Positions 1 through 64,000 of a stretch of 64,000 nucleotides of DNA are shown one piece after another. This DNA comes from Stylophora pistillata. Its lineage: Eukaryota. Position numbers and translations under genes: made by a program. The stretch spans positions 133,906-197,905 of the forward strand of contig NW_019217917.1 in NCBI RefSeq assembly GCF_002571385.2. The letters run 5' to 3'. The notes beneath the pieces are model-generated. The model made no database searches and was not told where the DNA came from. It worked only from the letters and a program-made list of their open reading frames with translations. Each line of letters begins with the position of its first letter. Positions within the stretch are counted from its first letter, which is position 1.

Positions 1-529
1 CATTTCTACTTCTTATATTTCAAATATTAAACGTTCATTTCACTTAGCACATATAAAAATATTTTTTCGAAGCTACCCTACTTTTCGCACGGCACTTAAG
101 TAAATAGATAGAAAAATCCGTATTTTATTTCAAATTTAAATAGCGATTCTACTTTTTTGCGAAAACATAGGGGAGACATTGTTCTAAAAGTGTGTCGAAT
201 CCTGAACAAGTTTTTCACTGCTTTTGCAAGTACAAACAAGGCCTCCAAAAATTGGGCTAAATTCGACCTTCGAATGACGCTCATTATGCCTGAATTGAGT
301 TTTATCAATTGTCTCGGAAACAAAAGAATTTTTCAACAAACTACATATGTCTCGGTTTGTTTTACCTGTAGGCCTACCTTATACTAGAATATGAGCCAAT
401 TCGATTTTTTGACTGTTGTCGGTGAATGTTTGATTTTTCGTGACAACCTCTTAATAAACCATTTCCTGTTTTGGAGGTTATGGATGGATGCATACTTGAG
501 TGTTATTTCAACACTGTCAAGACTAAGTA

Positions 530-603
530 CAACCTCGTTCCCAGGGTCTCTTATCTTCCCGCCCCCTGGAGCGGGAAGATGAGAGACCCTGGGAACGAGG
601 TTG
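530..603. mobile_element. Short palindromic MITE (9-bp TSD, Mutator-like)
   Basis: CAACCTCGTTCCCAGGGTCTC...GAGACCCTGGGAACGAGGTTG with flanks GACTAAGTA/GATTAAGTA. Second copy at 42961. Confidence 0.75.
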
Positions 604-686
604 GATTAAGTATTTTTATAAAACGAAAGCTATTGTGCGCCAGACGTAACTGTAGATTGCTAGAGTGAAGCCGATTGCATCAAGCC

Positions 687-3600
687 ATGCCGAATCATCT
701 CAACCTAGAGGAGTGCTACGGATTCCTCCACGTTGAAAACCAGTCTCGTCCAGGAGCGTCGAAACGCATCGAAAAATACCTTAAAATTTCTCGAGAAGGC
801 CTGGACGAGTTTTTGATTCGATTCCCAGAGATCATTCGAAACGAAGATCAATTGTTTTACATCGTGCGATTCATGAGGGCGCATGGAAAGTTTGACGCGC
901 AAGATCACGAAAGAATTTTCAACAATAACCTGTTTACCACCATGGAGAGGAAAGTAACGGAGCTACTCACTGTTGTGGAGCAAAAGGACCCGCACACGTT
1001 TTGGTATTTGACACACGCTCTGCAGTCAAAACATTCCCCTTTGTATGACCATCTACATGGACCTTTAAACTGTTGTGGTAGGTAGAAGATTTGAACTTGC
1101 GCGCCGCTTTTAAACGTCCATCATTTATTCCCTTGCCTTTGTGATGAATAATTTGAATTTGAAATGAAAAACGTCGTAGGCACTTTGTAATACTTGATTC
1201 TTATTGTTTGTTTGTTATGATCGTAGACAATAATTATGATTTGATTTCTTGCTCTCTATCTTGCTGATTTCCCTGTGATCGAGATTCTCTGAATCTGTTT
1301 TCAGTTTTGCTGTTCGGGGAAAACCCCCTCTTGTTGTTTTGCGACCCAGTGTTTTCACTGTTCAATTCTGTATTCGTCAAAAGCTGATATTTTTTGTTTT
1401 GACAACCAAAACAAAATTGATGGCTAAACGGAAAAAGGTTGTGTTTGATGGCGATATTCCCACTTGACCGATGTTAATTGTCCGGGGAAGCCCCTTTCAA
1501 TACTGCACGTGTTATTTCTATTTTTATCGATGTTGTAATCGGGTAAAAATTCCTCCACGAAGTCACTAGTAAGGCTTGTTTCAAACACTGGTCTTTGCGC
1601 AGGCCGAAATAAACTCCCGTTTGGACCAAAACAAACTAACGATTTTCGGTGGTTTTCTCTAGTTCAGTGTCTTAATCAGAGACGTGAAAAAAACGGCTGT
1701 TCGAAACTCGAAATTACCAGCCTAGGCAGACGGAAATAACAGCTTTGTTGTTCCTAATAGAAACCGCAGTTCTAGACTGTTTTAGGCGCCGAACGTTTCA
1801 TGCAGTCAGTCGGAGTTATTTGGTTTGCTAAGGCCCAAGAGAACATAAACTAATCTTCTCAGACTAAAGCTAACATTCTCTTGATAAGAAATGAAGCCCC
1901 GGTTGCACACTGTAAGAAAATGGATATCTTTCAGAGGGGAAATCTTTGTTTAGTGTCTCATCCCTTAGCTTGGTAACACACAGCTGTTTGACAAGGTTCA
2001 CCATAATATTTTTTATTGCAGTGTGTAAAGAAATAAAACAGAGAGAGAAAGAGGAGGAGTTACATTTCTCAGGTAAGATGAAGATATGATTTTATTTTGC
2101 CTGCGAGTGAGGCGTTGCTATGGAAAGATGAAGCCGAGGAACGGTAAGGGGAGGCGGTGAACGATGAAGCCAAGTAAGGGTGGGGGGGTGAAAGATGAGG
2201 CTGAGAGAGGGTGGGGGGGTGAAAGATGAGGCCGAGAGAGTGTAGGGGGGGTAAAAGATGGAGACGAAAAAGGGTGGGGGGTTTAAAAATGAAACCGAGA
2301 AAGGGTTGGGGGAGCACGGGGAGTAATGGAGGTGAATCGGAAACATGAAGTTTCTTTTCGTCAGTCTTAATCATAATTGAAGGACACTACAGTTGATAAC
2401 ATACTGCGAAAGAATCGATCCGAAATGAAATGCTTGCATTTGCAGATTTAGAGAATGAAGGCAAAATAGTAGTCCCCTTACTTAAAGCTTTGTGTGAAGC
2501 AATTGAGGACAAAGTCTCCACAGGAAGATCGTTCATCGAAAATATGAGAACTGCGAGGCGAAGTGAGTTCCCTAAATTCTAGATGCATGGCAGAATAATA
2601 ATAATATACTGTTATGGCTTGTTCATTTTCGATTGACTTCAGTTCGGGAGTATGCGTCGCATGTGTCTGGTGCGCTATCGATATGAAGGGTTTATCTACT
2701 ATGATATCAGATTGAAATAATCAAAGTGGCGTCGTATGCTCTCCTGAATTCATGTAATTTTGCGTTGTTATATCGTGTGTGATTGTCTTTGGAAACTGAA
2801 TCCGTGACGACTCTTTCGCGCGCACCTTCCCGCGTTTGAGATCTCTCACGGGTGGCTCTTTTGATATTTCGTTCGTCATGATTTGTTGTAGTCTTTGGCT
2901 TTTTCAGAAATGCCAAAATACATTCTACAAATGTGAATTGAGATATTATTACTGTCTCATTTTATTTTATAGGAAAGAAAGGTGGAGATCTCGCAATGGA
3001 CCGAGCTACCGCTTATCCTGTGGAGGATGTTGTGGAGCCTGAGGACGAAGACTACATTGATGCAGAGGAAGGTTAGCGAGGAGGAAATTTCTCCTCAGTT
3101 GGCTATGCATTGATCATTGGAAGCTTCAACATCTACTAACTTGCACTCCCCAATACGACACCTGCGATGTAGGGTTATCAATTTACCTGACAAAATAAAA
3201 TAGTCTCTTTTAATAATAATAATTAAAAAAATTTATTATTTATATTGCGCAAATTAACATGTGGATATGATCAAATGCGCATCACAACACTTTTCGGGGG
3301 ACTTTGGCCGGACTGCATCAGCAGTTTACAAACAATTGAAGGAAACTTATTTGAAGATGNNNNNNNNNNNNNNNNNNNNNNNNNNNNNNNNNNNNNNNNN
3401 NNNNNNNNNNNNNNNNNNNNNNNNNNNNNNNNNNNNNNNNNNNNNNNNNNNNNNNNNNNNNNNNNNNNNNNNNNNNNNNNNNNNNNNNNNNNNNNNNNNN
3501 NNNNNNNNNNNNNNNNNNNNNNNNNNNNNNNNNNNNNNNNNNNNNNNNNNNNNNNNNNNNNNNNNNNNNNNNNNNNNNNNNNNNNNNNNNNNNNNNNNNN

Positions 3601-4037
3601 NNAATGTTTATCCATTTCTTGATATTATAGAAAGGTAGCGCATTCTCCTCAGTTATTTTTAAGACCTTGAGTGTTGGTCCGGCCGGGACACGAACCATCG
3701 ACCTCGACCTCCCGCAGAACAGTCCAGCGCTCTAACCAATTTTGAAATAATTTCCTCCCTCTCGCCAGATTTGCCTCCACAACGCTCGCGACTCGTCGAA
3801 ACTATTGAACCAAAGAAAAATGAAAAAGTCCAAGATAACTTGAATTCTACGAAAGACTGGAGCCCTGAATTAGCAGAACAGCTGCTCCGCACTTGTACCA
3901 GGAGGAAACGAGCCTACAAAGCCGCTTTCATTGGCTTGTCAGCGGTCACTCTTTTTATTTTCCATCCACTTCCGGCATTTGATTTTCTGTTCCTGTTTAT
4001 TTACTGCAACTTTTTGATCATGCTTATAACCTTCTGA
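687..4037 (+). CDS. CARD-domain protein with C-terminal hydrophobic/transmembrane tail (~308 aa, 5 exons)
   Basis: Exons 687-1077, 2022-2072, 2446-2562, 2973-3071, 3769-4037. All introns are GT-AG phase 1 and the joined frame is open (927 nt). Start context GCCATGC. Exon 1 (IVRFMRAHGKFDAQDHERIFNNNLFTTMERKVTELLTVVEQKDPHTFWYLTHALQSKHSPLYDHL) matches by eye the CARD9/CARD11/DLG5-type CARD helix pattern. The protein ends RRKRAYKAAFIGLSAVTLFIFHPLPAFDFLFLFIYCNFLIMLITF*. The gap at 3360-3602 lies in the last intron. Confidence 0.78.
2122..2312 (+). repeat. G-rich ~31-bp minisatellite in intron 2 of the CARD gene
   Basis: Repeating GAAAGATGAGGCCGAGAGAGGGTGGGGGGGT-like units. Confidence 0.7.
3211..3741 (-). 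mobile_element. tRNA-derived SINE interrupted by a scaffold gap
   Basis: The reverse complement of 3620-3741 matches the head of the SINE at 54871. The reverse complement of 3211-3290 is a stem-loop/(TTA)n tail. Confidence 0.65.
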
Positions 4038-4801
4038 CCAAAGGAAACCTTTACTAATAGAAAAATTTGCCGTGAAACTAATGGAAACGTCTTGTATGAC
4101 AAAAGTGTACAGAAACTGGAACAAAATACAAGCGATACTGATACATGAATTTCAGATAGGCGCCATTCTAAAACGTACGACGAAGAACGATGGCCGAGAT
4201 TTTATCAAACAATAGCTCTCAAATGTTGATAGGAGTCTCAAGGAGAACTTAAGGATAACACTAACCTACAGTGTCGGCGTCTTATTAGGGCGAGTTAACT
4301 TTAAAAAGCGCGCGATCGTTTATTTAACCGGCCATGTTTAATCTGGAGTGAAAGTCCACAATAGGTGGAGGGGGTGGGAAGGGGCGAAACGTTGCTCACC
4401 CCCTTGGTACACATTTCTTTCTCTCCCAGCCTATTGCTGCTACTAAGATCAAAGATGGCGGCCAGTTTTCGTTAAGAAAATACTGAGCACTCGCTTGCCC
4501 AAATTACAAGATAACACTGGCGAACGAGTGTCAAACGTGTGCGCATGTAAGAAGCGATCTAATGACTAGCTATAGCGGGCTTTCAGGCTTCAGAACCAAG
4601 TTGTCTCACACAAGGTACAAAAAACACACGGGCCGGTAAGTCATTGTTTTTTAAAAGCGCGGATTATTTTTGGTAAAGCTCAAACCAGAATTGTAAATAA
4701 ACAGGATCAGGAGCTCATTACCATTGACAGGATACCTGCACTTTTAGAAGCTTAGCGTTCGAAAAGTCTCGAGTTTTGCTTTCCCTGCGTTTACTTTTTC
4801 T

Positions 4802-5054
4802 CTCAGATTTACATGATTGCTTCAATTTGAGGGAATAAAGGAAAACGCAATGTAAATATTCAGTACTATTACCCTGGGCTAACTTAATCACTAGCTGGAG
4901 GTCCATTATTAAAACGCTTTTCCTAGCATTTAATTTCTTCCTCAGATTTACAGGATTGCTTCAATTTGGGGGAATGAAGGTAAAACGCGATGTAAATATT
5001 CAATTCTCTGACGCTGGGTGAATTTAATCACCAGCTGAAGGTCCATTATTAAAA
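4802..5054. repeat. Diverged tandem duplication (~113-bp units at 4802-4914 and 4942-5054)
   Basis: CTCAGATTTACA.GATTGCTTCAATTTG...GGTCCATTATTAAAA occurs twice. Confidence 0.7.
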
Positions 5055-8000
5055 GAAAAGCATAGAGAAAACTGTCATGATTAATGATAACTTACTTGTA
5101 TCCATTGGCGTGTCCCTAGAAAGCACTGTATCATGACCAAGATTTTTTAATCTCTCCCGAACATAATCTGGTAGGCTGAGTTTTAACTTAAATGCCTTGA
5201 ATCTTCCTTTGACCACCTTTTCTGGGTTTGAAATAAATGAACTTTGTTCTGAAACTGAAATATTGAATCACTTGTTTTTTTCTTTTTTATCTCGATTAAA
5301 TAATTAGAAATAATGCGAGACTGAAAGTTTAACTTATCATAACAAGCGTGATTTCATTTTAAATGGGATTTGAATGACGGTCCTTAATATTACCATGAAA
5401 CGGCATCAATGCCTTTCATGATTCGGCGACGACGTGAGTATGTACTTTTGTTTTATTAAAGTCTCCTTTTAATTTTACAACGATTTCTTACGTGTGGTTT
5501 TCATTCAGATGAGAGGTTATGCCTCCCTTGACAGATGGTCCCAAGAAAAACGTATAATACTCGCATAAATTATCCCTTTTTCCACATACCTTTTCTTAAC
5601 TCTGTGGAACTCTCGCTGTGGAATATAACGAAAAAAATAAAAATTATTCAGCAAGAGGTGTTTTCAGACAAAACATCACCTTCATTCTAAGATGCTACGT
5701 CCAGCCTGCACCACGTACTCTCGCCACGCCACTTCCTGCCAGATTCCAACCGGGCCATTCTGATTGGCGTTTTCAACAACAGCTTGTTGACTTTCTGGAA
5801 TTGGAGTGACCTCCAGTTGTTCTCAGCGTTGGCAATGATCGCACATCACCCACTGTCTCAATCGCATAAGAGGCTTACGGAAATTACTCAAAGAATGCTT
5901 ACAAGAAAATCTCTTCCAAGACTGAAACTTTAACTTAGTATAACCAACGTGGGAATTGAATAATTTGAATTTTAAATAGGATTTGAATGACAGTCGTTAA
6001 TATTACCATGAAACGGCGTCAACACCTTCGATGATTCGGCGACGAGGTAAGATTGTACTTTTGTCTTGTTTACGTCTTGATTAACGACGATTTCTTGATT
6101 GGATCCAAATCGAATCATTGCATCGTTTACCGATTATTTGAAGTTTGAGTTACGTCATTGAGAAATCATCACTTCTAACTCTGTACACAAAGACTATTAT
6201 TGGAACTCGCCCCGAGCATCATGGTACGTCACTAGAATTTGAATGAATCCTTCTCTAATTTCCATCAGCGCCCCATTCCTTTAGCTTTTCTCGTCTGATT
6301 CGACCCTAAATGAGCCATGTGAAATTCAAATAGAAGCCTGCTACTTTTCAGCTCAAACGCATGGTTTAGGGACTTAGCTTGTTTGAAGTCATAATGAAAG
6401 TTTACAAGACGCGGTTTATTGGCATAATGTCGGTTCGAGGAGAAATGTAGGCTCTTCTCTTGAACAGGGCAGGTAATGGAGCCCAGTGTCTAGTCGGAGA
6501 CTGCATGATGCCTTGCGTGAAGCGAAATTTCCTTTTTTGCGGAGACAATAATTGATCGTGTAATTGACGGAATATACAATGTAGTATCTTTGTTCCTCGC
6601 CTAGCAACAACGATAAGATTCTGCTCATTGTTAGTATGGTGTAGACAATCGCTTCCATAGTTAACGGAGGACGTTTTACACGACCATTGTTAGATCAATT
6701 TAAAAGAAGAGAAATTCGATCAAACCAAATTGAGTACGCTGATTGCAAGAAAAAGATACCCCCATATTCCTAAAACAAAAACAGGGCAAGGTTTACAAAA
6801 ATCCAATATCGAAATCCATATGTGGCTATCACTCTGTTACTTTATTTGTGATACAGTAAGCGCATCTGGTGTGATGTAATAACTTTGCCCTTGATTATTG
6901 CTGTTTTATTGTCGATGTCGCTTTTGTTGATGACGTTGATGTTGATAAAAATGATTCTGTTGTTGTGGCGCTTGTTTTTAGTTGGGGGCGACAATAACAC
7001 AGCGAGCAAATATAATTAGGACGTGGCTGGTAATTTTCTGTAGGGCAATGCAGTGGAATATATACACAACATCTCTGGGTCTGGCTGTAATTAGACATGA
7101 GGTCATGATTGAGTTGTATTCCCATGTCCAGCGACACGACCCTGTGGTTGCTCCTTCTTCCTTGACGAAATGTGTGCGATGCACAATGTACTAAACCGTT
7201 CGGTCAAGTCAGTTACCTTAGACTCAACACAGACAACACGAATTTTGCGCTTTTTTTATGTAAGAAAAAAAAAAAAAACATAGCCATAACCTTTTCTAAG
7301 CTCTTAGTGGAGGTAGGCGAAAGCAACGTCAAGCGACAGACAAGAGTTGGCGTGCTTTTTACACGCCAAGTTCTTATCTGGTTTTCACCAACTGACGTCT
7401 CAGAACACATTACACTTTTCGGTGTAATTCCTCCTTTGCGTTTTACTACACTGTACTGTTCTTTTGCATGAGGTGTTAGTTCGGTACCAGGCTCCATCCA
7501 AAGTAGTTGGAAACGTTTCCATGACAACGTGGTTGTTCACGCTGTTGAATTTTTGCCATATTTCTCTCCCGCGTAAATTGAATTCCTTAGTCTTTGCACC
7601 TTTTATGCAACTTTGTCGCTGTTTTGTACTGTGGATGCTGTCACGAACCCTCCATCATTTTACGTCAAAAGAATGTTGTTCCCTTCAGATGCACATTATT
7701 CCTCTCTTTTTTTAGCTTGAAGCTAAAAAGCTTAATTTAAATTAATTTTAATAAACGCGATTTTAAGGTGTAAGGCGAAATCTAAAGCATGTTCAAACAG
7801 CGCTGGAACGTTGTGTAAATACGATTTTCTGTTTCTTTAAAAGCATGATATATTTTTCCTCCTACATCAGTGAACCACGGGCAAGAGACGGGTTTTTCTC
7901 TTAATGACAGTTCTTCGATAATCACCTTACAACGATTTCCACACGTCTAAAAATCAAATTCGCTCTTTTGAAGCTGGGCGGTATCTTGCAACTGAAGATC

Positions 8001-8686
8001 TATTTACTCTCGCCGCTTTCAAAAGATCCAATAAAAACATTACAACATGCACGTCAATTCTTGGCACCCGTGTAATGTTTTTGTAAGTTTACAAAGAATG
8101 TATTCCCGAATTAAGTAAGTTTACCAAAATTTTTTCGATGAATGAGTCAGTCCCCCCTGAGGAGATGTCGCAATGCATAGCACCGTAAATTCAATGGAAG
8201 CTGACTCTCTGTTGGATGCTCAGAAACAAAGTATATTTACTCACAAAGAAAGTGGTTGGTTTTTAACGCACACAGGGTGAAATTGTGCCAAAAAATTCAA
8301 CGGATTAGATGGGATTACGTCGCAAATCATTTGGTGTTTTGTGTAAGCTGAGAACAGGTAATCTACTTTGACGTTTCCTTTTCTGTTTGCCTACGAGCGT
8401 GTAATATTTGTACGTTACGCACCGGTAGTGGAAGGTCGGATGAGCAATTAAAGGTCGACGGACTATGAACAATGCATGAGAGTTACGTTTCACTTTACCG
8501 CAGGAGTCCACGTAGTGTTTGAAAAGGTCAACAAAGGAAAATATGCTTTAGTCAGCGGTGGCAACGAACTGTCGATTTCATGCGAGCTTTCCACCGTGAG
8601 GTCTCCAAAGAATTTTATCAACAAGAAGCATAAAGGACGCGCGTTGAACTGAGGTGATCATTGAAGTGTTTTTCCCTCGCTCAGAG

Positions 8687-11600
8687 ATGAGCGTTTCAGC
8701 GGAGAAAAGCGCCCTTCCAAGCGATACAAACGGAAATAATCTGAAGCAAGGCAGTTTACTGTTGAGTATTTATGGCTACGCTCCTTTCCCTGGTAAGTTT
8801 TTTTTGGTAATGGTCATCTATTTGTAGGTCGTTGTTTATCAATTGCGTGGTTTTTATGGACAATGGTGCACGAGATATCGAGAATGGCCTTTCTTTCATC
8901 GTTCTTTAGTTCTCCCACCGAGACGAAAAACTTGCGTGTCTTCTGCTTAAGTGTCCTTTAAGTTTCCGTTTAGCGAAAATGACATTCGCTCTCCTCTTTT
9001 CTCTCTATCGCAGACCTACTTTACTGAATTGTAAGCGCAAAGATCTAATTGCTTTACATAAAACGTTACTATAAGCCGAACAAACTAGTATGATGTCACG
9101 ACTGCAACTACATGTACCCCTATTATTTGAAATGAGGGTTATTGTACGGGTTGAAGGGAAACAAGAAGTTTTAAAACTGGCTTTTAGAGAGATCGTGCTT
9201 TATTTTCTTTCTTTTTTTCAAGTTGTATTTTTGTAAACTTATCTTCAAATTTCGTGACTTTCCTAATAGTGTGGCCACCTTAAGGTGTGAATTTGTAAGG
9301 CTTGAATGTCTTGGGAACACCAGTCATCGTTAGTGGTTTATCACGGTACAATTTTGTACAATGATTTTATTGCAGAGCGCCCCAAAATTCCTTTCAGCCT
9401 ACTCTGTTGTCGAAGATGACTGACCAACGTATCTAAAAGCAACAAAAACTTGAAGTGATTGGTAGAGATAAAGCACTGGAGGAATTTTACGGGATGTGAT
9501 TCTCTTTGTCTTTTCCTTTTCGTATTTCCGATAACAGATAGCTGGCGCGAAGGGAACAACTCAGCGGAAATTGTCTCTGACGGGTGAATGCCTATAATTA
9601 GCGTGGCAATCAATCTCTCTTATGTCGGTGGTATAATTTCGAAACTAGAGCCATTCAATGGAGTTTGAGACGTGGTTGAGTAGAAAATCTGCTTGAGTTG
9701 CACCACGTAGGGCAAAATAGAAGCTAAGGCCACCTTGAGCGATCAAATTCAAGGTTAAACCCTTATCGCATTTCCTATCCCGACGGTCGATAAAACTCCT
9801 GTTACGCTAATTGTTTCAACATTAATGAGCGTGTCAGGGCTTTTATCGCAGAGTGCTGCAGCAGGTTATCTTAGTTCAACCCTCCGATTCTGGGTTGATG
9901 GGGTTACGTTGCTCCCTATTTTGGTGCCTTTGTTTTAAACTGCATGTTCGCGTGGTTTACGAAACGGACAACGGAAGGACATTGAAGGCTACGTTAGCTT
10001 GGGTTGTGGTGGGGAGGATTTGCATTGATTGGTAATGCACTCTTCACGCTTCATATTTGTATACTGATATGACGCGCAAAGGCGGAATTTTTTTTTATCA
10101 AAAACATCTGGAATTCTCTGACTAAAAGATAATCGGTGACCTGAACAACATTCTGTTTATAATTATATGTTTATCAATCACAGTTGTTATGACAAACGTT
10201 AATGGAATCAGCATGACAGTAGCTTTCTTTCCCTGTTCCTTGGAAATATAATAGTGGAACTTTTTTCTTTATTCTGGATGTCAAAATTTAGAGAAGTAAT
10301 TCATGGCGAGATGCCTCATCAATCAAGCTGTTATTAGAATGTGAATGATATCACGTGGTCATGTGTAATGATAACATGCATGGTGCTAAACTAAGTTATT
10401 TGCGGAGTCTGTTTCATTCTCGAAGATTAGGGCTCCCTTTACCACCATGATAGACATCCATACCTTTTCTTAAAATATTTTGAAGAAGACTGCATCATCA
10501 ATCAATTAGCCAATCGATTTATCTGTTTCTGTATATATCTGTTTACACAGTGAAACTTGTACTAAAACCGCGGATAGTAACTCAAGTCACAAATTTTCCA
10601 CCGTATTTGTCCTTGTATCAATGTTTTCGTGTATTCAGGCCAAGCACTTTAGCTCTGTATAACCTATGGTAAGCAGACAGCTTAATGAGAAATAAGGATT
10701 TTTTTTTTTAACATATTGCAGTATGAGATTACTCTTCCTCCTTATGAAACTTTTAAGTCTGGTGGTTAATTGTTCGTCTATCTACCCGAAATGGCTAGAG
10801 TCGAAAAGTTTTACAAAAGTCAACTAGGTTGAAACAGTAAATTGGCAACCATAAAAAGTTAAAAACCTTGTAACCCTCACCGACGCAGCACCACTTAACA
10901 AATGGTAAACACCACAGCGTACACTATTGAGTTATGGATGCACGCGGGAGGTTGCTAAGCACGAAAGAAGCGTAAGAGTCGCTCGAGGCGATAGCCGAGA
11001 GCGACTCTAGCTTCTTGAGTGCTTAGCAAACCTCCCAAGTGCATCCATAACTCAATAGTGTACGCTGTGGTGTTTACCATTTGTTAAGTGGTGCTGCGTC
11101 GGTGAGGGTTACAAGGTTTTTAACTTTTTATGGTNNNNNNNNNNNNNNNNNNNNNNNNNNNNNNNNNNNNNNNNNNNNNNNNNNNNNNNNNNNNNNNNNN
11201 NNNNNNNNNNNNNNNNNNNNNNNNNNNNNNNNNNNNNNNNNNNNNNNNNNNNNNNNNNNNNNNNNNNNNNNNNNNNNNNNNNNNNNNNNNNNNNNNNNNN
11301 NNNNNNNNNNNNNNNNNNNNNNNNNNNNNNNNNNNNNNNNNNNNNNNNNNNNNNNNNNNNNNNNNNNNNNNNNNNNNNNNNNNNNNNNNNNNNNNNNNNN
11401 NNNNNNNNNNNNNNNNNNNNNNNNNNNNNNNNNNNNNNNNNNNNNNNNNNNNNNNNNNNNNNNNNNNNNNNNNNNNNNNNNNNNNNNNNNNNNNNNNNNN
11501 NNNNNNNNNNNNNNNNNNNNNNNNNNNNNNNNNNNNNNNNNNNNNNNNNNNNNNNNNNNNNNNNNNNNNNNNNNNNNNNNNNNNNNNNNNNNNNNNNNNN

Positions 11601-14600
11601 NNNNNNNNNNNNNNNNNNNNNNNNNNNNNNNNNNNNNNNNNNNAACAAATGGTAAACACCACAGCGTACACTATTGAGTTATGGATGCACTTGGGAGGTT
11701 TGCTAAGCACTCAAGAAGCTAGAGTCGCTCTCGCCTATCGCCTCGAGCGACTCTTACGCTTCTTTCGTGCTTAGCAACCTCCCGCGTGCATCCATAACTC
11801 AATAGTGTACGCTGTGGTGTTTACCATTTGTTTTATAACATAACATTGATACATTGTAGCTAAAGAGTTCCCTTTTATTTAACAAATCTTACGTGACCAG
11901 AAAAAACAAGCGCGCGCGGAAAAATAGTCTTTGCATTTGCTCACGTCAGCAGCGTACACCCATGGGCAAATGGGGGACGCTAAATTGACCAATCAGAGCG
12001 CGCGCTTTACTTTGGTTATGTTAAAAAGTTTCTTTAGAAACTTACCCCCTTTGCAAAACTCACTCTGTTCTACTTGAGGTTAAGCAATTTATTTCCATTG
12101 CGCAATTTATTACGTGTGGAAGGTCTGTAAGGAATCTGGCATTTTTCGCGCCACAACCGTCCCAGACCCGTTGCAGACCACTCACACTCTCGTTTCGCTC
12201 GCCTGTTTGTAACACGTACGCTTTGCCGATCTTTTCGCAGTACTAGAGCCTGCTTGTAGGCTAATACTAAATAGGAAAACAAACGCCGGTCTGTTCGGTC
12301 ATTGATCTCGAATAGCCAAAATGGAGCGAAATTTGCAACCGTCACGGTTCGTTCAGTTGCAAATTTCGCAATGTAATCGAGTGATTGATGTTTGAAAGAA
12401 TCTACAAAATAGCCCTCTTAAGACTAAGATTAAGTTTCTTTTCATCCTATGATTATTTTTAAGCATTTTTGTTTTAGTTTTATTGGCCTCATGTATATCT
12501 AAAATACTTTAGAACACTATTTTCCATTTGATTTACAGCTTCTACTTCCTCTGCATCTGAGTTGAAAAAACAAGCTCTTGGAAGATCTAACAGTGTTGGA
12601 ATTATCGAGAACATTAATACAAAAGCCTTTCAGCGTTCACCCCTGGCCGGCGAAATACACTACGGTAAGAGAAAACGCAAATTAAAAATAGAAACTGTCT
12701 TTGAAAGTAGGAGATAATTGCTTTGCCGATGGTGGCCATTACGTGTACCGGGGCCCGTTTCTCGAAAGTCACGGTAACTTAACGGACCCAAGCAATGTTT
12801 TAAAATCAAAATTTAAAGGATAGGAAAGTAGGCTCTGGCACCCACGCCAGTCCTCTTTGTTTGTTTAACTGATAGTTATCGTATCATTTCCAAAACTTGT
12901 GAAATCCCCGTCTTGAAAGAAAACAGAATAGCTTTACGGGCCCGTTAAGTTACCGGGACTTTCGAGAAACAGGTCCCTGGTCTAATAACAATTTTTTTTG
13001 ACTCGTGTAATAACCCTTCAACACACTGGGGTGTAACCACGTGGCGCGTGGCTATGCCAATAGGGAACGTTTGCCTCAAAGTGGGGTATATATACTACGG
13101 TGTACAGCAGGAAGTCGATAAGGGCGAGGGGTTATGAAATCGCCTCATTTCTCACGTTACACTTGCTATTTACAAATAATTGGTGAAATATGATATGTTA
13201 TTTTTACTGGCAAAAATAATAGTGAAAACAAGGCGAGCGTGATAACGATGAGTTTTTGTTTGATCGAGTCAATTATAAGGATTAATTAATTAAGAGCAGT
13301 TTTTCATTAGTGTTCATTTCTAGACTTGTCGCTCATTTAAGGCAATGTACCCTATATACTGCCTTGGCTTGCAAAGGGCAAGATTAGTTATACCTTTTCG
13401 TTAAATCAATGAATTTCATTTCGGTTTCATGAAATGTATGAAAGCAGGAGCCCACGGGCTCTTGATCAAAGCGATCCTCGCAGTAATAAACCCTACTTAT
13501 GTAGTAGTGGAAATAAGGCCTGAGGAGAAATTCAAGCCCGTACGGGATTTGAACCCATGACCTCTGCGATACCGGTGCAGTGCTCTACCAACTGAGCTAA
13601 CAAACCAACTGGTTACTTAGCAACGTTTGAGTTGCTTTGCAGAAATGATATTTTAAACCAGCAGAGCTATTTTTAAGCTAAAGTAGTATTTTTTACGACG
13701 AGAAAAACATTTGTTGATTTTATACCTCAGCATGATATGCAAAGATAATCAATTTTGAATTATCATCGCTTTCCAGCGCGGATAATTGACGCTGCATGGA
13801 CACTTTTTTTCCAGCATATTCCACTTGATTTTTTAATCGTGTAAACGGAAATGAAATAAATGCTGAAGGAATTGTACAGGTCTCCACTCCACCCACGTAC
13901 CACCCATTCAGTCGTTTGAGCGCCTTATCTGACTCGCAAAGACGGATATCGATTATCATTTAGAGGGCCGGAACGACCAGAAATGTTATCAAATGGTTAA
14001 CATAACCAGCCATTTGATTGATGTTATTTACTGACGGCGGTATGTAAATGTCTGCTCATTACTCTAAATGTTATCTTTTATCATCGCCTGGGCGAATATT
14101 ATCACAATATGGCAAAGTTACATTCCAAATGGATCTCGATAGCCCGCCTTAAACTGGTTCAAGTAATTAACATTTGGCTCAGAGAATGCCATGTAAAGAT
14201 GTGCTTACTGCTCTGATCTTAACTTTTTGATGATCAAAACCTGCCAAGAAAGTCTAAGCTCTTTCTATGGATTTCGCGTGACGAACTAATCGGCATATTT
14301 TTTGCAGTTTAAGTGTTCCCCTTTTGTTCTTAATTGCTGTTTAACGATGTTGCGTGGGTCAGTTAACGTAACTTCGATTGGTGCAAAGTCGTTGCACTTG
14401 TGGTGTGGAATTAGCAATTGAAAGCAGGGCTTTTTGCAAAGAGTAATAGCTTTTAACTTTTTGTTTAAGAAGTGATGTTCTTCCTAGACGCTTAACATGT
14501 TATCAGACTATAGCTAGCGGTTTTGCGGTCGAAGTTTGATCGGCACCCAGTTAAGCGTAAATCACGCAATTTGTGTTGGAAAGTTTGTCAGCTACTCGGT

Positions 14601-17600
14601 AACTTAGCAACGATAGTCATCGTTCGTTTTTATGTTCACCTCACTGAACCTCTTACTCGAAGAAAAAACTCTTACGGGCTAGAACTGGACTAAGTTAGCG
14701 ATACATATTGGCGCAGACCTAAAGATTCAAGACAGGGCGGGGACAGGTTGTGTCATGCGTATTTGTACGCCTTGAGTGAATTTGAGTGGTGCTCTTTTCC
14801 CCTCTTTTATTCGTTTGCTTTTTAGTCCGGGGTTTCTTTCCTCAAGGATCAGTAGCATCGGCCCTGTGTAAATTGTGCAAAATGGAATTGTGTGATCTAC
14901 TCCTTTAATAGGTTGAAAATAAAGGCCACGGGGTTTGATATTGTTATGACAATTGCCTTATCAGTTAAAAGGATTTTTGCAGAATGCACTATGTGATATT
15001 GCTTTATGGTCTTTCAATCCGATTGATAGAATAATCTAGAAAGACTTTCTCAAGAGGGCGCTTTTTTTGTGGGCAATTTGCCATTGCTGTCTCCATTACT
15101 TCACAACTATCCTGTTGCTCATAATGGCGAAGTCATACCGTGTAACTTAATTCAGCTGTTCACTTGTATTGCGTTTTTCCTCGGGTAGACAAAGTTAGTC
15201 TGAGCGGCTCTATATAAAATGGAAAGCGCACGTGTCGGTCAATGCATCTACGACGCTCTCGGTGCCTTATTCTTCTCATTGAATGGCATCGATCACGCCG
15301 GCCACAAGAGCAGTCTCCTTATTGGCTAAGTAAACTAGCGCACTGATCTGCCGACAGAAAAAAGTCTCAAAAGGAATTAACCAAGACAACATGAAGCCAT
15401 TTGTCTGAAGGAAGATTTTGGCTTGAAAACGAAGCATTATAGGATAAAGTTTATGTAATAAGTCTCTACAGCTTAGTCTCCCAGTTCACAGAGGTGAGAT
15501 TTGTCATCGATTGGTTTTATTAGTCACAACAATGTTCCTTTATTTTTGAGCTGTGAGATCTGAGTAAGACAAAAAGACAAAATCCGATTAACTCTCAGCA
15601 GAATCTCCCTGTGTTTTTGAGACCCCGCTATTGCATTGCAAGCGCATAGCCAGACAACAACATAACTAGCTTATCAACCTCTGTATTGCTTCAAAATAGC
15701 CTTAATTCCGAATTAAACCTTAATACTAGTCGCCCAAGACTTATCTCAAATCTTCCATGTATTATAAAAGAAAAAACTGCTTGATTCTTTCCATTCACTC
15801 GCGCGGGGTGTGGCTTATTGCCCTGTTAAAAGCCGATCTCTTCACGAATAGCGTTATAGTTTTAGGTTTATTTGTTTAGCCCCGATTTTACCATTAATTT
15901 GTCTCGTGCTGTTAACTCATTCGTCGCCTTAAACTGTAATCTCTGGCTTAAGAGATCAGAAACCGATCGAATAGGAAATATTTCATAAAACATTTCTTTT
16001 CAGGCCTATCCATTCGATATTTGTTATGGGGTAACGGCTTTTACACCTGATGATTAGAATTTTGGCCATTTAACAGCTGACGGCTAAATTTTGTTTTGCC
16101 TTTTTACGGCTAACGGATTTACACTATTGAGACCCTCTTTTAATAATTAGCAAAGAATCACCCCTGAGTAGGGAGGTTTGAGCGACCCCTTAGGCCCCCC
16201 CCCATTTTTTTCCTACTACTGGAGAGTATAATTTTTGCTCTCTTGTTTTAAAAAATTAACTTTATAAGAGTGATCAGCATTGTAATTCTCTTCACACTGA
16301 TACCGCTGAATTATTTATTAAGATGAATAAAGGCTGATAGTTTCGAAAGAAACTGTTTGGGACTGCGTCTGTGGGAGTAACGAAATAATTTCGACGAAGG
16401 GCTAACGCTCGAAACGTCAGCTTTTGTAATCATTACGGTGGCCAATTTACCATTTCAACTTTACGTATATGTGCACGATCCTTCGCAGTAAAGCACTATT
16501 TGAGCAATAGTGAAAATCAGACCTGAAAAAAATTTTTCAGGCCTGTACATTTCAACTTTGTTGATATATCCAAATTATTTATTAAGATGATGAGTAAAAA
16601 AGGAAATAATCACCCACTTTAACCTTCAAAACTTTGATCGTTTAAAGAACTCACCTTGTTGGTACCAAACAAATGTATAGAGAACAGTATAGGGAATTCA
16701 GACAACGATGTTAGATTGTAAAGGGTAAAACCAGGTTCGAACCATGGGGAAGTTGTAGTCAACGTGAATACCTGCACAATTTACTAACACAAACGCAAAA
16801 CAAAATTCCCAAAAAGAGCAATAGATTGGACCAGACTGCGGTAAAAATAGCCATAAACATTTGAAACCACTCCAAACGACACCCAATACCTGCCGTATTG
16901 ACTTTGAAGGCTTTTTCAATTACCATAAAACATTGCAGACGCCACCGACGAAACATGAATATTCAACGCGCAACTCTCAGCGCAGTGAACTGTGATCCCG
17001 ACGTGTATTGTTCGCCGTAAAAATATCCTTTGCATCACCGACGAGTGGGATTGTTTGGACCATAAGCACGTTTTAATTACTCGAGCTTCTTTCGAATACA
17101 GCGCTTTGGGGTTGTTCTTAGTTACAATACTGTTGAGCGAAATCTATTGAACGACCTCGAGCAGCTCTTCAAGAGTCATCTCTCTTCACCTCTCATTGGT
17201 GTGACTACGTAGATTCAGGTGAGTTGAAGTGATTTAGGAAAACCGCGAGAAAGAATGGCATCGTACGGGCGTAGTTTTGTTAGCTATGCGAGACATGTCG
17301 GCGCAACGAGTCGCTAAATTTTTTTGAGTACAGTCGTCCGATATTTCCTGTTGATGCCATTGTATGCGCTTTTACCGTCCAGCGCGACAGTGTGGCCGCT
17401 CGGCACGTTTCAAATCGAGCATTTACAAAAACGTCCCGTACTTGCCACCGATGAAAACGTGGTTAAATTTGTGTGGTTACTCGACAGTTCCGACAAGGAC
17501 GCTTAAGTTCTAAAACTCTTGGATAATCCTAATGTACAACTGACGTTTGAAGAGGTTATAAATATCCCTGCAAGTCTGGTTTGTTGGCTAGAATATTATT

Positions 17601-20600
17601 TGCCTTCTCTGAACTTCGTTACCACGATATACATGTAGCTAATGTTTTTGGATTGAGTTGTATGAATTATCGATCAAATATCTAACTTGGTGAGGCTGGA
17701 ATCCGCACTTTCAGGTCTATGTTTTGCTGTTTATGTTTTTCTTGTCATTTACGATCTACGCCCAGCGCTGTAAGCAATGATTCACGATCGTGTGAAAAAT
17801 TTTTAGATGCCTTTTTGTTCTTTAACAATATGACGTGTCAAAGAGCAACATGCTTTTAGTTTTTATTACGATCAGGCCAACGTTTCTTGCAAGTGAATTT
17901 TCGCTTTCTTCCATGAAAGGAACGACATCGAAATTTTTAGTCGATAGGAAGTGAAATTGAAAATCACTTGGGCTGAAGGGTTTTGGGAAAACTGCAGCTC
18001 TCATTATGCAAATACACCAATAACGCATTGAATTAGGGTACTCGTGTTTTGATTTTCAATTGAAATATAACTTCGCAATTTCAAACTTTTTCGTGAGAAA
18101 TAGGAAATAATTTCTGACTAAGACAGAATTGGGTATTTCTCTATTAAATTAAGGAATGAAGCTTTTGTGTCACTATGATGGGTCGGCCCATCACTCATAT
18201 TTACATCTGTGGCGCTGAATAGTTGCTGCTGTTCCTAATTGAGTCGCAGTTGGTTGTCATTCATGAACGGGTGTAGCTTATAAAACACAAACGGAAATAA
18301 TTGAAATGGAAGCAGCTGTAATTCAGATGACCCGTTCGTGGGAAAAAGCGTGACGCGTGCTAAGGTAGAATCGAAAGTTGACGTGAATTAAGTGCAAACC
18401 GAAATTGACAAGTGACATATCTTTTACCCCTTCGGTACGGAAGGTCAGATATGTATTTTTAAACTCGATTTTGTTCTTCATCGTTGAGTCCATGATATCT
18501 CGTAATTTTTAAAGTAGCTTAAACCTCATAAAGCAACGATATTGGTTATATCAGACACTTATACTCCGGTGTTGAACGTTAAAGCCAACTAAGCACCTGA
18601 GATTTGGGATTTTTCGCCCGCGAAGTGCTCTTGTGGATGCTTCATAGAACGTATTTACCAGACAGCGAAATAATCCTGGTGTTTACTCAAGCTGCGCTTT
18701 GTTACAACCTCGTTTGTTATGATTTTCTTTGGAGTCGAATTTGTTTGCGAAACAACAGCTTTCGTACACAAACTGACTCCATTCTCTCGGAAACATGACA
18801 TTAAATGAGTAACCAGGATCTGTGAGGGATTTGTGTGGGATTTGTGCGCATGTTGTCGAAGCTGATAGATCTGCGCAGCAAAATATTGGAACAGTGTCGT
18901 AAATTCATTTTATTTATATTTTACCCGTTAGTGATCGCACCTTAAGTGTAAACGCAGTTGAATATGTTAATATCCCTACAAGAAACACGTTTAGAGGTGA
19001 TCGCAGCGGACCCTAGAGAGTAGCTTCGCTTTCTCCTTGCTAGCCACGCACGCGATGTCACTCCAATATTTTATCGTAGGTCAAGAATGAGTCTCATTAG
19101 TTACCGTACTAAAAAGCCTGTTGGTTTTGTGGGTCTCCGTTCTAGATGCGTCCAAACGAAACAGCTGTTTTGAAATAAGATCTAACGAGATGCCAAAGAG
19201 ATCTACACCAGGCGAGCGCGAGAGAAAGTCGTCCTCTCGTTTATTCCGTTCGATGTCTTTGAGCGGACGCAAACAGACGAATAAAGAACAGCCAGCTGGC
19301 GACGATAAGAGGAATTCGGCTATTTCTATTTCGGATAATGAAAAGGTCACCGTGCTTATGGATCACAACGCGCAGCTTTTAGACGAGAAAAACAAAGCTC
19401 TGGACGAGTGTGATAAAATGAACAAAGATCTACTAGATGCTAACGACAAATTAAAGGAGGCCGAGCGAGAGATCGAAAATTTGAAAGACATGCTGAGCAC
19501 AAAGATAAAGCAAGAATTTGATAACTGCGAGGTGGATGCAGGAGATAAAAGAACTCGAATGTCTTATAGTGATTTCGAACTAGAACCTCTGGAGACAAAA
19601 GACAATGTGGTTTTTCCTTCTAAAGTTGAACACCTCGAGACCACCATTCAAGCAAGCGCTATTCCATTTCAGAAGTCTTCTTCGTGTAAGGAGTGCGAAC
19701 GTTTAAAACAGTCTCGGATCAAAGCTGTCGTGGAAGCTATCGCTCTAAGGAAATACGTCAAAAATCTGAACGACGCTCTTTCTGGTGGCGATGCGGGTAA
19801 ACAGAACTTTTTGAACGACGTTCAGAAGAAACTCATTTCTGCACAAACTGAGAAAGAGGTCGCTCTGGAAGAACTTGCAACTGTTATTGATCAAAGGAAT
19901 CAAGCAGTTAGAGAAAAGGACAGAGCACTCGAGGAATGGGGAAAAGCAACGGGTAAATGGGAGAATACTTTGGACCAGTTAGATTCCCTTGTGAAAGAAA
20001 TGAATAAGGTAAGATGTCTACAAATCATACCTGTGTTTGTTTGCGTGTGATGCGCGCGCGTTATCATACACGCACACTCGAGATACAGTTTAAGTCAAGT
20101 CCCTTTGATTCGGTTAATCGCGAAAAGAAGGCACTCATAAAAGTTTTAATGACGTAGAGAAGGATTTGATTTTAAAGGATATCAACGATCCCTCTTCAGA
20201 GTTTTTTGGTTATAAATTTTAGACCAGAGAGAACTGATTGTTTGTAAAGTGGCATTAACATGGGCATTTTTTCCAAGGAAAATGTGGCGTTAAATTCAAA
20301 TTGCTAGCTTTTTCTTATGTGTTTGAACTAACAGTGCAAACGAAATGTAACAAAGTATTAGTAGTTGCCGAAAATGTAAATTTGTATGACCGAATGATCA
20401 AACCGTGTCCAAAAAGATCTGACAATGTCGAAAAAAGGTTTGCGAAGAAAGTTCACTCAGTCCTGATTTTCTCCAACCAGAAAGCTCGTCTTGGAAGTGC
20501 ACAGCTATAGATTTTCCGTTTTTCGTTATCTGCTATTTTGTGCATAGACGAATATAAGAAACACTTCAGGTGATCTTTGAAGTATGCACAGGTCGCGCGG

Positions 20601-23600
20601 TTTACTTTACGTAAGGAAGGAGGAAATTTTCGGTGCAAACATGTGCGCTTGTGCCGTTCAGGAAATGGCCGTCTTTAGAAAATATTGATTGTCTAAAAAC
20701 CACAGATATATCGTGATTACTGGACCAGTACTGCATCTTCTCACGTACAGAACACTCCAACGTTTACAAGAGAAATTATCAAGAAGTATTTTTTTTTGCT
20801 TCGCTAGAGCAAGCACTTGTAGAAGTTCTTTTCTTTACTCGGCGCTCGAAAACAGGTCATTCTAGTTCTAGTCTCCAACGTAGCTGACTTAACATCATGT
20901 TCAATTCAACTTTACATTCACCTTGTTTTCCTAATTTCCAGTGTTACTCGTATTTGCTGTTTGTAGATCATCTTGATAGATGTCATGACAAACGCCACAA
21001 AAATTCAAAATATTTTAATGACTGTACCGCAAGAATGGATTTCACAATAGGATAACTAAGTTGTCGCTCTTACGTATGATTATCTCACGATCTAATCAGA
21101 GTTAAACTTATATGTATTGTTGCCAAACAGATCTTATCATGTACCCTTGTTAATGACTTAGAAAGAGCGCAAAGACAGCGTGATCTTTTCCTTTGGGCTT
21201 ACTAAGGTCTCGTGGCTTTTGATATTTTGCCTCGGCGGGGGATTCCTTTGGTACTGATGCTTGAAAGAAAGCACGCACAGCTTTAGATGTATATTTGAAA
21301 ACAAAATAGGGGTTGTATTGACAAGTACAATATATTTCCTAATATTTTGCCACGTATCGGACGAGTTATAAATCATTAAATGGCGATAGGCCAAAATTAT
21401 ACTAACGGTTTGTGATCGATTTATCATGGTCGTTTAATTTGTCAGTCGTAACGAGATTGTGCATACCAAACGGTTTAGCCTGAATCGAAAGCAAGCAAAT
21501 TGAAATTGTGGACAAAAATGTCCAGAAACGAATCTTGAGCGAGTGATGATTGATATTACCGCAGTGGGTAGATCAAATATTGAAGGAAAAAAAATGGACA
21601 AAATGTTGAAATGGCTTTGCAAGAAAAACAAAGACAACAGAGCCAGTCCTAATATGGAATGTAAAGACACCTTGCGCACTCTTAAAAACTCCAGATGCTG
21701 GACTTGCTTAATGCATGAGAGCTCTAAATAGGACTTTTCCATCGCCCTTCGGTGTATATCACAAACATCGGCAGATATCATTACCCTAAAAAAGGGGGTT
21801 CTTTTCTTGTCTGTAGGGTTAGGCCCTCATTTCTCTGAGATGGGTGAGGATACACGACGGTCCTTTTTCCGATGTTTGGGTTAAAACTGAAATGACCAGA
21901 TATTTATTTGTCAGGAATTTATTTGAGTACCTCAATAACACCCATTAAAGTTCGCATATAAGCATAGTTTCATGTAGAAAGGAGTTTTTACGGTTAAGAA
22001 GCTGTAATTTTAAATCTGGAAGGACATATTATGTCTTATTATGTCTATTATGAGGATATGCATATAGCACATCAGTAGATGAGTCAGTTAGTTAGTTTCT
22101 TGGCTACCATCATGCTGGTCGGTTCAGTAACCAGCTCATTTATCAGTGAGAGAGCTATTCTAGAGACCAGCCAGTCACTCAGTCAACTTTGCGGTCAATC
22201 AAACAATTAATTTGTCAGTAAGGGTTGCCCGTGGGCAGTTCCGTCCATCGACGGTTCCGTGAGTCAACCAGTTAGTCAGTTGGTCAGGGATTTAGTGAGT
22301 CAATCAATGGGCTAATCAGTCAGTCCGTTGGCCGCTAAATTGGTTACTTGGTCAGCTTGTCTGTCGGACAATCGTCAGGGGCCATGTCAGCTACTCATGA
22401 GTTTTCCATGTATTTTGTTTGCAGGTGAAAGCAGAACGCGATGATCTAACCAAAAAACTAAAAAGAAAGGAGGAAGCTTTAGAGAGAGTCAGAGAGGAGA
22501 CATCTTTGTTATCGGAACAGATTGAAGTTACTAAGCAAGATTCAAATGAATCCATAGAAGAAGAAGATGTTACTCCCAGGGACACATTCGTGAACACGGA
22601 AACTGCAAGAAAATTGAGCACTGAACTCACAAAGGCTCAGCAACGAAATATTGATATGGACGCTCAAGTAACATCATTGGAAGAGAAATCAGAGTCGTAT
22701 AAGAGAGAGAGAGACCATGCGAAGGAACAGTGGAGGCAATCTGTGAAGGAACGAAAGAGGTTGCATCGTGAGATTGCAAGTATTGTTCAAGCAAGGGATG
22801 AAGCGATACAAAAATGTTTTTCCACCGCAGAACAATTAGAGAAACTGAAAGAGGAGTATAATCACCTGCTGAACCGGTTAGCAAAAACCGGTTTGAGTGC
22901 CAATAACACAAGTGAACTATCAATTCCATGTTCTCTCAAGGAGTGTAAATTTTGTGCGGGTGACTCTGCTGGAGGGCTAGAGGTAACACCACATTAGCTT
23001 ATGGCCAACTGCTTCATGATAGGGAAATAAAATTTAGGCTTTTGAGCTAGAGAAAATAGTGAGAACTATTTCCCCCTTCCCCCCTCTCCGTTCCTTTTCG
23101 TCCCTCAATAGCTGTGGCCACCCCCTACTGGGACCAAATGGTCCCGTGGGAGGGAGTTCTTTTTATTTTATCAGTAGAGCCCGGCTCTATTTCCTCCACA
23201 TGGCCGAATAAAAATTACCAAGTGTCTGATCATAAATTATAGCCTTTGCTTATACATACGCACCCTATTTCGAGTTCGTATGACCTAAAAGCAAGATAGC
23301 CAGTACACATGATAACTTCTATCTTATTTTGAAAATTTATAATATCCTTGTGCGTTTAGTCTCCAGATTCGTCGTTCACCGAAAGTGAAGAAATTCGAGT
23401 AACTTTAGAAAAGGTATGTTCATATTGTTGAAGACCTCTGTTTGTCACATTTATAGGCGTTAATATCAACTTTTCTGAACGGCATAGAAATTGTCGTCAG
23501 GCTGATTTGAAGACGATGGCGACGAGTGCTATAGTGCTATAGTAAAAATGACGTTGGTGGCATAAGTGCTTCTCTCAGATTTTAAACACTTTACACAAAA

Positions 23601-26600
23601 ACATCGGTGTCTGTATTCTCCTTTTATACATTTCAGGAGAATTTGTTTAGCGGTCAAATTTTCTTGGTTTGGGTTTCATTTCCTTTATTCTCCTGGGCCC
23701 AGATGTTCGAAGGCCGATTAGCGCTAACCCGGGGTTAAATTTTAATCCCGGTTTCCATATTTCTCTGTTCAAAAGCCGTTTTGGAACAATTTTCCTTTTT
23801 CTTTTTAGAGTATTTAATCCCTCAAATTGTAGACAATGGAATTAAACTGAATTTTCTGTTAAAAGCTTTTAGACCTGATATCAAATTTCACACTAAACCT
23901 GGGTTATCTGAACCCAGCTTTGAACAATCCGGCCTAGATCTTAATAAATGATTCAGCTGTATTACAGTAAGGAGAAATTAGATACTGGTCGCTGTCACTC
24001 TTAGCGCTTAAAGGGTTAACTGACATATCATGAATTGCGTTCTTTACCACGAAAATAGGAAAAGAAGTAAGGGATGTTTTTTCTTGTGATCTAGGATGAT
24101 CCACTGGACTCCATCAAATTGGGCCGAGTTTCCATGAATGGAAGATCTTTTACTGCTATACTTGATGTGGAAAAGGGGTTAGGGAGCTCGAAGAGCATAA
24201 GGTATTCAATGCTAATGCTGGTGTCTCAGTAACTTAATGTTGTTTTGATTTCTTTGATTACGCGTAGTTAATTGATACATAGATTGAAGAGTGTCCTACC
24301 CACTGGTGGACTTCACTTTTTAGCAACGTATTATTTAAGGCTGTTCTGCCATATTTAGAGCCTCTGAATGGTAAAGAGCATCTAAGATCACAAAATAGAA
24401 AATCGATCGAATTTCGTGAATCAGAATTTGGGAATAAAATCATCTGAAACAGCGCCCTTACTTCTTGAAAGCGTCATGATGAACAGCGTCCTTACTTCTT
24501 GAAAGGTCATGATGCGTACCTCCAAGAAGAGTAACGAGCTATGACTGAAGGATATGACAGACCCTCTTCCAATGATACAAATTCCAGCTCTGTAGTAGGC
24601 CTTGTTGTTAGAAATAAAATTAAAATGGCTGATGATTATTATTTTGTTGTTTCTAGAAAATATGATGAGATCGTCTCCATCAACGATATTCCAGTGACAG
24701 AGACCGACCAAAACCTAGTTAGATCTTTATTGGATGGCGCTCTTAGCTCACTAAACATGGTAAGCTTGGGGTTACTTCTGTGCGATTTCCTTACGATGAA
24801 AACATTTGTTTTTGTCGTCCATAGGGTAACAGTTGTAGTACCGCTTGATTGTTTGATATAGCGGGGCGCATTGCGTGCTCTTTTTTCAGTGTAAAATTGA
24901 AAGTTTTTCCACTCTGGTCCATTTATTTGGAGGACGGACCCTCCGTTGATTTCACTTTCTGTGCAGCGTGCGTTTTTCTCCAGTTTAACTCGAGCTACCA
25001 TCACCACTACCTGAGGGAAAAAACAAACGAGTGTTTTTCCAAACAGGAAAAGTATCAAACCGAGTTAAACTGATACGCAAACACAATCAGTGCGGATCTC
25101 AGTCAAGGTTGTAACCCTTGAGTCCCCTAACATCAGTTTGCATATTCTACATAATGTTCTTTAGACATTTCCTATAATGCGATCAGGAGAATTCGTCCAA
25201 CAATTAAGAACTTCTTAGGGTGGTGCTCATTTCCTCTATTCTCGTGACATAAGTGCTTGATTCAGCGGCGACGATGAAGAGAGAAATTAGATGCTAGATG
25301 TTAAAGGTTAGGTCTAGGACTGTAGCCCAAGACAAATTGTGGCAATTAATGTGTGCCCCTTTCAGTGTTGGATTACTGTGTTATAGGGAAACATCTGTGA
25401 CATTTAGTGTCGAGTTTGCACTGCATAGCAGTGGCAAGAAAGGCAAAATGCAAGGAACGGAAAATTTACTTAACGTTACTTAATGTTGTACCTTTAAGTG
25501 CAAATATATGATAAATTACGACTTACACACCGTTCTGCTCGTGACGTTTCTCAGGTCCTCAAGCGGCCAATTGGAACTTACCAGTTAAGTTTTGACTTGG
25601 ACCTCAAAGCACCGAAGAAATCTAAAGTCGGTGAGTGTAGCAGTCACGAGGAAGATCTGCTGTAATTGCACATTCCATTGACTTCTCTGGAAAGTAAACT
25701 GCAAAAATACTTTGTCTCACACCTTAGTGAATTCATGTTTTCCTTTGAAAAAGAACCGAATATTTCCTCAAAACTGAAGAAAATTTAACTGATTCGTTAC
25801 AGTCTATGTGCATGGCAGATGTTTTCAAGGTAATAAGATATAAATTCAAACCAGATATCCCATTCCCTTGCTCTCTCCCAGCTCACTCGTCGTTCCTGAC
25901 CTATTATCAGAGTCCAACATTGCTGGACTCTGATAAGGAAACATGACTTTACTAAAGATTTGATGTATATATACTGAATAAATATTTGTTCCTGTTCTTC
26001 CAGGTCTTGGTTTTGAGTGTGGGTTATATGTGAAAGATTTAAAGCATGGTTTTATTTCAGAAGATCAGAACAATCTGAAAATTGGAGATTACGTCATGAA
26101 GGTATTGACTTAATACATTTGATAATTGACATACTGTGGGCATCGGCTTCTAATGTTTAAAGGCTGTGAGCTGCTACACTAAACTGGTCGTAGATGTTAT
26201 TGGAATTCCAAAATTCAGGCTTAACGCTTAATGAACTCCAACTATAAACATTATTCTTGTTTTATAAATTCCTGCCGAGTGAGAAAAGCTCAAAGCTGAA
26301 GCGAAAAATTTGTCTCGGACTTTGTCTCCAAGTCTCTTTGTTTCTTTATTGCCATTAGTATCAGTGCTTATCTCAATCTTTCAATTTTTCACCACACAAA
26401 TGATGGAATACCTCACTTAGTCGGCTCGGCTGAAAACAGTATCTGCTGGACACTTCGTTGTTGTTGTTTCTGCTTATTTGCTCAAAGAACTCATTTACAT
26501 TTATATCTGTGGAGATAAGTAATCTTTTTAATTATGTCTTGTTTGTTCATCTAGGTCAATGGAAAACACCTTGATAAAATAATTGCCTCCTCGTTGGAGA

Positions 26601-29600
26601 AAGTTACCAAAAAGTCTGGAGACAAACTAAAACTTCACGTTTCCAGAAAGATCTCGGGAAAACCTATGGCTTGTGAGTTCAAGGTATGGTCATCTGGTAA
26701 TGATTTTAGATGAAACGTCTGCAGATAAAAAGTGATGCTTCAAAAAAAATTGTTACGGGCTTGGTACAAAGAAGAAGAAACAGGTCGAGAATTCTAACCA
26801 CAGCCAGTTTCGATATCTTTTAGGTTTATGTGTTGGGAAAAAAAATTCACAAAATTATTGACTTTTTTCTCGTGACTCCAAATTTTCTTACAACTCAAGT
26901 CTTGGGTCCATGAGCTCAAACAATGATTCCTCTCTGGCTGATTCGAGCTCTGATCTCTGTGGCAACAGATTCACTGGGTACGGCCTCTTTATGCCCGAAC
27001 TCTTTAAAATTGTTGCTGTATTTTTATTACTTGTCGCTTTCTGGCGTCAAATGAACACTGATACTGTGAAGCGTAGCTTTAAGCACCCTCTTGCGTTGGA
27101 CTTCCCCCAGAAGGTGAACCTTCCTGGAAGCCACATTAAGTTACAATTATAAAATATCGAATTATTTCATATTTTTTTTTCTCGCTTCTGTTTCAGCCCA
27201 CGAGATACACTGACTCCGAATCTGACACAGTTGTACTAAGACGCCTCTCACGTGGTAATGGCGACAACCGACTGTCACTCGTATCAAATGACAGCTCAAT
27301 ATCTCGTGACTCCAAATTTTCTTACAACTCAAGTCTTGGGTCCATGAGCTCAAACAATGATTCCTCTCTGGCTGATTCGAGCTCTGATCTCTATGGCAAC
27401 AGATTCACTGGGTACGGCCTCTTTATGCCCGACAGGCATCGAACTCCAACTACCTTTTACAGCCCTTCGTCTGACACTCAATTAGAAACAATCATTGCTG
27501 ATGATTGGCCGGAGGTAGGGACTGGGAACGATTCTCAGACTTCCACGGACGCAAAGGAAAGCGATTCGCATGACCACAGCACTCTAAAACCCAACATTCG
27601 GTCGCCAATGAACCGAAAATTTGTCAGCACGTCGCAATTGCAGTCGGGAACGTTTTTGACGCCGATGGGTGCAGACGGAACATTAGTTCGGGCCCAGTCT
27701 ACTATCACTGCCGTTCGGGTGGACGATGATGGATTGACTTCGAACTTAACGAGATCCTCTACTTGTGGAACGACTGTTCCTTTGGGAAGAAGGTAATCAG
27801 AATTAAGATCTTCTACGAGTCAGACCCTCTACTCCTAAAAATGCTGCATGCAACAGTCAAGTGTGAAATTTTTAGTCAAAACTGTCTGTGAATCCCTTAT
27901 GGTTGGGCTCAGAAAGCAATTCTACGCTGTGAAGGACCGAATGTTTCACTCGTTCCTTTAAAAAGGTTATATTGAATTATAGTCGGGTATTAGTAACAGT
28001 AGCTGATTGTTAAAGATGAAATTGTAATTTAGAATGGTAAATAACGGTCTTCATCATCACCATCATCATCTTTAATAGTAACATCCTCGTGAGGTTTTTC
28101 AGAAACTATTTACAAACTTTTTACAATTTATAAATCATAAATAACGATAAAACTCATGGTCAGAATTTAAGATAGTATTCCACCAAGTTCTAGAGCTCAT
28201 AAAGGAAATTTCTGCCTCAATAGTGTGTCTTGCAGAGGGCGCTTGAAAGATCCCAATGAGGCATTTTGCCTAAGTTCTTTATGCAGAATTTTTTTCGCAA
28301 AACGTTTGTTGCACAAACCAGTAACAAAAACAGATCTTAGCAGTCAGCTTGTCACGACCAGAAAGAATCGCGTTAAAATTAACGAAGGTTACGGGTGCAT
28401 TTTTTTTCAAAGGAGAGATAGCTTACTTTTGTATGTTGCTCACTTTCACCTTGTCAACCTCAAGAGTGAAAAATAAATTTCTTCATACAATGTTCATTTA
28501 TTTTCAAGCAAAGAGTGACCAAAGGAGAGAAAACTATCACTTCGGGTAAATCATTTGATTTCGCACTGCATCTAATCAAAACTCTAACCAAATTCTCTAA
28601 CGTGATTGGTTATCACCAGCCCGATTTGAGTACTAATAGGACAGGGTACGCGTCAAGCTTGCAATAGTCCCTTTTGCAGTTGTGGGCCTGGTGGCCAAGC
28701 CTTTGAACAGGAGTGAGGCTAAGGGTGACCCTGTTGTGATAGAGACCTGTATCTAGTTAGCATGATAACAAAGTAATTTGCATTTGAAAAGCAGCAACAT
28801 CTCTATCATAACAAGGTCACCCTTAGCCTCACTCCTGTTCAAAGGCTTGGCCACCAAGCCCACAACTGTAAAAAGGACTATTGGACAGTGTAAAAGGAGA
28901 GTAAAAGGGATAGTTAATACGTCATATCTGTGTACGTGGACAGTACGCGTCATGTGCGCCCGCTTTTGCCGTGCATTTCGCCGAGTGAATTGTTGTTGTT
29001 TTTATATTTAATGAAAACGTATAACCGATGTCTAGTTTCTTTCTCGAATTTTGTCATAGTTTTGTTTAATTGGTAACAGAACTTCGAGTCGTCCGATTCT
29101 GTCTGCAATAATACTCGTGATAAAAAAAAATCGGATTCTCGCCTCGCGGTTGTCCGATTTTCTTTATCGCTCGTATAATTACAGAACGAATAGTCCATTT
29201 TACAGTTGTGTGCTTGGTTGCCAAGCCTTTGAATGGGAGTGAGGCTAGGGTTGACCTTGTTATGATACAAACCTCGCTGCCTTACAAATGTAAATAACTT
29301 TGTTATCATGCTAAGTAGATACAGGTCTCTATCACAACGAGGTCACCTTCAGCCTCACTCTGAATCAAAGGCTTGGCAACTAAGTACACAACTGTAAAAT
29401 GGCCTTTTGGACTCCCACTCGTTCGTATTACCAAGATTCATTCTCACATCTATTATAAGAAATGTAAGACAGACAGTGGGGGCAATTGTTGTTTTCTAGA
29501 TCTTGGGAATAAAAAAAAAGTTAATAACCAATGTCACTTGATTCTTTCCAGTCCTCGTGTAATGCGCTTCGAGAAGAAATCGTTGGATGATCTCGGAGTA

Positions 29601-32146
29601 GAAGTGTCTGGTGGTTACCGCATTGGTATTTACGTCATCGAATTACAAGAAAACTCAATCTGCAAGGCCGCTGGCCTCCAAGTTGGAGATAGGCTGCTGA
29701 AAGTAAAAAAGATGATGAATTTTTTTTTTCTCCTCCCTTTTGTAAGGTGGTGTTTTTATTTGACAATTTTTTTCTTTACCAGGATGGCTTAACTTCGTAT
29801 GTGAAATCTATGTTTACTACCACAAACACACAATATTTATCAGGAAACTTGTGACCAACATTGTGGAAACTCGTTACATTTAGAATTATCGTCTGGAAAA
29901 ACTAAACAGATATAAATGCAAGATTAAAAAAATTACTAAAATAAATGCAAAAGTGAATAAGCAAAATAATGAAAAAAAAAAAAAAAACATCAAAAAGTAG
30001 ATTTGATGTCAGTTTTATGTTTGCCAGGGAAGATTTACTTTATTGCCTTGAATCAAAAAGAAACCTCGACAAAGCTTTGTTGCTATATGAGCTCAATTTT
30101 AACATAACTGTTTGACCCCTCCTACTCATCAGCTCAACAGTTACGATCTAACCAGAGCAACCCTGGATCACGCTACACGGATTGTTCGTCTTTTACGCAC
30201 CTGCACGTATATCAGAATCGAGGCTCAACAAGTCTTAAGTAAGTCTCGCATAACATCCATGATTTTACTACTATTTAAGGCCGTGAAACCCTCTTCTAAG
30301 TTCCAACTCAATTTTTGTAGAAGTTTCAGCTGATTTGGAAGGGCCCGTTTCTCGAAAGTCCCGGTAACTTAACGGGCCCGTAAAGCTTTTTTGTTTTCAT
30401 TCAAGATGGTGATTTCAAAAGTTTTGGAAATGATACAATGAAACTATCAGCTAATGAAACAGAAGGGACTGGTTTGGGCGCCAGCACCTGCTTTTTTATT
30501 CTTGAAATTTATATTTTAAAACATGGCTTGGGGCCCGTTAAATTACCGGGACTTTCGATAAACGGACTCCAGGTCCGGGATGGCGACGAAAAGTCCGAAA
30601 AACTCGATAATAATTTTCACAACTGTCTGAAATGAACTACTGTAAACCAGTAGCCACAATTGGGAATAAAATTTACCGCCACACAAAGCTTGATGATGCC
30701 TCTGAGCTCTTCAAATGACAAGTTTCTCCAGTGAACATCTCATGCTTTCCTCATTCTTACACGTTTCTCACACAAGCATCCGTCCTGGATATATAGGGCA
30801 GCTTGATCCAATTTATTGTCGTTCTTTTAGTTTAAATTCTTAAATCGTCACACAAGTTTATGTTTTTCTGTTCAATTCTAATTAAGCGATTATTCTTATA
30901 TTAGATTACGAGGAGATCCTCGGAGACAAACCTTACGATTCACTTTATGTTAGGTGGGTAAATTGATAGCGTAGTAAAATACTTTTTAATGCATGAAACG
31001 ATTAAGCTTTTAAATATCCTTAGCTGGTTTAATAGTAGGACGACCGAAGTGGGGTAAAATTACGAGAGCAAATCACGCTGCTGGGAGCCAATCAAATAGC
31101 GTGATTTTGAAATGGTTGTATCTAATGACAGTATTTCCCTCACCTATCCACGCTGTCGATGTAGGAATTCCCAGTTGGAAGGAGTTGCTTGACATTTTAA
31201 GTTCAAGGTAACGAGATCAAAGATTCAGTAGAAGTATGCAATTAGTTAGCTGATGATTTAAAGGGGTTTAACTCAGATCTTTTTTCGTACAGGACAATTC
31301 ACCCATATAAGGCAATGGCTCCAGACGAGCTAAGTTTTACTGTTGGAGAAACATTGCACGTGATAAACACGCGTGCAAATTACGACCAGGCGAGACAAAG
31401 CTGGAAGTGGGTGGCTCAGCGTGCCAGGAAGGACGGGAAGGTTCTTGAGGAAGGACTGGTGCCCTGCATGGGAAGGTAAACAGAATTGATTATCTCACTT
31501 ACAAGAATGCAAGCCAAGAGTCAATGGAAGACTGAAGGCAACCTCAAATGGTACATGTAGAATTGTCTTCCTTTAAATTGGTGGCAACCTGGAGTAATAA
31601 CGATTTTTTGACAATTTAAATTGGCTGTGTCTACGTGGAAGGAATAACTGGCCTATCAAGAAAAAATTGTTAGGGAAGAAAGATAGGAAGATTTGGTGTA
31701 CGGTTAGGAAAAGTAAAACAAACCATTATGGATTAGGATACAAGAAAAAAAAATTATGATTAAAAAAAATATATATATCTATTCGGGGAAATTGATTTTA
31801 AATTTGACATCAGACGCAATAGTAGTTTTCATTCTCATCTAACTTGCAGAAGCAATGATTTACATCTTCCTCGCGTGCATACCAATTGGGGCAAGCAAAC
31901 TTTCATTTATCAAGCCTCTAAGGACTGGAAAAACTTAGACAATGACATTAAATACAGCAAATCATTGTCCCTCTTTAAGGCAAAGCTTAAAAGTTTGTAA
32001 CTAATGCGCTATCTCATTGTTGCGTTATTTAAAATTAATTTAATATTGTTATATCAATTTTTTTTTCCCTCGGTAATTTTATTATTTGCGGGACCCCACT
32101 GAAAACCGCCAAGGCGATTGGGCTCCCTGGATAAATATCATCATCA

Positions 32147-32179
<33 letters not shown>

Positions 32180-33252
32180 TAGTTCTAACAGGTTGAAATC
32201 TCGCGACAAAATTGATCGATGGCATTGTCAAAAATACAAACACACGTGCATACACCTTGACGTGACTAGTTACAGTATTTCAGCCGGTACCACAAATGTT
32301 AATGATTTTTAACTTAAAGTTAACTCGTTGTAAGTCAACTGGCCAGTTTTAATCATTTACTTAATTTTATACCGATATCTTCAGTATTCCAGAACATGTT
32401 GAGTCTGCAGTCCTGACACAAACTCTTCAGCGCTTTGAATCTGAGTCAGAGGAACAAATGAGTGACGACGCACCATCCACTTTGAAGAGAGCGTCAACTG
32501 AACGCCGAAGTATCATACAGCGATACCGCAAGCTCATGAAACGCGAGAGTAGAGATTTACCCAACAACACGGACGAAAACGGTAAGAGCATTCTTTGCCA
32601 ATTACTCATAGCTCAATATTTTCATCACCATGGTATCGACACCGAATATTAAAGTGCCTTTTATCTCGATATAGTATGCTTCAGTTGGCTTTAAATCGCG
32701 CTGATACCTCCGCCAAAAGAAGAAAAAATATCGCCGCGCTTTCCCCCTTCATTTTTTTACCGTTGCGCAGGTTCAAATTTCCGCAGTCCTCTTGGCCATT
32801 ACCGCGTGAAGAGTGTTTCCTTCCTTCTTTGAGTCTTTTTATGACGTGATGGAAGAAGATTTAATTTTCACAGATAAAGTCGATCTCCCGTGATCATCCT
32901 TTTTCACAATTGTTGATAAAATCACTAAATATGTCAGAAGTAACTTCATAGTCACATTCTTTGGAATGCCTTTTAAATCTTTTACTTCGTGACTTGCCGG
33001 TAATGGCTCGCCTAAGGTCCCAAAATACTCAGTGGTGATGGAGGTAAAGCCAAACTTCAGACCAATGCAGGAACGCGAGGATCTCACCCACAAGGATAAT
33101 TTCTTCACAGAAAATCTTAAAAGGATAAGAAGACTCCAGACGTTGAATAAAATTAGGGTTAGTTGAACTTTTTAACATACTTAATTTTCTCCCACCTAGG
33201 TAACACGAACAAAGTGACTTTCTACGAAATCCTTAGCAAGATTTCAGATTGA
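8687..33252 (+). CDS. DLG5-like MAGUK scaffold (coiled coil - PDZ - PDZ - Ser-rich linker - PDZ - SH3, no GUK), ~1184 aa
   Basis: Exons 8687-8792, 12539-12664, 19146-20008, 22425-22982, 23360-23413, 24095-24201, 24657-24759, 25555-25630, 26004-26101, 26555-26683, 27197-27792, 29552-29702, 30133-30238, 30905-30953, 31293-31475, 32385-32581, 33200-33252. All are GT-AG with compatible phases, giving a 3555-nt open frame. PDZ motifs: GLGFECGLYVKDL...LKIGDYVMKVNG and PRVMRFEKKSLDDLGVEVSGG..GIYV..AGLQVGDRLLKLNS. SH3: DSLYVRTIHPYKAMAPDELSFTVGETLHVINT...WKWVAQ...EGLVP. The 5' end is uncertain. Confidence 0.82.
10896..12023. mobile_element. Non-autonomous repeat with ~190-bp terminal hairpin and CCAAT-containing opposite end
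   Basis: Hairpin AACAAATGGTAAACACCACAGCG...CGCTGTGGTGTTTACCATTTGTT plus end GACCAATCAGAGCGCGCGCTTTACTTTGGTTATGTT. Inverted copy at 59693-60400. The local assembly is distorted by the gap. Confidence 0.65.
12750..12977. mobile_element. MITE with GGGGCCCGTTTCTCGAAAGTC TIRs
   Basis: TIR pair visible; family copies at 30341-30570 and 51107-51297. Confidence 0.75.
13472..13613 (-). repeat. tRNA-derived dispersed repeat (tRNA-Thr(GGT)-like pseudo-cloverleaf)
   Basis: Reverse complement reads TAGCTCAGTTGGTAGAGCACTGCACCGGTATCGCAGAGGTCATGGGTTCAAATCCCGTA. Its flank recurs at 16477-16548. Confidence 0.65.
19146..20008 (+). CDS. Coiled-coil exon of the DLG5-like gene
   Basis: ttctag acceptor and AAG|gtaag donor within ORF 19121-20050; heptad-rich E/K/L sequence. 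Confidence 0.85.
22425..22982 (+). CDS. Second coiled-coil exon of the DLG5-like gene
   Basis: ttgcag acceptor and GAG|gtaac donor; 558 nt, phase 0-0, within ORF 22419-22997. Confidence 0.85.
23581..24019. mobile_element. TTAA-flanked (piggyBac-like) MITE with a nested GGGCCC-type MITE at 23695-23935
   Basis: Ends AAAGGGTTAA. Related copies at ~16256-16728, 25112-25310 and 47419-47622. Nested TIRs GGGCCCAGATGTTCGAAGGC/GCTTTGAACAATCCGGCC. Confidence 0.55.
26868..26998 (+). repeat. Intronic 131-bp duplicate of coding exon sequence 27302-27432
   Basis: Identical except one base (TGT vs TAT codon). Confidence 0.9.
28666..28879. mobile_element. Palindromic MITE with AT TSD, nested in a hairpin-type host repeat (~28590-29433)
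   Basis: AGTCCCTTTTGCAGTTGTGGGC...GCCCACAACTGTAAAAAGGACT flanked by AT. Confidence 0.8.
29192..29405. mobile_element. Second copy of the same MITE in the same host repeat
   Basis: AGTCCATTTTACAGTTGTGTGCTTGGTTGCCAAGCC...GGCTTGGCAACTAAGTACACAACTGTAAAATGGCCT. Confidence 0.75.
29552..31475 (+). CDS. PDZ-SH3 tandem exons (MAGUK core) of the DLG5-like gene
   Basis: Four exons (29552-29702, 30133-30238, 30905-30953, 31293-31475) translate to a PDZ directly followed by a DSLYVR...ELSF...W...G.VP SH3, as in the DLG5/ZO/CARMA PDZ-SH3 tandem. Confidence 0.85.
30341..30570. mobile_element. MITE, same family as 12750
   Basis: GGGCCCGTTTCTCGAAAGTCCCGGTAACTTAACGGGCCC ... GGGCCCGTTAAATTACCGGGACTTTCGATAAACGG. 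Confidence 0.75.
31848..32179 (+). mobile_element. 5'-truncated L2/CR1-group LINE 3' end
   Basis: 31848-32000 translates RSNDLHLPRVHTNWGKQTFIYQASKDWKNLDNDIKYSKSLSLFKAKLKSL*, a typical ORF2 C-terminus. It is followed by a 3' stem-loop and a (CAT)n(TAT)n tail. Confidence 0.75.
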
Positions 33253-36200
33253 TCGTCAGCCATGCTTGATCGTTCCAAGAACACGATGGTTACTTTTTTC
33301 TTATAAAAGTTTCACTAGGATATAAATCGTTGGCATATTTGTTGATCTGGAATCATCAGAGAATGATCAGCTGAAACGGTGCAGTTCGACGCATTGTCCT
33401 CGTTCGACTTGGCAACAGATAGAAGAAAGAATGGTATGACTTAGGAAACTGTTGAAGAGCTACATACTTTACTATTAACTTATTTGTTAGATACCGAAAC
33501 TCTGTACAGGTAAAGCGCATGTTATTGTTAAGGACTGTTAGCGCAAAATAATAATTCTCAGATCTTTATTCATGTTTTCCTTGTAAAGAATAACATCAGT
33601 TAGCCATTAAAATAACAGTGCGAAAAAACAATAACGACGCTGAGATCCATCATTGCTGGTACTCAGAGTAAAAGTAAAAGTTAATAAAAATTAAAAACGA
33701 GGGCGTTGAAACGTGCATCAATTTCTATCAAGATTCCTTATGTTCCAGTTTGAAAATGAGACCCTATATTATGGTGTGATTACCACGCAACCAAATTGAG
33801 GTTTCTGTAGTCCTCCTGAGTATTTAACAATAAGACCATTATTACGGAAATTATTTGTTTAATGACATAGGTGAATATAGATTATTAGTGTGTAATGAAA
33901 GTCTGAGCTATTTGTCTTGAAAAAAATCGCATAGTTACACGTTTGGTACGTAACGCATCCGTTGGGCCTCGGAAATTCCTTAACGTAAGTCATGAATTAG
34001 GACAACCGTAGATGGGAAGATCACCAAATATATACCGCATTTAATGAATCTTACTGCGCTTAAAACAGTCTTGACCTCCCATCTCTCTATTCCAAGGATT
34101 TTCAAGCTCCCTGAACGCGTGGCTCGTATCAGAGGTATTTAATGTACATTGGATGTGATACTTAGTCGAAGATGGTTATATTTAAAACAACAAACCAGAA
34201 TATTTTAGAAGATTTTCATGGTTGTTTCAACGCATGATGTCTCCCCTTGATATTGGTAATATAAGAAATGTATGTTGTCTAACCTTAACATAGATAATAT
34301 AAGAATTTTTTTTTATCAAGGTTACAACTCTCCCATAGAAAGCATATTTTCAATTGGTCATTTCTTATCAAGTTTTGTTTTGATGTTCATTGAGTAAATG
34401 TCGGAAAGTGAAATAGACATTTTTTTAATGAACAAGAAGATATCCAAAAATAATTTAAGTTCTTTCTCATAGGTGTATTTGTTCTTGTTTTTCTTATTCT
34501 ATGGAATACATTAAAAATGAGGATTATTTTTAAAGTGAAGTTACTTCTTGGTGTGTGATGTTGCATTGCTATTGGAGAAATCAAAAGTAGTTAAAAAAAA
34601 TCGAAACAAAACAGCCAAACAAGCGTAAAAACGAACAATTAAACAGACCAAAGGAAGAACACAAACCAGGACTGTCGTCTTGCAGTGCTGGCTGACCCTG
34701 GCGCCTTATTTTCGCTTTTAGGTGACTCAGGAATCTTAGTTTCTTTATAAAAAGCATATGCTGGGCACCCTGAATTTCACAGTTTCAGAGCGCTGGGATC
34801 CCTTCAATTTTTATTAGAGCACAGCCTTGTAAACAAAAAAACAGTACTAGGGATGGCGAGCGTCTGCTCGCCCCCAAGTCCTATGGCTATTTCAAAGCAT
34901 GGGATTCTGCTGTCACTATCGCTTCAACACCGTTCGCTTTTTTTTTTTTTTTTTCCTGTCGGTTAAATTATACTAAGAGTTGCGATGATCGGTCGAAGTT
35001 GGCTAAGAATGGCAATGGCGAATGGCATAAGAATATAGAGAAGATTAAAGCAAATTACAGTGAAGCATAAGTTGCAGAATAGGGGCTTTAGTTTTAGAGA
35101 TGGATCAACAGCGACGTACATAACTAAAGAAAGTGGAATCTTTAACGAAACTTTTTTTTTTATCTGAACATCTTCGAAAGCCATGCATAATCTATAGTTC
35201 TTCCCTCGTTCGATTTTGTTCATGAATCAGTTCTTATGAATTTAAAGCAGCATCGCCGGGTGATGATGGAGATGGAAGCATGTTGCTGGTTGCTAACAAT
35301 CTAGAGATGCAACATTTCAGTAGAGTCAGTTAAGGAGAGGAAGGGTGGTGTAAGGCAGTTGCGCGGCACGATCTTGTGTCTCGAGCTAAAACCACGGAGA
35401 ATAAAGTTCCTTTTGCCAGTACTAATTTTCAGCGTAAAGTTGCGATTTTGTTATGTTTCTATCGAGTGTCATGATCTTCCAAGCTTGTTAAGGCAAGCAC
35501 CTAAAATATCCAAGCGATCAGCGTGAAAACTCTGACAAAGAAGCTTAATTAAACGCAGTTATATCATGTCGACAGGCAATAGGGGTCTTTTAAATCCTAA
35601 ATAAACGCGCAATACTGCCAGTGCTTAAGCTAGAAAAGAAAAGAACTGAAAACCAATGCAAACACACGCATACAGATGAAAGGAAGGATCCTTGAATTCA
35701 CGCGTTGTTTGCATTTCCAGACAGCGTTCGTTTCATTTAGGCATCGTGTCAAGTTGTCATGAGATGCCCTTTGTTCGAGAAGTAAGAAAAGGTAAACGAG
35801 GTAATGTAGCTCTGTATTTTCATTATAATGTACAGCTCTTAGCAGTGAAAGAATTTCAACTATATCGTTGACATAAGCCCAAGGCTATGTCCACAAAGGG
35901 CTTATGATTTGGAATACATGCATAGTAAATGTCTGCAACTGAAGGATTTCGCAGAAAGGTGACTAGTTGGACAGAATAACATCACGTCGCGTGGCACGCA
36001 GCTTGTTTTCTTGAGCAAAATATCGATCTTTGCCACCGTAAGAAGTTAAGTGGTGACCATTACGCTGGAAAACCTAAAAATGATTAGTTTTGGGGATAGA
36101 AAACTTGTCAAACATGACAACACTTGTTGACAAGTCCTATATTGCAAGGAAGCCTGATACAGTATTTTGGAAGCACATAGACGAGTCATCACTTGAACGC

Positions 36201-36273
36201 TGGGAATTCAGCTGAATATTCAGTATCTCCATATCCTTGAAGTCTAATAGAGTGGATTGCTGCCGTAGCAATT

Positions 36274-39200
36274 ATGGGTGAGTGATACCTAGTTTTATCG
36301 TCATGACATGACATTCTAAAGAATTAATTATGCTGTGCATGACACCACTTTGTCACATCTAGCAATTAGAATCGTAACCAAAGTAATATAATTGGTATGT
36401 GCGTTATGTTGGTTGGCGAAATTGCCTCAGTGAATTTGCAAATGTGCTTTCCAATTTCATACAGGAAAAACTTGAACTGCTGCACAATTAATTTTACAGA
36501 GGGATCCATTTGTTCACCACGTAAGCATGTTTAGTGACGTGCAAATTCATGGAAGTTTTTCCTAATGAAGTAATAGATCTGAATGAAACGACCTTTGGTC
36601 GGTAAAAAAGTACAACTCACTATTAGCTTGATATCTTGACAATTTTATGCGACGAAAGTGAATACTGGTTTATCAAATTCCGTTTTTTTGCTCCAGCATG
36701 AAGATAGTATGTTTCATCTTCACGCTAGATAATTATTGAATTTTTTTTTTGTTCCCTCATTTTCTCACTTAAACAGTTCCGCTCGAAAAGTCTCCAAAAC
36801 GAGCCTCGAAAAAAAGTTGCAACTCAATCGTGGCCAAGATTCTGGGGTCCCCTAAGAGAATCTCAAATAAATTGACGGTCTTGTTCGCCGGCTCCGCTTT
36901 GCGTCGACTCATTGATGAACAATGCCCTCATTCCTCTGGGCTAATTGCCGAAACCACCAGTTCATTGTTTACCCCGAGGCTCTAATATCGGTTTGTTATT
37001 CGGTGTGTACGTCTTTCGAGAATCCGTGCTAATCTAGAGAACAAAAAGATTTTGACTCAATTACTCATTCGATTGAAACACAAGACCACATCGGAACTGT
37101 AAATCGAGGTAAGTGTAGTCCTAATCCTGCACATATACAACAGCATCGGATGGAATTAGGTCGAAGTATTGCACAAGAAATTATAATAAACTCCGCACAT
37201 AACGTTCGAATCGTCTTTTGTTTTGAACCTAAGCGATAATTCATAGAGCTCTCTGAACTGTCACTAAAAGTTGATAGCCGGCGGTGATCGTGATGGTTCA
37301 CATTTTTTCAACAAAATTAAATTTGTTGATGTTCTAATGAATGGTTTTTCGTTGTATTCATGAACATACCGTGCGTTTTATAACTTTGTTGTGCTAAGAG
37401 CTCAGTCCATATGCGTTTACAGGAACTAAATGTGGACCGATTCCAGCGTTTTAAATCTGTCTTGCAATGTTTGTACAGTCCAAATCATTTCAGTGGTTTA
37501 TTGTTTTATTAGACTGAATTCAAAAGCGACGATCCAAACGTTGTTCAAAATGTTTGAACAGAATGTTTCGATTATTGTAACTTCGTAAAGATGTAAAGAT
37601 TCAATATTACAGCGAATACTGTCAAAATATCGTCATGATCATAGTTGACGACTTAAGAGAATTATTTAGAAATTTGACAGTGTTTAGTTAAACAAACAAA
37701 CAGTTCCCTCTTAAAAATTAGTGGGATTCAAAGGGAAATATGCTGTGCTTCTTATTGAAATGAAGGCAAGTATATTCAACAGGAAAAATAATGTACGTCA
37801 TTTCATAGTTTTACTACGGAAAAAATTCTGATTTTAAAATTTAATACAATTAATAAACGATGTTCATCCTCATTGAGCCGATTAGTACATGCACAAGAAA
37901 CAATTAATATTTACAAAGAAAGACTTCGAGAGATCATAATTGAAAGTTAAGTTCTCAAAGGCCTCGTCACGTTTTTAGAAGACGCGCATTCTTTGTTGCT
38001 TGTAAGAAACCTCAAAATAATGTAAAATAACCTAATTACTCATACCAATCATAGTCTGCAGCCACACTCGGAAATACCTGGTTTTTTGTTCATCCTGTTT
38101 TGATGCCCATTCATGTTTACGAAAAAGGAAACAAAATAATGACAGCAAGACATGACCTGTTTCTTTTGTTCAGTCTCGTGCTAATCGCTCTTGTTGTGTC
38201 TGACAAAATTAACAACATTTTGGTCTTGTGGGGGTTTATCTTCTGACGGAACAAGGCTGATACTTGCGCACTTTTCAAACAATGAAATTAAACTCAAGTA
38301 TTAGGAAACTTCTGAAAAATTAAGTAAACAAAGGTGAGAGTATGCGGAGGGAAAAGGAACAGAAATATATTCTGTTCACAGAGCTCTTGACTCGTTTTTA
38401 CCTTGATTGGTTTCGACAGAGTTCAGATCAGTCATTTATTATCACTGCTCGTGCATGAAATACAAAATAAAGTCAGACCCAGCTTAATAATTAACGTTTG
38501 CATTGTTCTTACGTCATTTCAAGTGCATTTCACAAGATAAAGTCCAATGTCCGGCAGACCCAAGGGCAAGGTCATTCTTTTTCTTTATGGAAATGTTCTT
38601 TGCCATAGTCCGTCACATTGGCGAATTCATGTTAGTCTTCACTCTGCATTCCACTTATACAATGCAGCTCAACAGCAATTCTGAATTAAGAAATGCGACT
38701 TCTTCTCCCCAGGAGAATGCTTTTCACTTACTTGACATTAAATCTTGGGCTAAAGAATTATGGGAAATAGAAGTGGTTTGTTTGTAGTGAGGTAATAATG
38801 AATTTGCTTCGGGTCGAAAAGAAAAAACAAACAAAAAAACTTCTGATTGACAAAAGCAATTGAAATCCAAACTCGCGTTCCAAGCCTATGCAAGCTGATA
38901 AAAGCAAATTACCCAGGAAATGATGTCCTGGATAATTTGGTCATCGACGGAGTTGATAATTTGGTTATTAACTGAGTTGATAATGTAAATTGGCCACCGT
39001 AAAGAGTTTTAGAACTGACATTTCAAGCGGTAGCCTATATCAGATCGAATGTGCATTAACGACCAAAATTGTTATAGAACAGAATGGAATTTCAGAGATG
39101 ATAATGTCGATGTTGGTGTACCCATCAGTGATTAAAGGAAATTCAAATCTCCTTATCCAAAAAAAAAGATATATAACTAGAGAGAGAATTAAAGACATCC

Positions 39201-42200
39201 CTTTCGAAGAGAGATTTTCAGATTTTACGGAGACTTCTGTTTAATCGGCAGTCGACAACAACTTGAAGAAGTGTTACTTGCTTATCTTCAGAACAATGAA
39301 AATCTCTTTCATTTCCTTACTGTTAAAAGAAAGTTTCGTATGTGTTTCGTGAATGTATTTTTTCTCCTTAGTTTAATATCTATGTATTTTATTTTTCAAG
39401 GACTCAGTGAATTAGAAGATTTACGACAACGCTATAGTCGCCTGGAGGAGCTCTATAGCGAAACCGTCAAGGAAAGAGACCTAGCCATCGAGGAGAGGGA
39501 CAAAGCTACTGTGCTTATTGCCCTTCAGTTACAAAGCGAGACCGAAGAACTGAACAAGCAGATTGAAAAATTGCAAATTCAAAACAGGAAGTTGGACGAA
39601 GAGAATCAGGATCTTGAAATAAGACTCGGGTATGCCAAGGATGACCTGAATAAGTTGCAGCAAAGGCACATAGAACTACAGATCGAGCAAGAGAGATGTT
39701 TACAAGAGAAAGAAGATGCGTTGGCCAAACTGAGAGAATTTGATAATTTTAGGGATAAAAGCCACATTAATGAATTCATTGATAAACAAGGTGAAGTGAA
39801 AATGGCGAGCGGAGAAAAGGTAGGTTGCTGACCGAGCTTTCAATCTACTGGCATTAATAAATTTCATACTTCAACTCTTACAAGCAACCAATACTTAATT
39901 TCTCCTAACAATATATATATCTTATTAACCAAGCGCGAGGGCCGTACTGGGAGAATATCGGCCCGAGGTCTTGACTGTACGGACCGAGCGCAGCGAGGTC
40001 CGTACAAAAAAGACCGAGGGCCGATATTCTTCCAGTACGGTCCCGAGCAAACTTGGTTAATAAGAGATTTATTATACGACTGAAGTACAAAGGGACACAA
40101 GTGCAGTATCATTCGGGACCATTCGGGACGGTGCTCGGTCCAATACTGAGAGAATATTGACCGGCAATAGAGCATTTTGATTGGCTGATTTTAGTTATCG
40201 GCCCTCTGACTGCCCGAGTCGTGTAATAAATATGCGTTATCAAGGAAACAAACGATGAGAGTGGATGTACATAACATACAGGGAAGACTGTTTGATTTAA
40301 CTCAAAATTCTCAGAACTAACCGTTAGAAATGCAAGGCCGACCATTCAGTTATGTGCACCGTATTTTACCTATTTTAGTATAGAACAACATCCTTTTAAT
40401 GATATGTTTACAAAGTAATAATAATGGAAAAGAACTGCATCACATGATCAGCGCTTGTCCTTCCATCCATTTGGCAAAAAAGTCCAAGTAAAGTGGAGAA
40501 TACTCTTTACTAAACATGGAAAAATGATAGATAGATAGAAACTACTATTGACTTATAAACTTAAAACTGCAGAAGCCCGAACTCAGAAGGAAAAGGGGAA
40601 ATGTCATGAGACACCGTGGAATTCGATTTATAGCCAGTAGAAAATAATTTAATACTTTAAAATGAGTTATCTATATTCGAGAGAGAAAGGTTCCGTTTCG
40701 TTTGACCAATTGCTGCCAAAATTACTCTAATTTCTCTTTTATGAGTCGTGATTATATCCTGTCTTCCTTGTGAAATTAACCGACGAGACCAAGAGCCGTG
40801 ACAATGTTTTTAAGGGCTAAATTCCTCAAACGTTTTGGAGGTCAAATTGGTCTAAATGATTTACAAAAGAGAAGTAAACAGCTTAATTTTGGAAGCCAAA
40901 CATTTCTCAAAAATGGCGTATTCCGTGAGCAAAAGATTGCTTTGAGCGTAAATTTCTTAGTAAACTTAGCAAATCAAATCAAGAAATGGTCTCCCGCTCG
41001 ATTCACGGCTTTTCAATTTAACAAGAATCAGTGATTGAATTATCCCTTTTTTTTCATTTCCCAACGGTGTGCTCTTTTGTTCACGGGCGAAAACGTTACC
41101 ACAATGCATTCACTGAACCGTGCGCTGTTTTTGTATCCGTGTGATTTGAATAGTCAAGCGCCAGTCTCTCGAGCAAACAAGTCAATTTTGCTTTGGGAAC
41201 GTCGTAAAAAATGTGGCCCAACATCGATTGGTCGGATCTCAGTTTAGTTTCTAAATCTGCTGTAAGCGACGAGGTTTCTGTAGCGTCCGAAAATGAGTTC
41301 CACAAGCTACCTGCCGTCTTTTGGTAAATAACGTAGAGATGCACAAATTCTTCGAACAACTGAGCACGATATTTGAGGTTAGTTTCTTCTTTTAAATCAA
41401 TTTTTACCGCCTTCATGAAACCTCATTAGTGATAAAGTCACTCCGTTATGTAAAATGTTACCATCGCACGCCAATATCGCACACAAATTACTTTCGACAT
41501 GGCAAAGTTTCTAGAGTTTTACGTTCATTATAAAACAAATGAAAAGTTCATAGATGAAATATCTGTGTGAAGAGATGAATTAGTAAAAAAATCGTACGAG
41601 TCCCAGTATAAAGATTACGCAAATTTTTTTCTCATGTCGATATTAGTATGTACTTTCGAACTGATGCTGCGAAGTAATCTTCTCATAAAATTTTATCGAA
41701 GCGTTTCTTGCATAATTATGTGATCGGATTATTACTCCGGTCATTTTGAACTCGTGAATTTATATGGTGGTAAACATTCTAAGGAATCCAAAATATGCTG
41801 TTACTGATGAATCCAAGTGCACGGAAAACCTTGGTTGACAACTGTATTTCCCCCAACCTTCTGTTTATCTTTTACCATAAACACATCTTGTGGTGGTAAA
41901 AGGCCTTCGATCATTTCAGCTTTGTAATGTTTGCGTCACTGAGTCCTGTATTTCCGAATGTCTATTAGCCTCTTGACGGAAGATGACTATGCAGTTAATG
42001 ACACTAAAAGCGCATGTCTTTGACCACGTCTTCGAGTAAAACTACTTAATCGAGATGTTTTGAAAACTACCACCAAAATGGCGGTATGTATATTTTACCA
42101 GGAGGTAGAATAAAAACCAGAGACTACCTGTCTACAGAATGGACGCTATTTTTATTCAGAAAAATATGAATTTTTCATGAAATCTGAAAATAGCTATTCA

Positions 42201-45200
42201 GCTTAATGACCTCTGTTATTATTTGTGGTTACTTTTGCCTTCCCTAACGACTGCACATACTTCAAACTAATTGGTTTAATAAAATTGACCGACATAAACA
42301 CAGTCGTTGCCTCTAAGACGAGCCTTTCCATGAAATTTGTTTTTCCTTTATTATTAGGATCCCGCTTACAGCAATGTCAGGGACGAGATTTTCACATCAG
42401 GTAGGCTATTGTACCTTTGTTTGACTTACAATGGGGCTAACGAGTCTGGAAAGGTTCGTTAGATCCCTTGCTGATTACTTCAACGTATGTCCAATTTAGT
42501 TTGTGAGCGAAACAATAGAAACATGTAGGATGAAAATGCATTATAACAGCCTAGAGCTTCTTAAACATATTTTCAGGAGTAAATCATCATAGAAAAGTAG
42601 GAATGTAGGCGTTGCCATCATTTCTTACTGATGACGGTTGCACCACCGATTGTGCAAAGGTATAGATGAATGGCTTCGTATCTACGCTAGTCGCTTCCGA
42701 AAGGCCACCTTCTAAGCTCTCTGTCAAGTACAGTGGCGGATCCAGACACTTAGTTAAGGGTTGGGGGGGGGCTTTTTGTTTGTGTGTGTACACTTGCCGC
42801 TTTTTCTTCTCTCGGCGTATATATTTTTACCCAAATAAATGGGGGGGGAGGCTTTCTAAACCATCTCTAGGTCCGCCACTGATATTGTCGGTATGACCCG
42901 TACGGTTTCAAATAGAGCTGAATGTCTTCAAGTTTTTTACTCTGTAATCTCCAGAGGTCACAACCTCGTTCCCAGGGTCTCTCATCTTCCCGTCCCCCGG
43001 AGCGTGCTCGCTCCAGGGGGCGGGAAGATGAGAGACCCTGGGAACCAGATTGCAGAGGTCACTTCTCTGTACTGCGACCATTAAAATAATTCGTTAGCGT
43101 GTATAACTCTGCATCAACTATACCATTTGCTGCTAATCATATTCCGCCACGAGATTATGACACCTGATCATGGGTTAGTTCACTCATCCTCTATACCTGT
43201 ATCTTTTTCTGAGCAAAATGGCGAGCGATCGCGCCAAGATTTTGCACCGCTCTAGGATCCGGCGAAAACATTCTGACTCATCTCGTTCCTCTGTTCTGTC
43301 TTCCTCTTCCCATCACTTTTCATGTTTTTCTCTACACCGTGTGCGCTACGTTTGCCTTTTTCCCTTTGTGCCCTTCACTGTGAATCCTTACTTGTACTCC
43401 CCTGCCGGGCTGGTCCCGAGAGACCGATTATCCTTTATTAGAAGTATCCTCCACTGATGGCTCACTTATAGATTTCCTCTGCCTATTATCAAGTTCATGG
43501 CTTATATCAACTTCCTATGTGCTGATGCTACCCAAGCAGAATCATCATAATGATTACCGCACACTTTATTTGAGATTAAAGGCGCAGGAAGTGTGCTTTT
43601 GAAAAATCTTCTTGTGTTCTCGTTTCTGTTTACTCCGTTTTATTTTACCTTGGTGTCTATTACACAAAAATAAAGTTCTTAATTCGATGGTAATTTTGCA
43701 CTACCATATTTAGAACGTTTCCAATGTTAAGATGAACTACTCATAATCTTACGATTTTTATCCAAGGTATCGAAGAAGACCTGGAACTGCAACCCAAACC
43801 ACCCGTGACACTGAAGAAGTCAAGTCTGGAGGATGTATATGATGTCCATGCGGAAATTGGAAAGTAAGAAACAGTGTTCTCATAGGAAAATGTTATCACT
43901 TGATAACATTAAGCGGGAACAGTAAAAGTTTTTCCTTTTGTACATCGGTAAAAGACTTTCCTTCTAAGTGACATTATCCACTCAAAGGAGCACTTTTCAT
44001 TCAAAAGGCAGAACTGGGAAATACCCAGCGATGGACTAGTTTGCCACCCCGAGTATCTTGAAGATTCATTTCTGTAACCAAAAAAATCATTTTCCGACGT
44101 GGTGGTGATTAGGTAAATGTGTAACATCTTGTTTCTCCTCGAACAGAGGGAAGTTTGGTGTGGTGAAGAAAGTCACAGAACGTTCCTCGAAGACCACGTT
44201 CGCGGCCAAACACATTCGGCTCAGCTCAGCTGGTAGTGGTTCATCGCGAGACGATATCATGCGTGAAATTGATATAATGAACAAGCTACACCATAAGAGG
44301 CTTGTGGGATTGGTTGATGCATTTGATACGTCCACGAATATCGTCATGATCATGGAATTGTGAGTATCAAAACAGGGCTGGATTAAGATAACTATACAAC
44401 ACTTACAATTTCCATAATTTCCATTAGGGAATCCTTAAAACTAGCTTAAAAAAAAAGAAAATATGGAAAGAATGTGGTACATCGGGAGGAGAAAAGTGAA
44501 CTGATATGATTAATTCACGAATAGATTAAAATGATGGCTATCTTTTTCCCTCTATTTCTTCCTATTTTGAGGAGCTGGTAACAGGATTTTGGAACGCCCT
44601 GTGAAAGCTTCCTTGCTCAACATTTTTTTTTTTGATTTGCACCTTCAGTCTCCTTCTCAAAATTGATTCAGTTAGAACTTCAATCAGCAGGGTTTAATTA
44701 AAGAGTAATTTTAAGATTTAACTTAAGATTAATTGAAGTCCCAAGGTATATCTTATGATAATTTTAGTTTTTATTTTTTTTTAGTGTGTCTGGAGGTGAG
44801 TTATTTGAACGAGTGGCGGATGCCGATTGTCTGACAGAGAGAGAAGCTTCCTTTTACATGTACCAATTACTGCAGGGTCTGCAATACATGCACACGAAGA
44901 ATATTGTGCATCTAGATCTAAAGGTAGGAAATATCTTGAGGTAAAGCTTAAAAAGGAAAAACGTCCTGACCAGAAGATAAAAACGGTCCCACCTTCCTTC
45001 TACTTGCTAACGCAGAAGGAAATGTTACCAAGTAACCTATAGATACTACCACTTATTTCTTCCCCATACTAACCTATATGTACCATTACTTAAATAAAAG
45101 TTAATTTGAATCAGTGTATACAGATATCAAATTTGTACTGTAAAAGATAAATTGTGTCAAAAACTAAGTAGTTTGAGATGCACGAGCCATGAGTTTCCAA

Positions 45201-48200
45201 TAGTGACGAGGAGCTGATTTTAAGGGTGCCAGAAGATCCAACTGAACGAAGAGCTACCTCAGTTTTGTACTAATAAACAATGTGAGGGCAAATGCTTCCA
45301 AAACTTCCTTGTTTTTCTTTTTTGCCGCAGCCTGAAAATATCGTCTGCGTCAGCAAGGATAGTTGGGACATCAAACTTATCGACTTTGGCTTAGCACAGG
45401 AGCTCGTGCCAGGGGTCCGAATGACTGCACTCAAGGGAACCCCTGAGTTCATGGGTAAGTTTTCTCCACCATGTCCCTTTACAACTCACACATCCTACCG
45501 AATAACACCAATCAAAGTTATTCGAGAACAGCACCTTTCTTTCCAGTCATCCTTATTTTTGTTTCTGTTTAGTTCCCTACCTGCTTATGTTTGTATTTTG
45601 CTTAAATTTTTGCTAGTTTCTGTTTGCTTCTTCAATTGTTTTTTTATTTAATGTTTTTCTTTTTTCATTAGCCCCTGAAGCAGTCAATTTTGAGCCCATT
45701 TCATTGGCTACTGATATGTGGTATGTAATTAAACTTATCTTAAGTGATCACTCACGCCTCGTCGTATTAAGGGAAGAGGCCATAAGTTTCCATTATTTCC
45801 TTGGTTAAAATAAAGGGAAATTAATCAATGTGACCAATTATCACAGTGAATGCAGTGTAGTTATGCACTACAGCAAAAATGAAGCAAGTCACTAAAATTC
45901 AGAAAAAGGGGAACGTTTACTTAAGAGTGCGAATACCAGAAAAGAAAATCTAGAAAAGATTCGCGCCTAGTCCAGGAATATTATTCAGGATCACTTGCTT
46001 GTCGTTATGGAGACTTTGGTTATTTAGCGACTTCGATCCTGGGCCAGAGATGGAAACCACTGGAAGGTACTTTTAAAATTAAGAGTACAAGTTTTACGAG
46101 TATCCAATAGTCTTTCTGGTAAGACTACTCCCTATTTTTCATAAAAAGTAATGAAGTTCTTTGTATTATGTTTTAGGAGCGTTGGTGTTATAGCTTACAT
46201 CCTGTGAGTATCTCGTAATATGAAGTTTTTTGTAGGTGATTTTGCGGCTTTATATAGATATAACTGGTGCACTAGGGTATTGAAGGTCTTCTTCACAAAC
46301 GGCTTGTTCTTCAAGAAGAGTGGTCTAAATTTCGTTTGTTCATCATTTGCGACCCATGTTTTAATCTTGTTTATCTTTTGTCATCGCTGTTTTTTTGCTT
46401 ATTATTACGTCATTGCATTCTTAACTAAAACTCTTGTTTCGACGCAGAGAAAGATTCAAAATAGCATGTTTTCGTGAGTCCCTTCGTTATCTGTTTAAGA
46501 AATTGGGTCGTTCATTTTCCCGAAAAAGAAGAAAACGCAAAACAAAACAAAAAGGACATTAGCCAGGAACATAAAAGTGCTGCGAACAGTAATGCAATTT
46601 GTGTTTGGCAACGCCAGTTAGGTTAACCAAGACCCTATTTCAAACCCATATTGCGGTTATGCGAATCTACAGCAAAATTGATATTTTGATTTTATTTAGT
46701 CTAAGTGGGTTGTCACCTTTTCTGGGAGAAGATAACAATGAAACCCTAGCCAATGTGACTGCTGTGGAGTGGGACTTTGAAGATGAGAGCTTTGACGTCA
46801 TCTCCGACGAAGCTAAAAATTTTATAGCTCAACTATTGGTAAAAAGCAACAGGTATGTTTAGTTACAAATTTATTACGTCTCTCAATAGCTTGACATTCA
46901 AGTCTCTATAGAGGTTTTGCACAGCAGCCATGTTGGATGGCAGGAACAATGAATATATTTTGCATACGAAAGAATTTTTTCCCATGGGTAAAATAATCTA
47001 TTGTTCCTACCATCCAACATGGCTGCTGTGCAAAACCTCTATACGAGCTCTCATAAAGCACCGATTAAAAAACACTTCACTATCTTCCAAAGTACTTTCG
47101 TTTTATTCAGAACAAGCTTAGCTTTGTGAACCTTAATTATCTGGCTGGTCAAGATTCAATGCAAGGCGTGACAATTGTGGACGTCATCATTTCCTGAACA
47201 GTTTAATTTTTCTACCTATGCAGCACAACATTATCCATGTTACTTATCTATTCACTATTTTGAAACTTCAGAAAAAGGAACACAGTCAAACATAGTCTGG
47301 AGCATGAATGGATGAAGGTAACTGATGAATTTTACAAGCAGTTTTAAAAATTAATGAGCCATCGAATAAAATTCTGCATAATCATCTTTTTGATGTTGGA
47401 ATCAGCAGCGGTGTGTTTTAACCCCTTCAACTTCCTGTTCAAAATTAATGATTCTCCTGTGGGAATTCCGTACGTTTCCTCGTACGATGTTTAGTAAACT
47501 CATTGTTGAATCAAATGACCACCTAAAGCTGATTTTTTTATTTCAATTTCACCCTCTTGTTTGACAATGCAAGTGGCATAATAAGTTGTTTCATGATCGC
47601 AGCTGAACGTAAAATGGTTTAAAAGGCAGAGTTCAATCCGCGGTGGTCCTTAAGAGCAAAAAGATTGTACCGTCCATATATAGCCCAAAGTTGGTTTATT
47701 TTCAAACTGCTAAGTGATTAGTAGAGTAAAAATAAATAAATAAATGAAATACAAGTGAAGACAATTGTAGCTAAGAGCGGTTTAATCAATGCATAAAAGT
47801 GTAGATCATGAATCTCCCGTGATGATCAATGACTGACTGATTGATTAACTTATTGATTATATGTTTCATTTTCCTTATGTTTCATTTTCCTTATTTCAGA
47901 AAAGTGCATCAGCAAATGCTGTCAAAATAGACACCAAGAAGCTAAAACAGTTTTTAGCAAAACGAAGGTGGCAGGTGAGAGACTGGTAGACGCTCCCTAA
48001 CGTTCTAGATGACATTGTTACAGAAGCTTTAGGTCAACAAACCATATTATCTTTTGCACTTCACTCGAGTCGGTGCTGTTTTGCTCGGGTAGATAAAGAA
48101 CATGAAACCATCCCCACTCAGTCCACAGTTTTCGTGTTCAGTGGCTGAACAAACGTCTCACAAAACATCTCAAAATTCTGTTTTTGTCCTTGGATTAAAA

Positions 48201-51200
48201 TTTGTTTTATTTTTATTATGTTGCTCTATTCTTTTCACATTGTAATAACCATGAAATATTAATCAAGCAATAAATGAATGATTACTAACATTGATGATTT
48301 GACGTGATTTGCTAACTCTTAACAACTAATAATAATCAATAATTTGAAATCAATACTGCTAATTAGATACTTGACAATGAATGTTACTAAATTTAATCGA
48401 TTATCTAAAGCACGTTTCTTTGATTAAAATGTACAGGTTCATTTTTATAACATTCATCTCTCAGTTAATAACTCACCCATAACAACTCCGTTCTCGACGT
48501 CTGAAAATAGTACTATGATGAAAGTCCAAAATTTTTGGCCACACATGCACAATATGGTAATTCAAAGCAACAGCATTCGTCTAAATTAAACTAACTGGCA
48601 CAGTACTTATGTGGTAAACATGGGCACTCGCAACCCACATCACGTCAATGAAATCTATACATGTACTCACAGATTCCCTTCTTAAGCGAAAGTGCCAGTC
48701 ATTCAAAGATGCTGACTGAGGATGAAATCCTCGAGGTTAGTCGAATGTGGAATCGTCAAATGTCGTCATGGTAACAGACGTGTTGGCTGCCCGTGTGTTT
48801 GCACTGGTTCTACTATGTACCGTCTATTTATCAGAGCTTCTATGTCTAAAGTTTGCAGTAGGATAAAAAAAATCCTACAAAGTCTGCTTTATTTCTGTGA
48901 CATGATTTCGCTCTTACATAGGTTGACTTTCTTTTCCACTGCTTACTTTTACGGAAGGATTCTTTGTAGTGGTAACGTTNGGACTATTTTAACTAATGGC
49001 TTGAAAAGGGAGGCGAGAAAATTGATCAGAATTTACATCAGGGCCATGTTCTGCCTCCCTAAAACTTTTGTTTGCATCTTCAGAACACTGAAAAATTTAC
49101 TTTCAGAGGCTCTGGCGATTCAGTTCTGTTTATGGCTCCATGGATAAAGTGAATTTTGTTATGAGTAATTTTTTCCTGTAAGCAATTTGTGAGAATTACT
49201 GACCTATGTAGGCTTGGAATTTTTAATCCAAAAGCACTCCCAACATGGGTCTCGAATGTCAAGTAACTTTGATTTGTTTTCCTTTTAGAAATCTGTGAAC
49301 GCACTAAAAGCAGTCCGTCGATTATCCACATTGTCATCTCTCATGAAAATTAAAAATCGTCCTTCGATTGCGCCGTCGTTACCAACTCTTCTTTCCTCCA
49401 AGGAGGATGTTGAAGATACAACTGGCAATGATGGAATTCGTGAAGAAAAAGGTGAAGATGAAGCTGGCGAAACTACCAACGAAGAATATGTATCAAAAGA
49501 GGAGGCTCACGAGGAAAAGCCGAAAGGCAAGTGTATGAGAAATCTAGCACTTGATAAACAAAATAAGTGGACTAATTTAACCTTTTGCCGGCTTATTGAC
49601 CAACGGACTAACGACGAGCGAGTTAAATGACTAACTAGTTTAATCAACCGTGGAATTACTAATCACTGATTTACTGGCTTGAGAAGTGTTTGTGAGACTA
49701 ACTGACTGTCTGATTGACTGACAACTCCGTGAGCGGCTAAACGAGCGAGTGTGCTAGTGGGCGAGCGAATGAGTGATCGTGAAGAGGTGAACGAGGAAAT
49801 GAATGCTTGCCTTCGTGCGTGCCTTCGTGCGTGCTCCGTCATTCTGTGAGTGATTCAGATGGTGAGTGAGTGGGTGAGTAAGCGAGTCAAAGTTGACTGA
49901 CCATGTAGCTTACCGAAAACCAAAACTGTTTCTTGAGTAAGTGAAGGACTGATTGACTGACTTGATAAGAAACTTACTACGTATGATGCACGATCCTCGC
50001 AGTAGAGCTTACTGATAGGCTCACAAATAAACTAACATGTCGCTGACAAGGCTTGGATTTGATTTAATTTGATTGGAAGTTTAAAGTTTACTGTAGAAAA
50101 TAAGTTTATTGGTTGGATTTAGATCAACCTGTTGACTTGTGAATGGATTAATAGCCCTTATCGCATTTACGCCTACTGTACGAGAGCTTAGCGGACTTTG
50201 AAGTTTCGAAACGAGGCTATCGGGTCACACAGGTAAAACTTTCAAGTAAAATTGAAGCAAATGGCTACGTTTGGAGGCATTTTTATTCATTTTATTAAGG
50301 ATACAGCATGTTCTCGTCATGGTTAGACATTGTATTGCGTACGGGTGCAACAGTCTATTCAGTGAATCGGCAACTGACGAGATCCACAAGATTAGGATCG
50401 AAACCGCGGTCTTGCCAAACACGTTCAACTATCAAACTAGAGACGAACAAAACGCGCATAAAAAACCTCTCAAATAAAGAACTTATAAACGACCAGATTA
50501 ATTTACTGGTAAAAAGGCCTAAATTCATTCCAGCACCCGCTACAAAAGAAAAACAGATCAGACAACAACTATTGTGTGACTTTGATCAGTTCGCCAGGAG
50601 AATGCGTCTGATTTACATATTCCGAGGGGAGGACAAAAAACCCATCTCTACCACGTCAAATTTACAAGGATACCACCAATACAAAAATCAGTAGCCCTTG
50701 AAAGCTATTTAGAAGAGGTTAAAAGTGACTTTTCAGAAATATAAATTACAAAGCCAAAAGATAATTTGCTTCCGGCCGAACGCAAGGCGCTGAGGGCCTT
50801 GAAACGTGACTCTGATTTAAACCTCAAAAAGGCCGACAAAGGAACAACAACCGTAGTCATGAACAAACGCGACANNNNNNNNNNNGGAGAGTACTGTTGC
50901 GTAGCTCAAAATGAGGCTGGAAGAGTCACATGTGCAGGATGGTTAACAGTTGAAAGTATGCTTCAATGTCTTTCAAGTTGTCTTCCCTTCTAAGCCTGAT
51001 CGTCGAGCAGCCAAATGAAATAAGTTTTGTTAAAAGCATTTTGAATCGTATCCTACATCCTTTGAAATCTAAGAGCGCTCGAGCTTGTAGACGATAAACC
51101 CCTCCTGGGGTCTGTTTCTCGAAAGTTCCGGTAACCTAACAGGCCCGAAGCCATGTTTTAAAATCAAAATTTAGAGGATAGGAAAACAGGTTCTGGCACC

Positions 51201-54200
51201 CAAACTATTCCTTTTTGTTTCTTTAGCTGATACTTTTATTTCATCATTTTCAAAACTTTTGAAATCCCCATCTCGGGACTTTCGAGACACGGGCTCCTGA
51301 TCACCAAAGCAGGCTAGCTATAGCTATTGAAGTTAAGGACTTCAAATGAACTTGTGTTTTTCCAGTTGAAAGCATCTTGTCAGAGGATGACGAAGAAACT
51401 GAGTCAGAAGATGAAGATGAATTTGTAACAAAAGAGTTTGTTACGATCAGAGAAGGCGATGTACAAAAATTCTACTGTATCGAAGAAGAGGTTGGCAGGT
51501 ATGTTAAACGCGGGAGGGCTATACACCGAATGCAAATATGGCGGACCACTCGGGCGGACCGGGCCGAGCTGCGCGAAGTCGAGGCTAGTTAGGCCTTGAT
51601 GTGTTTTTTTTTTTTGTTTTTGACAAAGCGTCAGTAGAAACTTTAAACACTGAGCGTAGTGATGGTCATTTTCGCGATGCACATTCATTGCTGTGTCCCT
51701 GAATGTAACCAAAGAGGTGTAAAATCGCCAACGGGAGAGAAATTATCTTTTTTCGAATTTCCAAATCAATCTTTACTGAGGAAGAGATGAATTCACGCAA
51801 TCCGACGAGACGAAGGAAAACACTGGCAGATCACTAGAGACATGAGAGTTTGCTCTTTGCATTTTAGACGAGAAGATCTTAGAAAGTCGCTCGCTGGACG
51901 AACGTATCTTGTGGATGGCTGTGTACCGTCAAGATTTTCTTGGTCTGTCCCATCCCCAAGGAAAAGAAAAGCACCAACTGAAAGGCTGCCTTTGCCGATT
52001 CCCTTGACTTCGAAGAAGCACTTGTTTATATCCGACACTTCTTCTGAAGTCAAAATCGCGTCTTCAGCTGTTGAAAGTTCAAATGAAATTTTTCCCAGTA
52101 CAAGTGGAGGCAACCAAACAAATGAACCCGATATCAGTGTTGAGAGTAACGTGGAAATGGATCAAGGAAAGAAAGTCGAGGATCTTCAGGCTAGACTTTT
52201 GCAATCTGAAAAAGAGCTTGCGATCCTTCGAAAGAAGAACGAGGAACTGGAAAGAAAGATTACCGAAAAGGAACAGCACCAGGAGACAACTCGACTTCGC
52301 GCAAGTCGGCTCGGTCCGGCCGAGTGGTCCGCCATATTTGCATTCGGTGTATTAAAGGTTTATTACTGTTTATTCATTGGACTTGAACTATTTTTTCTGA
52401 AATCCTCATGCGTTTACTTTCCCGATCTATGGCCCATCCTGCTTTTTTCCAGGTTATTTGAACCCTTTTCAGGTCTTTAATATCCTTTTAAAGCTTTGTA
52501 ACCACTTCCCCCCGAATCAAATCCTGGAACTTTTACCCTTATCGCTTTGCAAAAAATTGTTATAGTCAGCCACACGACTGTTATTCACCGCCTCGTTAGC
52601 TTGTTAGAACGGGTGATCCTTGAATATTGCAGGCAAAACAAAAAAGAAAAACCCGATTTTCCAAATTTCATTTTACGCTCTGGTGCAATTGGCGAGTTAA
52701 AGCTAGTCCGTCTTTTCTGCTTTTTCTGAATTTTTTCTTCACTGACAGGACTTACTTCACCTCCGCAATCTCATTAACATAGAATAAATCTCTTCATAAT
52801 TACCCAGGGGTCGTTTTGGCATTGTTAAGAAGTGTGTCGAGCTTGACACTGCAACGAGGTTCTGTGCGAAGCTTATCAAATCGCGACCCACACAGAAGTA
52901 GGAGTTTAAGCGTGAGATTGACGTCATGAACGCTCTTCACCATCCTCGGATCATTCGACTCTACGATGCTTTTGAAGAGCCCAGGCAGATTATCCTTATA
53001 CTGGAATAGTAAGTTACCTTTTAAGAATCTTTTGCCATTGATCTTTAATTTGGCTTGCTGCTTTAATGAAGAAATAGATACTCAAGACATGAAATCTACC
53101 CTTGCCGAGCATGCCCGGTCAGGTTTATGCATATTTCATAAGTCCGAGTAGATTTGGTGGTGATGGATGACCTGCATCTTAAAAGAGAACTTTACTTTGC
53201 CGAGGGAATGGTCTGCCCAAAAGCGCGAATGTGCCTCTTTCAATCTTGATTCCTTCAATTTTCTTTCATCGATGGTTTGTCAAATTGATGCGTTGAGTGT
53301 ATCGGTCTATATTCACCCATAACTGTGGTTGAAGACCGGCACTGAAACCTCTCCATCTCCAGCGAACAAGATAGTTCGCTCGTTAACGTTCGTATGGCAC
53401 GATAGTCTAAAGTATCATTCCACAACATCCATCAAAGTGACTAGACCGTTCCAGCAGGGCGCGAAATAAACGTAAAACACTTTTTACAAATTCCTTGTTC
53501 TTTAATTCTTTAAAGAGTGATGCCCATTTGCTCTGTCTTTTACTCAGATATTTTACGAATTTTCCGGTCGCCTCCGAGAGCTTTTAAACTCTCAAGAAAA
53601 TGTGGATAACGTTGGACCACTTCTACTCAGATAATGATTTGTCTTTTTTCAGTTGCAGAGGTGGTGATTTATTCAATCGTATTGATGACGATTCCCTTCC
53701 CGAGTTCGAAGCCGTAAAAATCCTCAAACAGGTTTTGGAGGCTGTCAAGTACATGCACGGCCTCGGTTTCATGCATTTAGACTTGAAGGTTGGCATTTCA
53801 TTGTCTTTTTATCCTCCAATAAGATTTTTTCTTAAACAGCATCCCTGCTCGATTCGGAAGTCGAGTGCTCAACCAACAGCAAAACTGAGAAATCATCTTG
53901 GATCTAAGTCCCACTCTAACAAATGTCAACAACCATCTCATCGTATCCGAGCTTTATGCTATTTCACTACCAACTCTTCTATTCCAAAACTCGTCCAAGA
54001 AGCATTGCCACGGTTCTGCTTTCATTAGACCTAAATCTTTTTCCCCTTATTTTTGTCTCATTGCAGCCACAGAACGTGATGTTTAAAAGTGAAGGCGGTT
54101 CAAAAATAAAGTTGATCGATTTCAGTCTAACAAAGAAGTTTGATCCTGACCAAGAAACAAAAATATCATTCGGGACTGCTGAATACGTTGGTAATTTGAC

Positions 54201-57200
54201 TTCTAACGATTAACAAAGTCACCTCAGTTTTATAGTCTGTTTGTCTTCTTTCTTTCTTTTGTAAAACGTTCACTTTGTGTAGATGGGCCAGGGCTGGCGG
54301 GTTTTTTCCTGTCTGTTTAGTATTTATTAAGCTCTTTCCTAGTCCCCTGTTAGTAGGAACGTTGAAGAGCTCACCTTTTTATATAAAGAAGTTGCCCAAG
54401 CAAGGAAACTCGAAACTCGAAACAAGGTTGGTCTCAAAATATATCTCAGACATCGTGCCATTCTTTCCACACAGCTCCAGAAATCGTCAACTACGAGCCT
54501 GTGACCTTAGCTGCAGACATGTGGTAAGGCTTTTAGTGATAATAGTGTCAATACTAACTCATATGCGATGCGATGCGATGCGATGCGATGCGATGCGATG
54601 CGATGCGATGCGATGAGTTTAACCTTTAATTTTTTTTTTTTCAGGGCGATTGGTGTAATTGCTTATATCATGTGAGTATATGCGGTATTGGATGGGAAAA
54701 TATTATCACCAGTTGTTGAAAGCTTTAGATTGAGACCTTCAAACAGGTTTTTTTTCGGCCGGGACTTGAGTGTGTTTCTTAAATGAAAGAGTTCCAAAAG
54801 ACGACTTACAGTACACAGCTATGCTTAAAAATTTGAATTGCTTGAAGCGCTTGCTTTTACCAATCTATTCAATTGGTTAAGCGCCGGACTGTTGTGCGGG
54901 AGGTCGAGGGTTCGAGCCCCGGCCGGACCAACACTCAGGGTCTTAAAATAATTGAGAAGAATATGCTACCTTTCTATAACATCGATCAAGAAATGGTTAG
55001 ATATTCTAGTGGAGGTCCCGTCTCCTGCATCTATTAATTAGTTAATTTGGTTAAAGAACCCACTTCCCGAGATTACTGTGATGTGGTCTGGCTTGGTTAC
55101 AGGGAATTGGGGGAAGGGGGCATCTGTTATATTCACCTTTATTTGATTGTAAACTGCTTAGCAGTCTGGTAAAGCCCCCCGTACAGTGTTGTAAAGCGCC
55201 ATGAGTTCAAGATATGAGCGCTATATATATACAAGTTATTATTATATTATTATTATTATTATCATTATTATTATTATTACTAAATCAATCACTTTATAAT
55301 AAAAACTTTATTTCGATGGTTACGCGACGCTACAGAATGAGGTGTAACAGTAAATTTCCACTGTAGGTTGAGTGGCGAGTCTCCATTTCTTTGTGAGAGC
55401 GAGGCAGACACTTTCTCTCGCATTACAGATGCACGCTGGGAATTTACAGACGTGTTTGATTACGTCAGCAAGGAGGCTAAGGACTTCATAAAGAGACTGC
55501 TTCTAAAAGATCCAAGGTATCTGTTGATGTTTGATTACATTTTATGAAATTGTAACGTGACTTACCGTCACGCGACCGACATGGAACTATCTTCGCCGAC
55601 TGTAGAAGTGTCTACATATGAGCCTGCGTTCCTACGCTTTGATGAATCAATCCTTTAACTTTTCCCTTAGTGGATTGATTGTTTGGTTGTTTGCTCCCAT
55701 AACGTTTTTGTATTGTTTTGTTTTGTTTTTTTAAGTCCATGTTTTGAAAAAAATGTAAACTTCACTTTTCGCTCCATCAATGAATTAGCGAGTGATTTGA
55801 ATCTATTATCTTTCGATTGTTTTTCGAAAGCGCTTTGTTCCTGCCACTTCTTTTGTTTATTTCGTGGTGTTTGTTTTTAATCAAAACTTTTGATATTTTC
55901 TATTTTGGTAATGCACGCTTCTTACAGTATGAACTTCATCGTTATAAACTGTTTTCAAGCTCTGTCAATACCCTTTTTGTAGAAAACGAATGACAGTAGA
56001 TGAGTGCCTGGGGCATGAGTGGATCAAGGTAAATAAATTTTGATATCAACCGTGGTTAACAGAGATGTGATGTGATGTTTAATAGGCCATTTCCGAAGTA
56101 CCTTTAGCCTCTTTTTCAAAACGAGACTCAACCATTCGTGCGAAAATTAGTTTAGCTTTCCTTTGAAAGAAAACTTATAATTTTATGAAAGGATGAGCAC
56201 CGGGACTCGCTTTGAAAAAGAGGCAAATTTCGGAAATAGGCTATTAGTCACGGCTGGCACAGAGCTGCAGTAACTTATTTAGACGAACTTTCTTTAATAG
56301 GTTTAGTTCGTAATATTGCAATGCATTTAACTGTCTCTATGATGACTTTAGTCACCAGGGTTTACTGGAAAACGGAAAAGCAAAATCTCCTCAGAGGTAA
56401 GTCGGTAAACAAAAATAATTTGAAGTTAATTTCGCTTTCTCTCATGTTGTTGCTTGTTTTGTTGCTGGTATTGTTTCTCCTTGAGGTTAACCTAAAGTAT
56501 TTTATTAAAACCTAAAGTCAATTCCTTAATGTAAATGTTTATTCGGTTGTTCTTTTCTTTGTTCCTTCACTACTACGCCTATTTGTCTTTCAGTCTGTTA
56601 TTCCATTCTTCCCTTCTATTATGTTCGTCCGTTCGAACGAACCTTTACTTTTGAATTTTATTTTCCATTTTCCCTATTTTTCTCAATCAACGACTTATTA
56701 ATTGCAGGGTGAGTTGACTATCGACCAAAACTCAAACATCACATCCCCAACAGAACTTATGAGACAAGGTAATTATCGTTATTGGATTCAGTAGCGTGTA
56801 GATTGGTTGACAGTGTATGACGTTGGGTTATGATCTATGATTATGACTCTTATAAAGAGTAGTGTCTCACGACTAAAATATGTTTTCTATTTCGATGTCT
56901 GTAATTTGTTAAAACCTCTTAGTAGGTGGTAATCAACTATTCTGATTTTTTTAGAGGCCAAAAATATTCGAACCATTGGCCATAATCCATGGTCAAATTT
57001 AAAGATCTTTTCAATCCATGTTCCAAGCTAATGCCATGCTTCCATTGGTAAAGTTTTAAAAATTTCCTCCACGCATGTTATACGAAAGTCTCTTCGTCTC
57101 TACAGAGAGCGGAAAGTCTGAACAAGAGTTACCATTGGATCCAAGGAAATTAGAGTCTAAAGTTAAGTCACTACTATCAAAGTTACAAAACGCCGAAAAG

Positions 57201-58713
57201 GAAAACCAAGAACTGGAGGAAAAACTCCGTGACGAGGAAGACCGCGCCGATGTCCTGGAAGACGAGCTTCACACAAGTGAGAATTCTAGAAAGGTTCTGG
57301 AAGACAGAGTGTCAAAATTGGAAGCTGAAAAGACAGATCTTTCAAAGAAAGCCAAAGCTAACAGTGATGTTTTAAAGAGGGTGGCAGAGTCAGAAGGAGA
57401 TAAGAGAGCCCTGGAAGACAAACTATCTGAGCAAACAAGATATTTAGAAACCTTATCACGGAAATACGACACTCTTAAGGAAAAGATTGAAAATTATGAT
57501 ATTTTAGAGGAAAAGGCTTACCTTTTGGAGAGAGAAAGAAAAGACCTCAGAGATGCTAAACAGTCACTAGAAGACAAAATTGGACACCTTCAAGCGGAAA
57601 AGGAGGAATTAACAAAAATGAACGAGAAAAATTCGTTGATCAATAGAGACCTTGACAATGAAATCGCAAAGCTTAAAACGGACAGAGACGAGATTGAAAA
57701 TCAATACGTTAAACTGCGAACCGAGAAGGAGTCTTTGGTTGAGGAACTCACGAAGCGATTCAATATTTTAGATGAACAGAAAAGGTCTCTTGGACAAGAG
57801 AAGAGTAACCTAGAGACGAAACTGGGCGCATTTGAAAGTGAAAACAAGAATTTGAAGCTCAAACTGGACGGCTTAACAAAAGAAATGGAATCACTAAAAG
57901 AGATTTCCAAGAACAATGAGCAGGACAAAGAAAAAGATGAACTGGAAAAAGAATTGACTAAAGTTAAAATGCATAACGACGAAGCGAAGAAAACTTGTGA
58001 AGAATTGGCTTCGAAACTGAACAAAGCGTATGCGGAATTGGAACAGTTAAAGCCCGCAAAGATGGATAGTGCATCAGGTAGGTAGTATTTACTTTGACGA
58101 AGTCAGTTTATCAGTAAGGATTTATAAGGCTGGCACAACTTAAAAATACGAAGCTTACGCACACGTCCCAGAAGTTAGCCAACTAGTTGTCTCTGTACAA
58201 AGTGACGCCAGGTAATTGAGCTCGGAGTAATCGAGAACCAATGCAATGAGTTGCAGGTTGGAGCTTGGCAAATGAAAAGGGTCATGCATATTGCTCGGAT
58301 CAGCAATTTCATACCTGTCGTGCGTGTCACCTTTCAGAATATAGGGGAATCCTTGTTTACAATATTTGCCTCATTAGCATAAGCAATTCAGTTTCTGATG
58401 GAGCTAAAAATAAATCAGTTCTGAATATCGAAAGGTCAAAGTACGATTAACTCGGCCAATGAATACGAGCCTGATGCATTGAATACTTTTTGTGCAACAC
58501 GGGTTTAAAAACTAAAAATTTTACATAGAATGTATCAGCTCATTAGCGCTTTTGCCACCCAGAAATTTTGCAGTTTTTGATGGACTATTTCTCCTTGAAT
58601 ATTACACCCAAAGAGCTAAAAATTTCACCATGTACTAAGGTTTTCTAGCTCTTTAGCTGCCTGAAGTCAATTTGTATCTGACATGCTTCCTTCTTTACGC
58701 AAAGCCGTATGCA

Positions 58714-58745
<32 letters not shown>

Positions 58746-61700
58746 TGAATCCGCCAATAGGGAGGAGCGAGCGAGCGGCAGAGGAGAAGGAAGCCAACAA
58801 CTTAAAATGGCCAAGTATAAATTCTCTGATAGTTGTTGATCTATCAAAACACGAATAACATGTTTAAATTGAGGGAGGTACATACAACAATTAACTTTTG
58901 TTGTTATCGATACTGAGAAAGTTTAAAATTTTTCGTGGCATTCGCTATCAATGCGTACAACTCCTTGTTATGTTGTACTTTAATACCAGTTCGTAGTTTT
59001 TACGAACCTTTAGGACTCCTAACCTACTGTTTTATGTTTGTTTGTTCGATTTTTGTTTGTTTTTGTTTCATTTGTCTTTCTTTTCCGTAGAGAATCACCA
59101 AGAAGAGATTTCAGCGTTGACGGAAAAGTTATCTTATTTAGAGGAAGAAAGGGATAACCTGGAAGATGATCTCGACGAGAGAGAGGCTGAAATTGTCGAA
59201 CTGAAAGAGAAAATAGAACTTCTTGAGGCAGAGAACAAGGACAGAAGCAAAGACATAATAAATTACAAGTCACAGTTAGAAGCAGCCAATGAGGAAATTA
59301 AGTCCTGGAGGATGAGAAAGGACGGCACTAGCTCGGCAGCGCCTAAAGGGGACGAAGAAAGCCTGAATGAGAAAATGAAGGATTACGAATCTATGATGAG
59401 TAAGCTGATGAAAGAAATTTCTGCTTTACAAGAGAAACTTTCTGCAGCAGACCAACTTAACAAAAAGTTGGAGGAAAAGGTGAAATCCAGTGTACAGGTA
59501 TGGATCAAGTATTCTGTTTTAAGCCTTTTGCAATATTACAAGATAGAAACAACAACAGAAGTGTAAATATTTATGTATAGAATGATACCATCGCATTACT
59601 TAATTGTTTTTTGAGTCATAGTGGCTGAACTGATTACATTATGAAAATATTCCTGTGGTGTTCAGTCTTCTTGTGGCCAAAAGGATGTTATAACATAACC
59701 AAAGTAAAGCGCGCGCTCTGATTGGCCAATTTAGCGTCCCCCATTTGCCCATGGGTGTACGCTGCTGACGTGAGCAAATGGAAAGACTATTTTTCCGCAC
59801 ATCAGTCCAGCGCTCTATCCATTGAGCTAACTGGGAGTAACATCTATGACTTTTTTGAGATTGTATAGTAATTCAGCAAATGAGCTTTAAGACTCTCTGA
59901 CACAAATTTTTGAAAACGAATTATCTCAAATTTCAAATTAGACGAAAGGTCATCTCACAGGTTTTACTAGCCAATGTGGATTGCAAACGTCAGTTTTAAG
60001 ATGAACTTATTTTATTATTTAGAAGGGAAATGTATGGTTGACGACGTGTTTTCCTTATTGACAGTAACTTACTATTTCAAGTTTGATAATCCATTGTACC
60101 ATCTAAACAAACGAGCTAAAAGCTTAAATTAACAAAGATATTGCTAGAAAGTAAAATTACTTACGATATACAAAGGAATGTATCAATGTTATGTTATAAA
60201 ACAAATGGTAAACACCACAGCGTACACTATTGAGTTATGGATGCACTTGGGAGGTTTGCTAAGCACTCAAGAAGCTAGTGTCGCTCTCGGCTATCGCCTC
60301 GATAGTTACGCTTCTTTCGTTACGCTTCTTTCGTGCTTAGCAACCTCCCGCGGGCATCCATAACTCAATAGTGTACGCTGTAGTGTTTACCATTTGTTAA
60401 TTATAAATGAAAAAAAAAAGGCTTAAATACCTCTACATACGTAAAAAAAAATGTGTTTCCCGTCGAAAATACCAAAACGTCACAGTTTATCGAAATATAA
60501 GATATCTAACAGGGGGAGGGAAGGTACACAGGTTAAACTTACACTGACTATAGAAGAAGCCTCAAAGGTGCAAAGAGAAATCAACGATAGATTGTTATAA
60601 TTGATGTTGATTACAAACTGCTTTATCTTAACAACATCAAGTCTATACTGGTTTCTGCTTTAATCATATTCATATTTCAGGCTAGTCTACCCGATCCTAA
60701 CATGGTAAGCGAAATCATAGGAAGAAGTGAAAATACACTAGAATATTCGTCTATGGATTTCGATTACCTTGATGGTCTTAGTGGAGACAGAAATGATCGA
60801 AATGAAGAAATCTCGGTTAAAGGAAGAATCAACGACGATTTGAACAAAGAGGGAGAGAGTGAGAGGTTCGTCATGTTGAAGAGAGAGTTCGAGAAAGTAA
60901 GGAGGATGTCTGAGGATGCTGAGACAAGGTTAGCAGAAGAAATACAGAAGAATCAGACTTTGGAAGATGAGTTAGAAGATTTTGAAATTAAGGAAGAGAA
61001 TGGTCTGAGAATGTACAGAGAGCTAGAGGAGGAATGCAATAGACTGAGGGCACAGCTGACTGACAGTGAATCATGGCAGAAGCAAGTTGAGATTCGACTG
61101 CGAGAAAATCTAAAACGTAACGAGGAAAAAACTGAAGCTCTGAGCAAGCAAGTCGATTCGTTGAAAAAACAACTCCATGTGATCAAAGAAGAAAGAGACA
61201 AAGGCGACAAACTTTATACGAATCTTTCTGAGAAGTACAGAAATTTATTAAAAGAGAAAAAGATCTTGGAACGGGAGAAAAATGAACGCGATGAAAGCGA
61301 AACGAAATCACGAGAACTTGAGGACTCACTGCAAACGCGAATTCTTGAACTAACGAACATGAAAGATGAAATTGAGTCCATGCGCGACAACCTTCGCTCA
61401 CTGGTACGAGAAAAGGATGAGGGTATGAAGGAATTCTCACTGCTTCAAAAAGACCTTGTGAAGGCAACAAATGACCGCCAACAACTCGAAGAACAAGTTA
61501 AGGATGAAATATTCCGCGCTGAAAAGTTGGAAAGAGACCGTTTTATACTACAAGGCAAAATTGAAGAGATGCAGAAGAATTTGAATAAACGAGATCTGGT
61601 CGACGCGGCTAATAAAAAGGCGATAGACGCTTATGTCGATGAAATTAGACTTCTTAAGGACGAAAAGGGGGAGGCTTTTAAAGAGGTCGATAAGCTGAGA

Positions 61701-64000
61701 AAGGAGAGTAAAAATTTGATGCATGATCTTGAGAAAATCACAAAAGAAAGAGAAGACGTGGAAAGTCTGAAAATCTTCAAAGAGCACGCGATGAAAGAGA
61801 TCAAGACTTTGAAAGATGAAAACCAACGCCTTCTTCAAAAAAGCGAGGATTTCGACCAAATAACAGTCGATCTCAACACTCTCAGGGAGGAAAAAGTGAT
61901 TGGACTACAGCATCTGGGAACTTTAGAGGAAGAAAGGGAGAATGCGCTGAGAGAGATTGCAATCCTAAAAAGTGAAAATCACCTCCTTCTTGAGAAAACA
62001 AACCAGTTCGAGGAAATCAAAGAAGCCTTCGAAAGTCTAAAAGGTAATGCCGAAATCCTACGAGAAAACATCGAAGCTCTTAAACTCGAGAAAGAGGCCT
62101 CAGAGAAAGCAGTTGAGGATTTAAGAAAGGAAAACAATCTTCACCTAGAAAAAGTTGAGGAATGCGACAAAATGAAGGAGGATCTTGAAACATTGAGAGA
62201 AGAGAAAGTGATAGGACTCAAAGAGTTAAGCAGTTTAACAGAGAGAAATGCTTCGTTGTTGGAAGAAGTCAAGGCAATGGATGAACTAAAGAGAGAATGT
62301 GACTTCCTTAAAAGCAAGAACGAAAAGGCACTCGAAGAAAATAGGATCTTAACAGAACTAAACGAATCTTTAGTCAAAGACCAAGAAGGCGCTCAAAGAA
62401 TATCATTAGAATTAAAGAAAGCGGAAGATGAAAGAGAAAGGATTTCCAAGGAAAATAGAGTCTTGGCAGAAAAATGCGATACTCTAAAGAAGAAAATAGA
62501 GGAGTTAACTTTGCTCAATGATGGTCAACTGATAGAATTAGGCAGGTTGAATCAAGAGTTGGACGACTCTGAGAAGGAAAACGAAGCTCTTGTAGCTAAG
62601 CTCGAATCTTTCCATGTTGTCAAAAAAGATTTCAGTGCTTCGTTGGAGAGCAACCAGAGACTTCAGAAAGAATCTAGAGATCTCGAAGTCAACTTGGAAA
62701 CCCAAGCTTTGGAGGTGATGAGATTGAAAAAGGAAACAACTGTCCTAAAAAAAAAGAATGACGCTCTGACAAAAGAAATTGAACGACTTCAGGGAAAGAA
62801 TGCTATCCTGGAGACCCAAACCTCGATAACACTCTTGGAAGAGGGTGAAGAATCAGAGCAGATTTATGAACCGAAGACCAGCGACACCAAAGGCATACGA
62901 AGAAAACTTGACGAATTAATGACTTTTGAAGAAATAGCAAATAACTACAGTGTCGAGGTAGAAAAGCCCGAAAATGTTAAACTTTCCAAGATTAACAAAT
63001 GTAACGAAGCACAAGCCTTAAAAGAAGAAGTCAATTTCCTTCAGAAAGAAGTTGAAGACCTAAGTGAAGATCATAAGGAGCTTTTGCAGTCGTATAACAC
63101 TTTACAAAAAGAATATGATCATTTGAAAGAAGAATTCGGCGTCCTTGAAAAGAGTTTGGAAATAAAGTCGAGAGAAATGAAAAGTATGACCGAAGTAAGG
63201 GATCTTTTAGAAAACACTAAGAATGAACTTGAAAATGAGCTGAAAGCTACCTCCAAAGAAAAGACCCAAGTTAGCAAGGAACTTGAGACTGTAAAAGGAA
63301 ATTGTGACTCTCAAAAGCTCAGACTGGAGATTGCCGAAAAGGAAATTGGAAACTTATCTAAAGAAAATGAAGAACTGCACCAAAATCACATCGAGTTAGA
63401 AGAACGGTGTGGTCGTATCAGAAAACTAAACAGGGAACTCGAGGAAGACATAGATATCGAAACTGGAAAGCTCGTCGAGGCAAGAGAACGTATTTCTGAA
63501 CTCAAAAAAGAGAATGCTCTTCTTCAGCAGAGGCATTTGATGCTGCTACATGAAATTGACAAATTGAAAGGAATTCCTGAGTTAAGTGGTCAAGAACAGG
63601 GCGGAGTGGCCAAAAAGATTAAAAGTATAGAGAAAAAGATAAGTGTTACTCAAATGCAGAAAGGCGATCAAGAAATTCGACCTCCCGAGGAGATGAACAA
63701 AGGCAAAAAGACGACAGAGAAGAACAAGGCCAAGGTTTCTGGAGATGAAGCACGAAAGCCTGAAGGTTGCGCGGAAAATGTAAAAGAGGAAAAGAGAACA
63801 CAGCAAAACCAGGAGGAAAGAACAGTATGGGCACTAGAGCGAGAAATAAAGAACCTTCGTCCTCAGAAAGAACGAGCAGAGGCCTTAGCCAAAGAACTGG
63901 ATCAGGTTAAACAAAGACTTGACAACGAAATAACAATTAGGAAAAGCAAAACTGAAGAGAGCAGCCAGAAGAAAAAAGAAAATGATTTACTAATTTACGA
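36274..64000 (+). CDS. Myosin light chain kinase-family protein with tandem kinase domains, Ig domain and giant C-terminal coiled coil (3' incomplete; in-frame TAG at 52899-52901)
   Basis: Exons: (36274-36277 putative), 39401-39819, 42358-42400, 43767-43863, 44147-44359, 44785-44923, 45331-45454, 45672-45720, 46177-46203, 46700-46852, 47272-47317, 47900-47974, 49289-49526, [gap] to 50955, 51366-51498, 52808-53008, 53653-53788, 54067-54190, 54475-54523, 54645-54671, 55367-55516, 55983-56028, 56352-56396, 56708-56768, 57106-58077, 59091-59497, 60681-end. Phases are compatible throughout; the junction across the 50875-50885 gap cannot be checked. Confidence 0.78.
39913..40231. mobile_element. 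Non-autonomous repeat with long terminal hairpin and GATTGG end
   Basis: Hairpin TCTTATTAACCAAGCGCGAGGGCCGTACTGG...CCAGTACGGTCCCGAGCAAACTTGGTTAATAAGA followed by TTTGATTGGCTGA. Confidence 0.6.
42961..43052. mobile_element. Short palindromic MITE, same family as 530-603
   Basis: Same TIRs with a perfect 9-bp direct repeat CAGAGGTCA on both sides. Confidence 0.8.
43767..49526 (+). CDS. Kinase domain 1 (MLCK/DAPK-type CAMK) plus autoinhibitory and calmodulin-binding segment
   Basis: IGKGKFGVV, FAAK, REIDIMNKLHH, GGELFERV, HLDLKPEN, DFG, GTPEFMAPE, TDMWSVGVIAYILLSGLSPF. Followed by KLKQFLAKRRWQKSVNALKAVRRLS, which matches the smooth-muscle MLCK CaM-binding helix (RRKWQKTGHAVRAIGRLS). Confidence 0.92.
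46908..47042. mobile_element. Palindromic MITE (AT-flanked)
   Basis: ATAGAGGTTTTGCACAGCAGCCATGTTGGATGG...CCATCCAACATGGCTGCTGTGCAAAACCTCTAT. Confidence 0.8.
50340..50874 (+). mobile_element. Penelope-like retroelement 5' fragment (degenerate), cut by gap
   Basis: Translates IKNLSNKEL...KFIPAP...DFDQFARRMRL and DNLLPAERKALRALKRDSDLNLKKADKGTTTVVMN. The KADKG motif precedes the PLE reverse transcriptase. Frameshift and stop present; hammerhead at the 5' end. Confidence 0.8.
50363..50427 (+). ncRNA. Type I (minimal, PLE-associated) hammerhead ribozyme
   Basis: GGCAA-CUGACGA-GAUCC-ACAAGAUUA-GGAUC-GAAA-CCGCGG-UC-UUGCC. The core is complete, stem I is GGCAA/UUGCC (extendable UGAA/UUCA), stem II is GAUCC/GGAUC and stem III is palindromic. 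Predicted cleavage after C50411. Confidence 0.85.
50886..50955 (+). CDS. 3' part of an I-set immunoglobulin exon (5' part lost in gap)
   Basis: GEYCCVAQNEAGRVTCAGWLTVE fits the I-set G-x-Y-x-C-x-A-x-N-x-x-G F/G-strand motif. Donor A|gtatg is in phase with exon 51366. Confidence 0.8.
51107..51297. mobile_element. MITE, same family as 12750 (internally deleted)
   Basis: GGGGTCTGTTTCTCGAAAGTTCCGG ... CGGGACTTTCGAGACACGGGCTCC; the interior aligns with 12790-12915. Confidence 0.7.
51366..56028 (+). CDS. Kinase domain 2 (MLCK-type, divergent; contains in-frame TAG)
   Basis: VGRGRFGIV, FCAK, QK*EFKREIDVMNALHHPRIIRLYDAF, GGDLF, HLDLKPQN, DFS, GTAEYVAPE, ADMWAIGVIAYIMLSGESPF, KRMTVDECLGHEWI. Confidence 0.85.
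51521..52352 (+). mobile_element. Non-autonomous TIR DNA transposon carrying a pseudogenised THAP zinc finger (PIF/Harbinger/ISL2EU-like)
   Basis: ~63-bp imperfect inverted repeats at 51521-51583 and 52290-52352, bounded by AT. Frame from 51677: MHIHCCVPEC...FFEFP...RKR*IHAIRR...RVCSLHF...CVPS, then a coiled coil. No DDE domain. Confidence 0.8.
54563..54615. repeat. (ATGCG)n microsatellite
   Basis: About 10 perfect pentamer units. Confidence 0.95.
54871..55278 (+). mobile_element. tRNA-derived SINE with L2-type 3' tail
   Basis: Box A-like TTGGTTAAGCG and box B GGTTCGAGCCC, a body, then TGTAAAGCGCC...GCGCTATAT and a (TTA)n tail. Confidence 0.75.
56081..56245. mobile_element. MITE with AATAGGCCATTTCCG termini
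   Basis: AATAGGCCATTTCCGAA...TTCGGAAATAGGGCTATT with internal inverted GCCTCTTTTTCAAA. Confidence 0.65.
57106..58077 (+). CDS. Coiled-coil exon of the kinase gene
   Basis: tacag acceptor and G|gtagg donor within ORF 57075-58085; E/K/L heptads. Confidence 0.85.
59693..60400. mobile_element. Second, inverted copy of the hairpin/CCAAT repeat with a different interior
   Basis: 59693-59798 is the reverse complement of ~11915-12022, and 60178-60399 is the hairpin plus its flank. Confidence 0.7.
60681..64000 (+). CDS. Giant (>3.3 kb) coiled-coil exon, runs off the window end
   Basis: tttcag acceptor at 60680, phase 0 matching donor 59497. The frame ASLPDPNM...KKENDLLIY was open wherever checked. 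It is absent from the ORF track, consistent with no stop before the window end. Confidence 0.85.

Follow-up and report, generated by a model that had tools for sequence, protein, structure and literature searches.

Host gene, intron and assembly gap

The window, i.e., the whole 64,000-nucleotide stretch of Stylophora pistillata DNA analysed here, contains a host gene with two kinase modules on the forward strand. An intron between these modules carries a hammerhead ribozyme motif and is interrupted by an assembly gap. The host features around the motif are as follows.

43769..47318, + strand: exons of host kinase module 1
49289..49526, + strand: host exon upstream of the hammerhead intron (basic segment after kinase 1, acidic linker; GC donor)
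50875..50885, no strand: assembly gap of 11 N, expected to hold the right end (about 237 bp) of the inserted element termed family A below, host intron and exons
50886..50955, + strand: 3' end of a host exon (presumed Ig-like motif, in frame)
51366..56029, + strand: exons of host kinase module 2

Pfam Pkinase was matched by six of the eight exon pieces tested, on both sides of the intron, which gives two kinase modules. We assume that this two-kinase gene resembles myosin light chain kinase. An earlier note had placed the hammerhead in the intron that separates the kinase modules; the kinases do flank it, but this intron is one of several between them. It opens with a non-canonical GC donor (AAG/GCAAGT, 49527-49534). 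The exon at 50886..50955 contains Y-x-C-x-A-x-N, which we take to be an Ig-like motif, within 20 amino acids that have no Pfam match.

A contig of polyA RNA from run X12 (depth 54.9) consists of 49289-49526, 560 nt that are absent from the assembly, 50886-50955 and 51366-51499, and its loose ends match neighbouring exons. Both kinases are spliced into one mRNA in this sample, and the 238 + 560 nt preserve the reading frame across the hammerhead intron; as the RNA samples come from other individuals than the assembly, this splicing is silent on the effect of the element if those individuals are insertion-free. A DNA contig from run X2 reaches 1028 nt leftwards of 50886. The gap thus hides at least 1.2 kb, these 560 exonic nucleotides included. 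Neither the linker exon nor the coiled-coil exon retrieved a homologue when host proteins were searched. No Ig-like frame was seen in L111 and L131, two small contigs that contain the right end of family A.

Several other features of the window were observed. The next kinase intron contains a second inverted-repeat element (51521-52352) with 63-nt arms that are 94% complementary, AT at both outer ends and part of a THAP domain (E=0.0005). A short form of this element family is suggested by a contig that skips 51541-52332. A hairpin-like repeat with a sub-threshold MIR400 match in a kinase 1 intron (46921-47030) is probably another small inverted-repeat element. Rfam matches to MIR400 and snR55 in the window were far under their thresholds. 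An exon of kinase 2 is interrupted by an in-frame TAG (52899-52901), where RNA reads A at 52899 (26/26 and 2/2) and DNA contigs read A or G; an assembly error or a rare allele is the probable cause of this stop codon. Upstream of the kinase gene, one or more other genes have coiled-coil exons, around which Pfam gave a weak match to CARD (E=0.0085) and a match to PDZ (E=1.3e-6) in window 669-1082 and 29559-29714.

The hammerhead motif

One further feature lies in the intron.

50369..50416, + strand: minimal type I hammerhead (from sequence, Rfam and script), predicted cut after C50411

Sequence and script both give stem I as GGCAA/UUGCC (50369-73/50412-16). The core consists of CUGACGA at 50374-80 and GAAA at 50400-03, stem II (GAUCC/GGAUC) has 5 bp with a 9-nt loop and G10.1-C11.1, stem III is the palindrome ACCGCGGU at 50403-10, and the cleavage triplet GUC occupies 50409-11. 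Every part of the earlier description (intact sense hammerhead, paired stems I and II, palindromic stem III, GUC at 50409-50411) is thus present. With its CUGANGA / GAAA / UH core and its stems I and II, the motif has the make-up of the minimal type I hammerheads of Penelope-like elements (PLEs), and the same 66 bp recur in free PLE copies, as expected for an origin in the PLE repeat or 5' region.

Rfam Hammerhead_1 matched 50371-50414 with 24.3 bits (E=0.031), under the gathering score of 34. A generic hammerhead descriptor run on both window strands found a single site, 50369-50416, and exact matches to the core pattern numbered 92 in the 398-Mb genome, compared with 0 to the control. Together, these two results exclude a chance origin of the motif.

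The motif is carried by an ISL2EU-derived inverted-repeat element

The hammerhead in the window sits within an element of ~960 bp with fixed ends, inverted repeats and an A|AT|T target, which we call family A. The window copy is made up of the following parts.

50150..50152, + strand: target-site remnant A + AT, left copy of the inferred 2-bp duplication (A|AT|T)
50153..50227, + strand: left terminal inverted repeat of family A, terminal 16 bp AGCCCTTATCGCATTT exact
50153..50350, + strand: left shell, ISL2EU-derived and absent from free PLE copies (tblastx to the PLE-free sister L134)
50319..50354, + strand: start of a THAP ORF, MVRHCIAYGCNS, cut off by the PLE segment
50351..50874, + strand: Penelope-like segment (5' UTR piece, hammerhead, N-terminal ORF piece to VVMNKRD; no RT)
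50414..50416, + strand: GCC microhomology at an internal deletion of ~850 bp (compared with the long forms L052 and L106)
50414..50874, + strand: broken piece of the PLE N-terminal ORF with the family motifs GLKF and KKADKG

A DNA search with the element returned 220 candidates, 40 of which were scored, at 90-96% identity. Nearly all scored copies start at window 50150, and most of 29 other loci end ~960 bp further on in the reverse complement of the left end; left and right ends have ~74% inverted similarity across ~78 bp. The genome contains at least 59 family A copies. AAT was found at 26/39 left ends and ATT at 30/39 right ends of the copies with both ends, which are the two-ended loci retrieved by then and may include a few mis-paired ends. 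Target duplications of 5-8 bp, beyond AAT/ATT, were found in 0/38. One copy lies inside a Gypsy-type RT of which two paralogous empty sites read AATT, in contrast to AAT...ATT at the filled site. An automatic search for empty sites among the retrieved family A loci found none, nor did a pattern search for an empty version of the L057 site. The latter locus (L057:318-415) is a 98-bp family A derivative that consists of the ends alone, inside a SWIM-type ORF, and its flanks fit A|AT|T.

A|AT|T is the target given for ISL2EU by Han et al. 2015 (PMC4482050). Family A agrees with it in target and AT duplication, as read from one insertion and its two empty paralogues. In the window copy, the right end and its flank fall into the gap, and its own duplication is judged from the other copies. 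The terminal inverted repeats also fit ISL2EU, except that they open with AG and not with the usual GG.

The coding remnants of the shell point the same way. On the opposite strand, the right shell encodes a 46-residue peptide that is the start of a SAP ORF, and two PLE-free sisters (L134, L136) carry the same two ORF starts as the family A shell. In L134, the THAP product starts with MVRHCIAFGC and contains a full THAP domain (E=1.1e-15). A near-intact ISL2EU element of 4.4 kb with ends AATAGCCCTT (L112, 354-4763) encodes THAP, HTH_Tnp_4, DDE_Tnp_4, SAP and YqaJ in convergent SAP-YqaJ and THAP-HTH-DDE ORFs, and its transposase and YqaJ are matched by L138, L140 and L142 (tblastn). The shell is thus what would be expected of a derivative of a two-ORF element with THAP-HTH-DDE plus YqaJ. 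An autonomous partner with identical repeats was not found in the genome; L112 shares just the first 10 terminal letters, AATAGCCCTT.

The closest shell relative of family A is a gapped record, L146. L146 / L192 represent a PLE-free close relative of the right shell; across 2 kb of this stretch, a run of eight A recurs about every 47 bp, a pattern that resembles a record artefact. A free PLE copy was considered as the carrier of the motif and rejected: the shell is ISL2EU-derived, with fixed ends, inverted repeats and A|AT|T.

The Penelope-like cargo and its parent

Free PLE loci match family A in its PLE part alone. Free parent copies are organised as hammerhead, N-terminal domain, RT and VRAKL-stop; their 3' end is fixed, and their 5' ends are truncated to varying extents. 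The parent RT matched RVT_1 at E=0.00026, below the cut-off. No GIY-YIG domain was found in the frames viewed or by Pfam on four ORF pieces, with a 2.2-kb gap in L171; endonuclease loss inside EN+ PLE clades is known (PMC8557442). The parent family (L091-L108, L167, L170-L172) is interspersed. Each unit has one hammerhead. As it lies ~450 nt behind the usual 3' end, the motif is missing from most truncated parent copies. Several PLE copies and captures begin 23-49 nt ahead of the core, and hence upstream of where the ribozyme would cut. The marks of a canonical EN+ PLE insertion (RT with GIY-YIG, tandem or inverted pLTR, variable 5' end) are absent from family A.

The PLE ORF next to the hammerhead had been called broken. 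Stops and a frameshift are indeed present, but the ORF ends just before the RT throughout the family. The whole N-terminal PLE ORF is retained in two 1.8-kb family A forms, L052 and L106, and the deletion at GCC removed everything 3' of stem I, which leads from the 1.8-kb form to the 960-bp form. At its right junction, the PLE segment overlaps by a short AAAATTTT run.

These structures suggest how family A may have arisen. A PLE copy would have come to lie just inside the THAP gene of an ISL2EU element, by retrotransposition or gap repair. A first deletion would have fused the PLE ORF to the SAP end, giving the 1.8-kb form, and a second, at GCC, would have produced the 960-bp form, if the events occurred in this order. 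ISL2EU transposase acting in trans would then have spread the family by cut-and-paste, with no RNA step, and one copy would have landed in sense orientation in the kinase intron. Every counted family A copy keeps the shell upstream of the cut site; as RNA cut by the ribozyme would lose it, we count this in favour of cut-and-paste.

Alternatively, the window copy could be an ordinary PLE insertion, partly tandem or inverted, with its remainder and a second pLTR hammerhead in the gap and with inverted ends made by the PLE itself. Tandem and inverted layouts do exist among the free parent copies (L171, L167, L172, L175), and the gap is large. However, the inverted repeats do not consist of PLE sequence, a parent unit contains a single hammerhead, and the window copy has the left shell of family A and its specific GCC deletion, with 22/725 differences. 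We regard this origin as highly improbable. Inverted ends made by PLE insertion are ruled out for family A, as its ends are not PLE sequence; they fit another copy, L080.

The gap had also been suspected to hide a partner copy of the hammerhead, which is not what the family leads one to expect. A second motif was found in 0/63 locus-strands that carry the family A hammerhead, a count in which overlapping loci recur. Other copies also lack a hammerhead in the ~237 bp by which the window copy is cut short at the gap. Any unrelated hammerhead that might lie there would need the same palindrome. The count of 0/63 likewise sets family A apart from non-LTR retrozymes, which are tandem units that each carry a hammerhead.

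The same hammerhead segment occurs in three shells

The core matches were classified by carrier (91 of the 92, eight of them assigned by hand from alignments): 42 belong to family A, 35 to a family B, 4 to a family C and 10 to free PLE copies. Inverted-repeat shells hold 81/91 hammerhead copies, or 78/88 if three loci that show the motif twice across an N gap are assembly duplicates.

Family B elements (e.g., L085:1083-2638) are 1556 bp long, with ends AG..CT and TTAA flanks (25/28 left ends, 19/20 right ends), and are young (median divergence 1.5%). TTAA duplication and RR..YY ends agree with the definition of Kolobok in PMC9587614, and by TTAA and terminal letters the family B shell appears Kolobok-like. 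It contains an internally deleted PLE that ends at the natural 3' end of the PLE, as expected of a retrotransposed insertion. In family C (L079, L071, L173), with ends TACGGTGGCCC, 20-bp subterminal tandem repeats surround the same hammerhead.

The three shells share PLE sequence alone, joined at different points, so the three captures of the hammerhead segment look independent. A broader proposal would be that DNA transposons, and not retrotransposition, are the main amplifiers of the solitary Penelope hammerheads of this coral: an endonuclease-less PLE would repeatedly enter unrelated shells (ISL2EU, Kolobok-like and a third) via breaks made by transposases, which would stand in for its lost endonuclease, and cut-and-paste would then spread the 5' segment with the hammerhead. 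We put this forward tentatively, as an idea that may well prove wrong.

Predicted folding and the fate of the ribozyme

In ViennaRNA predictions, the active monomer fold has a probability of ~1e-4, and the minimum free energy structure of two copies is a double hammerhead (-33.5 vs -25.2 kcal/mol for two monomers). The short palindromic stem III is thus computed to favour the dimer over the monomer, and the earlier view of a Penelope-type minimal type I hammerhead with dimeric preference agrees with this computation and with PMC4209133. In the local context, the predictions do give stems I and II (pair probability 0.6-1.0), so that the scaffold is available, which counts against reading the motif as inert. 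A lone hammerhead such as that in the window is predicted to be nearly inactive as a monomer. This is in line with experiments: in PMC4209133, a single PLE minimal hammerhead showed no detectable in vitro cleavage and dimers cleaved little and slowly, and a review (PMC6765202) agrees. Slow intronic ribozymes left splicing unaffected (Fong 2009, as cited in PMC10919898).

In 59 copies of family A, 86/2240 ribozyme letters (3.8%) differ from the majority, vs 1715/42611 (4.0%) elsewhere; an earlier set of 48 copies gave 4.1% vs 3.7%, or 3.0% vs 3.2% at non-CpG positions. Some loci were retrieved via the core pattern, which biases the sample towards conservation, and conservation is still absent. 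Judged by these counts, the ribozyme decays neutrally in family A. The hammerhead is fully intact in 28/58 scorable copies, and as it mutates at the background rate, its intactness is a coin flip and no sign of function. The window copy is typical of its family, its 22/725 differing letters being measured against the family majority.

For an effect on the host gene, two readings had been offered. In the first, cutting at the hammerhead would act as a regulatory isoform switch, with kinase 1 and Ig-kinase 2-coiled coil as the separate products of the split pre-mRNA. The sense orientation, the intact core and the position between two kinase modules speak for it. However, a cut leaves the 5' piece lacking polyA and the 3' piece lacking a cap, and such pieces usually decay. 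In-frame, full-length splicing across the intron was observed, the monomer fold is disfavoured and the family offers no partner, and half of the family A copies are intact by chance under neutral decay. A sense copy in an intron is also expected by numbers, with more than 6000 type I motifs in Acropora millepora (PMC7229834). Although an intronic ribozyme can reduce mRNA output (Cpeb3; PMC10919898), we find the switch scarcely credible here.

In the second reading, the insertion would be mildly deleterious, as occasional cutting, by a protein-assisted monomer or by a dimer with sense RNA of another copy, trims the host mRNA. The dimer is energetically favoured, 92 genomic copies have the core, and host factors have been proposed as helpers of PLE hammerheads (PMC4209133). 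Against this, trans partners would be diluted and the intron short-lived, and dimers cut slowly in vitro (PMC4209133). RNA reads bear on it as well. Two stranded raw-read runs were analysed, with about 2% of reads examined; the public runs that contain the region include several labelled coral metagenome. First mates fall on the minus strand in host exons, whereas reads over 50455-50808 are ~10:1 on the plus strand, so RNA that matches the family is mostly antisense to the ribozyme. This roughly tenfold antisense excess could reflect loss of sense copies, but it equally fits a few expressed copies or a promoter of the right-end shell ORF. At several private positions, zero reads have the letter of the window copy. 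No pile of read ends was seen at 50411, which weighs little either way as the libraries are fragmented and no read stems from the window copy. Overall, we consider a mildly deleterious effect distinctly unlikely.

The preferred reading is that the hammerhead is passive cargo of a ~960-bp non-autonomous ISL2EU/PLE element. On the fold predictions and the family alignments this is very likely: the motif is alone and dimer-dependent, it is predicted to be too slow to affect splicing, and this copy is probably neutral.

Placement of the insertion

A related question is whether the element is absent from the intron in most colonies, as a private allele, or was misplaced by the assembly. Contigs from X1, X2, X7 and X8 stop at ~49995-50005, in a very high-copy 30-bp repeat, the element is followed by the N gap, and among the listed contigs of six runs, none has a piece over the spacer 50008-50149. 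Cover is absent over 50069-50147 in four runs and private alleles of the window copy are absent from DNA contigs, but both were set aside, as contigs drop rare variants. However, the assembly is unbroken over 48981-50874, the spacer is single-copy, and contig holes prove nothing. We think that absence or misplacement is unlikely, if somewhat less so than a mildly deleterious effect, and it is compatible with the identity of the element as passive cargo. The 30-bp repeat remnant itself (49978-50007) occurs at thousands of times single-copy depth and is abundant in RNA.

Comparison with known systems

For the host gene, the insertion probably has no consequence. In ribozyme surveys, solitary PLE-type hammerheads are usually taken for truncated retroelements or for candidates in gene regulation. 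Here, 81/91 copies of one motif were multiplied in DNA transposons and the ribozyme bears no sign of selection, and so copy number and intactness are uninformative on function. The three captures also provide a testable hint on the integration of endonuclease-less, interspersed Penelope elements.

A hammerhead inside a DNA transposon is not described in the literature searched; Repbase, Dfam, subscription journals and supplements, where such families may be catalogued, lay outside this search. PLE hammerheads are already known, with thousands in one coral (PMC7229834), as are ISL2EU elements and Pack-TIRs (PMC8277862). The hammerheads of Cervera and De la Pena 2014 (PMC4209133) share with the window motif the full core, the short stem I, the palindromic stem III, the predicted dimer dependence and mostly solitary copies. 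There, solitary hammerheads are ascribed to truncated PLEs, whereas the window copy lies in a DNA-transposon shell without a pLTR. Non-LTR retrozymes (PMC7229834; bioRxiv 10.64898/2026.07.22.740005) are likewise non-coding, non-autonomous, PLE-related and found in corals with a type I hammerhead. Unlike family A, which is single and bounded by inverted repeats and does not conserve its ribozyme, they are short tandem repeats that are cut to unit length and are mobile as RNA. The HDV-like ribozyme of Cpeb3 (PMC10919898) is also a self-cleaving motif in a sense intron; its monomer cleaves in 2-3 min and is conserved, in contrast to a motif that is predicted to be inactive alone and appears to decay neutrally.

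On the transposon side, family A shares with ISL2EU/PHIS elements (PMC4482050) the A|AT|T target, the inverted repeats, a THAP start at one end and a SAP/YqaJ-type start at the other, with coding relatives in the genome. It differs in being non-autonomous, in its AG instead of GG start and in an interior replaced by PLE. CMITEs (PMC2872659) are linked to piggyBac and differ from family A. Similar to multicopy Pack-TIRs and Pack-MULEs (Tan et al. 2021, PMC8277862), family A has a foreign insert between inverted repeats, breakpoint microhomologies and amplification to distinct target sites, although cargo derived from a transposable element may not count under their definition. Unlike Pack-TIRs, its dozens of copies carry the ribozyme-bearing 5' end of another transposon and not host sequence, and this cargo may have entered by retrotransposition. 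What is unusual is thus not the host gene, but the presence of the same hammerhead segment in three unrelated inverted-repeat shells.
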